Shown one piece after another: positions 1 through 64,000 of a DNA stretch of 64,000 nt. Position numbers and translations under genes: made by a program. How positions within the stretch are numbered: the first letter of the stretch is position 1; every line of letters begins with the position of its first letter. This DNA comes from Myxococcota bacterium (GTDB taxonomy: Bacteria > Myxococcota_A > UBA796 > CAJQPC01). The notes beneath the pieces are model-generated. The model searched no databases. It was not told where the DNA came from and worked only from the letters and a program-made list of their open reading frames with translations. The stretch covers positions 25,661-89,660 of the forward strand of contig JAZAMN010000032.1 of the NCBI GenBank assembly GCA_036229005.1, written 5' to 3'.

Positions 1-1413
1 GTCCAGGATGGGGTTGTAGGAGGCCTGGATCCAGATCTCCTCCCCGCTCTTGCCGAAGCGCTTGTAGCGCCCGGAGCTGGGCTCACCGCTGCCGAGCTGC
101 GCCCAGAAGGCCCGGTACTCGGGGCTCTTGGTGTAGCTGGACTCGCAGAACATGCGGTGGTGCTGACCCACCAGCTCCCGCTCGGAGTACCCCACGGCCC
201 CGCAGAAGTTGTCGTTGGCCCGCAGGATGTTGCCCTGCAGGTCGAACTCGATGACCGCCTGCACACGCTCGATGGCGGTGACCTTACCGCTCCAGTCCGC
301 CTCCTGGCGCACCTGCTCGGTGATGTCGGTTGCGAACTTCACCACCTTGTAGGGGGTGCCGTCCTCGCCCAGGATGGGGTTGTAGGAGGCCTGGATCCAG
401 ATCTCCTCGCCGCTCTTGCCAAAGCGCTTGTAGCGCCCGGAGTCCGGCTCGCCCGCGGCCAGGTTGGCCCAGAAGGCCTTGTACTGCGGGCTGGCGGTGT
501 ACTTGGGGTCGCAGAAGATGCGGTGGTGCTGGCCGACGATCTCGCGCTCGCTGTACCCAACGGCGCCACAGAAGTTGTCGTTGGCCCGCAGGATGTTGCC
601 CTGCAGGTCGAACTCGATCACGGCCTGCGTCCGCTCGATGGCGTTGACCTTGCCGCTGCGATCGCTCTCCTGCCGCACCTGCTCGGTGATGTCCGTGGCG
701 AACTTGACCACGCGCACAACCTGCCCCTGGCCGTCAAAGATGGGGTTGTAGGAGGCCTGGATCCAGATCTCCTCACCGCTCTTGGTGAAGCGCTTGAAGC
801 GCTCGGAGTGGAACTGCCCGGAGGCCAGCTCCTGCCAGAACTTCCGATACGCTGGGGAGTTGGCGTACGCGGGCTCGCAGAAGATGCGGTGGTGCTGCCC
901 CTTGATCTCGCGCTCGCTGTAGCCGACCGCGCCACAGAAGTTCTCGTTGGCCCCGCAGATGGTGCCGTCGGGCTTGAAGTGGATGACCGCCTGGGAGCGG
1001 GAGATCGCCTCGACCAGGCCCTTGTTCAGGGCGCCAGCCTTCCAGGACTCGGTCACGTCCATTCCGACAAAGATGACCTCGCCGGTGGACGCCGTCATGA
1101 AGGTGCCCTGGACATAGGCAGGCTCAGCGGTGTGGGTGTCGATGGAGAACACCCCGCTGTCCTCCTCCCCCGAGACCACCCGGCGCCAGAGGGCCTTCTG
1201 GCTCAGATCGGCGACGCTGTCGCTGCGGACCAGCTCGGAGAAGCTCTTGCCCACAATCTGCGAGGGCGCCTGACCGAAGAGCGCTCCGGCGCGCTCGTTC
1301 GCCCCCACGACCTTCCCATCCTGGGAGAAGCTGAGAACAACCTGGGACTTGTGAACCGCCTCCTCGAAAGGAGAGGGGGACTCGGCACTGGCCACACGTG
1401 CGGCATTGGACAT
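1..1413 (-). CDS. Multi-PAS-domain sensor, probably a PAS methyl-accepting chemotaxis protein (BdlA/Aer-like); runs off the window start
   Basis: ATG at 1413 follows an AGGAGG RBS. The translation has repeated PAS/PAC units (AVIEFDLQGNILRANDNFCGAVGY...GQHHRIFC...WIQASYNPI...VVKFATDIT). It is missing from the ORF track because it is truncated. Confidence 0.85.
   Translation of the reverse strand, partial: MSNAARVASAESPSPFEEAVHKSQVVLSFSQDGKVVGANERAGALFGQAPSQIVGKSFSELVRSDSVADLSQKALWRRVVSGEEDSGVFSIDTHTAEPAYVQGTFMTASTGEVIFVGMDVTESWKAGALNKGLVEAISRSQAVIHFKPDGTICGANENFCGAVGYSEREIKGQHHRIFCEPAYANSPAYRKFWQELASGQFHSERFKRFTKSGEEIWIQASYNPIFDGQGQVVRVVKFATDITEQVRQESDRSGKVNAIERTQAVIEFDLQGNILRANDNFCGAVGYSEREIVGQHHRIFCDPKYTASPQYKAFWANLAAGEPDSGRYKRFGKSGEEIWIQASYNPILGEDGTPYKVVKFATDITEQVRQEADWSGKVTAIERVQAVIEFDLQGNILRANDNFCGAVGYSERELVGQHHRMFCESSYTKSPEYRAFWAQLGSGEPSSGRYKRFGKSGEEIWIQASYNPILD
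16..930. repeat. Intragenic 366-bp (122-aa) tandem PAS-domain repeats
   Basis: GTAGGAGGCCTGGATCCAGATCTCCTC recurs at 16, 382 and 748. Confidence 0.85.
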
Positions 1414-1458
1414 GGAAACCTCCTACAGCTTCCACATCGAACCGAACGCGATTTTCGT

Positions 1459-2862
1459 TTAGGGGTGATCGCCCGCAGCCGGGGTCTCCGGGAAGGCGAC
1501 ATCGATCTCAAGCGGCCGCTGCTGCGTCCGACTCAGCTCGACGCTCTCCAGCGCAGGCGCCCACAGCAAGACCCCCTTGGCGTCGGCGTCCTGGCCGTAG
1601 GGCTGCCCCAGCATCGGATCCACCGCGCAGCTCCCTCCGGGCTCTCCAGCGCGGGCGCGGGCGGCGGTGGCCAGCAGGCAGACCCGGCTGTTGATCAGTC
1701 CAAGCTCCAGGTTCCACCGCTGCATCAGCTCCAGTCGGGAGATGAGGCCGTTGGCGACCATGCCTTGGAGCTCAGCGCGGGTGCCTTCACCGCTCACACT
1801 CAGCTCCGCCAGCGCCTCTGACAGCATCGTCTCATTGGCGAGGTACTGCGATCCCAGACCCCGCTCCAGCGTGTACCAGGTGGGGAAGTGCTGGTCCTCC
1901 AGGTACCCGGACACCACCGGCCCCGCGACCTTGGGGAGCTCCCAGGCCTCGGGGTTCCAGGCGGGCCCATCCGGCGCGTACAGCAGCGGCGCCTGCTCCA
2001 GCGCCTTGGCCTTGGGTCGCGTGGCCGACCAGATCATGGCCGTGGTCTCCAGGAAGTCGACCTGCACCACCGCCCCCAGATCCACCGGCTGCGCGGCGAC
2101 CGCCTCCAGCTCCTGGGCGATCCGCAGCGCCAGGGCGGGGTCCAGGGTGGGGTCGCTCACCACGCGATGCAGCAGCTCCAGCGCCTGCTCCTGAGTGGAC
2201 AGTGACACCCGCAGGTCCCGCCCGTCCACGCCCTGCCCCAGATCCCGCCCGTAGCGCAGCACCACCAGCGCCCGCTCCGCCAGCACCTTGGGATCCTGGC
2301 GCCCCCCGCTCAGCCAAGCGTCCGCGAGCGCCACCTGGCCCAGGACCAGGAAGTCCACCGACGGCCGCCCGATGTCCCCCTGCACCCGCCAGGCCTCGTA
2401 GGGGGCCAGGGGGCTGAGCAGCTCCTGGCGCGTGCTCCCCTCGATCAGGTGGGGGATGGCTGCCTGGCAGCGCTGGATCAGCGCGCAGCCCTGGTCCTGC
2501 ATCACCGCCATCAGAGGGTCGTCCGGGGTCCCGCCGATCGCCTCGCAGCTTGGCGGCAGCGGCGTCCGGCGCCCCCGCTTGCTCTGCCCCGACCGCAGCG
2601 AGCGCAGCGCCGACGAGAGCTGCCGAGCCCCCCGGTCCCGCTCCTTGCCCAAGCCCAGGCCCTGAACCGGCAGGCAGGCGTCCCAGGCGGACTGGTACGA
2701 ATGCGCCGAACGGCCCTCCGTGTGTCCGCTTCCCGTCCGCTGAACAGACAGGCTCTGGGCGGCTGCGGCCTGCTCGATGTAGAAGCGCTCCTGCTTTCGC
2801 TTGCTCCCAAAACCGGTGTCCGCCGCCAGGAACCAGAGGAACGAGATTGTGAGGGGGGTCAT
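1459..2862 (-). CDS. Hypothetical, probably exported protein
   Basis: Long ORF with a hydrophobic N-terminus (MTPLTISFLWFLAA); no recognised motif. Confidence 0.6.
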   Translation of the reverse strand: MTPLTISFLWFLAADTGFGSKRKQERFYIEQAAAAQSLSVQRTGSGHTEGRSAHSYQSAWDACLPVQGLGLGKERDRGARQLSSALRSLRSGQSKRGRRTPLPPSCEAIGGTPDDPLMAVMQDQGCALIQRCQAAIPHLIEGSTRQELLSPLAPYEAWRVQGDIGRPSVDFLVLGQVALADAWLSGGRQDPKVLAERALVVLRYGRDLGQGVDGRDLRVSLSTQEQALELLHRVVSDPTLDPALALRIAQELEAVAAQPVDLGAVVQVDFLETTAMIWSATRPKAKALEQAPLLYAPDGPAWNPEAWELPKVAGPVVSGYLEDQHFPTWYTLERGLGSQYLANETMLSEALAELSVSGEGTRAELQGMVANGLISRLELMQRWNLELGLINSRVCLLATAARARAGEPGGSCAVDPMLGQPYGQDADAKGVLLWAPALESVELSRTQQRPLEIDVAFPETPAAGDHP

Positions 2863-2983
2863 TGGGGGCCTCCAACGCATCCTCCCATACCCCGCGGCGG
2901 CGGGCTTCATTCAACGCGCAGAGCGGCCCGGGGCCTCAATCGAGCCGCGATCGCCGCCGATTGGGGTGGGTGGGAGTGTGCGG

Positions 2984-4654
2984 ATGTTGGAATCGAGCGA
3001 GCGCTTCACGCGGCGCTTTCGCCTGTCCTTGTTGGGGCTGGCGATCATGACGGCCGGCTGCTTTGTGGCCCAGACCCACGCCATCTCACCGACCTCCGGT
3101 GACGCGGCGGCGGTGAACGTGGCCGGTCGCCAGCGCATGCTGAGCCAGCGGGTCGCCCTGCAGACCGCGGTGCTGGCCGACACCAGCCTGTCCCAACAGG
3201 AGCGCCGCCGGGCCGAGGGCAAGCTCGAAGCCGACCTCACCGAGATGGCCCACGCCCTGGAGGGCCTGACCCAAGGCGACCCGGACATGGGCCTGGATGG
3301 CGAGCTGAGCCCCGCGCTGCGTACGCACTACTTTGGAGAGCCCGGCCACCTGAGCGGCCGCACCCAGGACTTCCTGGACAGGGCCCGAACGGTCCTGGAC
3401 CGCTCCCGCGCCACCCAGACCGTCACGAACAGCGACCGCGTGCACGTGGTGGTCGGCGCCGAGCAGCTACTCCCCCCACTGGACGAGGCCGTCACCCTCT
3501 TCGAAGGCCAGGCCTCCAACAACGTCGAGTCCGCCGTGCGGACCACGGCGGTCCTGACCCTCAGCATGATGGTGGCCCTGTTCGCCCTGTGGCTGTGGAT
3601 CTTCCGCCCGCTCGGACAGGCGCTCCGCGAGGAGGAGGCCCGGCGCGCCGCCGTCTCCGACCGGAAGGCCGCAGAGGAGCGCCAGCAGGGCTTCGCGCGC
3701 GAGGTCAGCAGCGCCCTGGAGGTCGTCGACAGCGAAGAGGAGCTGCTCTCCCTGCTGGAGCGGGCCATGGCCGACAGCGAGCCCCACCCCACCGAGCTGC
3801 TGCTGGCCGACTCCAGCCAGGCCCACATGCACCGCGTCGCCGTCCACCCCGAGGCCGGCGCGCCCGGCTGCGGCGTCGGCACCCCCCACGCCTGCCCCGC
3901 CGTCCGCCGCGGCCGCCCCCTGAGCTTCGAGAGCAGCCAGCGCCTGGACGCCTGCCCGCGCCTGAACGCCCGCGGCCCCTGCTCCGCGTTCTGCGCGCCG
4001 GTCACCTTCATGGGGCGCGCCCTGGGCGTGCTCCACGCCACCGGCCCCGAGGGCCAGCCCCCCAGCCCCGCGTTCGCCCAGCGCACCGAGTTCCTGGCCG
4101 GCGCCATGGGGGCCCGCCTGGGCAGCATCCGCAGCCTGGAGCGCATCCAGCTTCAGGCCGCCACCGACCCCCTCACGGGCCTGCTCAACCGCCGGGCCCT
4201 GGAGACCGAGGTCCGCAAGGTGCAGCGCCGCTCCGGCGTCTACGCCGTCGCCATCGCCGACCTGGACCACTTCAAGCGCCTCAACGACACCCTGGGCCAC
4301 GACGCGGGCGACCGCGCCCTGACCACCTACGCCAAGTGCGTGCAGGAGGTCGTCGGCGACCAGGGCTTCGTCTCCCGCTTCGGCGGCGAGGAGTTCGTGC
4401 TCGTCTTCCCCGACCACCACATGGAGGCCGCCGCCCGGATCCTGGAGCAGGCCCGCGAGCGCCTGGCCACCATCACCGCGGGCGGGGACACGCCCTGCTT
4501 CACGGCGAGCTACGGCGTCGCCGACTCCCGCCACGCCGACGACCTGGCGGGCATCATCTCCGTCGCGGACGCCGCCCTGCTGCGCGCGAAGGAGGCCGGT
4601 CGCGATCGCGTTCTCCTCGCCGATGCCCAGAGCGTGGAGCTGCACGCGGCCTGA
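2984..4654 (+). CDS. Diguanylate cyclase (PilJ/NarX-like sensor, GAF-like, GGDEF)
   Basis: P-box-like VNVAGRQRMLSQR, two TM segments, TDPLTGLLNRR, DLDHFKRLND, RFGGEEF. Confidence 0.9.
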   Translation: MLESSERFTRRFRLSLLGLAIMTAGCFVAQTHAISPTSGDAAAVNVAGRQRMLSQRVALQTAVLADTSLSQQERRRAEGKLEADLTEMAHALEGLTQGDPDMGLDGELSPALRTHYFGEPGHLSGRTQDFLDRARTVLDRSRATQTVTNSDRVHVVVGAEQLLPPLDEAVTLFEGQASNNVESAVRTTAVLTLSMMVALFALWLWIFRPLGQALREEEARRAAVSDRKAAEERQQGFAREVSSALEVVDSEEELLSLLERAMADSEPHPTELLLADSSQAHMHRVAVHPEAGAPGCGVGTPHACPAVRRGRPLSFESSQRLDACPRLNARGPCSAFCAPVTFMGRALGVLHATGPEGQPPSPAFAQRTEFLAGAMGARLGSIRSLERIQLQAATDPLTGLLNRRALETEVRKVQRRSGVYAVAIADLDHFKRLNDTLGHDAGDRALTTYAKCVQEVVGDQGFVSRFGGEEFVLVFPDHHMEAAARILEQARERLATITAGGDTPCFTASYGVADSRHADDLAGIISVADAALLRAKEAGRDRVLLADAQSVELHAA

Positions 4655-4683
4655 GATCCCCGGGCGGTGTACCCTCCTGCCGG

Positions 4684-5664
4684 ATGCGCCTCACCGCCTT
4701 CGATCCCCCCTCCCTGCGCGCGCTGGAGCACGCCCTCCACGCCGGGCGGACCTGCACCCTGGCCACCGATCGACTCCCCCGAAGCTGGCGCAGCTCCCAG
4801 ATCCTGCCCTGCTTCGATGGGGTCGATGTCCCCTCGCACACGATGCAGCGCACCTTGCGCGCGCAGCTCCCACCGACGGGCCAACAGGGCAAGAAGGGGC
4901 CGCGGGTGACCGCCGTGATCCCCACCCACCGCCAGACCCCAGTGGGGCTCCAGGCGCTGCGGGACCAGGACCTCCCGGTCGAGGTGCTCGTGCTCGCGAA
5001 CGGCCCGGTGGCCCCCCAAGGCGACCGCGTGCTCCGCGTGCCCTGGCTGGGCCACGGCCCCACCCGCCAGGCGGCCCTGGAGCACATCGACAGCGAGTAC
5101 CTGCTGTTCACGGTGGACGACGCGCTCCCTCGGGGGCGGGGCTGCGTACGCGCGTTGATCCAGGCCCTCGAAGACGGCGGCTACGACGCGGTGACCGGCC
5201 GGCAGGTGCCCTGGCCCACGGCGGATCCCCTGACCCGACGGCGGCTGGCCCAGTGGACGCCCTTTGGGACGCAGCACAGCCCGCGGCCCTGGAGCGATCA
5301 CGTGTTCACCCTGCTGCGCACCGAGACCCTGCGCGCGCACCCGCTGCCCTCTGTCCCCATCGGCGAGGACATGCTCTGGTCGCGCGGCAAGCGCATCGGC
5401 TACGCGCCCCAGGCGCCGGTGATCCACTCCCACGTCCGGGATCCCAAGGCGCTCTACCAGCGCACCCGGGACCTGCACCTGCAGCACCAGCTCGCGGGGG
5501 ATGCAGCGACCGTGCCCAGCCTGTCCGCGCTGGTCGCTGCGCTGCCCGGGACCCTGCGTCCGACCCTGGAGGGGGGCCCTGGAGAGTTCATGTGTCAGCT
5601 CGCGGAGCTGGCCGGACAGCTCCGGGCGAGCCAGCTCAGCGGGAGGCGGCAGCGTGAGGACTGA
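4684..5664 (+). CDS. Glycosyltransferase family 2 (rhamnosyltransferase-like)
   Basis: VTAVIPT, GHGPTRQ, LLFTVDDA, GEDMLW, VIHSH motifs. Confidence 0.75.
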   Translation: MRLTAFDPPSLRALEHALHAGRTCTLATDRLPRSWRSSQILPCFDGVDVPSHTMQRTLRAQLPPTGQQGKKGPRVTAVIPTHRQTPVGLQALRDQDLPVEVLVLANGPVAPQGDRVLRVPWLGHGPTRQAALEHIDSEYLLFTVDDALPRGRGCVRALIQALEDGGYDAVTGRQVPWPTADPLTRRRLAQWTPFGTQHSPRPWSDHVFTLLRTETLRAHPLPSVPIGEDMLWSRGKRIGYAPQAPVIHSHVRDPKALYQRTRDLHLQHQLAGDAATVPSLSALVAALPGTLRPTLEGGPGEFMCQLAELAGQLRASQLSGRRQRED

Positions 5665-6430
5665 GGCCTTCTACCTGCCGGTGGGTGCGGGCTTCTCGCC
5701 CACGCCCTCGACCACGGGCCCCTGGTCCCCGGAGCACCAGCACGGCGGCCCCCCCTGCGCGCTGCTGACCGGCGCCCTGCAACGGGCGGTGCCCCCCGCG
5801 TTCCGCCTGGCCCGCGTCACCGCGAACTTCCTGCGGGCGGTCCCCCTGGCCGAGCTGCGGGTGGAGACCCACTGCATCAAGGCCGGGCGCAGCACCCAGC
5901 GCTGGCGGGCGGTCCTGCACGCCGACCGGCCCGTCCTGGAGATGGAGGGCCTCTTTGTGCGGGCCAGCGATGGGATGGCCGACCTGGACAGCACGGCTGG
6001 ACCGGAGTGGGCCGCGCCGGAGTCGGTGGCGCCCTTCACTTTCCCCTTCTTCCAGACGGAGCACGGCTACCACCGGGCGGTGGACCTGCGCTTCTGGGAG
6101 CAGCCCTGGGGCCCGCCCCGGGTGCGGGTCTGGGCCCGCCCGCTGCAACCCTTGGTCGCCGGCTGGGAAGACAGCCCCGAGCAGCGCGTGGTCCTGCTCA
6201 CCGACGCCCAATCGGGCATGGCCCCGCCCCTGGACCCCCTGCGCTTCAACTACGCCAACCCCGACCTGAGCCTGGCCTTCACCCGGCGTCCCCAGGGCGA
6301 GTGGGTGGGGCTGGACATCCAGGCCCAGGTGGGCCCCGAGGGCATCGGGCTGGCCCACAGCCGCCTGCGGGATCTGCGGGGTGCGGTGGGGGTCGCGGAG
6401 CAGAGCTTGATCGTGCGGGCGCGCAAGTAG
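5654..6430 (+). CDS. Acyl-CoA thioesterase family protein (double hotdog)
   Basis: GPWSPEHQHGGPP, LARVTANFLRAVP, NPDLSL...GEWVGL, G.A.QSL. Confidence 0.85.
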   Translation: MRTEAFYLPVGAGFSPTPSTTGPWSPEHQHGGPPCALLTGALQRAVPPAFRLARVTANFLRAVPLAELRVETHCIKAGRSTQRWRAVLHADRPVLEMEGLFVRASDGMADLDSTAGPEWAAPESVAPFTFPFFQTEHGYHRAVDLRFWEQPWGPPRVRVWARPLQPLVAGWEDSPEQRVVLLTDAQSGMAPPLDPLRFNYANPDLSLAFTRRPQGEWVGLDIQAQVGPEGIGLAHSRLRDLRGAVGVAEQSLIVRARK

Positions 6431-6688
6431 GGGCGAACGCATCGGGCGGCGCGCAAGTCCGGGCGAACGCAACGGGGCGGCGCGCAAGTCCGGGCGAACG
6501 CAACAAACGCCTCCCTCTCCGGCCCCATCGAGCCCGGCGATGTTGCGTTCAGAGCCGCTTGCGCAGGCCGTCGTTGCGTTCACAGCCACTTACGCAGTGC
6601 GGTGTTGCGTTCACAGCCACTTACGCAGTGCGGTGTTGCGTTCACAGCCCCTTGCGCAGCGCTGTGTTGCGTTCAGGGCCGCTTGCGC
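6418..6688. repeat. Element copy 1: head-to-head arrays of ~31-bp units (3 left + 5 right) around a short spacer
   Basis: Left-arm GAACGC at 6435/6465/6496. Right-arm GTTGCGTTCA-N6-CTTRCGC at 6542/6573/6604/6635/6666. Confidence 0.9.
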
Positions 6689-7496
6689 CGACTCGCCAGC
6701 GCACACTCCGGCTCCAGGGCCCCGGCCCCGAGGGAATTCCCGGAAAGCGCGGGTCTCCAGCCAGCCTGGCGACCAGCCGCAGAGCCTCGGGCGGGGCGCT
6801 CGACGTCCGCGACACGCTCCCCCGGTGTACGCCCACAAAGTCCGCGACCTGTACCGGGCTGACCTCTGCCAGCGCCAGCGCGGACTGGATGAACAGGGTG
6901 CGCGACGGCCCGCGCTGGGTCTGCTCCACCATGGGTGCGCGCAGCGCCTCGGACACCGCGGCCTGGATCTCCAGCAGGGTCGGCACCCCCTGGGACACCG
7001 GGAGCAGGGTGCCCTGCTGGTCCACGTGGGCGTCGGCGCTGGTGTAGCGGTGCAGGGCTTCGGGCTCTCCCACTCGGCGACGCACCGGACGCAGAGTCAG
7101 CCCCACCGCGTCCCGGTAGGTGGACCAGGGCCAGCACAGCGGGTCCTGGACCATGCCGGCGCGGCAGGGGTTCAGGTGGATGTAGCGCCCTTCCCGCCGC
7201 CGCTTCTGGGCATCCGCTGCCCAGCGGGGAGCGGGCACGGGCTCCAGCACCCGGCCACGCAGCCCCCGCCGGTGGTTCAGGCTGCGGGTGTGGCCGCTCA
7301 GCGCGCGCGCCAGCGGCAGCCGCAGGTCGCGCTCGTGCTGGACGTGGACGTGGTTGGGCATCAGGCAGATGGCCTCCGCTCCGGGGAGCGCGCGGGTGAG
7401 TCGAGCCCAGAGAGCAGCGGCCTCCTCCCAAGTCTCGAAGAGCAGGCCTTGGCGGGTTCTTGCGACGTGGTGGTACATGCTGGGGAGCGTCTGCAC
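6642..7496 (-). mobile_element. REP-associated tyrosine transposase (RAYT, Y1 HUH) with C-terminal HTH; start uncertain (7496 GTG or 7478 ATG)
   Basis: YHHVAR, CLMPNHVH (HUH), RYIHLNPCRAGMV.DP..WPWSTY (catalytic Tyr region), C-terminal VQVADFVGVHRGSVSR helix-turn-helix. Confidence 0.85.
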
Positions 7497-7545
7497 AGCC
7501 CGTGCCGCCTCCAGAATCCGCGTGTGGTCGGCCTCCGCACCCAAA

Positions 7546-7567
7546 GGGTGTCGACAATCCGACACCC
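7546..7567. repeat. Perfect 8-bp-stem hairpin upstream of the RAYT (REP-like)
   Basis: GGGTGTCG-acaatc-CGACACCC. Confidence 0.55.
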
Positions 7568-7587
7568 CCCGTCGGCCCTTCGACACC

Positions 7588-8469
7588 TCAGCCGACGCCC
7601 GCCAGTCCCTGGGCCAGGTGCTCCACCAGCGCCTGCACCCGCGGCGAGCTGCCCCGCCCCGGCGGCAGGATCACGCGCACCGGCGCCGGCGCCCACTGCG
7701 CCTCGGGCAGCAGCGCACACAAGCGCCCCGTCGCCAGCTCCGGGGCCACCAGCCAGCGCGCCAACAGCGCCAGCCCAAAGCCCTGCCGAGCGAAGGCCAG
7801 CAGCGCCGCGCTGTTGTCCGCCTGAACCGGGCCGCTCACCCGCTGATCCCGCCAGCGCCCCTCCCAGCCAAGCCGCCAACTCCCCGGCCCCACGTGGGGG
7901 TGCAGCAGGCAGGCGTGGTCGGCGAGCTGCTCGGGCGAGCTCGGCCGCCCCCGCGCCGCCAGGTACTCCGGCGAGGCCACCAGCACCCGCTCGCTGTGTG
8001 CCAGCGTGCGCCCCCGGAAGCTGGAGTCCCGCGGCGCCCCCACGCGCACGGCCAGGTCCACGCCCTCCCGGATCAGGTCCACGTAGTGGTCCGAGTAGAG
8101 CAGTCGCAGCCGCACCCCCGGGTGGGCCCGCAGGAAGGCCGGCAGCAGCGGCTGGACGTGCAGGCCCCCAAAGACCACCGGCAGGCTCAGGGAGATCTCC
8201 CCCTCCAGCGCGCCCCCCCGCGCCGCCTCCTGCGCGCGCTCCCAGGCCGACAACACACCCCGGGCCTGCTCCAGGAAGGCCTCGCCCTCCGGGGTCAGGC
8301 GCTGGCTGCGGGTGCTGCGGTCCAGCAGGCGCGCGCCCAGCTCGTCCTCCAGCGCGGCCACCCATTTGCTGACGGTGGATTGGCCCACGCCCAGCTCCCG
8401 GGCGGCGGCGGAGAAGGAGCCCAACTCCACGCTGCGGGAGAGGGCTCGGAGGGCGTCGATGCGGTCCAT
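7588..8469 (-). CDS. LysR-family transcriptional regulator (CrgA-like)
   Basis: GSFSAAARELGVGQSTVSKWVAALEDELGARLLDRSTR; DLIREGVDLAVR. Confidence 0.95.
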   Translation of the reverse strand: MDRIDALRALSRSVELGSFSAAARELGVGQSTVSKWVAALEDELGARLLDRSTRSQRLTPEGEAFLEQARGVLSAWERAQEAARGGALEGEISLSLPVVFGGLHVQPLLPAFLRAHPGVRLRLLYSDHYVDLIREGVDLAVRVGAPRDSSFRGRTLAHSERVLVASPEYLAARGRPSSPEQLADHACLLHPHVGPGSWRLGWEGRWRDQRVSGPVQADNSAALLAFARQGFGLALLARWLVAPELATGRLCALLPEAQWAPAPVRVILPPGRGSSPRVQALVEHLAQGLAGVG

Positions 8470-8560
8470 TCAGTCCATTTTGGCACGAATACAAGTCCAA
8501 GAAGCCCATTTCCCAGTCCAATCCAGCGAGACACCTTGGGTGGGAACAAGGAGCTTCGAC

Positions 8561-9427
8561 ATGGAGACTGGACTGAGACTGGGTGTGATGGGACTGGGCG
8601 CGATGGGCAGCCGCATGGCCCGCCGCTGGCTTGGGGCTGGGGCAGCGCTGCGCGTCCACAACCGGAGCCCGCAGCGGGCCGACGCCCTCCTCACCGCCGG
8701 GGCCCAGTGGTGCGCGAGCCCCGCAGAGCTGGCCACCACCAGCGAGGTCATCGTGGAGATCTCCCGCGACGACGCCTCCGCCCGCGCCCTCTGGGAGGCG
8801 GCCCTGCCGGGCATCCAGCCCGGCACCTTGGCGATCAGCGCCAGCACCCTCACCCCCCAGACGTGGCGGGAGCTCGCCGCTTCGCTGCGCGCCCGCGGCG
8901 CGGTCCCCCTGGACGCGCCGGTCGTGGGCTCCCGCCCGCAGGCCGAGGCCGGCGCGCTGGTGCACCTGGTGGGCGGGGACGCCGCGGCGGCGGAGCGTGC
9001 CGCGCCCCTGCTCGCGGTGAGCGGAAAGCTGCAGCACCACGCCGGCGGCGTGGGCGACGGGATGGCCCTCAAGCTGGCCGTCAACGCCTTCTTTGGCGTC
9101 CAGGTGGCCGCCCTCGCCGAGCTGCTGATGGGCCTGGAGCGGGCGGGGCTGGACAGCCAGTCCTCGCTGGCGCTGCTGGGTGCGCTGCCGGTGACCGCAC
9201 CAGCGATGAAGGGGTTGGGCCAGCTCATGTTGGAGGCCAAGGCCCCGCCCCTCTTCCCAATCGAGTTGGTGGCCAAGGACCTGGCCTACGCGGCCGAGCA
9301 CCTGGGCCCCGCCCCCATGAGCGCCCGCGCGGCGGAGGTCTACGCGGCGGCCTGTGAAGAGGGCCTGGGCGGGCTGAACATCCAGGGCGTGGTCGAGCGC
9401 TACCGGGGAGCCCACAAGTCCTGCTGA
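8561..9427 (+). CDS. NAD(P)-dependent oxidoreductase, 3-hydroxyisobutyrate dehydrogenase family
   Basis: GLGAMGSRMA, LDAPVVGSRPQAEAG, G.G.ALKLAVN, KDL.YA. Confidence 0.9.
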   Translation: METGLRLGVMGLGAMGSRMARRWLGAGAALRVHNRSPQRADALLTAGAQWCASPAELATTSEVIVEISRDDASARALWEAALPGIQPGTLAISASTLTPQTWRELAASLRARGAVPLDAPVVGSRPQAEAGALVHLVGGDAAAAERAAPLLAVSGKLQHHAGGVGDGMALKLAVNAFFGVQVAALAELLMGLERAGLDSQSSLALLGALPVTAPAMKGLGQLMLEAKAPPLFPIELVAKDLAYAAEHLGPAPMSARAAEVYAAACEEGLGGLNIQGVVERYRGAHKSC

Positions 9428-9682
9428 ACGCAACAAGCCGGCGCGCAAGTCCCGCCGAACGCGACAAGCCGGCGCGCAAGTCTCGGTGAACGCAACAAGC
9501 CGGCGCGCAAGTCCGGGCGAACGCGACAACTCCCCCGTTCCACGGCCCCAGCACGCCCGGTGCTGTTGCGTTCAGACCCGCTTGCGCAGCCCGCCGTTGC
9601 GTTCAGACCCACTTGCGCAGCCCGCTGTTGCGTTCACACCCACTTGCGCAAGCCGCCGTTGCGTTCAGACCCGTTCGCGCGC
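9410..9682. repeat. Element copy 2: head-to-head arrays of 31-bp units (4 left + 4 right)
   Basis: GAACGC at 9426/9457/9488/9519 and GTTGCGTTCA at 9565/9596/9627/9658. The central spacer resembles that of copy 1. Confidence 0.9.
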
Positions 9683-10168
9683 CAGCACCCGCTCCCGCAG
9701 CGCCGCCAGCCACCCTGCGGCCTCCGCGCTGCCCTCATTGGGGCAGAAGGGCGCCTGTCGCTTGTGGGTGGTGGCGCTGTAGGGGCCCTCGATGAGCTCG
9801 AAGAGCAGCGCCGTCTCGCTCAGACACACCACCGTGTGCCAGGTGCGCGGTGGAATCTCGACCCCCCGCAGCGGGCCGTCCGCCGAGATCACCGAGACCT
9901 GCTCCAGCGCCCCCGCGTCGTCGAAGCGGCAGACGGCGGCGCGCCCCTCCAGGGCCATGAAGACCTCGACCTTGTCGGGGTCGGCGTGGCGGTGCACGGG
10001 CACGTAGGTGTCGCGGGTCAGGGCGTTGAGCATGCGCTGCAGCAGGTCGCTGTGCTCGTGGTAGCGCAGGATGGCGCGGCCCCGCGGGCTCTTGGCCGCC
10101 AGGTCGTGGGCGCGGGCGAACTGCGGGGCGCCGATGGGGCGCAGGCCGGGGGGAAACTCGGGCTTCAC
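9665..10168 (-). CDS. WbuC-family cupin-fold metalloprotein
   Basis: SPRGR, LQRMLNA..DTYVPVHRH, E.F..L.G, EIPP.TWHTVV, E..EGPY. Confidence 0.85.
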   Translation of the reverse strand: MKPEFPPGLRPIGAPQFARAHDLAAKSPRGRAILRYHEHSDLLQRMLNALTRDTYVPVHRHADPDKVEVFMALEGRAAVCRFDDAGALEQVSVISADGPLRGVEIPPRTWHTVVCLSETALLFELIEGPYSATTHKRQAPFCPNEGSAEAAGWLAALRERVLARERV

Positions 10169-10204
10169 GGTGGTCTACACTCGGGGCTGCGCAAGGAGTC
10201 TGCC

Positions 10205-11263
10205 ATGCCCACTATCGGCGTGCTCACCAGCGGCGGCGACGCCCCCGGCATGAACGCGGCGGTGCACGCCCTGGTCAAGCTGGGCACCCAGCAGGGCGTG
10301 GAGATGGTGGGCTTCCAGAACGGCTACACCGGCATGATGGCCGGCAAGCGCGTGCACCTGCGGCCCGCCGACGTCGACCGCATCGCCCACGAAGGCGGCA
10401 CCGAGCTGGGCTCCGCCCGCAGCGCCGCGTTCCGCACCCCCGAGGGCCGGGCCCAGGCCGCGCAGAATGCCGCCGACCTGGACGGGCTCGTGGTCATCGG
10501 GGGCAACGGCTCGCTGACCGGCGCGCGCCTGCTGGGGCAGGAGTCCGGGCTCTGCGTGGTCGGGCTGCCCGCCAGCATCGACAACGACATCGCCTGCACC
10601 AGCACAGCCATCGGCGTGGACACCGCCCTGAACACCATCGTCCAGGCCTGCGACCGGATCTCCGACACCGCCCGGGCCCACCGCCGGGTCTTCGTGGTCG
10701 AGGTGATGGGGCGGGACTGCGGCTACCTGGCCATGGCCTCCGCGGTGGCTGCGCGGGCGGACGCCTGCCTCTTCCGCGAGTCCGGCAAGGACGAGGACAC
10801 CCTGGTCGCCGAGCTGGAGCAGGTCATCCTGCGCGGCCTGGACCCCAGCCGGGGCAAGCGCCGCATCCTGATCCTCAAGGCCGAGGGCGTGCAGGCCTCC
10901 ACCGCCGCCCTGACCGCGCGCCTGCAGGCCACCATGGACCGGGAGCTGCCCGGCGTGAGCGTGCGGGCCACCGTGCTGGGGCACTTGGTGCGCGGCGGGC
11001 GCCCCTCCTACCAGGACCGGGCGATCTCGGGGCGGCTGGCGGTGCAGGCGCTCCAGTCTGTCCTCGCTGGCACCGGGGGTGTGATGATGGGGTGGCTGCC
11101 CTGGAACACCCAAGGCGGTGTGCCCACGTCTGACCCAGCGGTCTGGTCCTTCCCCTTTGAGACCGTCGAGGCCCGCACCGCCGAGCTGCTGGACGGCAGC
11201 CACCCCACCACCCGCCGCCGCGTGCGCATGATGGAGCAGGTCTCCGGGGTGCTGTCGCTGTGA
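10205..11263 (+). CDS. pfkA: 6-phosphofructokinase
   Basis: IGVLTSGGDAPGMNAA, GGTELGSAR, VIGGNGS, PASIDND, EVMGRDCG, LGHLVRGG. Confidence 0.93.
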   Translation: MPTIGVLTSGGDAPGMNAAVHALVKLGTQQGVEMVGFQNGYTGMMAGKRVHLRPADVDRIAHEGGTELGSARSAAFRTPEGRAQAAQNAADLDGLVVIGGNGSLTGARLLGQESGLCVVGLPASIDNDIACTSTAIGVDTALNTIVQACDRISDTARAHRRVFVVEVMGRDCGYLAMASAVAARADACLFRESGKDEDTLVAELEQVILRGLDPSRGKRRILILKAEGVQASTAALTARLQATMDRELPGVSVRATVLGHLVRGGRPSYQDRAISGRLAVQALQSVLAGTGGVMMGWLPWNTQGGVPTSDPAVWSFPFETVEARTAELLDGSHPTTRRRVRMMEQVSGVLSL

Positions 11264-11568
11264 AGCAGGTCCCCGCCGCCTGCCCCCACCTGGTCCTGCT
11301 CTGCGGAATGGAGCGCGGGCCGGGCGCCCAGAATCCTTCGTGCGGACCGCTGGGGAGCGAGGATCTACGCCGATTCCTCAAGAGTGAGCTCAAGGCACGC
11401 GGGCTGTGGCGCAAGCAGATCCGGGTGGCCACGGTCGACTGTCTGGGCATCTGCTCGGGGCAGGGGGTGAGCCTGCAGCTCCCGGGACAGGACGGCGTCT
11501 ACATCGTCGACCCGCAGAAGGACCGGGAGCAGGTGCTGGCCGAGATCCTGGGGCTGCTCGGTGCTTGA
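11260..11568 (+). CDS. Thioredoxin-like (2Fe-2S) ferredoxin domain protein
   Basis: LLC...SC...RV..VDCLGIC..G cysteine pattern; translationally coupled to pfkA. Confidence 0.7.
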   Translation: MKQVPAACPHLVLLCGMERGPGAQNPSCGPLGSEDLRRFLKSELKARGLWRKQIRVATVDCLGICSGQGVSLQLPGQDGVYIVDPQKDREQVLAEILGLLGA

Positions 11569-12376
11569 GCGCCTGCGCGACCCCCTGGGATTTGGCCGCC
11601 CCGGCTTTGAGCGGCACGCCCGACGCTTTGACCCGCTCCTCCGCATGGACGGCCAGCGCGTGCTCATCACGGGCGCCAGCAAGGGGCTGGGACTGGCCGC
11701 CCGCCGCGCGTGCGAATCCCTGGGCGCCACCGTGCTCGACGCCTCCCGCAGCAGCGGCTGGGACCTGACGGACCCCGAGCGGGTGCGCGCCCTGTCGCAA
11801 GAACTGGGGCCCGTGGACACGCTGATCCACAACGCCGGCGTGCTCCCCGGCAGCCTCCAGCGCAGCCCCGAGGGCCTGGAGCTCGCCCTGAGCCTGAACC
11901 TGGTCGCCACCCACCGCCTGACCCGGTGGATCCCCGCCCCCAACGTCATCTGGGTGAGCTCCGGCGGCGGCCTGACCCAGAAGCTGGACGTCGCAGCCAC
12001 CTTCGACCCGCCCCAGCCCTACGACGGCGTCCAGCAGTACGCCCGCACCAAGCGCGCCGAGATCGCGCTCTGCCGCCTGTGGGCCAACTTCGACGTGGAC
12101 CGCCGCTTCGCCGTGATGCACCCGGGCTGGGCGGACACGCCGGGGGTGCAGAGCTCCCTCCCGCGCTTCCATCGGCTCACCAAGGGCATGCTGCGCACCC
12201 CCGAGCAGGGCGCGGACACCGTGGTCTGGCTCGCCGCGAGCCTGCCGCTGGGCCAGCTTCCCTCCGGCCGCTTCTGGTTCGACCGCAAGCTCGCCGACCC
12301 GCACCCGGTGCCCGGAACGCGCCCGGATCAAGAGCGCATGGGCGCCCTGTGGAGCCGGCTGGAGGCCCTGCTCTGA
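11561..12376 (+). CDS. Short-chain dehydrogenase/reductase (DHRS12-like)
   Basis: ITGASKGLG, HNAG, VSSGG, YARTK, MHPGWADTPGV. Confidence 0.88.
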   Translation: MLERLRDPLGFGRPGFERHARRFDPLLRMDGQRVLITGASKGLGLAARRACESLGATVLDASRSSGWDLTDPERVRALSQELGPVDTLIHNAGVLPGSLQRSPEGLELALSLNLVATHRLTRWIPAPNVIWVSSGGGLTQKLDVAATFDPPQPYDGVQQYARTKRAEIALCRLWANFDVDRRFAVMHPGWADTPGVQSSLPRFHRLTKGMLRTPEQGADTVVWLAASLPLGQLPSGRFWFDRKLADPHPVPGTRPDQERMGALWSRLEALL

Positions 12377-12380
12377 GTCC

Positions 12381-12914
12381 CTACTCCTCGGGGTAGGTCT
12401 CCGGGAAGACCCAGGTGCCGGAGACGTAGAGCTCGCCGGTCCAGCCGTCGATGGGGGTGGCCTCCAGGGCGATGCTCCACTCGTCGTAGACCGCGTCGTC
12501 GTCCAGCATGGTCGCCTCGAAGGCGCCGTCGCTGTAGAGGATCCGGTAGACCTGCGCGACGCCGTTGCCGAGCACGACGCCTCGGAACTCGGACTCCTCG
12601 GACAGGGGGAGCTCGCAGGGGTCGCTGTCCTGGATGGCCTCGTAGAAGTGGTCGCAGAGCGCGCAGGACTTCTGCAGGCCGGAGAGCGTGGCCGAGTCGG
12701 TGACCTCGACGCCGGTCTCGATCGAGGTGTCCTCGCAGTCCCAGCCGTCTCCCCAGGTGTCGTAGCTCCAGGACAGCTCGGCGGTGTACTGGCTCATGTC
12801 GGGGATGGGATCCGGATCCGGCTCCTCGGTGTCCTGGGTGTCCTCGGGCGGCGCGGTGTCGTCGACGGTGACGGTGGACTTGCAGGCCACGAGAGACAGG
12901 AGCAAGGCGGTCAT
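12381..12914 (-). CDS. Hypothetical acidic lipoprotein
   Basis: MTALLLSLVAC lipobox; D/T/E-rich linker. Confidence 0.7.
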   Translation of the reverse strand: MTALLLSLVACKSTVTVDDTAPPEDTQDTEEPDPDPIPDMSQYTAELSWSYDTWGDGWDCEDTSIETGVEVTDSATLSGLQKSCALCDHFYEAIQDSDPCELPLSEESEFRGVVLGNGVAQVYRILYSDGAFEATMLDDDAVYDEWSIALEATPIDGWTGELYVSGTWVFPETYPEE

Positions 12915-12955
12915 GGGGGCTTCTCTCCAGAGAGGGCCCCCAACTTAACGAAGAT

Positions 12956-13810
12956 TCACCGGGGGACGCGGCTCCAGTCGACAAAGCCGCGCCCCTTTGC
13001 ATCCGGCTGACATCGCGGGCAGAAGAAGGCGTCGTGGCCCCGCACGCCCGCCGCACGAATCGCCGTCCCGCACACCGGACAGGGCTCCCCCTTGCGGTTG
13101 CGCACTGCCAGAAAGTCCCGGAGCTTCTCATCCAAGGCCGGCTTCCTACGCCGAATCTCCGACCGAGCATCCCCCAGCACCTTGACGATGGCGGCGTGCA
13201 GCGCGGTCACCTGCTCCGGGCTCAGCTCCGAGACCCGGGCCTTGGGGTGGATGCCCGCCGCGAACAGCACCTCGTCCGCGTAGGCGTTGCCCATCGCGTC
13301 CAGCTTGGACTTGTCCATCAAGAAGAGCTTGACCTGCCGGCGCTCCTTGGCCGCCAGGGCCTGCAGCTTGTCCACCGTGAACGCCTTGCCCAGCACGTTG
13401 ACGCCGATCTTGGCGAAGCCCGGGATCTCCTTGAGCTGCTCCCGCGGGCACAGGTAGACCTTGCCCATCTGCACGTCGTCCCGGTAGCGCAGCTCCAGCG
13501 CCTCAAAGCCCACCCTCAGCGCCACGTCCTTGCGGATCCGCCCCTTGGTCGGCGCCTCCAGCAGCGCAAAGCGCCCGGCCAGCATCGGCGAGACCACCAC
13601 GTCCACCGGCCCATCCAGCCCAAAGTGCACAAAGTGCGCCCGCCGCTTGATCGCCTGGACCGTGGCGCCCTCCAGCAGCGCCTGGGGCGTGCCCGGCGCC
13701 ATCTGCCGCAGCACCACCGGGTTGCGCAGGTCCACCAACCCCACCCGCTGCCCCTTGAGGGCCCGCTGCAGCTTGGGGACCACGTACTCCAGATCGGGAC
13801 GCTCAGGCAT
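12956..13810 (-). CDS. Fpg/Nei-family DNA glycosylase
   Basis: N-terminal MPE, H2TH GNAYADEVLF.AGIHP, zinc finger CPVC...CPRCQP. Confidence 0.92.
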   Translation of the reverse strand: MPERPDLEYVVPKLQRALKGQRVGLVDLRNPVVLRQMAPGTPQALLEGATVQAIKRRAHFVHFGLDGPVDVVVSPMLAGRFALLEAPTKGRIRKDVALRVGFEALELRYRDDVQMGKVYLCPREQLKEIPGFAKIGVNVLGKAFTVDKLQALAAKERRQVKLFLMDKSKLDAMGNAYADEVLFAAGIHPKARVSELSPEQVTALHAAIVKVLGDARSEIRRRKPALDEKLRDFLAVRNRKGEPCPVCGTAIRAAGVRGHDAFFCPRCQPDAKGRGFVDWSRVPR

Positions 13811-13824
13811 CACACCTCCGCCCA

Positions 13825-13836
13825 AAGGGTACCCTT
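13825..13836. promoter_or_regulatory. Palindromic bidirectional -10 candidate between divergent fpg and Clp-RF genes
   Basis: AAGGGTACCCTT gives TACCCT on both strands within a 43-bp intergenic gap. Confidence 0.4.
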
Positions 13837-13853
13837 GCCGCCGCGAGGACCCC

Positions 13854-16586
13854 ATGAGCGACTTCTCCACCGCCCTGCAGGAGGGCAGAGACCTCATCGC
13901 CGCGGCCCGCCGGGGGGAGCTCCCCGGTGTGCACGCGCGGAGTGAGGAGATCCAGGAGCTGTCCCGGCAGCTCGACACCGGCGCCAGCGTGCTGCTGCTG
14001 GGCGAGGACGGCGTGGGCAAGACCGCCCTGATCCACGGCCTGGCGCACCACTGGCGCGACGGCGACGCCAGCCTGATCGAGCTGAGCACCAGCGCGGTCA
14101 TGGCCGGCACCAAGTACCTGGGCGAGTGGCAGTCCAAGGTCAAGGCCCTGGTCGAGCAGGCCCAGGCCGCCAGCGCCGTGCTCTACATCCCCGACATCTG
14201 GAACCTCCCGAACGTCGGTCGCACCGACAAGAACGACAACAACCTGCTGGACGCCCTGCGGCCCTACCTCCAGTCGGGGCGCCTGCAGCTCCTGGCCGAG
14301 GTCAGCCCCGGCCTGCTCCGCCAGATGGAGCGCACCCCCGGCTTCGTCCCCCTCTTCCGCAAGCAGCGCGTACACCCCATGGCCCCCGCCGCCGTGCGCG
14401 CCTGCGTCCAGCGCGAGTGCCAGGAGGCCGCCGTCGCCCTGGATGACGAAGGCCTGGACACCCTGCTCAGCCTGTCCTCGCGCTTCTCCAACCGTGCCCA
14501 GCCGGGTCCCGCGCTGGCCAGCTTGGGGGCGTTGATCCGACAAGTGGAGGCCGACCCCAGCCTCCCCTCCCCCCTGGGCCCACCCCAGGTCGAGCGCAGC
14601 TTCTCCGAGCTCTCCGGCCTGCCCATGTTCGTGGTCAGCCGCAGCGAGACCCGCTCCGCCCGCGACATCCGCGCCTTCTTCTCCGAGCGCATCGTCGGCC
14701 AGCAGGAGGCCATCGAGGCCGTCATCGAGTGTATCGCCCTGTTCAAGGCCGGCCTGCAGGACCCCGACAAGCCCATCGGCACCTTCTTGTTCGTGGGCCC
14801 CACCGGCGTCGGCAAGACCGAGCTGGCCCGCACCCTGGCGCGCTTCCTGTTCGGCAGCGAGAGCCGCCTGCTGCGCTTCGATCTCTCCGAGTTCAAGGAC
14901 TACCACTCCTTCGAGATGCTGGTCGGCAGCGCCCGCGACCCCAGCCGCCCCGCCGCCCTGGTCGATCCCATCCGCGCCCAGCCCTTCCAGGTCGTGCTCT
15001 TTGACGAGCTCGAGAAGGCCCACCCCAACGTCTGGGACCTCCTGCTCGGCCTGCTGGATGAAGGCCGCATCACGCCCCCCGGTGGCCGCACCGTCGACTG
15101 CCGGAACACCATCGTCATCGCGACCTCCAACGTGGGCGCCCAGGACAGCCAGCGCACCAGCGTCGGCTTCGACGGCAAGAGCGAGCGCACCGCCCGCCGG
15201 GACATCGAGCGCGCTCTGGAGCAGCACTTCCGCCCCGAGTTCCTCAATCGTTTCCAGCACCTGGCCATCTTCCACGCCCTCACCCCCGAGCAGGTCCTCC
15301 AGGTCGCCCGCTGGGAGCTGCGCCGCGTCGTGGACCGCGAAGGCATCGCCGCCCGCAACCTGGTCGTCGAGGTCGAAGACGAGGCCCTCCAGGTCATCGT
15401 CGACAAGGGCTTCGACCCCCGCTACGGCGCCCGCGGCCTCAAGCGCGAGATCCAGCGCCGCCTGGTGCTCCCCCTGGCCATGACCCTGATGGAGACCCAG
15501 GTCAGCCCCGGCAGCATCCTGCGCGTCCAGGCCCGCAACGACCGCCTGCAGGTGCGCGTCATCGAGACCCGCGAGGCCCGGCTCCAGCGCCGCCGTAGGG
15601 AGCCTCCCCGTCTTCCGGAGGGAGGGCGCCTGGATCTTCCGGAGCTCCGCAGCAGAACACAAGCCCTCAGTCCGCGCATCACCGCTCTGTCATCGGGTGT
15701 CGGCGAGGACACGCTGCTCGACTCCCAAGCGGAGCTGGAGCACGCCCGCGCGCAGCCTGGGTTCTGGAACGACCCGGAGCAGGCCGCCCGCGTGATGCGC
15801 GATCTGGACCAGATCAACCTCAGCCTGGACCGCATCGAGCGCCTGCGCCTGAGCATCGAGGAGCTTCAGGCCGACGCCGCCCAGGCCAGCGCTACGGCGC
15901 TCTCCCGCATGGCCGAGCGGCTGCTGCGCCTGGAGGACCGTCTGCTGCTGGCCGAGCGCCAGATGCTGCGCATGGGCCCCAGCGGCACCTGGGACGCCCT
16001 GGTCCACATCGAGCCGCAGGGCAAGGAGGGCTGGCGCGTCCGAGACCTGCTGGTCAAGCTCTACGAGGGCTGGGCGGCGGACCGCCACTCCCTGTCCAGC
16101 CGCCTGCTGCTGGAGCCCCGCACGAAACGGCAGCCCGCTCTGCTCGCCGTCGAGGGCACCTGGGCGCACGGCTGGCTGGCCCACGAGTCCGGCCTGCACC
16201 GCCTCCGCCTGGAGAAGGAGTCGGTCATGGCGCGCGTGCGCGTGGTCCCCTGGACCGACGCGGTGGCCGAGCCCGAGTTCCTGCGACACAAGGCCCTGTC
16301 CAAGGAGACCGGCGCCTACGGCGGCACCCTGCGCTCGCGGGTGGAGCTCAAGGGCGGGCTGGTGCTCCAGAGCGGCGGGACCCTGGCCGACAACCGCGCC
16401 CTGGCCGCGGAGCTCTACGGCTCCTGGCTCCAGGCCCCCGAGCCCCTGGACGAGGTCGTGCGCCGCTACCGCCTGGAGCCCATGCAGCTCAAGGACCACG
16501 CCACCGGTGTGGACACCCAGCGCAAGGACGCTCTGGGCGCCCGCTTCTTCCACACCCTGCTGGAGCAGCGGGTGGACCTGCTCTGA
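13854..16586 (+). CDS. Clp/Hsp100-like double AAA+ ATPase fused to a degenerate RF2-like peptide release factor module
   Basis: GEDGVGKT; FLFVGPTGVGKTELA, LFDELEKAH, FRPEFLNR, YGARGLKR. C-terminus: PGFWNDPEQA, LY.GWA, G..AHGWL..ESGLHRL, VRRY.L.P..LKDHATG. Confidence 0.8.
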   Translation: MSDFSTALQEGRDLIAAARRGELPGVHARSEEIQELSRQLDTGASVLLLGEDGVGKTALIHGLAHHWRDGDASLIELSTSAVMAGTKYLGEWQSKVKALVEQAQAASAVLYIPDIWNLPNVGRTDKNDNNLLDALRPYLQSGRLQLLAEVSPGLLRQMERTPGFVPLFRKQRVHPMAPAAVRACVQRECQEAAVALDDEGLDTLLSLSSRFSNRAQPGPALASLGALIRQVEADPSLPSPLGPPQVERSFSELSGLPMFVVSRSETRSARDIRAFFSERIVGQQEAIEAVIECIALFKAGLQDPDKPIGTFLFVGPTGVGKTELARTLARFLFGSESRLLRFDLSEFKDYHSFEMLVGSARDPSRPAALVDPIRAQPFQVVLFDELEKAHPNVWDLLLGLLDEGRITPPGGRTVDCRNTIVIATSNVGAQDSQRTSVGFDGKSERTARRDIERALEQHFRPEFLNRFQHLAIFHALTPEQVLQVARWELRRVVDREGIAARNLVVEVEDEALQVIVDKGFDPRYGARGLKREIQRRLVLPLAMTLMETQVSPGSILRVQARNDRLQVRVIETREARLQRRRREPPRLPEGGRLDLPELRSRTQALSPRITALSSGVGEDTLLDSQAELEHARAQPGFWNDPEQAARVMRDLDQINLSLDRIERLRLSIEELQADAAQASATALSRMAERLLRLEDRLLLAERQMLRMGPSGTWDALVHIEPQGKEGWRVRDLLVKLYEGWAADRHSLSSRLLLEPRTKRQPALLAVEGTWAHGWLAHESGLHRLRLEKESVMARVRVVPWTDAVAEPEFLRHKALSKETGAYGGTLRSRVELKGGLVLQSGGTLADNRALAAELYGSWLQAPEPLDEVVRRYRLEPMQLKDHATGVDTQRKDALGARFFHTLLEQRVDLL

Positions 16587-16595
16587 GGCCCGCCC

Positions 16596-17471
16596 CTACG
16601 CGGCGCGGACCTTCTCGCGGGCCTGCTCCAGCACCTCACGGCAGGCCTCGGCCTGGGCCTTGAGGGCGTCCCCGATGCGCTGGGTGACCAGCTCGACCAC
16701 CCGGCGGGCGGGCTCGGAGTCCTCGTCATCGGCGTGGATGCTGCGCAGGTCGGAGATGTCGATCTCCGCGCCGAAGGCGATCCCGATGGGGTGCTCGTCA
16801 GGCTCCAGCCAGTTCCAGAGGAACTCCTGCCACAGGTCGTTGGTCAGCCCGGTCAGGAACACGGGCACGAGCTGGGAGTCGGGCGCGTCCAGCGCGACCT
16901 GGGAGGCCCCGGGCTTGAGGCGGTGGAGCGCGAAGGGATCCGCGTCCGGGTAGCGCCGCCCCTCTGGGTGGATGCCCACCACCGCGCCGGTCTCCTGGAG
17001 CTCATAGGCCAGGCGGTGCAGCGCGTAGCGGTTCCAGATGGCGCCGTCCCGGCTGCGCTTGATGGGCGGGAACATGGCCATGCCGGACATGAAGGTGTTC
17101 ACGCCCCAGCCCACCGGGCTGTCGTAGAAGAAGGTGCTGCGCACGGGGAACACCACATCACGCGGCAGGTCGGTCCAGTTGAACCAGGCGCAGGCCACGG
17201 TGAAGTAGTCAAAGAAGCTGCGGTGGTTGGCCACCAGCAGGATCCCCCGGCTGGGGTCCAGCTTCTCCAGGTGCTCCAGGCCGGTCACGTGGATGCGTCG
17301 CTTGCAGGTCAGCCAGGTCACCCCCACCAGCACGGTGGAGTTCCACGCGACCGCCGCCCAGCGGGCGTGACGGTGCACGCGGTCGGCGATCTGGAACCCC
17401 CAGCGCTCGGCGGGCGCGAGGCGGGCCAGTTGGCCGGCGCTCGGCTCCGGTGTCTTCTCGGTTGCGCTCAT
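16596..17471 (-). CDS. Lysophospholipid acyltransferase (PlsC-like)
   Basis: VANHRSFFD (HX4D), IHPEGRR. Confidence 0.88.
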   Translation of the reverse strand: MSATEKTPEPSAGQLARLAPAERWGFQIADRVHRHARWAAVAWNSTVLVGVTWLTCKRRIHVTGLEHLEKLDPSRGILLVANHRSFFDYFTVACAWFNWTDLPRDVVFPVRSTFFYDSPVGWGVNTFMSGMAMFPPIKRSRDGAIWNRYALHRLAYELQETGAVVGIHPEGRRYPDADPFALHRLKPGASQVALDAPDSQLVPVFLTGLTNDLWQEFLWNWLEPDEHPIGIAFGAEIDISDLRSIHADDEDSEPARRVVELVTQRIGDALKAQAEACREVLEQAREKVRAA

Positions 17472-17565
17472 TGGGCCACGATACTCCAGAAGGCGGCCCC
17501 TTGCAGCCCCGAGTTTGGGGAGGCGCTGCTGGGGCCGGCGCGCGACGACCCCGTGACCGCGCGGG

Positions 17566-17910
17566 TCAGAGGCCCAGCTTGCGCCCCGCCCCGATCGGCC
17601 CGAGATCCAGCACCTTGTAGCCCTTGGCGGTCCACTGCCGCGCCACGTTGGAGCTGCGGGCGCCGGAGCGGCAGAACACGATCACCGGCTTGTCCTTGGA
17701 CAGGCCCTGGGGCGGGTTGCCCATGGGGATGTTCTTGGCGCCCTTGAGCGTGCCGGACTGGAACTCCGCGGGGCTGCGCACGTCCACCAGCGTGGCGCCC
17801 GCGTCCAGCGCCGCCTTGAGCTCCTCTGGGGAGGCGCCGCCTCCGATCAGTCGCCGCAGGGCGAACCAGCCCAACGTTCCCACAATCAAACCAATGATCA
17901 GCCACTCCAA
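17566..17910 (-). CDS. Membrane-anchored rhodanese-like protein
   Basis: LVDVRSPAEF, GAKNIP, VFCRSGARS; probable TTG start after GGAGG. Confidence 0.85.
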   Translation of the reverse strand: MEWLIIGLIVGTLGWFALRRLIGGGASPEELKAALDAGATLVDVRSPAEFQSGTLKGAKNIPMGNPPQGLSKDKPVIVFCRSGARSSNVARQWTAKGYKVLDLGPIGAGRKLGL

Positions 17911-17982
17911 GGGGCACCTCCAAAAGGGTGCCAAGCCTTAGGCACCCCAGGCGGGCCTGCAAGGGAGCGACCCTGCGCTGGG

Positions 17983-18651
17983 TCAGATTGCCGCGGGAGC
18001 GACGCCCAGATCCATGACCACCTGCTCGGTGATGAAGGTCTTCATGCGGCCCTTGGGGTCCTGGGGATCGGGCTTGCGCTCGGAGATGTCGAGCACCATC
18101 AGGCTGCGCTCCAGGTCACCGGCGGCCACCGGGAACACGGTCACCCCCTGGATGGTCTGGCTGGGGCCGTAGTCCTCTGCGAACACGCTGGTCATGCCCA
18201 CGGTCTCCCCGTAGAGCCGCGTGTTGAAGTACAGCCCGTCGGTCTGGTTGCCGCCGCCGTCGATCATGTAGAGCCCAAAGGGCGCCTTGGCCTTGACCGG
18301 CGAGGTGTTGCTCACCGTCCAGGTCACGGCCAGCGTGCTGCCGTCATTTCGCTTGATCGTGCTGCGCTCCACCCCGTTCTTGACCTGCGGCAGGGTGCTC
18401 ACCCCCGTCCAGGGCTCCGAGCTGTCCACCCGCACCTCGAACTCCCCGATCGCCTGGGTCTGGCCCACCGCAACTGGAGTGCAGGGGCCTCCGTGTTTCT
18501 CCTCCAGGTGCGCGCAGAGCGCCTGGGCCTCCGCGCTGGCGCTGGGACCGACCAGGCCGCCCGCGACCTCGGTGACCTCGCCGCCACCACAGGCCAGAGA
18601 GAGGGTGATGAAGACGGATGTGGAGATGATGGGCAGACGATGATTGCGCAC
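17983..18651 (-). CDS. Hypothetical lipoprotein (possibly DUF4352-like Ig fold)
   Basis: LSLAC lipobox; beta-rich body with V.N and G.TVF motifs. Confidence 0.6.
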
Positions 18652-18703
18652 TGGGATTCCCCCCTTTTTCAGTGTCCAATCCCAGTCTACCGCAGGCGCG
18701 ATC

Positions 18704-19654
18704 TCAGCCCAGGATCGCCTCGATCCGCGCCATCACCTCGTCGCTGAGCTGCTCGATGACGGGCAGGGCCGCCAGGTTCTCGTGCACCTGCTCCACGCGG
18801 CTCGCGCCGGTGATCACGGTGGACACGTGGGGGTGCTTGGCGCACCAGGCCAGGGCGAGCTGAGCGCGCGTGCAGCCCAGTTCCTGCGCCACCGCCGCGA
18901 GCGCCTTGACCTTCTCGATGCGGCCGGGGGCCAGCACCAGCTCCTGCAGCCACTCCTCGTTCGCCAGGCGGGAGCCCTCGGGGATGCCGTCGTCGTACTT
19001 GCCCGTCAGCAGGCCGCTGGCCAGGGGGCTCCAGATGGTCGTTCCCAGGCCGTGATCGCGCACGTGGGCGGCCAGCTCGGTCTCCACGCGCTCCCGGTGG
19101 AACATGTTGTACTGGGGCTGCTCCATCGTGGGCGGCTCCAGGTTGTAGCGCTCGGCCACCGCGTAGGCCTCGGCGAGCTGCTCGGCGTTCCACTCGCTGG
19201 TGCCCCAGTAGAGCACCTTGCCCTGCTGGATCAGCGTGTCCATGGTCCGCACCGTCTCCAGCACCGGGGTGTCGGGGTCCGGCCGGTGGCAGAAGTACAG
19301 GTCCAGGTAGTCCACCTGCAGCCGCCGCAGCGCCGCGTGGCAGGCCTCGGTCACGTGCTTGCGGTTCAGGCCCACGTCGTTGGGGCCGTCGCCGCCCCAG
19401 AACACCTTGGAGGAGATCACCAGGTCCGTGCGCGGCAGCTCCGCGAGCACCTTGCCCACGACCTCCTCGGCCTGGCCCGCCGCGTAGGCCTCGGCGTTGT
19501 CGAAGAAGTTGACCCCGCCCTCATACGCCGCCAGCAGGCAGTCCCGGGCGGCGCTGATGTCCTGGTGGTTCCCGTAGGTGACCCAGCTCCCGATGGAGAA
19601 GGTGGAGACCTTGAGGCCGGACTGGCCCAGGCGGCGGTAGCTCATCTCAGACAT
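18704..19654 (-). CDS. Aldo/keto reductase (Kv-beta-like)
   Basis: [45 protein letters not shown]. Confidence 0.93.
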
Positions 19655-19699
19655 GGGGGGGTGCTCCTGACTCGTTGGGACTGGTGTATGCCAGCGAGG

Positions 19700-20686
19700 T
19701 CACCGGGTCGCTGATCCATCCGGGGATCCGCCCGCAGACCACCGCGCCATCGCGATCTCGCCCACGATCCCGCTGGCGCACTGGGTGCCCTGGAACGCGG
19801 CCTGGGCCAGCCCGGCGAAGCCCATGCGCACGTCCCCCGCCAGGTAGATCCCTGGTCGGCTGCTCTGGCCCATCGGCTGGGAGACCGCGACGGGCCAGCC
19901 GGCCATGGGGTGGGGCTCGGTCTCCAGGCCGAGCTGGGCCAGCAGGGGGTTGGGCTGGGCATAGGCGCCCCCCACAAAGCCGGCGTCGCGCGGGATGCGC
20001 CGACCGCCCTCCAGCACCACGGCGCGGAGCTGACCGTCCTGGTGCTCCAGGGCCTGGATGGGCGCGAGCTCCACCGGGATGTCCCGGGCGGCCAGGGCCT
20101 CCCGCAGCTCGGGGGCCACGGGCTGCCCGTTCGCGAACCAGGTGAGCTGGGGGGACGACAGGGTGCGGATCATGGCCAGGTAGTGCTCCAGCAGGGCCGG
20201 CTCGCTGCCCAGGGTGAACACCGCCAGGGCGTCTGTGCGGTGCTCGAAGCCATCGCAGAAGGGGCAGGGGAACACCGAGCGGCCGTAGACCGCCTCCAGG
20301 TCGGGGATGCCCACCCGGGACAGGTCGTCCTGCATGCCGACCGCCAGGATCACGCGCCGGGCGGTGTGCTGCTCGCCCTGGGCGTCCTGGGCGGTGAAGG
20401 TCCGGGCGGCGTCGGTCTGCGTGCTGGTGTCCTCGTCGATGCGCAGGACCTTGCGGTTGAGGTAGCGGACGGAGGGGTAGCGGTGGAGCTGGGTCTTCGC
20501 GGCGTCCAGGAGCTCCCCCGGAGAAGCCCCATCGCGCGTGTAGAGGTTGTGGGAGGCCTTGACCATGCGGTTCCGGGGGCGCTCGGCGCTGAGCACCAGG
20601 GTGTCCAGGCTGGCGCGGCCCAGGGTGAGGGCGGCGGACATGGCGGCGGGGCCGCTACCGACGATCAGGACGTCCTGGATGGGCAT
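19700..20686 (-). CDS. NAD(P)/FAD-dependent oxidoreductase (thioredoxin-reductase-like)
   Basis: IVGSGPAA, CPFCDGFE, IYLAGD. Confidence 0.9.
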   Translation of the reverse strand: MPIQDVLIVGSGPAAMSAALTLGRASLDTLVLSAERPRNRMVKASHNLYTRDGASPGELLDAAKTQLHRYPSVRYLNRKVLRIDEDTSTQTDAARTFTAQDAQGEQHTARRVILAVGMQDDLSRVGIPDLEAVYGRSVFPCPFCDGFEHRTDALAVFTLGSEPALLEHYLAMIRTLSSPQLTWFANGQPVAPELREALAARDIPVELAPIQALEHQDGQLRAVVLEGGRRIPRDAGFVGGAYAQPNPLLAQLGLETEPHPMAGWPVAVSQPMGQSSRPGIYLAGDVRMGFAGLAQAAFQGTQCASGIVGEIAMARWSAGGSPDGSATR

Positions 20687-20704
20687 GGAGGGCTCCTCTT
20701 TTGA

Positions 20705-20747
20705 GCAACTTTTGTTGTTACGCTTATCGCGTAGCTTTTGTAGTTAC
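20705..20747. promoter_or_regulatory. Tandem operator sites, probably for the adjacent Rrf2 regulator
   Basis: GCAAC-TTTTGTT-GTTAC (20705-20721) and GTAGC-TTTTGTA-GTTAC (20731-20747) in an AT-rich divergent gap. Confidence 0.6.
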
Positions 20748-20813
20748 ATGATTGGGCGCGGTCAAGCCCCCCGCCGCTCAAGGCGGATAGAGGCCCCGCA
20801 GCCCCGGACGGAA

Positions 20814-21278
20814 ATGCGCAAGGACACCCGCCTCTCCCGCAGCCTGCACGTGCTGATCCACATGGCGGATCAGCAGCCCATGACCTCCGCCCAGATCGCG
20901 CGGATCCTGCAGACCAACTCGGTGGTGGTGCGGCGCACCATGGCGGGGCTGCGCGAGGCGGGGCTGGTGGAGTCCAAGGGTGGACGCGGCGGGGGCTGGA
21001 GCCTGCTGCGCGGCCTGGAGGCGATCACCCTGCTGGAGGTACACAACGCGGTCTCGGGGGACGCGCTCTTCTGCATCGGCTGGGGGTCGGAGCACAGCGG
21101 CTGCCTGGTGGAGGCCGCGGTCAACCAGCACATCGGGGAGGCGCTTGAGGCGGCGGAGGCGCTGCTGCTGGAGCGCCTGGGCGCGGTCACCCTGGCGCAG
21201 ATCCGGGCGGACATGGACTCCGAGCAGTGGGCGGGCTTCCGGGCGGCCCTCAGCGGACCTGAAGCTCCGCGAACTTGA
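20814..21278 (+). CDS. Rrf2-family transcriptional regulator
   Basis: LSRSLHVLIHM, TSAQIA...TNSVVVRR, S.GG.GGGW.L, ITLLEV. Confidence 0.92.
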   Translation: MRKDTRLSRSLHVLIHMADQQPMTSAQIARILQTNSVVVRRTMAGLREAGLVESKGGRGGGWSLLRGLEAITLLEVHNAVSGDALFCIGWGSEHSGCLVEAAVNQHIGEALEAAEALLLERLGAVTLAQIRADMDSEQWAGFRAALSGPEAPRT

Positions 21279-21876
21279 GCCAGGTGTGGCCGTCGGTGGA
21301 GATGCGCTCGGTGGCCAGGTAGAGCGGCCCGACGCGCTTGTAGCCGGTCCAGGAGAAGCGCCCGGACTCGCCGCTGCTCAGGCGGAACTCCAGGTCCTGG
21401 ACGCTGCCGTCCGCGTTGAGCTGGTACCAGTAGTGGTCGCCCCAGCGGATCAGGGCCTCTTCCCCAAACTCCAGGTGCAACCTTCCGTCCTCACTGACGG
21501 TGCTCACGGCGGCGGGGTGCTGCGCCTCGCAGGCGGCGAGCAGGCGGAAGGTGTCGTGGGCCCAGTGCTGGTAGGCCTGGATGGCCAGCTCCGGGGAGGC
21601 CTCGGACGCGATGTAGGGGCTGAGCTGGGTGAGCTCGACGCGGTGCTCGCCCCAGGTGACCGTGGCGGTGTTCTTGCGGGGGGACCACTCCACGCTGCGG
21701 CTGTCCGTGAGCACGCCGTCGACCCGCGTCTCCAGGGTGAAGGCCAGGTAGGCCAGGTTCTCCGGATCGCCGCAGTGGGTGGTGGCTTTGGCCGCCAGGA
21801 CCCCAGGCGTCGGGGGTGACGGAGCCTCGGGGACCCCCTCGGGGGCCGTCAGCAGCAGCAGGGGGAACAGTGACAC
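21250..21876 (-). CDS. Hypothetical exported protein
   Basis: Hydrophobic N-terminus (VSLFPLLLLTA); TACCTT lies 7 nt upstream of the GTG. Confidence 0.6.
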   Translation of the reverse strand: MSLFPLLLLTAPEGVPEAPSPPTPGVLAAKATTHCGDPENLAYLAFTLETRVDGVLTDSRSVEWSPRKNTATVTWGEHRVELTQLSPYIASEASPELAIQAYQHWAHDTFRLLAACEAQHPAAVSTVSEDGRLHLEFGEEALIRWGDHYWYQLNADGSVQDLEFRLSSGESGRFSWTGYKRVGPLYLATERISTDGHTWLKFAELQVR

Positions 21877-21947
21877 AGCCCATAAGGTAGCGCGCCCGCC
21901 ACACTCTGGGGGCGCCAAGTGGGCGATGCAGGCGCTAAGATGGCGGC

Positions 21948-23210
21948 GTGAACCTCTCCCGACGACACCTCCTGGGGCTCGGGGCGGCGGGCCTGCTCCT
22001 GCCGCGGCCCGTGCTCTCTGCGCCCAACGCCGCAGGACGCCGCTTCCTGTTCATCCACTGCGACGGCGGCTGGGACCCGGCCTTTGTGTTCGTGCCCGAG
22101 CTGCTGGGCAAGATCGACCACGAAGGAGACGTGACGGCGTCGGAGATCGCGGGCGTGCCCTTCATCGACAGCCCCACGCGGGCACCCGTGCGCCAGTTTC
22201 TGGAGAAGTACGGCGCCCAGACCGCCGTGCTCAACGGGATGGAGGTGCGCTCCATCACCCACGAGCGCTGCCGCCGCATCATCCTGACCGGCAGCGGCGA
22301 GGGCTCCACCGACGACTGGCCCTCGATCCTGGCGGCCCATTCGTCCGCCGGCCTGCTGCTGCCCCACCTGGTCATGGACGGGCACGCCTTCAACTCCCTG
22401 CACGCCGATCAGGTGGTGCGGGTGGGCGACGAAGGCCAGCTCCCCGCCCTGCTCAGCGGCGACGCCCTGAACTACCGCGCCGAGGGTGTGGTCCGCCCCC
22501 CCGCCGAGTCCATCGAGGACGCCTTCCTGCGGGAGCACGTCAGCGCCCTGGCCCAGAGCGCGAACACCCAGGCGGAGGCCAACTTCTACCAGCGCTACGC
22601 CACGGTGCTGGAGGCCAACCACCAGCTCCAGTCGGCCGGCGCGGACCTGAACCTGGACCCCGACAAGCTGGGCTGCGAGCGCGACCTGCTCGAGGACGCG
22701 GCCACCATCTTCGACTGCTTCGAGCGCGACCTCTCCCGCTGCGGGATGATGGCCTACAACGGCTGGTGCGCCGAGGGCTGGGACACCCACCAGAACCTGC
22801 CCAAGCAGGGCCTGAACTTCCACGACCTCTTCGTGTATCTGACCGGCATCCTGGACGACCTCCAGGAGCGCAAGGCCCCGGACGGCAGCCCCCTGGCCGA
22901 CTCCACGACCGTCGTGGTGTTCTCCGAGATGGGCCGCGCGCCCCTGCTGAACACCTGGGGCGGCAAGGACCACTGGACCTTCACCTCGTGCATGCTCATC
23001 GGCTCCGGGATCCGCGGGGGCCAGGCGGTCGGAGCGTTGGACGACCAGGCCCGAGGCGCCGCGATCGACCTCAGCTCCGGGGCCGCCTTCGAGAGCGGGA
23101 CCCGCCTGACCGCCTCCAACCTGGGCGCCACCCTGCTGGCCCTGGGGGACGTGGACCCCGGCGACTACACCGACTCCGCTCCCCTGACGGCCGTGATGGA
23201 GGGCGCGTGA
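21948..23210 (+). CDS. DUF1501-family Tat-exported protein
   Basis: SRRHLL Tat motif, GGWDP, GWDTH, VVFSEMGRAP, KDHW. Confidence 0.85.
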   Translation: MNLSRRHLLGLGAAGLLLPRPVLSAPNAAGRRFLFIHCDGGWDPAFVFVPELLGKIDHEGDVTASEIAGVPFIDSPTRAPVRQFLEKYGAQTAVLNGMEVRSITHERCRRIILTGSGEGSTDDWPSILAAHSSAGLLLPHLVMDGHAFNSLHADQVVRVGDEGQLPALLSGDALNYRAEGVVRPPAESIEDAFLREHVSALAQSANTQAEANFYQRYATVLEANHQLQSAGADLNLDPDKLGCERDLLEDAATIFDCFERDLSRCGMMAYNGWCAEGWDTHQNLPKQGLNFHDLFVYLTGILDDLQERKAPDGSPLADSTTVVVFSEMGRAPLLNTWGGKDHWTFTSCMLIGSGIRGGQAVGALDDQARGAAIDLSSGAAFESGTRLTASNLGATLLALGDVDPGDYTDSAPLTAVMEGA

Positions 23211-23533
23211 TGCTGGCCCTGCTGCTGGCCTGTGGGCACCCCGCGGACACGGCCGACACCGCCTCAAGCTGCGGCGATGACACCGTGAGCTGGCAGAGCT
23301 TCGGCCACGGCTTCTTCCTGACCTACTGCAACGCCTGCCACTCCCAAGACAGCGAGACCCGCCACGGGGCCCCTCCCGGCGTGGACTTCGACACCCTGGA
23401 GCAGGCCAAGAGCCAGAGCGAGCGGATCCGCGTGCGCGTGCTGGACCAGCAGGACATGCCCCTGGGGGGCGGGGTGTCGGAAGCGGATCTGCTGCTGCTC
23501 GACGCCTGGTTGTGCACCATGGAGGCCCAGTGA
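23210..23533 (+). CDS. Monoheme c-type cytochrome lipoprotein
   Basis: MLALLLAC; YCNACHS heme motif; distal DMP. Confidence 0.8.
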   Translation: MLALLLACGHPADTADTASSCGDDTVSWQSFGHGFFLTYCNACHSQDSETRHGAPPGVDFDTLEQAKSQSERIRVRVLDQQDMPLGGGVSEADLLLLDAWLCTMEAQ

Positions 23534-24363
23534 TCGCCCTGCTCCTGGCCTGCACCGTGGACACCAGCGAGGTCACCTCGTCTGCGGACACAGCCCTGCC
23601 GAGTGTGGAGCGCCCAGCGGCCCAAGCGGTGTGGGACGCGGCGACGACCGAGCAGGTCCTCTCCGAGACCCTGGCCGAAGGCTTCCCGTCTCCCTGGCGC
23701 GGCATCGAGCTCTACTTCGAGATGCTCACCCACGGCGACGCCTACTGCCCGGCCAGCACGGAGTTCATCGACGACCAGTTCGTCAACGGCTGCGACGCCT
23801 CGACGGGGTGGTGGTACTCGGGGGTGTCGACCTGGGAGACCGGCCAGGAGCCCGTCGACGAGATGACGGTGGAGTACGCGGCGGCCGTGGGCGACTACCT
23901 GGTGCTGGACCCGGACGGGCAGCAGTTCGAGTGCGGCGGACACCAGGCCACGGGCGTGGTGCGGGACAGCTCGGGGCAGGCCCAGGAGGTGTTCGCGGAG
24001 CACAAGGGCTCGTTCTGGTGGGAGGGCGATGACGGCGTCTACCGGGACCCGGTGAGCGGCGCCCTGAACCTGTCGCTGCGCCAATCCCCGGACGGACGGC
24101 GCATGGAGATGAGCGGCGCGCTGCAGGTGCTGGGGACCTCGACCTACGTGGACGGGGTGTTCAGCGAGTCCTGCGATTGGCAGCTCTCCGAAGGCTCGAT
24201 GCGCGTCCGGGACCCCTCGGGCGGCTGGATCACCTGGACGCCGGAGCCCTGCACCTCCTGCGGGCCGATCCACTTCTCCGACGGGACCGCGCTCGGAGAG
24301 ATCTGTGTGGACACCACGGCCATGGTGATGGCCCAGAGCCAAGCGCTGGAGCTGCTCCAATGA
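23530..24363 (+). CDS. Hypothetical lipoprotein
   Basis: (M)IALLLAC; overlapping start/stop coupling within the operon. Confidence 0.65.
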   Translation: MIALLLACTVDTSEVTSSADTALPSVERPAAQAVWDAATTEQVLSETLAEGFPSPWRGIELYFEMLTHGDAYCPASTEFIDDQFVNGCDASTGWWYSGVSTWETGQEPVDEMTVEYAAAVGDYLVLDPDGQQFECGGHQATGVVRDSSGQAQEVFAEHKGSFWWEGDDGVYRDPVSGALNLSLRQSPDGRRMEMSGALQVLGTSTYVDGVFSESCDWQLSEGSMRVRDPSGGWITWTPEPCTSCGPIHFSDGTALGEICVDTTAMVMAQSQALELLQ

Positions 24364-25934
24364 CCCTGCTCCTCTGGCTGGCCTGCGGCGGCCCCACCCC
24401 CCAGGACAGCGCCCCCGTCTCCGCCCAGGTGGAGCAGCTCGACGCCCCGCGCCTGCTGCGCCGCGCGAGCCTGGACCTGCGCGGAAAGCTCCCGAGCAAC
24501 GCCGAGCTCTGGCTGGTCGAACAGGACCCCGACGCCTACCCCGAGCTGGTGGCCGAGTACCTGGAGGACCCCGCGTTCGAGGACCGCATGGTCGAGCTGC
24601 TGCAGGAGCGGTGGTGGACCAAGGTGGACATCTTCGACGTGCCGCCCAGCGACTACTTCCTGCCCAGCTCCCAGGAGTTCCCCTACGCCCAGTCCGTGGG
24701 CGAAGAACCCCTGCGCCTGATGGCCCACGTGATCGCGAACGACCGGCCCTACACGGAGATCGTGACCGCCGACTACACGATGGCCAACGAGCTGCTGGCG
24801 GAGATCTGGCCCCTGGAGCGCGAAGCCGGCGAGGGCTGGACGCAGGCCACCTATGTGGACGGGCGACCGGGGGTGGGCGTGCTGTCCACGAACGGGCTGT
24901 GGTGGCGCTACACGACCACCGACTCCAACATGAACCGCAGCCGGGCGACGGCCATGGCGCGGCTGCTGCTCTGCGCCGACTACCTGGGCCGCCCCATCTC
25001 CTTCTCCGAGGGAGAGGAGGTCGTCGCGGTCGAGGACGCCGTCAAGAACGACCCCTACTGCCTGGCCTGCCACGCGACCATCGACCCGCTGGCGGCCAAC
25101 CTCTTTGGCTTCTGGTGGCTGAGCCTGTATTCGCGGGTCGAAGAGGAGAGCTACCACCCCGAGCGCGAGTCCCTGGCCGAGGACTTCCTGGGCGTGAACC
25201 CGGCCTACTTCGGCACCCCCATCGCCGGCCTCAGCGAGCTGGGCTGGGCGATGAGCCAGGACCCGCGCTTCTACTCCTGCGCGGTGGACAGCACCGCCGA
25301 GCTGCTCTGGCGGCGCCCCCTCACGGCCCAGGACCGCGCCACCCTGGAGCCGCTGCGCCAGGACTTCGTGGATCAGGGCGCGCTGCTCAAGCCCCTGATG
25401 GCCGAGCTGCTCCAGGCGGAGGCCTACGGGGCGGCCCCGGACAGCGCGCTGCACAACGGGGAGCTGCGCATGATGCCGCCCTCGATGCTGGAGAGCGCCC
25501 TCTACCAGGTCACCGGGTTCGCCTGGACCGAGAACGGCTACGCCCAGCTCCAGAACGATGTCTACGGCTACCGCATCCTGGCGGGCGGCGTGGACGGCTA
25601 CGCGGTGACCGAGCCCCAGACCCGCCCGGGCCTGCCCTGGGCCCTGGTGACCAAGCGCTCCGCCGAGATCGCGGCCTCCAAGACCCTGACCCAGGCCCAG
25701 GACGGCATGGGGCTGCTGGGCCACGCGCCGCTGCAGGAGGGCACCGCGAGCGGGGAGTTCGAAGCCGTGGTGGAGGAGACCTTCTTCAGGCTCACCGCCG
25801 TGCACCTGACCCCCTCGGAGCTCGACAGCTACGCCGGTCTCTGGGACGAGGTCAACGCGCAGGACGGCCCCGAGGCCGCCTGGCAGGTGCTGTTCACGGT
25901 GATGCTGCGGGACCCGCGCTTCCTGACCTACTGA
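24360..25934 (+). CDS. DUF1549/DUF1585/DUF1588-like cytochrome c lipoprotein (usual DUF1501 partner)
   Basis: LLRRASLDLRG.LP, DRPY.EIVTADY, CLACHATIDP, C-terminal DPRFL.Y. Confidence 0.75.
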   Translation: MTLLLWLACGGPTPQDSAPVSAQVEQLDAPRLLRRASLDLRGKLPSNAELWLVEQDPDAYPELVAEYLEDPAFEDRMVELLQERWWTKVDIFDVPPSDYFLPSSQEFPYAQSVGEEPLRLMAHVIANDRPYTEIVTADYTMANELLAEIWPLEREAGEGWTQATYVDGRPGVGVLSTNGLWWRYTTTDSNMNRSRATAMARLLLCADYLGRPISFSEGEEVVAVEDAVKNDPYCLACHATIDPLAANLFGFWWLSLYSRVEEESYHPERESLAEDFLGVNPAYFGTPIAGLSELGWAMSQDPRFYSCAVDSTAELLWRRPLTAQDRATLEPLRQDFVDQGALLKPLMAELLQAEAYGAAPDSALHNGELRMMPPSMLESALYQVTGFAWTENGYAQLQNDVYGYRILAGGVDGYAVTEPQTRPGLPWALVTKRSAEIAASKTLTQAQDGMGLLGHAPLQEGTASGEFEAVVEETFFRLTAVHLTPSELDSYAGLWDEVNAQDGPEAAWQVLFTVMLRDPRFLTY

Positions 25935-25956
25935 GCGGCGCCCCGAGCCCCGCGCA

Positions 25957-26931
25957 TCAGCGGGTGACGGTGAAGCTGCCGGTGTAGTCGACCGTGTAGC
26001 CCGAGTAGACCGTGGTGCCGCTGACGCTGCCCTCCAGGGTGCCGCCCTTGGCGCTGGTGAACCCGCCGGTCCAGCTATCGCTGATCAGCCCGCCCACGTC
26101 GATGGTGCCGGAGGCCGAGTCGTCCGAGAAGAGCTCGCCGTCCACCGTGGCGGTCTGGGAGCCGATGATGCTGGCCAGGATGCCCGAGAAGGAGCAGCTC
26201 ATGGTGCCGTCGATCTGGGGGGTGTCCGCCTCGGCCACGTCGATGGTGGCGGTGCCGCTGCAGGTGTCACTGACCCCCAGCGAGGAGGCGGTGACCTTGA
26301 GCTCCATGGTGCCCGAGTAGCTGCCGTCCCAGCCCGCGCCGCCGCACTCATCCCACACGCTGGGGTCGCCATCGTCGCAGTCGTCGTTGTTGTCGACGTA
26401 GCTGTCCCAGGGATCACAGGCGGCCAGCCTGGCGTCGCCGGTCCCGTAGCCGTCGCCGTCCGCGTCCTCCCACCAACTCCCATAGGTGGCCGGATCCACG
26501 CCGCTGTCATCGTCGTCAGCGAGGCCATTGCAGTCCTCGTCCAGGTCGTCGGGGTCGCAGACCTCCTGGGCGTCGGGGTTCACCAGGGGGTTGGTGTCGT
26601 CGCAGTCCAGGCCGTTGTCGACCGCGTTCAGTGGCACCTCGCAGGCGGACACGGTCTCCGAGGAGCCGAAGCCGTCCCCGTCCATGTCCAGGTGGTAGGC
26701 CACGGTGTCGATGGCCCCATTGTCCACCTCTCCGTCGCAGTCGTTGTCGACGCCGTCGCACACCTCATCGGCGCCGGGCGTGCGGAGGGGGTCGTCATCG
26801 TCGCAGTCCTCGCCCTCCGGGGAGCCGTCCTGGTCCGCGTCCACGACCCCGGGATCGCTGTCTCCGGGGAGGGTGGCGGTGTCGTCCAGACTCACGGAAC
26901 CGCCGGCGCAGGCCAGAAGCATCAACAGCAT
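25957..26931 (-). CDS. Lipoprotein with putative metal-binding (MopE-related) repeats
   Basis: DCDDDDP..PGA.EVCDGVDNDCDG and D.DGDG[FY]G repeats. Confidence 0.8.
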   Translation of the reverse strand: MLLMLLACAGGSVSLDDTATLPGDSDPGVVDADQDGSPEGEDCDDDDPLRTPGADEVCDGVDNDCDGEVDNGAIDTVAYHLDMDGDGFGSSETVSACEVPLNAVDNGLDCDDTNPLVNPDAQEVCDPDDLDEDCNGLADDDDSGVDPATYGSWWEDADGDGYGTGDARLAACDPWDSYVDNNDDCDDGDPSVWDECGGAGWDGSYSGTMELKVTASSLGVSDTCSGTATIDVAEADTPQIDGTMSCSFSGILASIIGSQTATVDGELFSDDSASGTIDVGGLISDSWTGGFTSAKGGTLEGSVSGTTVYSGYTVDYTGSFTVTR

Positions 26932-26995
26932 GGGAGCTCTCCTTTGGCGCCCAGCATGACCGGCGATGGGGGCCTTGGCAAGATAGGCTCCCGCC

Positions 26996-27586
26996 ATGCC
27001 CTTCGGTCTGCTGCACGCCCTGCTGTGGGGCCTCTCCTCCGCGATCGCCCTGCTCTGGTGGGGGACCCCCTCGCCCGGGCTGCTCGCCGCGGTGCTCCTG
27101 ACCCCCGCCCTGCCCGCCGGCCTCAGCAAGCGCTGGACCTGGTGGCCAGCCTCCCTGGTGGGTCCCATCGCGGCCCTGCTGCTGTTCTCGGCGACCATCG
27201 CGACCGTCCCCCGGGTCCTGTCGCTCCCCCCGGTCGAGGACCCCCTGGCGGCCGAGAGCTCCCTGGCCCTGGACATGCTGGCGGCGGCCATCCTGGTGTC
27301 CGGCTTCGTCGCTCCCCCGCTGGAGGCCCTGGTGCAGCGCGCGACCCTGCGTCCCCAGACACCGGAGCGGCTCTTCTCGCGGCTCGTTCAGGCGAACTAC
27401 ATCGCCGTGGGCGCGGCGGTGGGCCTGCTGGCGATTCTCTGGCAGCTTCCTCTGGATCGGCTGACCGAGTGGTCCCCCACGCTGACCCCGCCGCGGGTCG
27501 CGACGGTGCTGGTGGCGGCCCTGATCGGCGGCGTTCGCGGCGGCAGCTTCCACCGAGTGCTGCGGGACCTCCCAAAAGGGGGATAG
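26996..27586 (+). CDS. Hypothetical multi-pass membrane protein
   Basis: Several hydrophobic segments. Confidence 0.65.
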   Translation: MPFGLLHALLWGLSSAIALLWWGTPSPGLLAAVLLTPALPAGLSKRWTWWPASLVGPIAALLLFSATIATVPRVLSLPPVEDPLAAESSLALDMLAAAILVSGFVAPPLEALVQRATLRPQTPERLFSRLVQANYIAVGAAVGLLAILWQLPLDRLTEWSPTLTPPRVATVLVAALIGGVRGGSFHRVLRDLPKGG

Positions 27587-27595
27587 GGTGGCCCC

Positions 27596-28699
27596 ATGCT
27601 GCTGACACTGCTCCTGGCCTGCACCGAGAACGAGGTGATCGTGCGCGACCGCACGGACACCTTCGCTCAGGACCCCGCCGACAAGGTGGACATCCTGCTC
27701 GTCATCGACAACTCGGCGTCGATGATGCCCTACCAGGAGGAGCTCTCCGGCCACTTCTCCAGCTTCATCCAGGCGTTCACCGAAGCGAACACCGACTACC
27801 ACATCGGCGTGACCTCCACGACCCTGGGCGAGCCCCTGCCCGTCGGGACCTACGGCTGCACCGTGCCCGAGTTCTGGGAGGTCCCGGAGGACGGCGCGCT
27901 GGCCGGTCCGCTGATCATCGCCCCGGGCACCCCCAACGCGGAGCTCCGCTTTGAGCAGCTCGTCCAGCTCGGCACCTGCGGCTCCGGCGCCGAGGCGGGC
28001 CTGGAGGCCGGCTGGCTGGCCCTGAACGACCGGGTGGAGGACGGCAGCAACCGCGGCTTCCTGCGCGAGGACGCCCCCCTGTCCGTGATCTTCGTCTCCG
28101 ACGAGGAGGACAGCTCCCTGCACAGCCCGATCCAGTACGCCCAGATGTTCCAGGAGCTCAAGCGCGGGCACAGCCGGGACGCGTTCGTGGCCTCGGCCCT
28201 GGTGAGCACCACCTCGGACGGGCTGGCCTGCGGGGACATCGAGTACCCGCCGGTCCAGGGCAGCCGCTACATGGAGCTCGCCAACCTGACCGGCGGCGTG
28301 ATCGGGGACATCTGCAGCACCGACTTCGGGCCCATCGTGAGCCAGCTCGGCCTGGCCAGCTCCAGCCTGCTGGACACCTTCTACCTGAGCGAGGACCCCA
28401 ACCCCCTCACCCTCGAGGTCCGCATCGGCGAAGAGGAGCCCATCCCCTGCGAGTCCGGGGTCTGGAGCTACCAGCGCGTGCCCGGTCCCGACAGCGATGA
28501 GCAGCCGGCGATCGTGTTCTCGGCGGACAACCTGCCCGACCCCAGCGCGCAGATCACGGTCTACTACGAGTACGGAAACGGCGACCCCGAGAGCTTCTGC
28601 CCGGACGGCGTGACCCCCACGGACTCCGGCGACAGCGGAGACAGCGGCGACTCGGGCGACAGCGGCGACTCGGGTGACAGCGGAGACAGCGGCGAATGA
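27596..28699 (+). CDS. vWA-like lipoprotein with a C-terminal (DSG)8 tail
   Basis: VDILLVIDNSASM, FLREDA.LSVIFVSDEED. Confidence 0.8.
   Translation: MLLTLLLACTENEVIVRDRTDTFAQDPADKVDILLVIDNSASMMPYQEELSGHFSSFIQAFTEANTDYHIGVTSTTLGEPLPVGTYGCTVPEFWEVPEDGALAGPLIIAPGTPNAELRFEQLVQLGTCGSGAEAGLEAGWLALNDRVEDGSNRGFLREDAPLSVIFVSDEEDSSLHSPIQYAQMFQELKRGHSRDAFVASALVSTTSDGLACGDIEYPPVQGSRYMELANLTGGVIGDICSTDFGPIVSQLGLASSSLLDTFYLSEDPNPLTLEVRIGEEEPIPCESGVWSYQRVPGPDSDEQPAIVFSADNLPDPSAQITVYYEYGNGDPESFCPDGVTPTDSGDSGDSGDSGDSGDSGDSGDSGE
28622..28693 (+). repeat. 9-bp coding tandem repeat, (Asp-Ser-Gly)x8
   Basis: GAC-(TCN/AGC)-GGN eight times, with synonymous variation. Confidence 0.9.
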
Positions 28700-29193
28700 C
28701 CCTCTTTCTGACCTTGATGATGGCGTGCGAGCCCACGCCCGAGTGCGTCGAGAACACCGACTGCGGCCAGGGCCAGGCCTGCATCGCCGACACCTGCCAG
28801 ACCGTGGAGTGCATGACCAGCGGCGTCTGCACCCTGGGGCAGTACTGCGACCTGGAGACCTACACCTGCCAGGCGGGCTGCGGCACCGACCAGGACTGCT
28901 GGGCGGGCCAGACCTGCGGCGCGGAGGGCGAGTGCGTGGTCCCCGAGTGCACGGACAGCCAGCGCGACTGCGCGGTGGGCGAGATCTGCACCAACGGCGC
29001 CTGCCTGGACGACGGGGGGAGCTGTGATAGCTGCTCCGGTGGCTGCCCGGCGGGGTTCTCCTGCTGGGGCGGGGTCTACTGCATGAAGACCTGCGTGACC
29101 CAGTCGGACTGCCCCGCGGCCTTCTCCTGCGCCGAAGACCAGGGCATCTGCTACAACGACTGCTCCTGGCTGCGGCAGAACGGCTACCCCTGA
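28696..29193 (+). CDS. Cys-rich lipoprotein
   Basis: Repeated C...DC..G..C units. Confidence 0.75.
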   Translation: MTLFLTLMMACEPTPECVENTDCGQGQACIADTCQTVECMTSGVCTLGQYCDLETYTCQAGCGTDQDCWAGQTCGAEGECVVPECTDSQRDCAVGEICTNGACLDDGGSCDSCSGGCPAGFSCWGGVYCMKTCVTQSDCPAAFSCAEDQGICYNDCSWLRQNGYP

Positions 29194-29259
29194 GCCCGCA
29201 GGGGGCTGGTCCACGGACAGGTGACCTCGCTGGTGGCCAGAGGGCCAAGGGTGGGGTGC

Positions 29260-29294
29260 AAAGAAAAAGCCCCGGCGGTGAACCGGGGCTCTCT
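29260..29294 (-). terminator. Intrinsic terminator (possibly bidirectional) between convergent genes
   Basis: GCCCCGG/CCGGGGC stem with a T-tract on the minus strand. Confidence 0.75.
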
Positions 29295-29314
29295 GCGTTC
29301 AGCGATCTGCGCGA

Positions 29315-29623
29315 TCAGGCGTAGTAGCTGTCGCTGCTCTCACCCTCATCCTCATCGGACTCGATCTGGATGGTCGGGGTGCCGCGGACGGGCTCGGGCA
29401 TCTCCTCGGAGAGCTTGGCGTAGCAGGCGCTGCAGACGGCGAGCTCGCGCACGATCTCCCAGCCCAGAGCCTCGGAGCGCTGGTAGCGGCCCTTCATCTT
29501 CTTCTTCTTGCGGCCCTTGGGGGCGCTGTCGGCCTGGTAGGTGCGGGGGCGGGTCTCGACGACGATGCGGTTGACCTTGGTGCCGGCGGCAACGAGGACA
29601 CCGCAGTTCTGGCAGCGGTACAT
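29315..29623 (-). CDS. Small hypothetical protein with a split CxxC...CxxC zinc site
   Basis: MYRCQNCG...GWEIVRELAVCSAC; basic middle, acidic tail; GGAG RBS. Confidence 0.75.
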   Translation of the reverse strand: MYRCQNCGVLVAAGTKVNRIVVETRPRTYQADSAPKGRKKKKMKGRYQRSEALGWEIVRELAVCSACYAKLSEEMPEPVRGTPTIQIESDEDEGESSDSYYA

Positions 29624-29718
29624 TCAGTCTCCAAAAGCGGGGCGCTTCCATTGACGGAACACCCTTCAGAGGTTCAACCCGGCCCCTCTATAGCGTAGGG
29701 CCGGGGAGATCAAGGCGA

Positions 29719-30876
29719 TCAAGCCCGAGTCAGCACCAAGCGCGTGATCTCCTGGGCCGCGCCGAGGCGGATCGGGGGCCCCCAATAGGTGGTCCCGCGG
29801 TTCACGTAGAGCCAGCTCCGCTCCACCTTGTGCAGGCCCGCGACGAAGGGCTGGGCCAGGTGGATCAGCAGGGTGAAGGGGAAGAACTGGCCCGCGTGCG
29901 TGTGGCCCGAGAGCACCAGATCCCAGCCCGCGATCGCCGCGTCGTAGATGGAGCGAGGCTGGTGGGCCAGCAGCACCCTGGGCACACCGTCCGGGGCGCC
30001 CTCCAGCGCAGCATGGGGGTCACTGCGGTGCTCAGCGAGGTGCTCTGCAGCCGACAGATCCGCGACACCCCCGACCACCAGGCGCCGCCCGCGGTGCTCC
30101 AGGACCACGTGCTCGTCCACCAACACCCGCACGCCCAGCGCCGACTGCAGGTGCGCGCACCACTCCGCCGCCCCCGAGTAGTACTCATGGTTCCCGGTGG
30201 AGAACACAACCCCGTGGGTGGCCCGGATGTCAGCCAGCGCCGCCACCTGCGGGCCCAGGTCCGCGACGCTTCCGTCCACCAGATCGCCGGTGATCGCGAC
30301 CAGATCCGCGCCCTGTGCGTTGAGCGCGTCGACGATCGCCTGGAGCTGCCCGCCGTTGACCGTCGGCCCCACGTGGATGTCGGAGACCTGCAGGATCGTG
30401 AAGCCCTCCAGCTCCTCCGGCAGCCCGTCGATGGGGACCTGCACGTCCTGCACCTCGGCGAGCTGCCGCGCCTTGGCGAAGCCCACCAGCCCCACGCCCG
30501 CGGCGGTCCCCAGGGCCCCCAGGTTCAGCCCGCTCTTGAGGAAGCGACGGCGCTCGGGGTCCTTGGGCAGCGCGGGCACCAGCTTGTCCAGGCCGCGCCC
30601 CGCGAGCCACACCAGGTCCACGGCGACGGTCAGGAAGAAGGCCGCGCCGAACACGCCCAGGGTCATGTAGCCCAGCAGCGAGAGCGCCTTGGCCCAGCCC
30701 GCCGGGTTCCCCCGCAGCCCATAGGGGACAAAGAGCAGCCCAAAGGCGACCACAGCAACGGCGATCACCGCCCAACGACGGGCCCCTTCGAGCTGGCCGT
30801 CCCGGATCACCCTGAAGGCGAGGTAGCCGTGGGCGCTGAGCAGGAGGGCGGTGAAGACCAGGATGAAGATCGGCAT
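29719..30876 (-). CDS. Membrane-bound metallophosphoesterase (YkuE-like)
   Basis: SDIH, TGDLVD, GNHE, LLAHQP, SGHTHAGQ. Confidence 0.92.
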   Translation of the reverse strand: MPIFILVFTALLLSAHGYLAFRVIRDGQLEGARRWAVIAVAVVAFGLLFVPYGLRGNPAGWAKALSLLGYMTLGVFGAAFFLTVAVDLVWLAGRGLDKLVPALPKDPERRRFLKSGLNLGALGTAAGVGLVGFAKARQLAEVQDVQVPIDGLPEELEGFTILQVSDIHVGPTVNGGQLQAIVDALNAQGADLVAITGDLVDGSVADLGPQVAALADIRATHGVVFSTGNHEYYSGAAEWCAHLQSALGVRVLVDEHVVLEHRGRRLVVGGVADLSAAEHLAEHRSDPHAALEGAPDGVPRVLLAHQPRSIYDAAIAGWDLVLSGHTHAGQFFPFTLLIHLAQPFVAGLHKVERSWLYVNRGTTYWGPPIRLGAAQEITRLVLTRA

Positions 30877-30923
30877 GACCCGGTCTAGCCCAAGGCAGCC
30901 GGCTCTGTGCACCAGCCGGCGCT

Positions 30924-31031
30924 TGTGGACGATCCACAGGGCGATCCACACCCCCACAAGTGACGCTTCAACGCCGATCCTCGGCTTGTCAAAATCGAGT
31001 TGTCCACAACTGGGGATAGAGCTGTTGACAG
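30924..31031. promoter_or_regulatory. Cluster of DnaA-box-like 9-mers
   Basis: TTGTCCACA at 31000; CGATCCACA at 30930 and 30942; reverse-strand TCGTCCACA (30924), CTATCCCCA (31011), CTGTCAACA (31023). Confidence 0.55.
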
Positions 31032-31086
31032 GTCAAGCAGGCCCCTAGACCAACACCTTCGCTCTGGGTTGCACTACCATGCCCCC

Positions 31087-32100
31087 ATGTCCGCACAGGC
31101 CTTCCTGTTGGCGGCGGGTTTCGGGACCCGCCTGCGCCCCCTCACCCAAGACTGTCCAAAGCCCCTGGTGCCCGTCTGCGGCGTGCCCATGCTGGACTAC
31201 GCCCTCGCGCTGCTGCGCAAGAACGGCATCCACAGCGCGGTGGTCAACGCCCACTGGTGCGCGCCCCGCATCCAGCAGTGGGCCGACCGGCACCTGGAGC
31301 GCTCGCCCGAGCTGCGCCTGCATGTGTCGATGGAGCTCCCGGAGATCCTGGGCACCGGCGGCGGCCTCAAGGCGGTACAGGAGCAGCTCGACGAGCGCTT
31401 CGTGATCGTCAACGGGGACATCCTCTGCGACGTGGACCTGCGCGGGCTGCTGGCGGGTCTGGACACACACAGCGCGGTGATGGCCCTCCGTGTCCTCGGG
31501 CCGGCCGAGACCTACGGCGTGGTGGCGCAGGACGCAGAGGGCAAGGTGGTGGACCTGGTCGGTCTGGCGCAGACAGAGCCGCTGGAGCCCGTGGACCGCA
31601 GCCAGCACTTCACCGGAGTGCACGCCCTGCGCCGCGAGGTGCTGGATCGGGTGCCCGAGGGGTTCGCCTGCATCGTCCGCACCGCCTACACCGAGCTCGT
31701 GCGCGAGGGCCGCGTCGGGGGTGTCCCGCACACGGGGACCTGGTTCGACGTGGGCACGCCCCAGGCCTACCTGGAGGCCAACCTGCAGGCGCTCCGGGGC
31801 GCCCTGGCGCTCCCCCTGGACCCCCACGCCCAGGCCGCGCTGTATCTGTCGGAGGGGAGCCGGCTGGAGCGTGATGGGAGCATCCTTGTCGGACCGCTCT
31901 GGGTCGGCGAGTCGGTCACCATCGCGCCAGGATCCGTGGTGGGCCCCGAGGTCATCCTGGGCCACGGCGCCAGCGTCCAGCAGGGCGCGAAGCTGACCCG
32001 CACGGTGGTCTGGGAGGGCTGCTCCGTCCCGGCAGAGTCGGCGCTGGATCGCTGCATCGTCTACGATGGAGGCACCCTGGAGCTTGAGCCGAGCCCGTGA
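31087..32100 (+). CDS. NDP-sugar pyrophosphorylase / nucleotidyltransferase (MurU or Man-1-P guanylyltransferase-like)
   Basis: LAAGFGTRLRPLT..PKPLVPV, LGTGGG, NGD, W.DVGTP; C-terminal hexapeptide-like region. Confidence 0.9.
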   Translation: MSAQAFLLAAGFGTRLRPLTQDCPKPLVPVCGVPMLDYALALLRKNGIHSAVVNAHWCAPRIQQWADRHLERSPELRLHVSMELPEILGTGGGLKAVQEQLDERFVIVNGDILCDVDLRGLLAGLDTHSAVMALRVLGPAETYGVVAQDAEGKVVDLVGLAQTEPLEPVDRSQHFTGVHALRREVLDRVPEGFACIVRTAYTELVREGRVGGVPHTGTWFDVGTPQAYLEANLQALRGALALPLDPHAQAALYLSEGSRLERDGSILVGPLWVGESVTIAPGSVVGPEVILGHGASVQQGAKLTRTVVWEGCSVPAESALDRCIVYDGGTLELEPSP

Positions 32101-32999
32101 GCCGCGACAGACTGACCATCGGCGTGGTGTGCACGCGGGGGGTGGGCCCCGAGCGCGGCGGACGTGAGCGCAACGAGGACAACTACCTTGTGTGCCGCGA
32201 GGGCGAGGCGCGCTATCGCCACGACGACCGCGAGGCGGTGGAGAACCTGCCCACCTTCGGCGCGCTTCTCTGCGTGGCGGACGGGATGGGCGGCCACGAG
32301 GACGGCGATCTGGCCAGCTCCGCGGCCGTGCGCGCCATGGCCCGGCTCTTCAAGCGCGGCGTCCCGGAGGACCCGGAGCTGCACCTGCACCGCTTCGTGC
32401 TGGACGCCCACCGTCGCCTGCACCGCAAGGTCTCCGAGCTGGGCCCGGTGCGCATGGGCACCACCCTGACCTGCCTGTGGGTGCTGGAGGGCCGCGCGGC
32501 CTGGTGCCACGTGGGCGACTCCCGGCTCTACCTGTGGCGCCGGGGCACGATGCAGCGCATCACCCAGGACCACACCCGGGCGAACTTCGCCAAGCGGGAC
32601 GGGCGCCCCGCGGACCCTGACGGGGTGTACCTGGCGCAGAACTTTGTCTACGGGAGCCGCGGCTTCGGGGACGACAAGGGCATCCGCATCGACGCGGGCA
32701 CCGACACCGGCACCCTGCGCCTGGAGGTGGGGGACCGCCTGGTGCTCTGCTCGGACGGGCTCAGCGGCATCGTCGAAGACCACCGCATCGCCGACCTGCT
32801 GGGCGAGGTGCCTGAGCCGCAGGCCGCCGCGACCGCCCTGATGGAGCGCGCCCTGGCGGCGGGCTCGGACGACAACGTGACCGTGATGGTGGCCCGGGTG
32901 GACGAGCTGTCCGTGCCCCGCCACGAGAAGGACTTCGGGGACACCTTCAACGTCGAGGAGAACCCCCTGGACGAGGACACCCTGGTCCCCTTCGACTGA
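32097..32999 (+). CDS. PP2C-family Ser/Thr protein phosphatase
   Basis: R.NED, VADGMGGH, MGTT, HVGDSRLY, LCSDGL, DNVT. Confidence 0.93.
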   Translation: MSRDRLTIGVVCTRGVGPERGGRERNEDNYLVCREGEARYRHDDREAVENLPTFGALLCVADGMGGHEDGDLASSAAVRAMARLFKRGVPEDPELHLHRFVLDAHRRLHRKVSELGPVRMGTTLTCLWVLEGRAAWCHVGDSRLYLWRRGTMQRITQDHTRANFAKRDGRPADPDGVYLAQNFVYGSRGFGDDKGIRIDAGTDTGTLRLEVGDRLVLCSDGLSGIVEDHRIADLLGEVPEPQAAATALMERALAAGSDDNVTVMVARVDELSVPRHEKDFGDTFNVEENPLDEDTLVPFD

Positions 33000-33005
33000 G
33001 CCGGC

Positions 33006-33377
33006 TCACTCCGGGGCAGGCTCCGGGTAGTGGCTGAGCCCGAAGGGGTTGCCGTCGGGGTCCTGGCCGTAGAGCGTGAACCCGGTGCTGCCCGCGGGTC
33101 CCGCGCCCGCGGCCTCCAGGCGCTTGACCCAACGCGCCCGCTCCGCCGCCGGGATGTCCAGGACCAGCATGTGCCAGCCGCCCGCCCCGCGCTCCCGCTC
33201 CGCCGGCGCCTCCAGGCGCTCGACCATCAGGATGGCGTCCCCCAGGGGCAGCCAGACCGAGCGCAGGCCGCGGTCGTCGTGGTGCCGACCCAGCTCCTCG
33301 CAAGCGAGCAGATCCCGATAGAAGCGCGCGAGCCTATCGACCTGGGCGGTGAGCAGAGCGATGTGGTGTACCCGCAC
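33006..33377 (-). CDS. VOC/glyoxalase family protein
   Basis: HHIAL...FY..LL; Y.QDPDGN. Confidence 0.85.
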   Translation of the reverse strand: MRVHHIALLTAQVDRLARFYRDLLACEELGRHHDDRGLRSVWLPLGDAILMVERLEAPAERERGAGGWHMLVLDIPAAERARWVKRLEAAGAGPAGSTGFTLYGQDPDGNPFGLSHYPEPAPE

Positions 33378-33462
33378 GCGGACCTCCTCCTCTCACCATC
33401 CTATCCGCAGCGGGAGCGGTGGCCTCTGGGCGTGTAGACTCTGGCACCAACCAGGACCGGAC

Positions 33463-36400
33463 TTGAAGGAAGTCTCCATCCCGATCCCGCCGCGCATCGG
33501 CCCCTACAAGGTGCTGCGGCCCCTCGCGCAGGGCGGGATGGCGGCGGTGTTCGAGGTCGAGGACCCGACCACCAAGGAGCACGTCGCCCTCAAGCTGCTG
33601 ACCCACCGCGGGCTGGCGATGCCCCGCTTCGCCCGGGAGTTCCGCGCCCTCACCCGCCTGGACCACCCCAACATCGTCCGGGTGTACCGCTACGGCTCCC
33701 ACGAAGGCTCGCCCTTTCTGACCATGGAGCTGCTGGATGGGCAGCCCGTGCAGGCCTACGCCAAGAGCGTCGGTCGCCCCGGACGCCCCCGCCGCACCCG
33801 CGAGGTCCTGCGCATCACCGCCCTGGTGGCCGACGCGCTGGCCTACCTGCACGCCCGCGGGATCGTGCACCGCGACCTCAAGTCGGCCAACGTGCTGGTG
33901 CTCTCCGACGGGCGCGTCAAGCTGCTGGACTTCGGCACGGCCCACATCGCCACCGCCGGGGACGCCATCACACGGGCCGGCGAGTTCGTGGGCACCTTCG
34001 CCTACGCCAGCCCCGAGCAGATCACCGGCTCCGGGGTGGACGCCCGCTCCGACATCTACTCCCTGGGCGCGCTGCTCTACCGCCTGTGCACTGGCCGCCG
34101 GGTCTTCGAGGCCGACACCCCGCACCGCCTGGCCCGCAAGCACCTGGACGCCACCCCGCGCCCCCCGCGGCAGCTCGTCCCCGCCCTGCCCGAGCCCGTG
34201 GAGGAGCTGATCCTCCGGATGCTCGCCAAGGAGCCCGGGGACCGCCCCCAGTCCGCCGAAGAGGTCGCCAACCTGATCCGCGGCCGCTCCCGCCGCCCCG
34301 AAGACAGCGGCGCCGTGCACCTCAACCGCCCCAAGCTGGTGGGGCGCGAGCGCGAGCTGACCAACGCCCGGACCTGGCTGGACTCGGCGGGCCCCGGAGA
34401 GGCGCTGCTGGTGGTGGGCCCCCGCGGCTCGGGTCGGCGCCACACCCTGCGCGCGGTGGTCGCCCTGGCCCGCACCCGCGGCTGGCGCGTGTTCGACGGT
34501 GTGTTCATGGGACAGCCCGGACTGGGGGCCCTGGGAGAGCAGGTCGCCGCGGCCTGGACCACCCTGCCGCCCCGGGGACGCATGGCCCTGAGCGACGCCA
34601 GCGCCGCCCTGGAGAGTCTGGAGGGTGGGCCGGTGCCTCCGGGTGCCGACCTCACCGCTCTGGCCGCTCAGCTCCACGACATCCTCGCGGCGCGGCAGGC
34701 CGAAGACGAGGCCCCGCTGGTGCTGTCCCTGGCCAAGGCCCACCGGGCCTCCCCCGTCGCCCTGGAGGTGCTCTCGCAGATCCGCGCCCGCGCCCGGGAG
34801 AGCGGCCTGCCCCTGCACATCCTGGCCAGCGTCAACGAGCACTCGGACCTGCCCGGCGGCAACATCCGGGCCCGCTTCGCCAGCGCCTACCGCCTGGTCA
34901 TGGGCCCCCTCTCCCAGGAGCAGGTGGGCCGCATGCTCCTGCAGATGCTGGGCGGCACCGAGCCCTCCCCCCAGCTCACGCAGGCCCTGCACGAGGCCAC
35001 CGGCGGGCTCCCCGGCTTCGTCGAGGAGGTCGTCCGCGCCCTGGTCGAGAAGGGCAGCCTCAAGCCCTTCCACACCGGCGGCACGCTCACCTGGGTGCAC
35101 GATCCCGAGCAGGCCATCCACATCCCCAGCTCCGCCCGCGAGGCGGTGACCTTCCGCCTGGACAGCCTGGGGCGGGACGAGACCCGCGTGCTGGAGGCCC
35201 TCGCGGTCGCCGGAGGCCGCTCCGCCCTGGAGCCTCTGGCCTTCGCGCTGGACCAGGCGCCGGACCTGACCCAGGCCACCCTGGACCAGCTCACCACCGC
35301 CCACGTCCTGCGCTGCCAGCAGGAGGGCAAGCACGAAGAGTGGAGCTTCAACCTGTCGATGGCGCGGGACCTGGTCCTGGAGCGCGTGCGCCCCAGCCGC
35401 CGCAACCTGCTGCGCCGTCGCCTGGCCGAGGTGCTGGCCGACGCCCCCCCCAGCGCCAACAAGATCACGCTGCTGGCCGCCGCAGGCAACGCCGATGGCG
35501 CGGTCCGGGACGCCCTGGAGTGGGCCCCCCTGCTGGTCGAGCACGCCCGCTTCTCGGAGACCCTCCCGGTGCTGGAGGCGGTCGCCAAGGTCGTGGATCG
35601 CGCCCACGGCGTCGGCCTCCAGGAGCTCGCCCGCTTCTACCTGCTGCTGGGCCGCAGCGTGCACGGGCAGCACCCCGGCGACCCGCGGGTGCGCAAGCAC
35701 TTCGCCCGGGCCATCGACCTGACCTCGGACCCGGAGCTCAGCGCCGAGGTGTCCCTGCACATCGCCAAGGCCTTGGTGGACCAGGGCCGCCTGTCCGAGG
35801 GCCGCGAGTCCCTCCTCCGCGCCCACAGCACCCTGGCGGGCACCTCCTCGCCCGTCCTGCGCGCCCGCGTGTCCCGGGATCTGGGCAGCCTCCAGTGGTT
35901 CCGGGGCCGCTTCAACGACGCCGAGCGCTGGTTCGAGGAGTCCCTGAGCGCCGCCCGCCTCCCCGGTGGTGAGCGCGAGCTGGCCCGCAGCCTGGTCGCC
36001 CGCGCCGTCGCGGACCTGGGCGCCGGCCGCCTGCGCGACTCCGAGCACGACCTGCGCGAGGCCGTCCACCTGTACGAGGTCGCCGGCGATCGCTACGGGC
36101 TGTGGCACGCCCTGGGCAACCTCAGCGAGATCCTGCGCCACCGCGCCGCCTTCTCCGAGGCCATCGGCCTGCTGGAGCCCGAGCTCAAGGGCGCCCACCA
36201 GTCCGGCGACCCCGAGCGTTACGCCTTCCTGGCCATCAACCTGGCCGAGGTCGAGGTCGAGCTGCTGCGCCTGGGCCGCGCCCGCGAGCGCCTGGCCATG
36301 GTCGACGGCGTGCTCATCGCGGGCCGCCACCTGCACCTGCAGGCCGGGGTGGCCAGCGTCCGCGCGCGCATCTCGATGGCCTCGAACGAGCCCGGCCAGG

Positions 36401-36891
36401 CCGTGGAGCTGCTGGAGCCCATGGTGCGCGTCTGTGAGAGCTCCGGCATCCGCGTGCTCACCCCCCTCCTCTCCGCCCAGCTCGGCGAGGCCCTGGTCGT
36501 CACCGGAGATCGCCGCGGCGGCCGGAACCTGCTGGACGCCGCCATCAACGACCTGGCCCAGGAGCGCAACGTCCCCCTGCTGGCCGAGGCCTGCGCCGCC
36601 CGCGCCCGCTGCCTGCACGAGAACCCCCAGGAGTCCTTCGCCCCGGTGCGCCGCTGGCTGGAGTCCGAGCCCGCCACCCTGATGAAGGTGAGCTGGATGG
36701 TCGCCCGCGCCGAGCACGTCGGCCGCCACAACCCCGCCGAGGCCCGCCCCCTCTGGCTGCGCGTCCAGGAGGCCCTGCGCCGCATCCAGCGCAACCTGGC
36801 CCCGGGGGACCGCGTCGCCATGAAGGTGCACCCCTGGACCCTCGCGGTCGAGCGCGCTCTGGCGCCGGTTGAGGAGGAGGAGGAGCTCTGA
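33463..36891 (+). CDS. Ser/Thr protein kinase with degenerate AAA/NTPase and TPR-like region (start approximate)
   Basis: GGMA.VF, VALK, HRDLKSAN, DFG, YASPEQ; LVGRERE...GPRGSGR. Confidence 0.9.
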   Translation: MKEVSIPIPPRIGPYKVLRPLAQGGMAAVFEVEDPTTKEHVALKLLTHRGLAMPRFAREFRALTRLDHPNIVRVYRYGSHEGSPFLTMELLDGQPVQAYAKSVGRPGRPRRTREVLRITALVADALAYLHARGIVHRDLKSANVLVLSDGRVKLLDFGTAHIATAGDAITRAGEFVGTFAYASPEQITGSGVDARSDIYSLGALLYRLCTGRRVFEADTPHRLARKHLDATPRPPRQLVPALPEPVEELILRMLAKEPGDRPQSAEEVANLIRGRSRRPEDSGAVHLNRPKLVGRERELTNARTWLDSAGPGEALLVVGPRGSGRRHTLRAVVALARTRGWRVFDGVFMGQPGLGALGEQVAAAWTTLPPRGRMALSDASAALESLEGGPVPPGADLTALAAQLHDILAARQAEDEAPLVLSLAKAHRASPVALEVLSQIRARARESGLPLHILASVNEHSDLPGGNIRARFASAYRLVMGPLSQEQVGRMLLQMLGGTEPSPQLTQALHEATGGLPGFVEEVVRALVEKGSLKPFHTGGTLTWVHDPEQAIHIPSSAREAVTFRLDSLGRDETRVLEALAVAGGRSALEPLAFALDQAPDLTQATLDQLTTAHVLRCQQEGKHEEWSFNLSMARDLVLERVRPSRRNLLRRRLAEVLADAPPSANKITLLAAAGNADGAVRDALEWAPLLVEHARFSETLPVLEAVAKVVDRAHGVGLQELARFYLLLGRSVHGQHPGDPRVRKHFARAIDLTSDPELSAEVSLHIAKALVDQGRLSEGRESLLRAHSTLAGTSSPVLRARVSRDLGSLQWFRGRFNDAERWFEESLSAARLPGGERELARSLVARAVADLGAGRLRDSEHDLREAVHLYEVAGDRYGLWHALGNLSEILRHRAAFSEAIGLLEPELKGAHQSGDPERYAFLAINLAEVEVELLRLGRARERLAMVDGVLIAGRHLHLQAGVASVRARISMASNEPGQAVELLEPMVRVCESSGIRVLTPLLSAQLGEALVVTGDRRGGRNLLDAAINDLAQERNVPLLAEACAARARCLHENPQESFAPVRRWLESEPATLMKVSWMVARAEHVGRHNPAEARPLWLRVQEALRRIQRNLAPGDRVAMKVHPWTLAVERALAPVEEEEEL

Positions 36892-36931
36892 GGCGGCCGC
36901 CGGATCTGGGCCCACCGCTCTGGCCCCGGTC

Positions 36932-38602
36932 TCAGATCTCCAGCTCCACCGCCAGGATCCCCGCCCGAGGTGCTCTGCGGTCGAACTGCAGCTCCAGGGT
37001 GTTCTTGGCGACGCAGCGCGCCAGGGTCGGGTCGGTAGACTCGAGCTCGGTGATGCGCCGCACCTTGCCGTTGCCCTCGAGCGTCAGGTTGAAGCGCACC
37101 AGCCCCGAGCCCTTGCAACCCGCGGTCATGCGCGGCCGGTTGGCCACCAGGCTCTGCCGCAGCTCGGCCGCGTGCTTGCTGTCGCTGGCCAGCGCCTGGG
37201 GCGGGGGGAACAGGTCCCAGACCACCCCCGGGATGTTCGACGGCGACTCCCACCAGGCGGCCACGGGCACGCCGCCGCCGCAGAGGATCACCAGCAGGAA
37301 GGCCAGCAGCCCCGCGACCCAGCGCGAGCGGCCGGAGCCCCCCGAGGCCTCCGCGGGCGCCGGGGGCGTGGGCTCGGGCGGCGGCTCGGAGTCCAGCTCG
37401 GTCAGGCCGCTCCCCTGCGCGTCGGTCTGGCGGGCCGTCTGGGGGTGCGCGGCCGTGCCCACCTTGGTCTTGCCCCCGTCCTGGGACAGGATGCCCTCGA
37501 AGGTGTCATCGCCGGAGGGCGCGCCGTGCAGGCTCTCGTCCGTCTCCAGGGCGGCCAGGGCGTCGGGGACCACCGTCCGGCTGCTGCGGCCCAGATCTGC
37601 GGGCGCGTGCACCGGACGCCCGGCGACCAGGTCGCCCAGCATCGCCATGGCCTCGTCGATGCTCACCCGCTGAGCGGGGTTGGGGGCCATCGTCGCCCGC
37701 AAGAAGGTGTTGAACCCGGTGATCTGCGGATCGGCACCCTCTCCCCCCAGCGCCGGCGGCAGGCCCTCCATGAGCTGGGTGTACATGCGGTCCGGGTGGG
37801 CCATGTCGATCTCGCCCAGCACCGGCCGCAGCGTGCGGCAGAAGAGCAGCACCGCGCCCACGGAGTACACGTCGGCCGAGGGGGACAGGGGCATGCCCTG
37901 GAACTGCTCGGGGGCGGCGAACTGCGGGGTCCCCACGAACGCGCCCACCCGGGTCAGGTTCGTGGTCAGCCCGCCGTGCACCTTGGCGATGCCGAAGTCG
38001 GTGAGCTTGATGTTGGGGACCTCACCCCGGCCGGGCTGGTGCGTGAGCAGGATGTTCTCGGGCTTGAGGTCCCGGTGGATCACGCCCTGCTTGTGTGCCT
38101 GCGCCAGGGCACTGCACAGCGACACGCCCATGGCCACGATCTCGTCCAGATCCATGGCCCCCACCCGCCGCAGGTGGTCCAGCAGGGAGCCGCCGGACTC
38201 GAAGCGGGTGACCAGGTAGGGGCTGTGCCCGGCGCGCTGGACGAAGCCCCGGATATCGACGATGTGCGGGTGGTTGAGCTGGAGGAGGATCTGCGCCTCG
38301 GTGCTCAGGCGCTGCAGGTACGACCCCTGGTCCCGCTGGGCGTACAGCACCTTGATGGCCAGCTTGTCCCCGACGAGGTCATCCTGATCGCCCAGCTCCT
38401 GGGCCAGGTAGGTGACCCCGGCGCCGCCGATCGCCAGGCGCTTGAGCACCCGGTAGTGGCGATCCAGCACCGCGCCCTCTTCAAGCAGACGCCCCCACCC
38501 CCCAGCCGGCCGGGGTCGCCGGCAGCCCAGGTTCGGGCAGCTCTCCCCGTCGGTGGTGAAGGTGGTGAGGCAGCGGCTGCAGTAGAGAGTGGTCGCGGAC
38601 AC
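36932..38602 (-). CDS. Membrane Ser/Thr protein kinase with N-terminal zinc ribbon
   Basis: CSRC...CP..C; HRDLKPEN, DFG, GTPQFAAPEQ; one TM segment. Confidence 0.92.
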   Translation of the reverse strand: MSATTLYCSRCLTTFTTDGESCPNLGCRRPRPAGGWGRLLEEGAVLDRHYRVLKRLAIGGAGVTYLAQELGDQDDLVGDKLAIKVLYAQRDQGSYLQRLSTEAQILLQLNHPHIVDIRGFVQRAGHSPYLVTRFESGGSLLDHLRRVGAMDLDEIVAMGVSLCSALAQAHKQGVIHRDLKPENILLTHQPGRGEVPNIKLTDFGIAKVHGGLTTNLTRVGAFVGTPQFAAPEQFQGMPLSPSADVYSVGAVLLFCRTLRPVLGEIDMAHPDRMYTQLMEGLPPALGGEGADPQITGFNTFLRATMAPNPAQRVSIDEAMAMLGDLVAGRPVHAPADLGRSSRTVVPDALAALETDESLHGAPSGDDTFEGILSQDGGKTKVGTAAHPQTARQTDAQGSGLTELDSEPPPEPTPPAPAEASGGSGRSRWVAGLLAFLLVILCGGGVPVAAWWESPSNIPGVVWDLFPPPQALASDSKHAAELRQSLVANRPRMTAGCKGSGLVRFNLTLEGNGKVRRITELESTDPTLARCVAKNTLELQFDRRAPRAGILAVELEI

Positions 38603-38706
38603 TGGGCGCAGTCTAAGCGATTTCAGGGGAAGTGCCTTGGGACGTGCGGGGTCCCATCAACTGCACTACGCATTCTGTGAGGCCTGACAGCCACCAGGAG
38701 AGCGCA

Positions 38707-39822
38707 ATGGAGTTCTCGCTTATCCGTGAGCGCGCCGACAACGAGGCGCGGGTCGCTCTGACCCCCGTCGGCGTGCGCGTGCTGGTCGAGGATGATCACG
38801 ACGTGGTCGTGGAGAGCGGCGCCGGAGAGGCCGCCGGCTTCTCGGACGACGACTACAAGGCCGTGGGCGCCCAGATCGCCTTCTCGGCCTTCGAGGCGGC
38901 CCGCGCCGGCGAGGTGCTGGTCAAGGTGCGCGCCCCCCGCCCCGACGAGCTGGACCTGATCACACCCGACAGCACCCTGCTCTGCTTCATGCATCTGGCG
39001 GGGGATCCCCACGGGCTGCTGCAGCGCCTGACCGGCTCGGGCTCCACTGGCGTCGCCCTGGAGCTGATCGAGCGCAACGGGCGCCGCCCGGTGATGGACC
39101 CCCTGTCCGCGATCGGCGGTCGCCTGGCCATCACCATGGTGCAGCACCACCTGACCCGACTGGGCGGCGGCCCCGGGCAGCTCATCAGCGGCAGCCCCGG
39201 CGTGCCCCCCGTCCGCATCTGCGTGGTCGGCGGCGGTCAGGCCGGGCTGGCGGCGGCCCAGGCTGCCCAGGCCATGGGCGCCGAGGTCGCCATCCTCGAG
39301 GTGGACCCCGGCCGCCTGATGGAGCTTCACGAGCGCCTGCGCGGCGTGGTGACCGTGGGCGCGACCCGCTGGAACCTGGCCAAGTACATGGGCTGGGCGG
39401 ACGTGGTGATCGGCGCCGTGGCCCGCCGCGGGCTGCCCACACCCAAGGTGCTCACCCGCAACCTGGTGCGCAGCATGAGCCCCGGCAACCTGCTGGTGGA
39501 TCTGAGCATCGACGAGGGCGGCTGCGCCGAGACCTCGCGCCCCTCCAGCGTGGATGAGCCCGTCTACGAGGCCGAGGGCGTGCGCCACCTGTGCATCCCC
39601 AACCTGCCCAGCCTGGTGGCCCGCTCGGCCTCCGAGTCGCTGTCCATCGGCATCACCCCCCTGTGTCAGGCCCTGGGCCGCGGGATGCGCCAGGCGGTGC
39701 AGCGCGCCCCCGAGCTGATCGCCGCGACCCAGGTGTTCGAGGGCGAGCTCTGCTGCGACCGCGTGGCCCTGGAGCAGGGCGTGCGCGCCCAGTCTCTCAC
39801 CGAGCTGCTGGGGCTGGGCTGA
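38707..39822 (+). CDS. ald: Alanine dehydrogenase (divergent)
   Basis: NEARVALTP, VESGAG..AGFSD..Y, VKV, SID.GGC.ET, C.PNLP. Confidence 0.8.
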   Translation: MEFSLIRERADNEARVALTPVGVRVLVEDDHDVVVESGAGEAAGFSDDDYKAVGAQIAFSAFEAARAGEVLVKVRAPRPDELDLITPDSTLLCFMHLAGDPHGLLQRLTGSGSTGVALELIERNGRRPVMDPLSAIGGRLAITMVQHHLTRLGGGPGQLISGSPGVPPVRICVVGGGQAGLAAAQAAQAMGAEVAILEVDPGRLMELHERLRGVVTVGATRWNLAKYMGWADVVIGAVARRGLPTPKVLTRNLVRSMSPGNLLVDLSIDEGGCAETSRPSSVDEPVYEAEGVRHLCIPNLPSLVARSASESLSIGITPLCQALGRGMRQAVQRAPELIAATQVFEGELCCDRVALEQGVRAQSLTELLGLG

Positions 39823-39859
39823 GCGACGGGCTAACCTCCGGCCAACGCCGAGGTTCCCC

Positions 39860-40573
39860 ATGCTCCTGCTCCTGATCGCCTGCCACAAGCCCGCCCCCGA
39901 GACCCCCAAGGTCGACGCCGTCGTGGCGCCCCCCACCGAGGACGCCCCGGCCGAGAAGCCCGCCCCCGAGCTGGGCCCCCCCGTCTCCCTCCCCGAGTTC
40001 CCCCCCGCCGGCGAGGCCCCCGCCATGTGCCCCGACGGACGCGGCGCCGTGGCCTTCTGGGTGGGCGAGTACCCCGAGCCCGTGATCGATCTCGGCGCCC
40101 CCGTCACCCTCCAGGGCCGCACCCACCCCTGCGTGGCCGACGCCATCGTGCGCTGCGAGGTGCCCGCCGGCGTCGTCCACCCCTGGTGGAGGGACAACGC
40201 GGCCGTCACCGGCTTCGCCACCGTGCAGCCCATCGCCCGCTACAAGGTCACCCAGACCCACAGCTCCGAGATCGCCGGGAACGGGGCCGGAGGCGAGCTG
40301 GCCGTGGGCACCGAGATCAGCGTCCTCACCTACCTGGCCGAGGGCTACTGCCGCATGCAGGTGGGCCAAGGCCCCATCTTCGAGGCCACCTGTCCCATGG
40401 TCGCCTCCCAGGACTTCGAGGAGCTGCCCGCCAAGGGCGAGACCCTGCAGCTCGTGCAGGTCCAGTGCGTGGGCGGCGGCAGCGCCTGGATCCACGACAA
40501 GGCCCTGGTCTCCGCCCCCGGAGCGCGCCCCGGTCAGATGCTGGGCTACGGCGAGGTCGGCCCCGCGCTGTGA
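39860..40573 (+). CDS. Hypothetical lipoprotein
   Basis: MLLLLIAC; Pro-rich linker. Confidence 0.65.
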   Translation: MLLLLIACHKPAPETPKVDAVVAPPTEDAPAEKPAPELGPPVSLPEFPPAGEAPAMCPDGRGAVAFWVGEYPEPVIDLGAPVTLQGRTHPCVADAIVRCEVPAGVVHPWWRDNAAVTGFATVQPIARYKVTQTHSSEIAGNGAGGELAVGTEISVLTYLAEGYCRMQVGQGPIFEATCPMVASQDFEELPAKGETLQLVQVQCVGGGSAWIHDKALVSAPGARPGQMLGYGEVGPAL

Positions 40574-40605
40574 TCCCGAACTTGTGATCCCGAGTTGTGA
40601 TCCCG
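40569..40605. repeat. Three direct copies of TGTGATCCCG
   Basis: Copies at 40569, 40583 and 40596. Confidence 0.7.
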
Positions 40606-40708
40606 CGCTGGGAGTCAGCGCCCTGGTGACCTCGCCTGCGACCATGTGTCGCTGCGACGTGTGCGAAAGCGCCCGATTAGAGGGGTGCAGAACCCCTGTG
40701 AGGCCACC

Positions 40709-41188
40709 ATGCTCTTGCTCCTCTCCCTGCTGACCGCCTGCGGAGACGCCCCCCAGGCCGCGCCGGAGGCCTCTGCCTTGGAGCCCGCCCAGGACAAGAC
40801 CGCCCCCGGCCTGGCCCAGGAGCTGGTGGTCCAGGAGCCGCGGATCCGCATGATGCCCCCCGGCGCGCCCAACACCGGCGCCTTCATGACCCTCAAGAAC
40901 CCCGGCCCGGACAGCGCTCTGGTGGCGGCCCACGCGGACATCAGCCGGGCGGTGGAGCTGCACACCCACGTGAGCGAGGGCGGCGTGATGCGCATGCGGC
41001 AGGTGCCCGAGATCTCCCTTCCCAGCGGCGAACCCGTGGTGCTGGAGCCCGGCGGGCTTCACGTCATGTTCATCGGCCTGAAGGCACCCTTGAGCGAGGG
41101 CCAGCAGGTCCCGGTGCGCCTGGAGCTGGCGGATGGCTCCAGCGTCGAGGTGATCATCCCCGTCCGCAAGATCGAGGTCGGCCATTAG
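40709..41188 (+). CDS. Copper chaperone PCu(A)C
   Basis: GAFM.L.N, VELHTH...GVMRMR, L.PGGLHVM. Confidence 0.9.
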   Translation: MLLLLSLLTACGDAPQAAPEASALEPAQDKTAPGLAQELVVQEPRIRMMPPGAPNTGAFMTLKNPGPDSALVAAHADISRAVELHTHVSEGGVMRMRQVPEISLPSGEPVVLEPGGLHVMFIGLKAPLSEGQQVPVRLELADGSSVEVIIPVRKIEVGH

Positions 41189-41258
41189 CCAGGCCCCCGC
41201 CAGCCCCCCGGACACCTGGTCCGCGTTCGAGGTCCTCAAGTACAGCCTGTGGGCCGCG

Positions 41259-41672
41259 GTGGCCTTGCTGGGCCTGAGCCTGGTGGCCTTCCCGGACCTG
41301 GTCTCGCGCTTCCGCCAGCGGGTCAACCCCTACGCCGCGATGCCTCCGGAGTGCGACCTGGGCAGCGGCGCGTGCACCGCCACCTTCCCCGACGGCCAGG
41401 AGGTCGTGCTCCGCGTCAGCCCCCAGAGCCTGCGCCACCAGGACCCCCTCACCCTCACCGTCCAGGTCGAGGGCCGCGCCCAACCGCAGAGCGTCGAGCT
41501 CCAGGGCGCCGACATGCCCATGGGCCTGGTCAAGCTGCCCCTGAACGCCGACCACGACCTGTGGAGCGCCACCGGCCACCTGCCCGCCTGCAGCACCGAG
41601 CGCATGCAGTGGCGGGCCGACGTGATCCTGGACGACCGCGTGGCAGGATTCACCTTCTGGAGCGTGCGCTGA
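41259..41672 (+). CDS. Hypothetical membrane-anchored protein of the SCO/PCuAC operon (start may lie upstream)
   Basis: TM segment, CDL..G.C, G.DMPMG, LPAC....MQW. Confidence 0.7.
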   Translation: MALLGLSLVAFPDLVSRFRQRVNPYAAMPPECDLGSGACTATFPDGQEVVLRVSPQSLRHQDPLTLTVQVEGRAQPQSVELQGADMPMGLVKLPLNADHDLWSATGHLPACSTERMQWRADVILDDRVAGFTFWSVR

Positions 41673-41673
41673 G

Positions 41674-42282
41674 ATGGCCAGCCCGGTCGCCAAGACCCTG
41701 CAGATCCTGATCCCCCTGGGCCTCCTCCTGGGCGGCGGCGTGACCCTGTGGACCCGGAGCGCGCCCCCCGAGCGCCCCGCGATGGTCGACCCCGCCGAGA
41801 ACGCCACCTACGGCGAGCTCTACGTGGACAGCGACCAGGGGCCTCTGCGGCTCTCGGATCTCAGAGGTCAGGTGGTGCTCGTCTACTTTGGGTACACCGC
41901 TTGCCCCGACATCTGCCCCACCACTCTGGCGACCACCGCGGCCGCAGTCGAGGAGCTACCGCCCGAGCAGGCCACCCAGGTCACGGCGATGTTCGTGAGC
42001 GTCGACCCCAAGCGGGACACACCCGCGCTGCTGGGGGACTACGCCCGCTACTTCAACCCCCGCTTTGTCGCCGGCACCGCCGAGCCCGCCGCCATCTCCG
42101 AGATGGCCGCCGACTGGGGCGTGGCCTTCGCCGAGAGCCGCGTGGGCGACGGCGCCATGGAGTACACCGTGGACCACAGCACCAGCAGCTACCTGGTCGA
42201 CAAGCAGGGCCAGATGGTGCGCGTGGTGCCCCACGGGACGTCGCCGGCGGTGCTCGCGGGGTGGATGCGGGAGCTGCTCTAG
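41674..42282 (+). CDS. SCO-family copper-binding protein
   Basis: FGYT.CPDICP, VSVDP.RD, Y.VDHS. Confidence 0.93.
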   Translation: MASPVAKTLQILIPLGLLLGGGVTLWTRSAPPERPAMVDPAENATYGELYVDSDQGPLRLSDLRGQVVLVYFGYTACPDICPTTLATTAAAVEELPPEQATQVTAMFVSVDPKRDTPALLGDYARYFNPRFVAGTAEPAAISEMAADWGVAFAESRVGDGAMEYTVDHSTSSYLVDKQGQMVRVVPHGTSPAVLAGWMRELL

Positions 42283-44129
42283 GGGCTCAGCTCGGCAAGC
42301 TGAGCCATCAGCGTATCGTTCGCGCCCCAGGCCTCAAGTAGCGCGCCCCAGGAAGGGCTCTTTGACGCGGCCTGCCTCCATGGCCACCGCTCGCTCAGGA
42401 GATCGTTGTATTTGTCGTGGATGGGGCATCGGTCCTTTGGCTTGAGGAGGTGGTCCAGTCCACCCTTCGGGTCCGCGTTCTCTTCCAGCCAAACCAACGC
42501 CAGCTTCGCGGTCGGCTGACGGGCAGCGAGCTCCGCGACCGCCTTTTTGTTCAAGTAGAGCCAGGCCTCCAAGCTGTAGTGCGGCACCATCAGGAGAACC
42601 TTTGCGCGCTCCCTCGGCTCCAGCTTTGCGAAGAGCTGCTTCTCAACAACATCAAGCACGGGCGGCAAGCCACCCCAAGGAACGTCCGCATCCAGGTGGA
42701 ACACCACCCATTGCCCTGTTGCGATGCGGGTCTTCAAGTCCCGTAGAAGCGCCTTGCGGACAGCACCCGCCCGCTTCCCCCTCCAGGCCTGCGCTTCACA
42801 AGCCCTCACCACTTGCTTGTCCTGACTCGACTCACCGCCGATCTCGTGGGTCCGAAGATTCGGCTCAAGGCACTGCATCGCCCGCTTGGCCAGGTTCCGG
42901 CTCGCCCCCGCCGACTTGGGCTTGTCTTCGCTGTAGAGGACGAAGCGGCCTCTACTTCTCAGCACCTCGCTGAGGTTCTGGATTCCGACGTCCCAGGCGT
43001 CCCAGACGTCACCGGCTTCTTCCTCCGTGGGGTTGCGCCAAGTCCACCGTCTCCGCCCCTCGTGCATCCCGACCCGGCAGAACAGGAAGGAGCCTTTCGT
43101 GTCCTGCCTCTTTGCCAGTCCAACAAAGTCTGGCAGCAGGGGATTCTGAACGGCGTGGAATGCCTGAACACCATCCAGGTAGTCCACGATGTCCTGCACC
43201 CAGTCTGCGTGGAGTCCATTTGTGAGTTCATCTGTGAACACCGGGACTCCGTCCGTCAGGCTCATGTACCAGAAGAACGCCAGGACCCGTCGCTGACCGA
43301 AGGAGAGCTGGGTGTGGGCGTGAGCGTAGCCCCCGGGCCACACCACTTCGGCGTCAACGCCCCGCCAGCTACCACCGTCAGGGGAGCGAGACTCCCTGCG
43401 AAGCTTGAGGATGATCTTCTCGGCTTCCAGGGTCTCAGCGGCCTTGTCCAGCCAAAGGGGTGCCGCTTCTCCCGACACCAAGGCTGGGTCTTCCTCATTG
43501 AGGGCACGCAGCACCAAGAGAGGCATCACCCAGCTGGACTCCGACGCGTTCTTGTCTACGACCACGGAGGCGAAGCTGTTTGAGCCGAATACCGCGTCGT
43601 AGATCCCCAGTGCCTCGTCCATTGGGCGGCTGCCTACGATTCGAACCAACCGTTCCAGCAACGCCGCACTGCTCTCGCCTTGGTTCCCCATGGCGTAGGT
43701 CAAGACCGTGAAGAACCCCGGGTCAAAGACACTGGGAAGCGGGAGAGTGTCATCAAGCTTCCAGCCCCAAGTCGTCGGCTTGGTCCGGGACTGGAGCTCC
43801 CAACCAAGCGCTCCCGTGTCCTTCCGTTGGCCGTTCTGGGCGCTCAAACGCCAGCTCTCCTTCTCCCCCGGCTGATAGAAGAACTCGAAGCTCCAAACCT
43901 GCTCCATGCCTCTCAGGGAAAGAACCAACTCCCACCGAACATCAACCGCCTCCCTCCCTGCCTTGAAAGGCGCGAAGTCCAGGGCCGTCAGCCGCCGAAG
44001 CAGCTCCAGCAGGGTGCTCTTTCCCGTGCCGTTCTTGCCCAGCAGAAAGACAGGTCCGTCCCCGAACTCCAGCGACGTGGGCTCAAGGCTCTGATACTTC
44101 TTGATCTCAACGCACTTGAGCCGCAGCAA
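42279..44129 (-). CDS. ABC/AAA_21-type ATPase fused to a TOPRIM-like domain (OLD-like; candidate defence gene)
   Basis: GKNGTGKS, LSFGQRR, FTDELTNGLH; C-terminal LYSED...FHLDAD...PHYSLEAW; visibly less GC-biased than its flanks. Confidence 0.7.
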   Translation of the reverse strand: MLRLKCVEIKKYQSLEPTSLEFGDGPVFLLGKNGTGKSTLLELLRRLTALDFAPFKAGREAVDVRWELVLSLRGMEQVWSFEFFYQPGEKESWRLSAQNGQRKDTGALGWELQSRTKPTTWGWKLDDTLPLPSVFDPGFFTVLTYAMGNQGESSAALLERLVRIVGSRPMDEALGIYDAVFGSNSFASVVVDKNASESSWVMPLLVLRALNEEDPALVSGEAAPLWLDKAAETLEAEKIILKLRRESRSPDGGSWRGVDAEVVWPGGYAHAHTQLSFGQRRVLAFFWYMSLTDGVPVFTDELTNGLHADWVQDIVDYLDGVQAFHAVQNPLLPDFVGLAKRQDTKGSFLFCRVGMHEGRRRWTWRNPTEEEAGDVWDAWDVGIQNLSEVLRSRGRFVLYSEDKPKSAGASRNLAKRAMQCLEPNLRTHEIGGESSQDKQVVRACEAQAWRGKRAGAVRKALLRDLKTRIATGQWVVFHLDADVPWGGLPPVLDVVEKQLFAKLEPRERAKVLLMVPHYSLEAWLYLNKKAVAELAARQPTAKLALVWLEENADPKGGLDHLLKPKDRCPIHDKYNDLLSERWPWRQAASKSPSWGALLEAWGANDTLMAQLAELSP

Positions 44130-44147
44130 GGGGCCTCCCCTGACAGT

Positions 44148-45542
44148 CTAACGCCTCCGCCGCAGCAACACCCCACCCAGCGCCAGCACCCACAGCCCGC
44201 CCAGACCGCCGCCGCCAGCGCAGCCACCGCAGCCGCCCGGGTCCTCGGAGATCCCGGTGTCGCCCGTGTCGCCGGTGTCCACCAGTTCGCAGTCGGCGAC
44301 CTGGTCCGGGGTGCCCAGGCAGACGCGCACCTTGATCGAGCCGTCGTTCAGCGCGTCCTGCGCGCCCCAGAGCCAGTAGCCACCCGCGGGCAGCTCCCCC
44401 AGGGACTGCGAGTCCCCCCGCCAGGTCATCAGGACCTCGTCGACCGGGCCGTCCTCGGCGCCGTCGGCCACAGAGTGCAGGCCGAACACCAGCTCCGGCG
44501 TGGACGCTTCGATCGCGAAGGCCAGCTCGCCGCCGCCGTGGTCGATGCGCCAGTAGGTGGTCGCCAGGGGCTGGAAGCGGTGGTCGTCGTCCACCATCTC
44601 GCCCTCGCCCTCGGCCTCGATGGGGCCGATGCGCTTGGCGTATCCGTAGCCCTCCAGCGCGCCGGAGCGGGAGTCGGTGGCCAGGTTCCACTGCGAGAAG
44701 CTCTGCCACAGAGGCGCGATCTCCCAGCCGCGCGCGTCAAAGAGCGCGAGCATGACCTCCACCTCGTCCAGGGGGTCCGCGCTGGGGCGCTCCATGTCGG
44801 TGAGCAGCTCCTCCACCCAGAGCGCGTCCTCCTGCACCGTGCCCACGTGGTCGAACCACAGCGCCGTCCCGTAGGACCACGCCGACGCCGGCCCGGTGGG
44901 CGCCTGGAAGATGGGCCGCTGGGTGTCGTCCAGGTAGCCGTCCGCCAGCCGCATGTAGTCGCTGGACGCAGGGTCCCACTGCAGCTCGGCCCAGGTCGCC
45001 GTGCCCTCGGACATCCACACCGGGAGCTCGGCCTCATACGCCGCCTGCACCCCGTGGAAGAGCTCGTGGGGCACCACGACCTCCAGGCCCTGCCGCACCG
45101 AGCTGTAGCCGCTGCCCGCGAAGTCGTTCTCCACGATCATGTGCCCCGCACAGTGCGCCGGCACCTGTGAGCAGGCGTCCACCTGGAAGGTCCCATCCGC
45201 GCCGCCGCCAAAGTCCACCAGGTAGAAGTCGAACGCCGGCGAGCCCCCCAGGTGCTCCACCCCAAAGTCGGCCTCGGGCACGGGGGGGCGGAAGCCCAGC
45301 TCCTCGAAGAGCACCAGCGCCTCTTCGGCGATCTCCGCGGTGTCCTCGACGATGTCAGGGATCCCGTCCCCGTCCGTGTCCCGAGATGCCGCTTCGTTGG
45401 GCCCAGAGCTGCTCCAGGTCACCCGAACCCGACCTCCCTCGCTGTCATATTGCTCGATGACATCGGAGCTGTCGAAGGCCCACAGCCCGCTGCCCGAGGT
45501 GGGGCGCGCGGCCTGGGCGACCGGAAGCAGCAGCAACCACAT
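44148..45542 (-). CDS. MXAN_6640-like putative metalloprotease with MYXO-CTERM-like tail
   Basis: HELFHGVQ.AY, W..EGTATW; C-terminal GCGGC...LWVLALGGVLLRRRR. Confidence 0.8.
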   Translation of the reverse strand: MWLLLLPVAQAARPTSGSGLWAFDSSDVIEQYDSEGGRVRVTWSSSGPNEAASRDTDGDGIPDIVEDTAEIAEEALVLFEELGFRPPVPEADFGVEHLGGSPAFDFYLVDFGGGADGTFQVDACSQVPAHCAGHMIVENDFAGSGYSSVRQGLEVVVPHELFHGVQAAYEAELPVWMSEGTATWAELQWDPASSDYMRLADGYLDDTQRPIFQAPTGPASAWSYGTALWFDHVGTVQEDALWVEELLTDMERPSADPLDEVEVMLALFDARGWEIAPLWQSFSQWNLATDSRSGALEGYGYAKRIGPIEAEGEGEMVDDDHRFQPLATTYWRIDHGGGELAFAIEASTPELVFGLHSVADGAEDGPVDEVLMTWRGDSQSLGELPAGGYWLWGAQDALNDGSIKVRVCLGTPDQVADCELVDTGDTGDTGISEDPGGCGGCAGGGGLGGLWVLALGGVLLRRRR

Positions 45543-45545
45543 GGC

Positions 45546-46298
45546 CTACTCCAGCATCTGCCAGCGCATCGTGAAGATCGCCGAGTTCGTGCCCGCGGTG
45601 CCGCTCTCGTTGCAGGCCTCCTGGCCGCTCTCGTAGTAGGCCTCGACCACCAGCTTGAGCACGTGGCCGTCCTCGAGCTGGATGATGAAGGGGTTGCCCG
45701 TGGTCTTCACGCAGGACTCGTAGGACCACCAGGAGCCCATCGCGAGCTGGGGGCTGCCGGGCAGGCCGGAGGAGTCGTAGATCACCTCGCAGCTCCCGTC
45801 CATGTACTCGTCGTAGTAGTAGGTCGGGTCGCCGGGCTCGGTGATGTCGGCGTAGGCGGTCTCCAGCAGGGGCGCGGCGCCCACGCAGCTTGGGCCGGAG
45901 CTGCCCGAGTTGATGCGGATCTTGAAGCGGTGCAGCGCCATGTGCCACTCCATCGACTCCAGCGCCTCTTCGTCGTCGATGACCACCTTCTCCAGGCCGT
46001 CCGCGGTGAAGCGCACGTAGACCCAGGGGTTCTTGGAGCTGGCCTCGTAGCCGCCGGCGGTCGCGTCGATCGTGGACACGAAGTCGTCGCCGTCGGTGAC
46101 GGTGGAGATCTCGCCGTCCGACTCGGTGTCCTGCAGGCCCAGGCCCAGGATCAGCTCGTCCACGCACTCGACCTCAGCCAGCTCGGTGCAGACCGCCTCG
46201 GGGCCGGTCGCCGTGTCCGCGCTGTCTTCCGCCGCATCCTTGGTGCAACCCAAGGTCGCGAGCAGGGCGCCAAAAAGGGTAAGGGAGTGCAATGCCAT
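45546..46298 (-). CDS. HmuY-like lipoprotein
   Basis: IDATAGG, WVYV.F, W.MAL.R..IRINSG.SGP, KL.V..YY. Confidence 0.7.
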   Translation of the reverse strand: MALHSLTLFGALLATLGCTKDAAEDSADTATGPEAVCTELAEVECVDELILGLGLQDTESDGEISTVTDGDDFVSTIDATAGGYEASSKNPWVYVRFTADGLEKVVIDDEEALESMEWHMALHRFKIRINSGSSGPSCVGAAPLLETAYADITEPGDPTYYYDEYMDGSCEVIYDSSGLPGSPQLAMGSWWSYESCVKTTGNPFIIQLEDGHVLKLVVEAYYESGQEACNESGTAGTNSAIFTMRWQMLE

Positions 46299-47701
46299 CG
46301 CTGTCCATCCTTCTCGTTCAAGCTTCTCTCGCCGCTCCCCTGTCCCTGGACCAGGCCCCCACCCGCGCGGGATGGACCGAGTCCGGACAGCTCAAGTTGC
46401 GGTTCGAAGGGCACACCCTAACCGCCCGGAGCGCGGCCGTCGTCGTGATGGAGGAGGACGCGCAGCTCCCTGAGCCCTGGGCCCACCGCGCCGAATCCCT
46501 GGGCGGCCGCAGCTTCCTGATACCGGTTGGCCCCGGCGAGGACGCACTGAGCCTGTCCGAAGACCTGGCCGCGCAGCCCGGCGTCGCCAGCGCCCTGCCC
46601 GACCTGCTGCTCCCCCGCGTGAGCACCAGCGTGTCCTTTGACGACCCCGTCTACGACAGCCAGTGGTACCTGGAGCGCCTGGACGCCGAGCTGCTCTTTG
46701 AGCGCTCCCTGGGCGACCCCGCGCTCAAGGTGGCCGTGATCGACTCGGCCATCGAGATCCACCACGCCGACCTGGAGGGCGCCTGGACCGCTCCATACGA
46801 CGCCTTCGGTGACGACGAGGACCCCAGCCCCAACGACGGCGAGTACTGCTACGGCACCGCCACGGGGATCTGCGACAGCCACGGCACCTCGGTCTCCGGG
46901 ATCATCGCCGCCCGCGCCAACAACGGCACGGACATGGTGGGCCTCTGCGCCGAGTGCACCCTGATCCCCATCAAGATGCTGGGCGAAGGCAGCGGCGCCC
47001 TCAGCCGCGACATCGCGGCCTTCGAGCACGCCATCGCGCAGGACGCCGCGGTGATCAACAACTCCTGGGGCTACACCGAGTCCATCCCGGTGCCCGAGAC
47101 CCTGGCCCTGGTCATCGAGCGCGCGGCCACCGAGACCCGCGGCGGCCTGGGCTCCCTGGTGGTGTTCGCCGCCGGCAACGACGACCGCGAGATCCAGGAC
47201 GACGAGCTCCAGGCCCTGCCCACGGTGCTCTGCGTCAGCGCCACCGACAGCTACGGCTTCCCCACCAACTACACCAACGTGGGCGACTCCGTGGACATCG
47301 CCGCCCCCAGCGCCACCGTGACCATCGCGGCCGGCGGCGGCACCACCTCCAACTTCGGCGGCACCTCGGCCGCCGCCCCGGTGATCTCCGGCATCGCCGC
47401 CTGGGTGTTGGCCGAGCACCCCGAGCTCTCCGCCGACGAGCTGCACGAGCTGCTGATCTCCACCGCCCGGCCCTCCGACAAGGTCACCCACGACCCCGAG
47501 ACCGGCCACCACCCCACCTACGGCTACGGCATCGTCGACATCGAGGCCCTGCTCCTGGCCCTGGACCCCCAGGACACCGGCGACACCGGCCTGGGCGAGG
47601 GGTCGGGCTGCGCGGGCTGCAGCGGCCGCGCCGGCTCGGTGTCCTGGGTCTGGCTGCTGGGCCTGGGGGCCCTGGCCACCCTGCGCCGCCGCCGGGAGTA
47701 G
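46292..47701 (+). CDS. S8 subtilisin-like serine peptidase with MYXO-CTERM-like tail
   Basis: VAVIDS, HGTSVSG, AAGN, FGGTSAAAP; C-terminal GC..C + TM + RRRR. Confidence 0.9.
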   Translation: MPSLSILLVQASLAAPLSLDQAPTRAGWTESGQLKLRFEGHTLTARSAAVVVMEEDAQLPEPWAHRAESLGGRSFLIPVGPGEDALSLSEDLAAQPGVASALPDLLLPRVSTSVSFDDPVYDSQWYLERLDAELLFERSLGDPALKVAVIDSAIEIHHADLEGAWTAPYDAFGDDEDPSPNDGEYCYGTATGICDSHGTSVSGIIAARANNGTDMVGLCAECTLIPIKMLGEGSGALSRDIAAFEHAIAQDAAVINNSWGYTESIPVPETLALVIERAATETRGGLGSLVVFAAGNDDREIQDDELQALPTVLCVSATDSYGFPTNYTNVGDSVDIAAPSATVTIAAGGGTTSNFGGTSAAAPVISGIAAWVLAEHPELSADELHELLISTARPSDKVTHDPETGHHPTYGYGIVDIEALLLALDPQDTGDTGLGEGSGCAGCSGRAGSVSWVWLLGLGALATLRRRRE

Positions 47702-47710
47702 ACTCCGCCA

Positions 47711-50656
47711 ATGCCCGCCTTGACCCTCGGACCCTTTGCCCTGGACCAGAAGGTGTCCGGGGGCGCCAACGGCGACGTCTGGTCGGGCACCCATGTCGAC
47801 AGCGGCCTGCCCGTCGCGGTCAAGGTCCTCAAGGCCGAGCTGGCCCTCAAGGAGCGCGCCGCGCAGGGCTTCCGGAACGAGGTGCGCGCGATGGCCGCCC
47901 TCCACCACCCCCACATCGCGACGGTCTTCGATCAAGGCACTCTGGGCCTGGACGAGGAGCTCGCCAGCGGCGGGGAGCTCGCCTCCGGCTGCCCCTACCT
48001 GGTGATGGAGTGGGCCAGCGGCGGGACCCTGGCCGATCGGCCCCCGCCCCGGACCTACGAGCAGCTCCTCGCGCTCATCGAGCCCCTGCTCTCCGCTCTG
48101 GGCCACGCACACGCCCGGGGGGTGATCCACCGCGATCTCAAGCCCGCCAACGTCCTCTTCTGCTCCCCCGAGGACCTGCGGCCGGGCCTCAAGCTGGCGG
48201 ACTTCGGGCTGGCCGTGAAGATCCACCCCGAGCGCGACGTGCGCCGCCTGCTGGGCACACCGCACTACATGGCCCCCGAGCAGTGGCGCGCCCACGTGCG
48301 CAACCAGGGGCCCTGGACCGACCTGTACGCCCTGGCCTGCCTGGTCTACCGGATCTGCACCGGCAACGGGCCCTTCGTCGCCCGCAGCATCAAGGAGATG
48401 CGCCGCTACCACCTGCACGACGCGCCCCCGCCCCTGGCCGCGCAGTTCGCCGTCCCCAGCGGCTTCCAGGACTGGCTGAACCACCTGCTGGAGAAGCGCC
48501 CCGAGATGCGCCCCAGCTGCGCCGCCGAGGCCCTGGAGGCCCTGCCGGAGCACGAGCCCCACCGCCCCAGCCCCCTGGACCAGGACGACACCCCGGTGCT
48601 CCAGTCCGGCGGCCTGGGCCTCTACGGCCTGCGCACCATCCCCCTGGTCGACCGCGAGCCCCAGCGCGTTCAGCTCTGGAGCAGCCTGGAGGCCGCGCGC
48701 ACCCAGGGCCTGCAGGTCGTCGTGCTGGAGGGCCCCGCCGGCTGCGGGAAGAGCCGCCTGGCCGAGTGGCTCTGCGTGGCGGCCTCCGACGCTGGACGGG
48801 CCGGGGTGCTGCGCGCCGACCACGGCCCCACCGCCGACGAGGGCACCGGCTTCGGCCCCATGGTCAGCCGCGCCATCCAGTCCCTGGGCCTGGAGGAGGA
48901 CCACGAGGCCCTGCGCGCCCGGGTCGTCGAGTGGCTGCTGGGCCACAGCAGCGCCGATCCCTTCGAGGTCGAGGCCCTCAGCTCCCTGGTCGCCCGCGGC
49001 CGCGCCCGCAGCCAGGGCCGCGTCCAGCTCAACACCCAGCCCGAGCGCCTGGGCGTGGTCGGCCGCGTGCTGGAGCGCGAGTGCAAGCGCCGCCCGCAGA
49101 TCTTGTGGATCGACGACGCCCAGTGGGCCCCCGAGGCCCTGGCCCTGCTGGAGCGCCTGGCCATCCGCGGGCTCAAGCTGCCCCTGATGGTCGTCGCCAC
49201 CGTCCAGGCCGAGGCCCTGCAGCAGCGCATGGACACCAAGGTCGCCCTCTCCCGCCTGCAGGAGCGCCTGGGCCCCCGGATGCTGCGCCTGGAGGTCGGC
49301 CCCCTGGACCCCCAGCACGGCCTGGAGCTGGCCCGCCGCCTGCTGGGCATGGACCCCGAGCTCACCCGCGAGCTCGCCCAGCTCTCCGAGGGCAACCCCC
49401 TCTACGCCGTCCAGCTCGTCGCCGAGTGGGTGGACGAGCAGCTCCTGGAGGAGTCCGAGCGCGGCTACCGCCTGCTCCCCGAGGGGCGCGACCAGCTCCC
49501 CGACTCCCTCTCCGACGTGTGGAGCCTGCGCCTGCGCAGCCTGCTGGAGCTGCGCCCCGAGGACGACCGCCGCGCCCTGGAGATCGCCGCCGTCCTGGGC
49601 CACTCCGTCGACCCCACCCTGTGGCGCACCACCTGCGAGCGCGCCTGGGCCATCCCCTCAGAGGGCCTGGTCGAAGACCTGCTCCAGGCCCGCCTGGCCC
49701 GCAGCGGCGAGCGCGGCCCGGAAGAGGGCTGGAGCTTCGTCCACGCCATGCTGCGCGAGAGTCTGCTGCAGGACGCCCGCGCCGCCGGCCGCATCCAGGC
49801 CCACGCCCGCCTGGGCGCCGAGGCCCTGCGCCAGCTCGAGGGCGACCCCGACCGCATCGCCCGCCTGCTGGAGCTCGGGGGCCTGCCCGGCGCCGCCGCC
49901 AGCGAGCTCCAGAAGGCCCTCAACGCCGCCCTCAGCCAGCACGCCCGCACCAACGCCCGCCAGCTCCTGCTGCGCCTCTGGCAGCTCCTGGAGACCCTGG
50001 AGCCCGGCGAGGCCCTCAAGCGCCGCGAGATCGAGGCCACCCTCTCCGCCGCCTGGCTGCGCATCCTGGAGCGCCGCTCCGCCGAAGACCTGCTCCGCAC
50101 CGCCCTGCGCTCCGCCGTCAAGCTCCAGCTCGTCGACCGCCAGGTCCGCGCCCTCACCCTGCTCGCCGAAGACCGCCTCCAGCGCGATCTCCCCGCCGGC
50201 GCCCGCAAGGCCCTGCTCCGCGCCGCCCGCCTGGACGCCGAGCTCTCCCCCCAGTTCCAGGCCCACCTGGAGCACGTCGCCGCCCGCCTGCTCACCCAGG
50301 AGCGCCAGTTCGACAAGGCCCTGCGCCGCTACGGGGTCGCTGCTCGGATGAGGGAGGAGGCTGTGCAGCCCGAGCTCGCTGCCCGGGTACAACTCGAGCA
50401 CGCCCGGGTGCTCCACCAATCCGGCCAACCTGGCGCCAGCGAGGACATGCTGCTGCGCGTCCTCGACCGCTTCGAGGACCTGGGCTGCCTGGTCGACGCC
50501 GCCCGCACCCAGGCCTTGCTGGGCGACATCTGCCGCAAGTCCGGCCGCCTCTCCGAGGCCCAAGATCACTACCGCAAGGCCCTGGCCCGCCTGGAGCTCA
50601 CCGGCCAGGACAGCCCCGCCCTGCGGCGGCACCTGCTGGCGCTCGCTCCCGACTGA
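47711..50656 (+). CDS. Ser/Thr protein kinase with AAA ATPase and TPR-like region
   Basis: HRDLKPAN, DFG, GTPHYMAPEQ; GPAGCGKS, IDDAQW, EGNPLY. Confidence 0.92.
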   Translation: MPALTLGPFALDQKVSGGANGDVWSGTHVDSGLPVAVKVLKAELALKERAAQGFRNEVRAMAALHHPHIATVFDQGTLGLDEELASGGELASGCPYLVMEWASGGTLADRPPPRTYEQLLALIEPLLSALGHAHARGVIHRDLKPANVLFCSPEDLRPGLKLADFGLAVKIHPERDVRRLLGTPHYMAPEQWRAHVRNQGPWTDLYALACLVYRICTGNGPFVARSIKEMRRYHLHDAPPPLAAQFAVPSGFQDWLNHLLEKRPEMRPSCAAEALEALPEHEPHRPSPLDQDDTPVLQSGGLGLYGLRTIPLVDREPQRVQLWSSLEAARTQGLQVVVLEGPAGCGKSRLAEWLCVAASDAGRAGVLRADHGPTADEGTGFGPMVSRAIQSLGLEEDHEALRARVVEWLLGHSSADPFEVEALSSLVARGRARSQGRVQLNTQPERLGVVGRVLERECKRRPQILWIDDAQWAPEALALLERLAIRGLKLPLMVVATVQAEALQQRMDTKVALSRLQERLGPRMLRLEVGPLDPQHGLELARRLLGMDPELTRELAQLSEGNPLYAVQLVAEWVDEQLLEESERGYRLLPEGRDQLPDSLSDVWSLRLRSLLELRPEDDRRALEIAAVLGHSVDPTLWRTTCERAWAIPSEGLVEDLLQARLARSGERGPEEGWSFVHAMLRESLLQDARAAGRIQAHARLGAEALRQLEGDPDRIARLLELGGLPGAAASELQKALNAALSQHARTNARQLLLRLWQLLETLEPGEALKRREIEATLSAAWLRILERRSAEDLLRTALRSAVKLQLVDRQVRALTLLAEDRLQRDLPAGARKALLRAARLDAELSPQFQAHLEHVAARLLTQERQFDKALRRYGVAARMREEAVQPELAARVQLEHARVLHQSGQPGASEDMLLRVLDRFEDLGCLVDAARTQALLGDICRKSGRLSEAQDHYRKALARLELTGQDSPALRRHLLALAPD

Positions 50657-50791
50657 GACTCGGCCTCAAACGCCGCGCTTGCGTCAGGACAGCCGACGGC
50701 CCCGCACAGAGAAACCGTCCATCTCCGCCGCCCACCATTGGGCGGGGGCCGCCGACCGTCGGGGGGTAGACACCGGCGGAGGGCGGTTCAT

Positions 50792-51388
50792 TCACCGGGC
50801 GTCGGGCTGGTGCACCAGATCGTGCATCGCCACCACTGCCTCCTGGTCGTCCACAAAGTCCGTGAAGTCCAGCCACACCTCCGCCGCCGCGGTCCCCTGG
50901 TCCACCTCCCAGTCCAAGATCAGCGGCGGGTTCACAAAGAAGCCCGCCCCCTCCGGCCCGTACTCCCGCAGCCTGGCCTCCAGGTCGTCGTCGTGCTCCA
51001 GGGCCCCGATGCACTGCAGGTGCGCCCCCTGGTCCAGCACGCACGCGGCGTCCTCCGTCGGCTCCACCCCCTCGATGTCCCAGCGGCCCGCCAGCGGCAC
51101 GCGGTACTCCGGCCCCGGGCAGTCGTCTCCCTCCCAGGTGATCCGCGCCGGCATCTCCTCGCTGGTGGAGAGCAGCACAGAGATCTCTGAGAGGAGCTCA
51201 TCGGGGTTCTGGTTGAGGAAGGACTGTCGGCCCACCACAGAGTCCCTCAGCTCACCGAAAGACACCCCGTCCACCTGGTCATCCCAAGACATCGACTCCA
51301 CCGTCGAGGAACAGCTCAGCGCGGCCAGACCGGAGGGGTCAAAGGCGGGCTGCTCTGCGCAGCCGAGCAGGAGGGCTACCAGGACCAT
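50792..51388 (-). CDS. Paralogous lipoprotein, type A copy 1
   Basis: MVLVALLLGC; nearly identical to 53387-53983. Confidence 0.8.
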   Translation of the reverse strand: MVLVALLLGCAEQPAFDPSGLAALSCSSTVESMSWDDQVDGVSFGELRDSVVGRQSFLNQNPDELLSEISVLLSTSEEMPARITWEGDDCPGPEYRVPLAGRWDIEGVEPTEDAACVLDQGAHLQCIGALEHDDDLEARLREYGPEGAGFFVNPPLILDWEVDQGTAAAEVWLDFTDFVDDQEAVVAMHDLVHQPDAR

Positions 51389-51393
51389 GTTCC
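50801..51393. repeat. ~590-bp direct repeat, copy 1 (copy 2 at 53396-53988)
   Basis: Near-identical DNA with scattered substitutions. Confidence 0.9.
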
Positions 51394-51972
51394 AGCTACC
51401 CATACCGCCCCCCCCTTGTTTACGTCCTTCGTTCGAACGGTGACATCTAGATCAACCAAACCGGCGTCCTCATCAGCGGTGACCCAAAATCGGTAGTTGT
51501 ACCCCTCCTCTGGGCTCCCACCGAAGAGCTCAGGGTGCCAATACAGACTTCCTGAATCGGTGTTTGATTGGAGCCTCAACTCAGTGAGGCCATCCTCCTC
51601 CACGACGACACTCCAGTCGCTCTCTGAACCAGCTGAGACGGCCTGGATTCCGCCGTCCAGGGACTGTACCGACCCAAGCAGCGGCACCATCAGCTTTGGG
51701 CTCGGATCACAGTTCCCAGCCTCAACGATGCGCTCCACCTCAGCGACTGCATCCGACAGGAAGAGATCAAGCTGGAACAACTCGCCGACCCCAACGGGCG
51801 GCCGACGGTCCTCCGAGGTCCAGATGGGCTCGACGGTCCAGCTCCCCAGGTAGGGCGCCGCCCACTGGTCTGCTTCTTGACCAGCCCACTCCGCGTCCTC
51901 CAAAGGAACACGTTCCCAATCACACATCCCGTTGTTGGCACAACCAACGGCGGCTACGAACCAGACAAACAT
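51376..51972 (-). CDS. Paralogous lipoprotein, type B copy 1
   Basis: MFVWFVAAVGC; WAGQ..QWA.PYLGSW.VEP, QSLDG.IQAV. Confidence 0.8.
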   Translation of the reverse strand: MFVWFVAAVGCANNGMCDWERVPLEDAEWAGQEADQWAAPYLGSWTVEPIWTSEDRRPPVGVGELFQLDLFLSDAVAEVERIVEAGNCDPSPKLMVPLLGSVQSLDGGIQAVSAGSESDWSVVVEEDGLTELRLQSNTDSGSLYWHPELFGGSPEEGYNYRFWVTADEDAGLVDLDVTVRTKDVNKGGAVWVAGTWSW

Positions 51973-53277
51973 CTAGTAGCTCCAGAGGCCATCTGTGATG
52001 ACCGAGATCCACTCGCTGCGCCAATACGAGGCTCTCGCCCCTGCCGCAGTATTCCAAGGGGGATTGTTCGACGAGTGAACACCGACTACATATCGACGGC
52101 CGCCCTCGTCGCCTGGATCGTAGAAATAAGGCCCACCAGAATAGCCGTTACCATGAGTAACGTTGAGTCTCAGAGACTTTGTGTAGACAGTAGCAGCCTC
52201 CCCCTCCGCTAAGTGGAGCCGAGATCCCTCCATATACTCGGTGTTAGCCGATCGTTCTTCCCTCCAGTTGCTGATGCAGGAAGGATCGGAACGCCAGATG
52301 GTTGGATACCCCCCAAGGTACAGCTCCGAACTACGAATAGTCGCTGAGCTTACGCTGGAAAAGTACATCTTATTGTCCGACCCTCCGATAGCGTCTTCTA
52401 GCTCGATCAACACCCAGTCATGCTTGGCCGAAGGTTCATCGTCATTCACGCTCGGGTTGACATATTGGCCACTACCCAAGCTGCAGTCTGGGGTTGCATC
52501 TTCCCAATTCCCACGCGTACAGAACTTATACGAACTCGGCAAGCCCGCAAACGCCCCCGTGGAGTCGATAAAGCAATGGGCTGCTGAGAGCACGACATCT
52601 GAGCGAACAAGAACACCGCTACATCCTCCGTGCCAATACGTGTCGATCGCAACGATTGGATCAGTCTCGTACGTGTTCATCTCAGAGGTCACGATCACAT
52701 CCTCTTGCCCCCCTTGGTCCCATACATGATTTGTCGTTGTTGAGGACGTGCATGAGACTTGCGTGAATGACTCAAACTCGAACCAGCCGCCCTCGGTGTC
52801 CTCCACAGCGTCTTCAACCCCCGTATCCGGCTCCCCACTGTCCACTGCACCAGAAACCTGCTGGAAGGCCATCTCCTCCCCAAGCGCCATCAGGTCGTAC
52901 TGGGCAATCCCCCTATCCAACAGCGGCCGGTCCACGTCCACCACCTTCCACAGCCGCCCCTGAGCATCCACCTTGTGCATGCCGTAGAAGGGCTCATGCG
53001 TGCTCTGCCCATCGTCCCAGACCGGCTCGTCCCAAGGCTTGGGCTCCTTTGCGAAACGCGCAGCGCCGATGTGCTCCCAGGTCAGCGCACCGACCTTCTC
53101 ACGCTGGCCGATACCTTGGTCCGCCCCAGGCAGTGCGTACATCCGTTCCTGCCCTGTGTAGAGCAGGCTGGACGAATACCCTGAGCTGGACTCGTCTGGC
53201 TTGGTCGCACCAGACACCTCAGCGGCCTCATGGTGATTCACGCACGAGAAGAGAAGAGAAGAGAAGAGAATGCTCAT
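51973..53277 (-). CDS. Trypsin-like (V8/glutamyl endopeptidase-type) serine protease lipoprotein
   Basis: MSILFSSLLFSC; CSGVLV...LSAAHC, HDW.LIEL, GYSGGP catalytic triad; lower GC. Confidence 0.85.
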   Translation of the reverse strand: MSILFSSLLFSCVNHHEAAEVSGATKPDESSSGYSSSLLYTGQERMYALPGADQGIGQREKVGALTWEHIGAARFAKEPKPWDEPVWDDGQSTHEPFYGMHKVDAQGRLWKVVDVDRPLLDRGIAQYDLMALGEEMAFQQVSGAVDSGEPDTGVEDAVEDTEGGWFEFESFTQVSCTSSTTTNHVWDQGGQEDVIVTSEMNTYETDPIVAIDTYWHGGCSGVLVRSDVVLSAAHCFIDSTGAFAGLPSSYKFCTRGNWEDATPDCSLGSGQYVNPSVNDDEPSAKHDWVLIELEDAIGGSDNKMYFSSVSSATIRSSELYLGGYPTIWRSDPSCISNWREERSANTEYMEGSRLHLAEGEAATVYTKSLRLNVTHGNGYSGGPYFYDPGDEGGRRYVVGVHSSNNPPWNTAAGARASYWRSEWISVITDGLWSY

Positions 53278-53386
53278 TCGATGCCCCCAGGGGATTTGCC
53301 GAAGTTCAGCAGTGAACGTAGATCCCCGCCACCGGACGGTACCATCCCGCGAACTCTCGAGTGTATGTAGATAAACGTACTTCTCA

Positions 53387-53983
53387 TCACCTACCGTCGG
53401 GCTGGTGCACCAGATCGTGCATCGCCACCACCGCCTCCTGGTCGTCCACAAAGTCCGTGAAGTCCAGCCACACCTCCGCCGCCGCGGTCCCCTGGTCGAC
53501 CTCCCAGTCCAAGATCAGCGGCGGGTTCACAAAGAAGCCCGCCCCCTCCGGCCCGTACTCCCGCAGCTTGGCCTCCAGGTCCTCGTCGTGCTCCAGGGCC
53601 CCGACGCACTGCAGGTGCGCCCCCTGATCCAGCACGCACGCCGCATCCCTCGTGGGCTCCACCCCCTCGATGTCCCAGCGACCCGCCAGCGGCACGCGGT
53701 ACTCCGGCCCCGGGCAGTCGTCTCCCTCCCAGGTGATCCGCGCCGGCATGTCCTCGCTGGTGGAGAGCAGCACAGAGATCTCTGAGAGGAGCTCATCGGG
53801 GTTTTGGTTGAGGAAGGACTGTCTGCCCACCACCGAATCCCTCAGCTCACCGAAAGACACACCGTCCACCTGCTCATCCCAAGACATCGACTCCACCGTC
53901 GAGGAACAGCTCAGCGCGGCCAGACCGGAGGGGTCGAAGGCGGGCTGCTCTGCGCAGCCGAGCAGGAGGGCTACCAGGACCAT
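53387..53983 (-). CDS. Paralogous lipoprotein, type A copy 2
   Basis: Nearly identical to type A copy 1. Confidence 0.8.
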   Translation of the reverse strand: MVLVALLLGCAEQPAFDPSGLAALSCSSTVESMSWDEQVDGVSFGELRDSVVGRQSFLNQNPDELLSEISVLLSTSEDMPARITWEGDDCPGPEYRVPLAGRWDIEGVEPTRDAACVLDQGAHLQCVGALEHDEDLEAKLREYGPEGAGFFVNPPLILDWEVDQGTAAAEVWLDFTDFVDDQEAVVAMHDLVHQPDGR

Positions 53984-53988
53984 GTTCC
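53396..53988. repeat. ~590-bp direct repeat, copy 2
   Basis: Matches 50801-51393. Confidence 0.9.
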
Positions 53989-54558
53989 GTCGCTCCAGAC
54001 CATCCTGGCCGAGTTCTCCCGCGTGACGTCCATGGCCAGGCTGCCGCCGCCATCGTGGGCCCAGAGATGGAAGCGGTGGTTGGCCCCATCGCCCTCGCCT
54101 TCAAAGAGCCCGCTCCAGGCCAGGCTCCCCGACTCGGTCTGGGAGAGCAGCGCGACCCCGTCCTCACCGTCCTCACGTACCTGCACCACCCAGTCTTGCT
54201 CCGAGCCGCTGTGGACCGCCTGGATGTTGCCGTCCAATGATTGAAGGGAGCCGGTGACGGGGACCCGCAGCGTCGGGGTGGGGTCGCAACTGCCCCCAAC
54301 GGCGATCTGCTTCACCATCGCCGGCTCGCTGGACAGCGCCAGGTCGATCTGGAACAACTCGCCGACCCCAACGGGCGGCCGAAGGTCCTCCGAGGTCCAG
54401 GTGGGCTCAATCGTCCAGCTCCCCAGGTAGGGCTCCGCCCACTGCTCCGGAGTCTGCCCCGCCCAAGTGTCCTCGGAGAAGGCGACCTGCTCCCACTCGC
54501 ACATGCCGGTGTGCAGGGTGTAGGTCTCGCAGCCCACCAGAAGAATCAACAGCGGCAT
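53971..54558 (-). CDS. Paralogous lipoprotein, type B copy 2
   Basis: MPLLILLVGC; same type B motifs; GAGGAGG RBS. Confidence 0.8.
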   Translation of the reverse strand: MPLLILLVGCETYTLHTGMCEWEQVAFSEDTWAGQTPEQWAEPYLGSWTIEPTWTSEDLRPPVGVGELFQIDLALSSEPAMVKQIAVGGSCDPTPTLRVPVTGSLQSLDGNIQAVHSGSEQDWVVQVREDGEDGVALLSQTESGSLAWSGLFEGEGDGANHRFHLWAHDGGGSLAMDVTRENSARMVWSDGTWSW

Positions 54559-54625
54559 GCGCCCCCCTCCTCAGCTCGAACACCGAGCTTATGGTGGGTC
54601 GGGGCTCTGAGCCACAAGCAGCTAA

Positions 54626-55212
54626 CTACCACGCCCACTTACCCGGCCCCCAGATCACACTGCCCTTGTGGATCTCCTTGTTCCGGATGCTCCGCTGGAG
54701 AGAGAGCCGTCCCCCGAGCTCGTCCCCGCGCACAAAGACCTGGTAGCTGACCCCATCGGCCGGGTCCCCCTCAAAGAGCGAATCCTCCCAGCGCAGGCTC
54801 CCCGCATCGGTCCGAGCGGTCAGCTCCAGCCAGGCCAGCCCATCCTCCCGCACGACCACTGCCCAGTCCGACTCCGAGCCGCTGTGTACCGCCTGGATTC
54901 CGCCATCCAGCGACTGCACCGACCCAGCCAGGAGCACCCGCAGCTTGGGGGTCTGATCGCAGTAGCCGGCCTCCTTGATCTGCTCGACCGCAGGCTGCCC
55001 GCCACGCGACAGGTCGATCTGGAAGACCTCGGCCACCCCCACCGGAGGTTGCTCCTCGTGCCAGGTCCAGGTCGGCTCGACGGTCCAGCTTCCCAGGTAG
55101 GCCTCCGCCCACTGCTCCGGCGTCTGCCCCGCCCAGCTCTCCCCCGCGAAGGGCACCTGCTCCCATGCGCACAGGTTGTAGTCGACGCACCCGCCCAGAG
55201 CAGAAGCCACAC
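54626..55212 (-). pseudogene. Paralogous lipoprotein, type B copy 3, with a probable 1-nt frameshift in the signal peptide
   Basis: GTG-start MWLLLWAG is out of frame with CVDYNLC...; one extra G at 55190-55192 would restore MWLLLWAGC. Confidence 0.55.
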
Positions 55213-55215
55213 CCG

Positions 55216-55821
55216 CTAGTCCTGCACCTGATGCACCCAGTCGGACATCAGCACGTCCACGCGGCGCTCCTCGTCGTCGTACCAGCTCTCCCCGGACTCC
55301 ACAAAGGTCAGCCACAGCTCCACGCTGGCCGTGCCCTGGTCGAGCTCCCAGTCCAGCACCATCGGCGGGTCAGGCACAAAGCCGGCGTCCTCCGGTCCGT
55401 AGGCCTGCAGCTCGGCCTCCAACGCCTCGTCGGGCTTGATCTCCCCGATGCACTGCAGGTGCGCCCCCTGGTCCAGCATGCACAGCGCATCCGAGTTCGC
55501 CGCCACCCCCGCGATCTCCCAGCGACCCGACAGCGGCACCCGGTATTCCGGCTCCGGGCAGCCCTCGCCCTCCCAGGTGATGCGCGCCGGCGTGTCCTCG
55601 CTGGTGGAGAGCAGCACAGAGATCTCCGTGAAGAGCTCATTGGGGGTCTGGTTGAGGAAGGACTGTCGGCCCACCACAGAGTCCCTCAGCTCACCGAAAG
55701 ACACCCCGTCCACCTGGTCATCCCAGGAAACGGCCTCCACCGTCGAGGAACAGCTCAGCGCCGCCAGCCCCGCCGGGTCAAACTCCGGGGACTGCGCGCA
55801 GCCCAGCAGCAGGATCACCAT
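55216..55821 (-). CDS. Paralogous lipoprotein, type A copy 3 (more diverged)
   Basis: MVILLLGC; LAALSCSSTVE..SWDDQVDGVSFGELRDSVVGRQSF. Confidence 0.8.
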   Translation of the reverse strand: MVILLLGCAQSPEFDPAGLAALSCSSTVEAVSWDDQVDGVSFGELRDSVVGRQSFLNQTPNELFTEISVLLSTSEDTPARITWEGEGCPEPEYRVPLSGRWEIAGVAANSDALCMLDQGAHLQCIGEIKPDEALEAELQAYGPEDAGFVPDPPMVLDWELDQGTASVELWLTFVESGESWYDDEERRVDVLMSDWVHQVQD

Positions 55822-56408
55822 GCCCACAGGCCCTCCCCCCAGACGCTGGAGGCGCTGTTTCGCTCGGGGGTGCGCTCGACGTGGTCCAGGGCGAAGCTGC
55901 CCTCCTGCTCGGTCGCGGACACAAAGAAGCGCCAGTTGTGCCCTTGCTCCGGGTCGCCCTCGAACAGGGTGTCGTTCCACGCCAGGCTGCCGGTCTCGGT
56001 CTCGGCGAGGATGGACAGCTTCGCGTCACCGTCCTCGGAGACCTCGAGGTACCAAGACTCCTCGGCGCCGCTGTGGACGGCTTGGATGCTGCCGTCCAGT
56101 GACTGGATCGAGCCGGAGAGCGGAATCCGGATCTTGTCGCGCGGATCGCACAACGAGCCGCTGACGTGCTCCCAGACCACCACCGGCTCCCCGCTGCGCG
56201 CCAGGTCGAGCTGGAAGCTCTCGGCGACCCCGGTGGCGGGCCGCAGCTCCTGGTCCATCCAGGCGGGCTCCACGACCCAGCTCCCCACATAGGGCGCCGC
56301 CCACTGCTCGGCGCTCTGACCGGCCCACTGGGCCTGGCCCAGCTCGGTGGTGTCGAACGCGCAGGTGTCCAGCTCATTGCACGCCAGACTCAGAAGCAGG
56401 ACCATCAC
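55815..56408 (-). CDS. Paralogous lipoprotein, type B copy 4
   Basis: MVLLLSLAC; WAGQSAEQWAAPYVGSW, QSLDGSIQAVHSG. Confidence 0.8.
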   Translation of the reverse strand: MMVLLLSLACNELDTCAFDTTELGQAQWAGQSAEQWAAPYVGSWVVEPAWMDQELRPATGVAESFQLDLARSGEPVVVWEHVSGSLCDPRDKIRIPLSGSIQSLDGSIQAVHSGAEESWYLEVSEDGDAKLSILAETETGSLAWNDTLFEGDPEQGHNWRFFVSATEQEGSFALDHVERTPERNSASSVWGEGLWAW

Positions 56409-56441
56409 TACGCCGAGCGCGCCCTGGGTGTGACAGCGCGT

Positions 56442-56696
56442 TCAGGGCGCGCCGACCCCGACCTCGACTTGGCCGACCAGCCCCTCCAGACGCTCCAGGT
56501 CCTTGTCCAGCCCCGAGAGTTGGGAGCGCACCGGGTCAAAGTACCCAGGCTGCCCCTCCTCCCGGGCCTGCTCGCAGAGCTCCACCACCGCCTGGGCGTG
56601 CTCCCGCACCCGCAGCGTCTTGGCGCGGGCTTGGGACTGGGCGGCGGGGATGGCCCCCAGCAGGGCCAGGGGCAGCAGCACGGCGACGCGCCGCAC
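56442..56696 (-). CDS. Small hypothetical exported protein
   Basis: Signal-peptide-like start; directly follows the radical SAM gene. Confidence 0.55.
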   Translation of the reverse strand: MRRVAVLLPLALLGAIPAAQSQARAKTLRVREHAQAVVELCEQAREEGQPGYFDPVRSQLSGLDKDLERLEGLVGQVEVGVGAP

Positions 56697-56699
56697 GGA

Positions 56700-58148
56700 T
56701 CAGACCGGAGCCGTCCGGCTGGAGCCGTTCAGGAGCTCGAGCTTGACGATGCTCAGGGCGCCATTGACCAGGCGCTTGAACTCGCTGGGGGTCGCCAGGT
56801 TCAGGGCGGTGCGGGCCATGAACTTGGGGCGGAAGTAGAACTTGCGGTGGGCGATCTTGAGCAGCTCCAGGATCTCCTCGCGGGAGAGGTGCTCCTCCCA
56901 GGCGGCGGGGACTTCCACCCCGCAGAGGGGGTCCTTCATGAGCTGGTCCCAGCAGTCCGCAGCCCAGAGGCCCTTCTTGGCGCCCTCCTCGAAGGAGTCG
57001 GTGCCGGGGTAGGGCGAGAACACGGCGAACACCGCGTAGTCGGCGTCCAGCTTGAGCATCTCGTCCAGGTTGCCCAGGGCCTCGTCCATGGAGCGCTCGT
57101 GGGGGCCGGCCAGCATGATGTAGGCCACGCTGCGCACGCCCTCTTCGCGGCACCACTTGAAGACGCGGTGGACGTCGTCGGTGTCGCAGTGCTTGCCCCA
57201 GGCGTCCAGGCCCTCGTTGTTGGCGGACTCGACGCCGAAGTGGATCTTGGTGCAGCCGGTCTCCGCGCAGCGGCGGATCTGCTCACGGGTGGTGCCCGCG
57301 ATGGTGGTCTTGTAGCCCCAGTCGAACTTGAGGCCGCGGCGCTCGATGGCGTCGCAGAACTTGAGCACCCACTGGCTGTTCGGGGTGAACAGGTCGTCGA
57401 TGAAGTGGACCTCCGTGATGCCCAGGGACAGGCAGTGCTCGATCTCATCCAGGATGTTGTCGATGTCCCGGATCCGGTACTGCTTCTTGTAGGTCAGGCA
57501 GAAGGGGCAGCTATGGGGGCAACCGCGGCTGGTGATGGCCGTGGTGTTCATGGGCTGCTTGGTGCCCGGCAGGTAGTAGTCCTGGTAGCGGATGCGGCTG
57601 CGATCCGGCCAGGGGTAGGCGTCCAGGCGCTTGGAGGACTTGCGCTCGGGGTTCTTGATGACCTCGTCGCCATCCTTGAACCAGACACCCTCGATGCCCT
57701 CGAAGCTCTTGCCCTGGTTGTAGGCCTCGACGATCTCCACGAAGGCGTCCTCGCCGTCGCCGTTGACGGTGGCGTCGATGCCCTTGAGCTGGATCGCGTA
57801 GTCCGGGAACATCGTGGCGTGGGGGCCGCCCAGCACGATGGTCGCGTTGGGGTTCAGCTTGCGGATGATGTTGATCGTCTGCTGAACGTCGGGCAGGGAG
57901 TGGGTGTAGGCCTCGACGCCGACCAGGTCCAGGGGGTAGCGCTTGAGCTCCGCCTCGAAGTCGGGGAAGTCCAGGTCGTCCACGACGGGATCGTAGACCT
58001 CGGCCTTGAAGCCCGTGCGCGCCTCGACGCTGGCCTGCACGTACTGCAGCCCCAGCGGCGGGAAGCAGTAGACGCCGTAGGCCATGGCCTTGGGGATGCC
58101 GGCCCAGATGCGGAGCTGCTCGGGGGGGTTGACGAGGGTGATGTCCAT
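56700..58148 (-). CDS. B12-binding-domain radical SAM protein
   Basis: PPLGL.Y, LGGPH, SRGCPHSCPFC (CxxxCxxC), FIDDLF, GVES, PYPGT. Confidence 0.92.
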   Translation of the reverse strand: MDITLVNPPEQLRIWAGIPKAMAYGVYCFPPLGLQYVQASVEARTGFKAEVYDPVVDDLDFPDFEAELKRYPLDLVGVEAYTHSLPDVQQTINIIRKLNPNATIVLGGPHATMFPDYAIQLKGIDATVNGDGEDAFVEIVEAYNQGKSFEGIEGVWFKDGDEVIKNPERKSSKRLDAYPWPDRSRIRYQDYYLPGTKQPMNTTAITSRGCPHSCPFCLTYKKQYRIRDIDNILDEIEHCLSLGITEVHFIDDLFTPNSQWVLKFCDAIERRGLKFDWGYKTTIAGTTREQIRRCAETGCTKIHFGVESANNEGLDAWGKHCDTDDVHRVFKWCREEGVRSVAYIMLAGPHERSMDEALGNLDEMLKLDADYAVFAVFSPYPGTDSFEEGAKKGLWAADCWDQLMKDPLCGVEVPAAWEEHLSREEILELLKIAHRKFYFRPKFMARTALNLATPSEFKRLVNGALSIVKLELLNGSSRTAPV

Positions 58149-58216
58149 GAGAACCTCAAGGCAGGGATCGCTTGGGACTTAGGTCCCGGGGCTGGTCGAA
58201 CTTGCGCATTCTACCG

Positions 58217-58828
58217 TCAAGACGCCGGGGAATCATCCCCCTTTGCGGCGGCGGCGGGGTCGTAGCGCTTGGACTTGAACAGGATGCCCCAGGGCACAAA
58301 GAGGGGAACCTGCTGGCGATAGAGGTCGTAGTCGGGGCCAAAGACCTCGACCAACTGGGGCTCCTGGATGGCCTGCTTCTCCCAAAGGCTGATCGAGAGC
58401 AGGATCGGCACCAGCACAAAGCAGAAGGTGGGCGAGCCCAGCGCGACGCCCACGGAGAGCACGCCGATGAGCTTGGGCCACACCGAGGGGTTGCGCGAGT
58501 AGGCGTAGATGCCGGAGACCACCAGCTTCTGGGTGCGGCCGGCCACGGGGGCGGGCGAGCCCTCGCCGCGGTTGACGAGCTGCTCGTAGATCACCAGCCA
58601 GGCGATGACGGCGCCCAGGAACATGCCGCCGGCCACGAAGTAGTTCACGGGCGCATCCGGCATCAGCCAGTCCGGCCAGCCGATGCGCTGATCCAGCTTG
58701 ATCGCGAGCAGGGAGATCGCGAAGGTGAAGGGGAAGAGCACCGGGATGTAGACCTTGGTGACCATGCCCAGGATGGCGGGCGAGAAGGCGGTCTTGATCA
58801 CGCTGCTGGCGGTGGTGGTCTTGGCCAT
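58217..58828 (-). CDS. Isoprenylcysteine carboxyl / phospholipid methyltransferase family protein
   Basis: G.GSPAP...T.KLVVSG.YAYSRNP, EP.L...FG..Y..Y...VP. Confidence 0.85.
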   Translation of the reverse strand: MAKTTTASSVIKTAFSPAILGMVTKVYIPVLFPFTFAISLLAIKLDQRIGWPDWLMPDAPVNYFVAGGMFLGAVIAWLVIYEQLVNRGEGSPAPVAGRTQKLVVSGIYAYSRNPSVWPKLIGVLSVGVALGSPTFCFVLVPILLSISLWEKQAIQEPQLVEVFGPDYDLYRQQVPLFVPWGILFKSKRYDPAAAAKGDDSPAS

Positions 58829-58866
58829 GCTTGATACTTCCCAGGGAGATTTGCAAGGGTACCCCC

Positions 58867-59571
58867 ATGTGGACGTGGATGACCATTGTGGCGGCCTGCG
58901 GCGGCGACCCTGTGCTGGAAGCCGCCAAGGCCGAGGCCGAGGCCGAAGCCCAGGGCGGAGCGCGCGGGAAGGCGCCCGCTGGGGTCACGCCAACGGTCAC
59001 CTCGTCGGGGCCCAGAGGTCCACAGGGGCCCAAGGGACCCAGCGGTCCAGCGGTGGGGATCCCCGCCCAGCCCGCACCCGGCATCCCCTCGGCTCCTGCC
59101 CCTGGCGTGGCCGGTGGAAGCGCACCCGGCGTCCCGGACGAGCCCACCCCCGGCGACCCCATGGAGCCGCCCCCCGGCGGACAGATCGGCGGCGGGGGAC
59201 AAGGCGGGCTGCCCACCCCGGAGGGCGAGACGGTGACCCTGCGCGGCGTGATCCGGGTGGAGGGATACAGCGGCGGGCCGCTCTACATCGACGTCTTTGA
59301 CGGGGACCACCGCGACCTGGCCGCCCAGAAGAAGCAGCGCATCTCCCTGGTCAGCCGCGCCAAGGTCGACGGCCCCGGGCCCTTCGAAGTCCAGCTCCCC
59401 GCCGACGACAAGCTCTGGCTGAGCGCCTACAACGACATCGACGGCGACGGGCGCCCCACGCGCAGCGAGCCCTTCTCCGAGTACCCCGGCAACCCCGTGT
59501 TCTCCGATGCGCTCCCCGCCGAGCTGGTCCTGGAGCTGTCCACCACCCACGCCCCCCGGGACGAGCCGTGA
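58867..59571 (+). CDS. Hypothetical Pro/Gly-rich lipoprotein
   Basis: MWTWMTIVAAC; C-terminal D.DGDG.P domain. Confidence 0.65.
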   Translation: MWTWMTIVAACGGDPVLEAAKAEAEAEAQGGARGKAPAGVTPTVTSSGPRGPQGPKGPSGPAVGIPAQPAPGIPSAPAPGVAGGSAPGVPDEPTPGDPMEPPPGGQIGGGGQGGLPTPEGETVTLRGVIRVEGYSGGPLYIDVFDGDHRDLAAQKKQRISLVSRAKVDGPGPFEVQLPADDKLWLSAYNDIDGDGRPTRSEPFSEYPGNPVFSDALPAELVLELSTTHAPRDEP

Positions 59572-60335
59572 AGCTGCGGGCGCTGATCCCCACGGCCGGG
59601 GCCCACGATCTGCTGCAGCGGGCGCTGGACTCGGTGGCGCCCTGGGACCCGCTGGTGGTCGACGACTCCCCCCACGGTCTGGGACTCTCCGGCGCCCTGC
59701 GCACCCCCGGCGGGCTGGGCTTCTCGCGGGCCGTCAACCTGGGCCTGGAGCGGCTGCAGGGGGAGGGAGCGGACTGGGTGCTGCTGCTCAACGACGACGC
59801 CCACCTCCTGGACAACTGCCTGCCCCAGCTCCTCTCTGCGCTGGATGGCGAACCCGAGGTGCGGCTGGTCGCGCCCCTGCTGGTGGGCCCCCGCGGCGTG
59901 GAGTCCGCCGGCCTGCGCTACAACCCCACGAGCGCCCGCCTGGTCCAGAACCGGCAGGTGCCGGACGGCCCCGTGGACGTGGACGCGCTCTCGGGCGCCT
60001 GCCTGCTGATGGACGCGACTCTGCGCTTTGATCCTGCCTTCTCCCACGCGATGGAGGACGTGGAGCTCAGCCTGCGGGTGCGTCAGTCGGGCGGTCGCTG
60101 CGTGCTGGTGCCGGGGGCGCGCTGCTGGCACCAGGGCGGCGGGACGATGCCCCGGGACTCGGCCCAGGCCCAGGAGCACGCTCTGCGAGGACACCTGCGC
60201 CTGCACAAGGGCCAGCCGCTGCGGCAGGGGCTGGCGACGGCCTACGCGCTGGGACAGGTGCTGCGAGAGGGCGGGGGGATCGCGCGCTTTGCGGCGATCG
60301 GGCGGGCCTTGCGGGGGCCGATGACGCCCCGTTGA
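59568..60335 (+). CDS. Glycosyltransferase family 2
   Basis: VVDDS, GFSRAVNLG, LLLNDD, SGACLL, EDVELSLR. Confidence 0.88.
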   Translation: MKLRALIPTAGAHDLLQRALDSVAPWDPLVVDDSPHGLGLSGALRTPGGLGFSRAVNLGLERLQGEGADWVLLLNDDAHLLDNCLPQLLSALDGEPEVRLVAPLLVGPRGVESAGLRYNPTSARLVQNRQVPDGPVDVDALSGACLLMDATLRFDPAFSHAMEDVELSLRVRQSGGRCVLVPGARCWHQGGGTMPRDSAQAQEHALRGHLRLHKGQPLRQGLATAYALGQVLREGGGIARFAAIGRALRGPMTPR

Positions 60336-60372
60336 CGCCCCCCGGTGAGCTTGGGAGCGGAGGTTGAACCCA

Positions 60373-63222
60373 ATGACCCTGCTCCTGATGCTCTCCGGCC
60401 TGGCCTGCACCCTGCTCCCCGGCGGCGGCGACACCCAAGAAGACCCCCTGAGCGACGCCCGCGAGGCCGCCCTGATGGCGCTCCACGAAGAGGCCGACGG
60501 CGCCCTGCAGGTGCGCTTTGAAGACGGGCTGCCCGTCAACCTGACCCTGTCCTCGCCGGTGGACGACAGCGTCGACGGGGTGTTGGACTGGGTGGCCAGC
60601 CAGGAGGTGATCTTCCGACTCCAGGAGGCTCCGGGCCTCTCCCTCCGGCTGCTGCGCCTGGTCCAGGACGAGGCGGGCGTGAGCCACTACCACTTTGGGC
60701 TGGCGCTGGATGGGCTGCCGCTGGACCAGGGGGAGCTGAGCTTCACGGTCGTGGACGGGCGACTGACCGAGTATTCCGGGTCCTATCGCCTGGTCACGGG
60801 GGACCAACAGGAGCCGGCTCTGTCCCAGTGGGAGGCTGCGGAGCTCACCAAAGCCACCCTGTGGGAGCAGAACGACTGGTGGAGCCTGGATCCCACCGGC
60901 GAGGCCCGGCTGTCCTTTGTGCTGGTCGATGACCCGGAGTCCCCGGCGAAGACGGCCACCATGGCGTGGACCTGGACCGTGCACGCCCTGGACGCGGAGG
61001 GCGAGGCCTGGGCCTTTGTGTCGGTGGACGCGATGACGGGGGCCGTGCTGGACACCCGCTGGGAGCGGGCGGAGGAGATGGACATCCAGATCATCGACGC
61101 CAAGGGCAGCAGCAGCAGCGTGTGCTGGTACCCGGTGATCTCGTGGAGCCGGATCTGGACGGCCCGCACGGTGTGTACGGAGAGCGGCTGCGACTCGGGG
61201 GCGCACCAGGACGCGGTGGACGCCCAGGCCGACAACGACCGCATGTGGACCTACCTGGACCAGACGCACTGGCGGAACTCCTACGACCACAACGGCGCCC
61301 AGATGGAGACGGTGGTGCGCTCGGACCCGGGGGACAAGGGCGACAACGCCTGGTTCTCGCCGGGGTGTGACCACACGGTGTTCACGGAGGGCATGGTGAC
61401 CACGGACATCACGGGGCACGAGTGGGGGCACGCGATCGACGAGCACAGCGCGAAGCTGGTCTACAAGGGCGAGTCCGGGGCGATCGACGAGCACCTGGCC
61501 GACATTCGCGGGGTGTTCCTGGAGTGGGCCCGCGAGGGCGCCTATGACCCCGAGATGGCCGAGGACAGCGCGCTGGGGCGGATCCGGCACATGGGCGATC
61601 CCAGCCTGGAGGGCCAGCCGGAGCACTGGAGCGGCTACTTTGTGTGCGCGGACGATGCGACCTGCTCCAAAGACGTCAAGCCGGAGAAGTGGGACAGCGT
61701 CGACGTCCACACCAACAGCGGCATCCTGAACATGGCCTTCCACCTGCTGATCGCGGGCGGCGTGCACCCCTCCAGCAACCTGCGGGTGGACCCGGTGGAC
61801 CCCACGCGCCTGATCCGCGTGATGCACCGCACCCACGTCTCCCGCCTACGCTCCAACGCCACCTTCGTGGACTACCGCCAGGGCATGCTCGCCGAGGCCA
61901 GGCTCCAGAGCTGGAGCGCCGACGAGCTCTGCCAGCTCACCAACGCCTTCGCCGCCGTGGGCGTGGGCGACCCCGACTACGACTGCGACGGCGTGCTGGA
62001 CCCCCTGAACGAGGGAGACTCCGACAACGACGGGATCGGCGACGACGTGGACAACTGCGAGTGGGACGCCAACCCCAGCCAGGTGGACCTGGACGGCGAT
62101 GGCGAGGGGGATCTGTGCGACGCGGACGACGACGGTGACGGCTTCGACGACGACGTGGACCTCTGCCCGGAGCTGGCCTCCGCGGCCAACGACGACAGCG
62201 ACGGGGATGGCCTGGGCGATGCCTGCGAAGACAACGACCGCGACGGCATCGTCAACGAGCTGGACAACTGCCCGGAGTATATCAACGGGTCCCAGGTCGA
62301 CCTGGACGGCGACGGCGTGGGCGACCCCTGCGACGACGACCGGGACGGCGACGGCTACGACAACGGCCCCGACGTCTGCCCCAACCTCTACGACCTGGAC
62401 CAGGCCGACTTCAACGGCGACGGGCGCGGCGACGCCTGCACGGACCACGACGGGGACGGGATCCTGGACCAGGACGATCGCTGCCCCAACACCCGGGATC
62501 CGGACCCCGTCGACCTGGACGGAGACGGCCTGTGGTCCTGCGAGGACGAGGACGATGACGGCGACGGCTGGCTGGACACCGAAGACACCTGCCCCTTCGT
62601 CTACGACAAGTCCAACGCCGACACGGACGAAGACGGCCGCGGCGACGTCTGCGACGCCTGCCCCGAAGACGCCGACCCCTTCCCCAGGGACCTGGACGGG
62701 GACGGCACCTCCGACGCCTGCGACCCCTACTTCGACCTGCGCCAGCCCCTGGACGTGGACGTGCGCTGCGCCCTGTGGTCCTCCAACGTGGACGCCTGCA
62801 TGAGCGGCGTGGCCGAGTACGACCAGGACACCCTCATCTGGGGCGCCGTGGGCGCGTGGACCGGAGACCTGTTCCACGCCGGCGCGGTCCCCGGGGCCAT
62901 CCCCCTGCCCGTGTGCGTGAAGGACTGCCCCGACCACCTCAGCGAGAGCTGGAGCGTTCAGGTCACCAGCAGCGTGCCCTTCAACCACCAGCTCCTCATC
63001 CTGGACCAGGACAGCCACATCGTCGCCAAGGCCACCCCCGACCCCGACGAGAGCGCCCTGGTCCAGACCGCCCGCTTCCAGCCCGGCGCGGCCTCCCGCT
63101 CCGTGGTGGACGGCCAGGACCTCTCCACCCGCAGCTACTGGGCCGTCGTGGTCCCGGACGCGGAGAGCGGCGGCACCATCCACCAGGTGGAGCTGGGCAT
63201 CGAGGCCGGCCTGGACCGCTGA
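60373..63222 (+). CDS. M4 (thermolysin-family) metallopeptidase with thrombospondin type-3 repeats
   Basis: HEWGH, GAIDEHLAD, VHTNSGI; many D.DGDG.GD.CD / DNCP repeats. Confidence 0.9.
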   Translation: MTLLLMLSGLACTLLPGGGDTQEDPLSDAREAALMALHEEADGALQVRFEDGLPVNLTLSSPVDDSVDGVLDWVASQEVIFRLQEAPGLSLRLLRLVQDEAGVSHYHFGLALDGLPLDQGELSFTVVDGRLTEYSGSYRLVTGDQQEPALSQWEAAELTKATLWEQNDWWSLDPTGEARLSFVLVDDPESPAKTATMAWTWTVHALDAEGEAWAFVSVDAMTGAVLDTRWERAEEMDIQIIDAKGSSSSVCWYPVISWSRIWTARTVCTESGCDSGAHQDAVDAQADNDRMWTYLDQTHWRNSYDHNGAQMETVVRSDPGDKGDNAWFSPGCDHTVFTEGMVTTDITGHEWGHAIDEHSAKLVYKGESGAIDEHLADIRGVFLEWAREGAYDPEMAEDSALGRIRHMGDPSLEGQPEHWSGYFVCADDATCSKDVKPEKWDSVDVHTNSGILNMAFHLLIAGGVHPSSNLRVDPVDPTRLIRVMHRTHVSRLRSNATFVDYRQGMLAEARLQSWSADELCQLTNAFAAVGVGDPDYDCDGVLDPLNEGDSDNDGIGDDVDNCEWDANPSQVDLDGDGEGDLCDADDDGDGFDDDVDLCPELASAANDDSDGDGLGDACEDNDRDGIVNELDNCPEYINGSQVDLDGDGVGDPCDDDRDGDGYDNGPDVCPNLYDLDQADFNGDGRGDACTDHDGDGILDQDDRCPNTRDPDPVDLDGDGLWSCEDEDDDGDGWLDTEDTCPFVYDKSNADTDEDGRGDVCDACPEDADPFPRDLDGDGTSDACDPYFDLRQPLDVDVRCALWSSNVDACMSGVAEYDQDTLIWGAVGAWTGDLFHAGAVPGAIPLPVCVKDCPDHLSESWSVQVTSSVPFNHQLLILDQDSHIVAKATPDPDESALVQTARFQPGAASRSVVDGQDLSTRSYWAVVVPDAESGGTIHQVELGIEAGLDR

Positions 63223-63347
63223 GTCAGTCCAGGCGCAGCTCCACCTCGTTGTAGCACATCGGGGGGAGCACCCAGGGCGGGTCGAACTGGGAGACCGTGA
63301 CTGCGGGATTGCAGCCCTTCGGGGTAGGGTCTCGCCAAGGGAGCCCC

Positions 63348-63740
63348 ATGTCCAAGAAGCTGATCACCGCCCTGAGCGCCGGACTCACCCTGGCGGTCGC
63401 CGGCGGCTGCGGTCCCAAGAGCGACGGCCCCACCGAGAACCCGCCGGCTCCGGAGCCCGTCAAGCCGCAGCCCCCGACGAACCCGCCCCCGCCGGACACC
63501 CTCGAGGTCCCGACGCCGCCGCCGCTGCCCACCTGGGAGCAGGCCGTGAACCCCACCAACCCGGACGGCACGCCGGACGCCCCGCGCACCAACCCGCCCG
63601 TACCCGCGCTGCGCACCGACGCCGACGGGCGCTGCTACGTGGTCTGGTACGGCGCCCGGCGCGGCCCGCCGACCGGTCCCTACGACCCCGTCGCAGAGGG
63701 GGGCGCCGAGATCCAGTGTCCGCCCGACAAAACCGAGTAG
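63348..63740 (+). CDS. Hypothetical Pro-rich lipoprotein (NPP motifs), paralog 1
   Basis: MSKKLITALSAGLTLAVAGGC; GGGAG RBS. Confidence 0.7.
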   Translation: MSKKLITALSAGLTLAVAGGCGPKSDGPTENPPAPEPVKPQPPTNPPPPDTLEVPTPPPLPTWEQAVNPTNPDGTPDAPRTNPPVPALRTDADGRCYVVWYGARRGPPTGPYDPVAEGGAEIQCPPDKTE

Positions 63741-63762
63741 TCTGAGCGCTGCAGGGAGCCCC

Positions 63763-64000
63763 ATGGCCAAGAAGATCATCACCGCCCTGAGCGCCGGCCT
63801 CACCCTGGCCGTCGCCAGCGGCTGCGGCTCCAAGACCGACGGCCCCACCGAGAACCCGCCGCCCCCCGAGCCGGTCAATGTGGAGCCCGGGCCCCAACCC
63901 CCCCCCGGGTCCACCCCGCCCCCCAGGGGCCCGGGGGGGGCCCCCCCCCCCCCCGGCCGGGGCCCCGGGCGCCCGCCCCCCCCCCCCCCCCCGCCCCCCC
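63763..64000 (+). CDS. Tandem paralog 2, partial (3' sequence looks low quality)
   Basis: MAKKIITALSAGLTLAVASGC...TENPP closely copies paralog 1. Confidence 0.6.
   Translation, partial: MAKKIITALSAGLTLAVASGCGSKTDGPTENPPPPEPVNVEPGPQPPPGSTPPPRGPGGAPPPPGRGPGRPPPPPPPPP

Follow-up and report, generated by a model that had tools for sequence, protein, structure and literature searches.

Mirror-image arrays of 31-bp units are likely duplex docking sites for an adjoining HUH-Y1 protein in a Myxococcota bacterium

Two sister elements at an HUH locus

In the stretch of Myxococcota DNA analysed here (64,000 nt, hereafter the window), a gene for an HUH-Y1 protein is bracketed by two repeat elements, and the locus raises the question of what these elements are and how they relate to the enzyme. 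Each element consists of two opposed arrays of short units, as had been noticed in the original prediction (3-4 and 4-5 units with a 31-bp period and a single 30-bp step in copy 1). Copy 1 (6421..6688, unstranded) has 3 + 5 units in arms that point outward from the centre, namely a left arm of 3 units at steps of 30 and 31 (6421..6504, minus strand), a central gap of 37 bp (6505..6541) and a right arm of 5 units at 31 bp (6542..6688, plus strand). Copy 2 (9412..9680, unstranded) has 4 units in its left arm (9412-9527, minus strand), a gap of 37 bp (9528-9564) and 4 units in its right arm (9565-9680, plus strand), and is in direct orientation relative to copy 1. Their similarity of 0.71 ranks second among the 78 pairs of the same family (family A, see below) having a 37-bp gap. 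Copies 1 and 2 are sister copies of one mirror-image element, and the window is the home locus of family A. The related central spacer that had been reported does occur in these two copies, but its motif is common to them only because they are sisters: across family A the spacer is constrained in length only, and no conserved spacer sequence or nick motif was found.

Both elements reach into the neighbouring genes. The stop codon of an acyl-CoA thioesterase gene on the outer side of copy 1 (5654..6430, plus strand) falls inside the outer unit of the left arm, and the right arm covers the 3' end of the HUH gene (6642..7478, minus strand); with the stop of the HUH ORF at 6642-6644, the final 47 bases of this ORF are shared with copy 1, which bears out the predicted overlap. 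At the other end, the stop codons of an NAD-dependent dehydrogenase gene (8561..9427, plus strand) and of a cupin-fold gene belonging to the conserved backbone (9665..10168, minus strand) both lie in outer units of copy 2. A LysR-family regulator (7588..8469, minus strand) is located between the two copies, and Pfam matches to this gene and to the dehydrogenase (NAD_binding_2 and NAD_binding_11) confirmed the proposed content of the bracketed segment. The dehydrogenase had no match in four relatives searched with the window's protein as query.

Fold and class of the enzyme

The HUH protein has 278 aa, its start being set at the ATG that fits the homologues (the numbering of ORF P0002 begins 6 codons earlier), and carries H49-V50-H51 and Y105; all 20 aligned homologues have H49, H51 and Y105 unchanged. 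The top Foldseek match of its predicted model (pLDDT 91.6) was the E. coli TnpA-REP structure 4ER8 (E 4e-5; VIA Z 12.2, rmsd 3.1, 140 aligned), to which R71 aligns at K82, L84/E85 at W94/Q95 and Y105 at Y115. Model residues 172-248 matched DnaA-IV 1J1V (Z 10.2, rmsd 1.9, 77 aligned). The protein is thus predicted to combine a TnpA-REP domain with a C-terminal DnaA domain IV-like HTH (approximately residues 170-250). Its RAYT identity, as originally proposed, is sustained by the fold, the motifs and the profile match to 4ER8, but not by family models: no Pfam match was obtained for the protein, the NCBIfam RAYT model NF047646 gave 31.6 bits, below its cut-off of 80, and PF01797 found nothing in the whole genome.

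Compared with published descriptions, the enzyme is likely of the group-1/TIRYT type. As far as the accessible sections of the sources go, TnpA-Y1 subclass 2.1(.2) (PMC6006769), RAYT group 1 (PMC5581495) and TIRYT/TIRtron (PMC3733652) are one class; both surveys have it as their largest RAYT group and leave its DNA target open (PMC6006769, PMC5581495). In these sections, its members resemble the system found here by an HUH-Y1 core followed by a C-terminal DnaA_C/HTH-like domain, and by the presence of multiple paralogues in a genome, every one flanked by a repeat of its own and with no REP hairpins nearby. The repeats reported there are terminal inverted repeats with GGGGWSAS, or none was found (PMC6006769, PMC5581495, PMC3733652). 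The elements bracketing the gene here are direct sisters; an upstream palindrome that looks loosely similar to that motif occurs on one side only and also before comEC, radC and ssb (see below). The 31-bp arrays, outward arms and helical lattice of gaps described below do not appear in the parts of these descriptions that were available.

Five families of helically phased arrays

Searching the genome for the unit pattern, a check suggested with the original prediction, yielded 124 elements in five sequence families. Family A accounts for 32 of these and has the consensus unit GTTGCGTTCA-N6-CTTGCGC-N8 (242 family-A units). The two-unit pattern had 169 matches in the genome and none when read backwards, which indicates that it is not due to chance. 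The arms face outward in all 117 complete elements and the unit step is 31 bp in 609 of 617 cases. The 7 other elements are one-armed and have no gap; 6 are found next to a repeated end or no more than 350 bp from a contig end, and 1 is internal. The commonest gap class of family A, 37 bp, is that of 13 of its 31 complete elements. Altogether, the 117 gaps lie on a lattice of ca. 10.4 bp (period 10.38 bp, R = 0.95), and when each of the 21 distinct gap values is counted once R is still 0.90, whereas none of 5000 random sets exceeds 0.67. Units therefore recur every three helical turns, arms point outward and the gap changes only by whole turns. Half of the elements considered for gene context (54 of 108, the 16 without a gene call on one side being left out) are located between convergent genes, a configuration that represents 16% of gene pairs.

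Of the 13 long A/C spacers, 12 contain an IHF-like motif, CAA-N5-TGAAAT, which is absent from all 38 short spacers and occurs in 1 of 41 long D/E/B spacers. No conserved motif was found beyond the outer units, and counts of target duplications did not leave the range given by shuffling at k = 4, 5, 6 and 8. One strand of the elements is rich in C and the other in G (Spearman 0.58 between arms); a replication-strand bias was considered and rejected, agreement with the local skew (66/113) being no better than in control intergenic stretches (412/706).

Whether these elements act as folded single strands, as REPINs do, was weighed against these data. The whole strand would then form one long imperfect hairpin recognised as ssDNA by the HUH domain, which would suit the fold-back of whole elements (z -3.6 and -5.9), the activity of HUH-Y1 enzymes on folded single strands (PMC8266576, in the part available) and the GTAG that begins box 2 in families D and E, though not in A (3 of 46 families overall). 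Box 1 and box 2 are also slightly complementary (0.32 versus 0.25 when shuffled). One hairpin per unit was discarded, since shuffled sequences fold as well as two-unit arms do (mean z -1.1 to 0.5). The variable letters of neighbouring units in one arm match at 0.67, in line with the greater likeness within arms noted earlier, but those of the two arms of one element match at only 0.34, below the 0.41 obtained against other, unrelated members of the family, so that fold-back does not appear to be selected. Arms can moreover hold unequal unit numbers, and a hairpin loop has no need of a 10.4-bp lattice; this reading is considered very improbable. A two-box unit with two variable stretches also recalls the anatomy of TIGR arrays, which have two fixed boxes with two variable stretches between, and the arrays might be transcribed and cut into guide RNAs of ca. 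31 nt as in CRISPR or TIGR arrays. Nothing in the data supports small RNAs of 31 nt, however: instead of being unique, the variable letters are homogenised within an arm, the two arms are on opposite strands, Rfam had no match to the elements at E up to 1 and the partner is an HUH-HTH protein, all of which makes a guide-RNA function barely credible.

Pairing of enzymes and arrays

The original view, in which an atypical family of repeats is linked to a RAYT-like enzyme, gains from the match of the five element families with five HUH paralogues, each family standing beside its own enzyme gene. Arrays are found 43, 5, 164 and 4 bp from the paralogue gene in four cases; in the fifth, which concerns the largest family (E, 46 elements), the nearest copy is 3.7 kb from the presumed enzyme. 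As had been anticipated for RAYT homologues, 50 of 74 close homologues have a 31-bp array no more than 400 bp away, with boxes particular to each; the 24 others have none within this distance. Other periods near close homologues gave 0-1 cases at 27-30 and 33-36, and 10 at period 32, while none of 12 distant homologues has a 31-bp array nearby. On the homologue side, 41 of 55 automatically registered gaps (6 of the 55 coming from this genome) fall at 77-80, 87-91 or 99-101, which are the same classes. The cognate family is likewise dispersed in each of three relatives, with two-armed elements found each time only in that genome out of the five searched.

Covariation was analysed over 46 enzyme-array pairs with overall identity regressed out, two loci (L154 and L070) being left out as not registrable. 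The helix of the DnaA-type domain covaries with box 1 (r 0.27; -0.02 with box 2) and the HUH surface with box 2 (r 0.33; -0.01 with box 1), in a design where kinship is partly controlled and the tested regions were picked from the same data. This result was unchanged after dropping 12 hand-registered loci, and the scan of protein windows by which the regions were selected gave a max-corrected p of 0.001 or less; no protein window in that scan covaried with box 1 positions 7-10. Among 16 representatives of less than 50% identity, the helix-box 1 link is gone (r 0.03, p 0.40) while that between the HUH surface and box 2 is kept (r 0.24, p 0.01). GT[TC]GC boxes are present with 8 of 8 proteins having an [HN]R[ASG] helix start, over 4 tree changes, and a ninth such box pairs with an ARS helix start. 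Positions covarying with the repeat include residues aligned to K82 and W94/Q95 of 4ER8; in the sections available, K82 and the beta1/beta4 regions of E. coli TnpA-REP contact REP (PMC8266576). DNA reading by the C-terminal domain of subclass 2.1 is left open in the accessible part of Quentin et al. 2018 (PMC6006769), whereas a helix of this domain here covaries with box 1. The main points lay beyond the view of the original prediction, namely the helical phasing, the DnaA-IV domain and the reading of the two boxes by different domains.

Spread of the elements

Six dispersed or inverted sister pairs with a similarity of 0.77-0.95 and unrelated surroundings point to mobility of the elements. 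Across 61 genomes, family A is nearly confined to this one. As regards empty sites, two congeners have no element at the window's locus, but among conspecific strains no well-supported excision or empty-site joint was found at this locus or at a second one (G000:C57:90000-109909). At the latter, 2.9 kb between two direct family-B sisters are nearly uncovered in runs X2 and X3, which is not counted as evidence since no contig joins across the stretch. The window's locus is whole in runs X1-X3, with one 31-bp unit fewer in the right arm of copy 1 in an X3 contig (joint 6572-6604, side 98).

Of the two readings originally offered, that of a non-autonomous element fits best. In the other, the copies would be the ends of a composite unit (element-HUH gene-LysR-dehydrogenase-element) moving or excising as a block, with cassettes gained or lost between direct sisters. 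Direct orientation is indeed the rule for sister pairs less than 3 kb apart with similarity above 0.6 (5 of 5, like copies 1 and 2), at 8 of the 50 loci with arrays the gene is bracketed by elements of one family, where all 8 pairs match better direct than inverted (one pair being 98% alike), and LysR, dehydrogenase and HUH gene are absent at this place in three congeners. The absent block, however, reaches past copy 1 and takes in the thioesterase, there are no fixed ends or target duplications of the kind that would mark a composite transposon, an IS200-IS605 element or a MITE, nor well-supported excision joints, and one near-identical sister pair is inverted. In addition, neighbours of the same family are lacking for most of the 124 elements (of 33 neighbour pairs less than 12 kb apart, 14 are same-family), and the five paralogues, 53-64% identical to the window's protein, include no recent duplicate. 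Movement as a composite unit is therefore regarded as unlikely.

Two TGTCG-N6-CGACA-type palindromes, 21 bp apart and likely regulator sites, lie upstream of the HUH gene (7549..7585, unstranded). The strict palindrome precedes 34 of 5483 gene calls, including comEC, radC, ssb and 3 of the 5 HUH genes; a profile adds the YifB/ComM gene (comM) and two further HUH loci. The strict motif is absent before dprA and three helix-hairpin-helix (comEA-like) genes. Upstream of homologues, it is carried by 32 of 71 versus 1 control stretch. Expression of the HUH gene is predicted from these shared sites to follow that of DNA-uptake genes. The enzyme might then be domesticated and the arrays be host scaffolds at gene ends, on which it assembles to nick or anneal incoming ssDNA in competence or to insulate convergent genes, their spread being a by-product. 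The common palindrome, the excess between convergent genes and the location of 5 of the 6 listed strain differences of the HUH gene at third codon positions would agree with this. The enzyme is nonetheless patchy (24 of 61 relatives, 0 to 18 matches each) and box families turn over within one genus, which a selfish element fits better than a fixed host function, and domestication is likewise regarded as unlikely.

Proposed mechanism and comparison with known systems

On balance, copies 1 and 2 are non-coding sister elements whose 31-bp units probably serve as dsDNA docking sites for the adjoining HUH-DnaA-IV protein, which would also copy the element to new gene ends. One protein would occupy each unit, its DnaA-IV helix (residues 223-231) reading box 1 and a face of its HUH domain (helix 61-72 with R71, strand 1 and loop 82-90), the counterpart of the one by which E. 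coli TnpA-REP holds the REP, reading box 2, as covariation and predicted fold suggest. The geometry is consistent with three to five proteins aligning on one face of each arm and with the two rows meeting over a bent spacer, which in long A/C spacers has the IHF-like site. By analogy with HUH chemistry, the complex may offer a single strand to Y105, and nicking with strand transfer could then give rise to new copies, gained or lost units and variable flanks.

A similar layout is known from oriC- and iteron-type origins and from relaxosomes, in which sites for an HUH protein or one of the DnaA-IV type stand in opposed rows, in phase with the helix and together with an IHF bend. This likeness is geometric only, the present elements being multi-copy and GC-rich, with no AT-rich unwinding tract and a protein devoid of AAA+ or helicase domain. 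With the REPtron of E. coli TnpA-REP (4ER8) the system shares the fold and the catalytic tyrosine and, in the sections available, cognate repeats that adjoin the gene and are also scattered over gene ends, and inverted pairs with a linker as in REP/BIME, the BIME-1 linker often carrying an IHF site (PMC3333891, PMC8266576). According to the same sections, the TnpA-REP enzymes studied act on single-stranded DNA (PMC3333891, PMC8266576). Here, in contrast, units form no hairpin of their own and lack an invariant GTAG at the 5' end (CTTG stands at a comparable place in family A), and a DnaA-IV domain, a strict three-turn period and a phased gap are added. Pseudomonas REPINs (group 3 RAYT) are likewise non-autonomous inverted doublets with several enzyme-repeat families per genome, but are described in the part available as fold-back doublets of short palindromes, unlike the multi-unit direct arrays with unpaired variable letters found here (PMC5581495). 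In the mostly open-access literature searched, supplements aside, no paper was found on helically phased 31-bp intergenic repeats with an HUH endonuclease in Myxococcota, nor any tying TnpAREP to competence or natural transformation.

More tentatively, these elements might represent a distinct class of HUH mobile element in which an origin-like phased duplex platform replaces the ssDNA hairpin. Each enzyme would have two retargetable surfaces (the DnaA-IV helix for box 1 and the old REP-binding helix for box 2), polymerise on mirror arms over a bent spacer and be switched on with competence genes, the element and sometimes neighbouring genes being spread during natural transformation. The natural enzyme-site pairs, more than 40 in number, would on this view supply the recognition code of a two-part programmable nickase.

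The window supplies a group-1-like enzyme with an exact candidate site, residue predictions that assign box 1 to helix 223-231 and box 2 to R71 and include Y105, and a phase rule. If the proposed reading is true, an HUH-Y1 transposase would use a cooperative array to recognise duplex DNA, a mode absent from the family papers found, and competence would be linked to the spread of REP-like repeats.

Two elements around the HUH gene

The window corresponds to C32:25661-89660 of its source assembly (6.4 Mb, 70% G+C) and contains both bipartite arrays with opposed arms that the original prediction had described: copy 1 (6421-6688) is made of three minus units, a 37-bp gap and five plus units, with one 30-bp step, and copy 2 (9412-9680) of four units, a 37-bp gap and four units. 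Copy 1 does overlap the 3' end of the HUH gene, the last 47 bases of which lie inside it, and the thioesterase, dehydrogenase and cupin genes each have their stop codon inside an outer unit of one of the two copies. Judged by eye, the window also encodes a sensor protein ending in a GGDEF-like part (2984-4654) and a ClpA-like ATPase of 900 aa whose tail resembles a release factor (13854-16586).

The description of the HUH product as a Y1/HUH RAYT stands in part: the protein has no match in Pfam and scores below the NCBIfam RAYT cut-off, but H49, H51 and Y105 are shared by 20 of 20 aligned homologues, and the N-terminal part of its structure model (pLDDT 91.6) matches the E. coli TnpA-REP structure 4ER8. 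Residues 172-248 of the model match DnaA domain IV. A TnpA-REP part followed by a DnaA-IV-type C-terminus is the architecture of subclass 2.1.2 of Quentin et al. (PMC6006769). Five HUH paralogues occur in the genome, with 53-64% identity to the window's protein, and the nearest element of its own family lies at 43 bp (A), 5 bp (B), 164 bp (D), 4 bp (C) and 3.7 kb (E). Few homologues are named; one of these (P0018) comes from a Myxococcota record.

Five element families built on one plan

Scans of the genome, one for period and five for motifs, detected 124 elements in five sequence families (A 32, B 12, C 20, D 14 and E 46), the unit motif originally proposed for a genome search forming 32 elements. 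Every family follows the same unit plan, namely a 10-bp box (box 1), six variable bases, a 7-bp box (box 2) and eight variable bases. Arms read outward in 117 of 117 two-armed elements, and unit steps are of 31 bp in 609 of 617 cases (30 bp in seven and 62 bp in one). The gaps between arms take values of 16/17, 26/27, 37/38, 46-48, 58, 68, 88-90, 99-101, 109, 119/120 and 130 bp, a lattice with a best period of 10.38 bp (R 0.95); on the 21 distinct values only, R is 0.90, and the highest R among 5000 random sets is 0.67. The motif CAA-N5-TGAAAT, which we liken to the IHF consensus, is present in 12 of the 13 long spacers of families A and C versus none of 38 short ones, at offsets of 22, 32/33, 43 and 64; seven HU/IHF-family genes occur in the genome. 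By eye, family-E spacers (88-130 bp) display short A/T tracts recurring about every turn, and an inverted ACCGAT...ATCGGT motif at both edges, where the long A/C spacers have the IHF-like motif. By custom gene calls, the genes on either side are convergent for 54 of 108 elements, tandem for 49 and divergent for 5, the genome-wide background being 870 convergent pairs out of 5409.

Other repeats adjoin some elements. An identical foreign sequence of 125-136 nt, running up to the contig end (C22:84038-84173, C29:34400-34524, C58:6635-6770 and C71:243263-243387), begins at one and the same point of box 1, inside the right arm, in four family-E elements and is likely a collapsed multi-copy element targeting this family. 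Two identical 141-nt contig starts (C63:1-141 and C28:1-141), comprising a gene start and an IS-like end, adjoin a family-B and a family-D element, and a second repeat of ca. 200 nt adjoins elements of families A, B and E (C4:163764-164325, C54 beyond 61270, and C57 near 94000 and 106500).

Arrays beside homologues in other genomes

Among 61 genomes from the order, 24 contain the HUH family. Of 94 matches in other genomes, 70 were taken as homologue loci, together with 15 additional loci and the five own ones; a near-full gene was present in 86. Similar arrays do flank homologues, as had been proposed for verification: a period-31 bipartite array lies within 400 bp of the gene in 50 of 74 close homologues and in none of 12 distant ones. 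When periods of 27-36 were tested, 10 arrays were found at 32 and 0-1 at each period other than 31 and 32. Boxes vary from one homologue locus to another while the gap lattice is kept, 41 of 55 automatically registered gaps falling at 77-80, 87-91 or 99-101. The family-A pattern matches 169 times here, once in each of two further genomes and not at all in 58. In three relatives the cognate family is dispersed through the respective genome, and searching each such family in four other genomes gave one stray two-mismatch match in all. Outside this order, 31-bp bipartite arrays also occur beside homologues at L058 and L064 (Acidobacteriota-titled records), L060 and L069; the gap of L058 and L064 is 131, on the common lattice.

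Hairpin or duplex recognition

Units had been described as weakly palindromic, with symmetry at the level of the whole element, and this holds: two-unit arms fold as their shuffles do, and whole elements fold back because they are symmetric. Folding back would suit a REPIN; this reading is nevertheless very improbable, since agreement at the variable positions is lower between opposite arms than between unrelated elements. A guide RNA array, for which the 31-bp repeats might also be taken, is hardly credible. Shuffle-like arms, the low agreement of opposite arms, a period of three turns and gaps that keep phase together point to the arrays being recognised as duplex.

Protein regions that covary with each box were sought in 46 enzyme-array pairs (48 registered, two dropped; 12 re-registered by eye and five from this genome). 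In a sliding-window partial Mantel analysis, which removes kinship only partly, box 1 peaked at residues 223-234 (r 0.27, max-corrected p 0.001) and box 2 at 61-78 and 82-90 (r 0.24, p <0.001). In a two-region test cross terms were about zero, with hand-registered loci in or out, and the best single columns were G226, S229 and R230 for box 1 and R71 and Y8 for box 2. Among 16 representatives below 50% identity, the box-2 link was kept (r 0.24, p 0.01) and the link between the helix and box 1 was gone (r 0.03). The model, considered with the DnaA-IV structure, suggests that residues 223-231 may be the recognition helix. Profile alignment to 4ER8 places R71 at K82, L84/E85 at W94/Q95 and Y105 at Y115; according to PMC8266576, K82 belongs to the DNA-binding helix and touches the REP bulge, and GTAG contacts of E. 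coli TnpA-REP involve beta1 and the region around beta4.

Cargo and spread

Copies 1 and 2 are direct sisters (similarity 0.71, second among 78 comparable pairs), with no flank shared between them. At 8 of 50 loci with arrays the gene lies between elements of one family, which span 3 kb at the window only and 1.1-1.4 kb at the others. Sisterhood and bracketing favour the idea that the elements are the ends of a cargo-carrying unit. In two congeners (G002 and G003), the equivalent of the gene at 4684-5664 (glycosyltransferase-like, by eye) ends ca. 50 bp from the cupin gene without any element, and a third (G001) has a different 1.2-kb insert at the corresponding place. The missing block also takes in the thioesterase beyond copy 1; as no target duplication stands out at elements either, a cargo unit is unlikely. 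Flanks common to dispersed sisters are of unequal lengths (41, 63-82, 112 and at least 335 nt) which, without target duplication, suggests that copies multiply, at times with flanking DNA; a block with fixed ends finds no support in these sequence comparisons. That the elements form a domesticated scaffold is unlikely.

The element at C57:100189 (locus L201, C57:100189-103278) looks chimeric, its left arm and spacer agreeing with those of an inverted copy at 94368, and its right arm and at least 335 nt of flank with those of the copy at 103041. Contigs of marine metagenome runs X1-X3 cover the window locus, that of X3 without one 31-bp unit. At L201:4609-4707, next to a family-B element and just past its outer unit, the X2 and X4 contigs are densely divergent from the reference and the X3 contig is not.

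An upstream palindrome in common with comEC, radC and ssb

Two palindromes of the TGTCG-N6-CGACA type are located at 7549-7585. The strict palindrome precedes 34 of 5483 gene calls; comEC, radC, ssb and HUH genes A, B and E are among these, and dprA and three comEA-like genes are not. A profile search adds HUH loci C and D and a YifB gene, which we take to be ComM. Among close homologues, 32 of 71 have the palindrome within 200 nt upstream, versus one control stretch. From this common motif we infer that HUH genes may be linked to competence genes. Strong double sites also precede four genes (C59:6781, C54:11338, C14:87223 and C57:36434, encoding 106, 536, 95 and 270 aa, respectively) which have no Pfam and no passing NCBIfam match and are candidate members of the regulon.

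Comparison with known systems and proposed mechanism

As in REPtrons, cognate enzyme-repeat pairs are found at gene ends; unlike REPs, the repeats of the window show neither the hairpin nor the GTAG tag. In long A/C spacers, the IHF-like motif is reminiscent of the IHF-type linker of BIME-1 (PMC3333891). By architecture the protein would fit subclass 2.1, group 1 or TIRYT, whose reported repeats are terminal inverted ones or none in text passages of PMC6006769, PMC5581495 and PMC3733652; the supplements and figures of these papers may list such flanks. Phased 31-bp arrays were described nowhere in a literature search that covered text passages.

Overall, the array is best regarded, with fair probability, as a non-autonomous element bound as duplex by its cognate enzyme, which would nick and transfer strands. 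Anatomy, phasing, pairing and covariation are observed; binding, geometry, nicking, spread and the tie to competence are proposed. One protein per unit would read box 1 and box 2, and the protein rows on the two arms would meet across a bent spacer; Y105 would then nick, and strand transfer would give rise to new copies downstream of stop codons.

Follow-up and report, generated by a model that had tools for sequence, protein, structure and literature searches.

Background

In RF2, the long helix alpha7 and the switch loop let domain 3 reach the peptidyl-transferase centre. RF2 can also sit on the ribosome in a compact state, in which SPF is unengaged and domain 1 (i.e. the end that is fused in the protein described here) lies at the L11 stalk. 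Rescue by ArfA and RF2 needs an intact GGQ for peptide release, and we know of no case among ArfA/BrfA-RF2, ArfB and PrfH in which release does without it. In the two-module ClpA of E. coli, the D1 loops are reported to capture substrates and the D2 loops to unfold the native ones; ClpA without its D2 loops still degrades unfolded substrates, D1 hydrolysis being intact in those experiments (PMC8666677). An IGL/IGF-type loop is described as docking ClpA and ClpX on ClpP (PMC7707817).

No paper on a fusion of Clp and RF2 was found in the literature searched, and the word 'Clp' is absent from the main text of a release-factor survey (PMC6514570). Databases label the fusion described here 'AAA family ATPase' or 'ClpC'; the label 'ClpA/protein subunit release factor A or B' is given to a few sister proteins.

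Results

The gene lies in a window of 64,000 nucleotides (the whole stretch of DNA that was analysed), where it runs from an ATG at 13854 to a TGA at 16586 and encodes 910 aa.

13854..16586, + strand: whole gene, Clp D1, D2 and D2-small followed by a linker and an RF2-fold tail, without N-domain and without M-domain

The open reading frame, Pfam, NCBIfam and profile alignment all agree that the Clp-RF2 fusion proposed by the first-pass annotation is real. Every motif quoted there is present in the translation: YIPDIW (aa 111-116), GPTGVGKT (315-322), FDELEKAH (383-390) and FWNDPEQA (637-644), as well as LYEGWA, GTWAHGWLAHESGLHRL, ARVRVVP and VRRYRLEPMQLKDHATG. Three of the four Pfam families it had named were found besides a general AAA match (46-140), namely AAA_2 (306-468, E 1.5e-45), ClpB_D2-small (476-558, E 2.5e-15) and PCRF (625-784, 36.5 bits against a cut-off of 24, E 5.8e-9); RF-1 was absent among the best 25 of the 41 Pfam families. 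The TIGR02639 (ClpA) match from NCBIfam begins only at position 175 of the 734 in the profile, at residue 14 of the protein, and the protein therefore lacks an N-domain, as had been claimed, whereas ClpA and ClpC have a helical one that binds adaptors and substrates; the start point is identical in 17 of 17 full-length close relatives. The two Walker A motifs are 265 aa apart, which is ClpA-like (337 in ClpC-like and about 400 in ClpB-like proteins), and by this spacing a coiled-coil M-domain of the ClpB type is not present in D1. PDB matches of the motor were to ClpC, ClpB and ClpA (E 1e-63 to 1e-88). With its tandem of two AAA+ modules plus D2-small (Pfam), the protein is, going by its sequence, a class I Clp/Hsp100 ATPase in the broad sense, but not a member of ClpA, ClpB, ClpC or RF2. 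At the motor/tail junction (codons 571-630, window 15564-15745) GC3 is 0.70-0.77 versus 0.95 gene-wide; a dip to 0.80 or less at this junction occurs in only 3 of 18 homologous genes.

The motor comprises the following features:

13881..14633, + strand: AAA module D1 (aa 10-260), predicted to bind ATP without hydrolysis (ClpC alignment, column counts)
14106..14129, + strand: D1 pore loop GTKYLGEW of the KYR type, tyrosine kept (aligns with GTKYRGEF of ClpC)
14184..14201, + strand: degenerate D1 Walker B, YIPDIW (motif search, column counts, ClpC alignment)
14661..15263, + strand: AAA module D2 (aa 270-470); the arginine finger FRPEFLNR is intact, as are Walker A, Walker B and sensor 1 (Pfam AAA_2)
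14925..14960, + strand: D2 pore-loop site, with GSARDPSRPAAL instead of GAPPGYVGYDEGGQL and no aromatic residue (alignments)
15162..15170, + strand: VGF loop (aa 437-439) after sensor 1, at the site of the ClpP-docking IGL/IGF motif (column counts)
15279..15527, + strand: D2-small domain with sensor 2, GARGLKR (Pfam ClpB_D2-small)

Compared with ClpC, D1 keeps its Walker A (GEDGVGKT), while FIDE of Walker B (consensus hhhhDE) has become YIPD and ERRF of the arginine-finger segment has become VPLF. Both Walker B positions are lost in this alignment, which upholds the degenerate first Walker B already pointed out; the loss of the arginine finger is new. Among the 38 core relatives, position 113 is T, S or P in 31 and position 114 is Asp in 37, and DE is not found among the common residues at the D1 Walker B positions. 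The Walker A Lys of D1 is retained in 92-100% of the fusions, in keeping with the predicted ATP binding, and the pore-loop Tyr in 33 of the 38. The second AAA module had been called intact, and this was confirmed for its catalytic motifs, the positions of which are 93-100% conserved in three groups (38, 14 and 113 proteins).

Two features of D2 had been overlooked, i.e. the loss of GYVG and the retention of an xGF loop. GYVG occurs in 0 of 50 tailed proteins versus 79 of 80 ordinary Clp proteins, and the Myxococcales form is also without the D1 pore motif (0 of 71 in a pattern search). In the VGF loop, the Gly is found in 38 and the Phe in 37 of the 38 core relatives, and GF or GL stands at the docking-loop site in 45/50 tailed, 34/35 ClpC-like and 4/38 ClpB-like proteins. 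Just before the lost D2 pore loop, Tyr350 (window 14901-14903) replaces the Lys of the 'EKH' segment of ClpB/ClpC; it is kept in 30 of the 38 core relatives and in 79% of the HEAT proteins, and could be a substitute aromatic of the D2 channel.

The designation 'unfoldase' is doubtful, because GYVG is missing from D2 in all 50 tailed proteins and the D2 loops of ClpA are reported to be needed for native substrates (PMC8666677). By analogy, a ClpP-coupled handler of unfolded chains would fit better. Since D1 looks dead here and was active in the ClpA experiment, even translocation is uncertain.

The tail was divided as follows:

15636..15974, + strand: RF2-like domain 1 (aa 595-707), four helices, RF2-type FW at 637-638 (model, column counts)
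15990..16256, + strand: RF2-like domain 2 (aa 713-801), core residues Y737, W740, E778, G780 and H782 kept (alignments, model)
16275..16433, + strand: RF2-like domain 3 (aa 808-860), GGQ eroded to T-G-A at 16308-16316 (alignment, model, column counts)
16449..16583, + strand: RF2-like domain 4 (aa 866-910), VRRY and KD..TG, matching IRSY and KDxRTG (alignments)

When the last 310 aa were searched alone, prfB was the sole NCBIfam family (58 bits, cut-off 370), and RF2 chains were matched in the PDB with E 3e-10. Over its whole length the tail profile of the family is collinear with RF2 (hhalign probability 99.9, E 1.4e-34), and a PDB profile search with the tail gave E 5e-36 for RF2 versus E 4e-21 for the best RF1. 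Together with the PCRF match, these results bear out the claim that the C-terminus parallels RF2 from end to end. The predicted model of the tail, compared with RF2 as the first-pass annotation had suggested, has the RF2 fold, so that profile alignment, model and structure comparison all give the four-domain fold of release factors.

Conservation in the tail is lowest in domain 1 (26%). The Trp of its FW motif is found in 35 of the 38 core relatives, and its helices were modelled at 21-42, 44-59, 67-102 and 106-133 of a 336-aa piece. In domain 2, GGTEA of the alpha5 tip is gone and the SPF loop is deleted (8 aa relative to RF2, a short turn in the model), and SPF is indeed absent. Six SPF strings occur in the tails of 162 fusions, all at other places, and none in 78 more.

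For domain 3, the first-pass annotation was right that GGQ is absent, but not that its loop is replaced by GAYGG. In the gap-free register (PDB profile search) GGQ corresponds to T819-G820-A821; the hhalign register is shifted by a few residues, and GGQ is present in neither. Of the 38 core relatives, 33 have Gly at G820 and 14 have Gln at position 821; the loop is therefore an eroded GGQ rather than an unrelated replacement, and it is modelled as an ordered beta-hairpin. Four GGQ strings were found in the 162 tails, all off-position, and none in the 78 others, whereas 11 of 11 RF2 controls have the motif. Helix alpha7, which had escaped notice, has 16 residues in the model and is followed by an 18-aa deletion that includes the switch loop, relative to RF2 of B. 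subtilis and E. coli; the distance from the His to RxY is 88 aa, compared to 125 in RF2.

In domain 4, R870 and D881 are found in 38/38 core relatives and an added Arg871 in 36/38. The median net charge of the tails is 0.0 per 100 aa (neutral), versus -4.9 for RF2 (acidic). The invariant tail residues correspond to E195, G197, H199, R324, Y326 and D335 of the RF2 fold core (PDB profile alignment), and they may therefore be conserved for structure alone. None of the three known ribosome-reading elements (i.e. the alpha5 tip, SPF and the switch loop with Trp319) is left. With both SPF and GGQ missing, the tail has neither the motif that reads stop codons nor the one for peptidyl-tRNA hydrolysis, as had been stated, and judging from these motifs it is almost certainly unable to release peptides. 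The prfB gene of the host (G000:C52:405475-406659, minus strand) has the usual CTT-TGA +1 frameshift site, of which there is no trace in the fused tail.

A search with the tail gave 18 proteins collinear with the query, and 43 matches among 50% cluster representatives (E up to 1e-30). The tail profile was positive in 32 of the 182 genomes of the host class (18/82 near-complete genomes; 20/85 genera), mostly genus-wide (4/4, 3/3, 3/3 and 2/2), and in 23 of 301 genomes of a phylum sample. Both things on which the first-pass annotation had made its proposal depend, a PCRF match with an RF2-like fold and the occurrence of the fusion in other genomes, were found. Sister forms carry a HEAT-repeat N-terminus (117 matches, those with a taxon name being Planctomycetota, where at least 11 of 201 genomes have this type) or a TPR-like N-terminus (judged by eye), and a form of 925-950 aa is found in Myxococcus, Corallococcus and Stigmatella (80 matches). 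Seven Clp fusions have had domain 3 of the release factor excised (P0282, P0283, P0356, P0357, P0359, P0361 and P0362; one is named from Solirubrobacteraceae). One genome (G047, loci L190 and L191) carries the core fusion twice, and one copy (P0018 type) is degenerate in the D2 catalytic motifs as well.

In a quick tree of 130 D2 rows (midpoint root; one host row, ClpA-like, has a long branch), the 50 tailed proteins lie on one side of a branch with SH-aLRT 100 and the 80 ordinary ClpA/B/C on the other, and by this placement the fusion defines a separate, multi-phylum Clp branch. The Atlas cluster of the fusion has 139 members, Myxococcota being commonest. Since the host also encodes RF1, RF2, RF3, ArfB, SmpB, ClpP, ClpA and ClpB, the fusion is an extra protein. 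The laboratory organism Myxococcus xanthus has a sister form (by length probably MXAN_1484), which makes the family open to genetic testing now. MXAN_4823-4825 are reported to be induced by chloramphenicol (PMC6617876); with 1149, 1127 and 836 aa (PMC11423568, Table S1) they would be only putative tail carriers, and then of a different subfamily.

A divergent Fpg-like gene (12956-13810) precedes the gene and a convergent acyltransferase (16596-17471) follows it; judged by eye, the contig looks like ordinary chromosome. Across 41 loci (39 with the fusion) no neighbour was common beyond close kin, and the 35 neighbours analysed with Pfam were mixed housekeeping genes; around the core loci no neighbour from translation, no hibernation factor and no ribosomal gene was found. 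RqcH is not linked to the fusion (11/32 carriers versus 51/150 others), and the gene had no RNA cover in 4 of 4 runs. In 4 of 25 loci (L195, L196, L199 and L200, all close kin) the 940-aa form of the Myxococcaceae type is followed directly downstream by the genes for RNase J and YajQ (DUF520) and a RimO-like ORF (by eye), and at one locus only (L185, G268:C2) a HEAT-type fusion lies ~12 kb from an ordinary prfB. Elsewhere in the window, positions 50792-56408 (minus strand) hold six or seven similar short lipoprotein-like ORFs, some near-duplicates, of lower GC (0.60-0.68) and without a Pfam match in the one tested. Repeated palindrome-like blocks at 6430-7586 and 9430-9660 accompany an ORF at 6642-7586 (minus strand; ORF translations), which has no Pfam match and which we take to resemble a REP-associated transposase.

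No convincing copy of the tail was found in phages. The one weak match (24%, E 9e-5), at 2474-3118 of the unannotated 5.8-kb phage record MT838038.1, is probably a fragment of an ordinary release factor. A plasmid search gave no copy of the tail. PADLOC 2.0.0 matched 5 of 5 proteins through their AAA modules only, bar one weak match in the TPR region of P0115, and there were no anti-phage partner genes among the neighbours, so that none of these searches pointed to defence.

Discussion

The reading that we tentatively put forward is that this two-ring Clp ATPase acts as a ribosome-tethered feeder, passing already unfolded nascent chains to ClpP. A hexamer would dock on ClpP, six codon-blind compact RF2 mimics would attach it to stalled ribosomes, the D1 loops would capture nascent chains and D2 would power the process by ATP hydrolysis, as an accessory pathway alongside tmRNA-SmpB and ArfB. 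The parts of this proposal differ in strength. The formation of a hexamer and its docking on ClpP are likely. By analogy, we lean slightly towards a motor that would not unfold stable proteins and would capture unfolded chains by its D1 loops while D2 hydrolyses ATP. Ribosome docking by the tail is plausible, and the chances seem even that a tail fixed like compact pre-accommodation RF2 would bind the ribosomal factor site whatever the codon. That the substrates would be nascent chains of stalled or damaged ribosomes is what we infer with the least confidence.

The predicted tail model resembles the compact RF2 state seen on ribosomes. Its closed form may stem from a leaning of structure predictors toward free release-factor structures. 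Other points against ribosome tethering are that no known ribosome-reading element is left, that the charge has changed and that the genomic context offers no link; domain 1, which would be the L11-stalk binder, has the lowest conservation in the tail (26%). Moreover, the tail is attached to the ring on its ClpP side, at the rim, a long way from the D1 entry, and on the ribosome the exit tunnel is distant from the factor site.

It is unlikely, though in line with these same losses, that the RF2 fold has found a new use away from the ribosome, as an arm for protein binding or regulation on a ClpP-coupled ATPase, either as a built-in adaptor in place of the N-domain or as an inhibitory arm like the middle domain of ClpB/ClpC. 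Every known ribosome-reading motif is gone, the surface charge is altered, only fold-core residues are invariant, the N- and M-domains are missing, HEAT or TPR-like N-termini have been added in sister forms, and the neighbours are unrelated to translation. However, the whole of domain 1 and the 2/4 body has been kept across several phyla instead of being eroded to one binding surface, and the searches turned up no other RF2 fold working away from RNA.

Equally improbable is a tail that does dock on the ribosome, with a motor that acts on a ribosome-bound protein, by remodelling or removal, or that simply obstructs the A site under stress, so that nascent chains are not the substrate. The RF2-fold evidence serves this explanation as well as ribosome-tethered feeding, a weak motor suits local remodelling, and the long reach to the exit tunnel is avoided; there is also a parallel with the catalytically dead Dom34/Pelota and its ATPase partner, and dead release-factor paralogues that work without catalysis are discussed in PMC6514570. 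The xGF loop, present in 45/50, points to proteolysis instead, and hibernation-factor or ribosomal neighbours are lacking.

Less probable still is that the tail binds a specific RNA, be it the end of an mRNA, a tRNA or free rRNA, and recruits the ATPase and ClpP to an RNA-protein complex. Its model is chloroplast PrfB3, an RF2 paralogue lacking SPF and GGQ, which is reported to bind the petB 3' UTR (PMC5897788) and which is the second feature neighbour of the fusion in the Atlas (0.87, a lead only). The tails are less acidic than RF2, with Arg871 added in 36/38, and RNase J lies downstream of the Myxococcaceae form in 4/25 loci, all close kin; but the tails are neutral and not basic, neither an RNA target nor a conserved neighbour is evident, and PrfB3 is a stand-alone plant protein. 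The weakest explanation, a release-factor decoy with which phage or competitor proteins that target RF2 would be trapped for ClpP, might account for the patchy distribution (32/182), the TPR-like and HEAT N-termini of sister forms and the several paralogue types in some lineages, but, contrary to what the first-pass annotation had considered, it is very improbable for a single chromosomal gene carried by whole genera (4/4, 3/3, 3/3 and 2/2) and not scattered, with housekeeping neighbours, PADLOC matches limited to AAA modules, a single weak match in an unannotated phage record (24%, E 9e-5), no plasmid copy, and an RF2 surface that has diverged where a decoy should keep it.

Returning to ribosome-tethered feeding, a wider form of it, which we regard as rather unlikely, is that an ancient Clp branch captured RF2 as a docking arm, giving a one-protein bacterial counterpart of Vms1-Cdc48 in which a locked, codon-blind mimic would find stalled ribosomes and let nascent chains be stripped into ClpP without tmRNA or alanine tagging, the motor having been rebuilt for unfolded chains. 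Should the tail bind ribosomes, this would be a new bacterial route of quality control in translation and the first case in bacteria of a release-factor fold serving as targeting arm of a protease motor. Even without ribosome binding, it is a natural two-ring Clp in which D1 looks dead and the gripping loop of D2 is absent, and it could serve to test the division of work in such motors. In either case the fusion is, by all profiles used here, real and conserved, a variant built from two textbook proteins and undescribed in the literature searched.

With ClpA and ClpC the fusion shares two AAA modules, D2-small, a KYR-type D1 pore loop, intact D2 catalytic motifs and the xGF loop, and with ClpA also the Walker A spacing and the absence of an M-domain. 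It differs from both in having no N-domain, a degenerate D1 Walker B and arginine finger, no D2 GYVG and a 315-aa RF2-fold tail, and it scores 300 bits against the ClpA profile (cut-off 993) and forms a separate branch in the D2 tree. The best NCBIfam score is that of ClpB/Hsp104 (350 bits, through D2), which does not reach the cut-off of 1232; unlike ClpB, the fusion has no coiled-coil M-domain and does have the xGF loop, absent in 34/38 ClpB-like controls. Compared with RF2 (PrfB; 1gqe, 5mdw, 6ost), the tail is without SPF, GGQ, GGTEA, Trp319 and the frameshift site, is about 18 aa shorter in alpha7 and the switch loop, is neutral, and is fused behind an ATPase. ArfA/BrfA-RF2, ArfB and PrfH are likewise RF2-related and act in rescue independently of a stop codon, but none of them has an ATPase. 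In Dom34/Pelota and Vms1-Cdc48, a release-factor paralogue takes part in rescue, Dom34 being non-catalytic and Vms1 having an AAA+ ATPase as partner (PMC6514570), although these have the unrelated eRF1 fold and are separate polypeptides, so that the likeness is one of analogy only. Chloroplast PrfB3, finally, is an RF2 paralogue that has lost both SPF and GGQ and has kept a function (PMC5897788), as a stand-alone plant protein that binds an mRNA end and has no ATPase.
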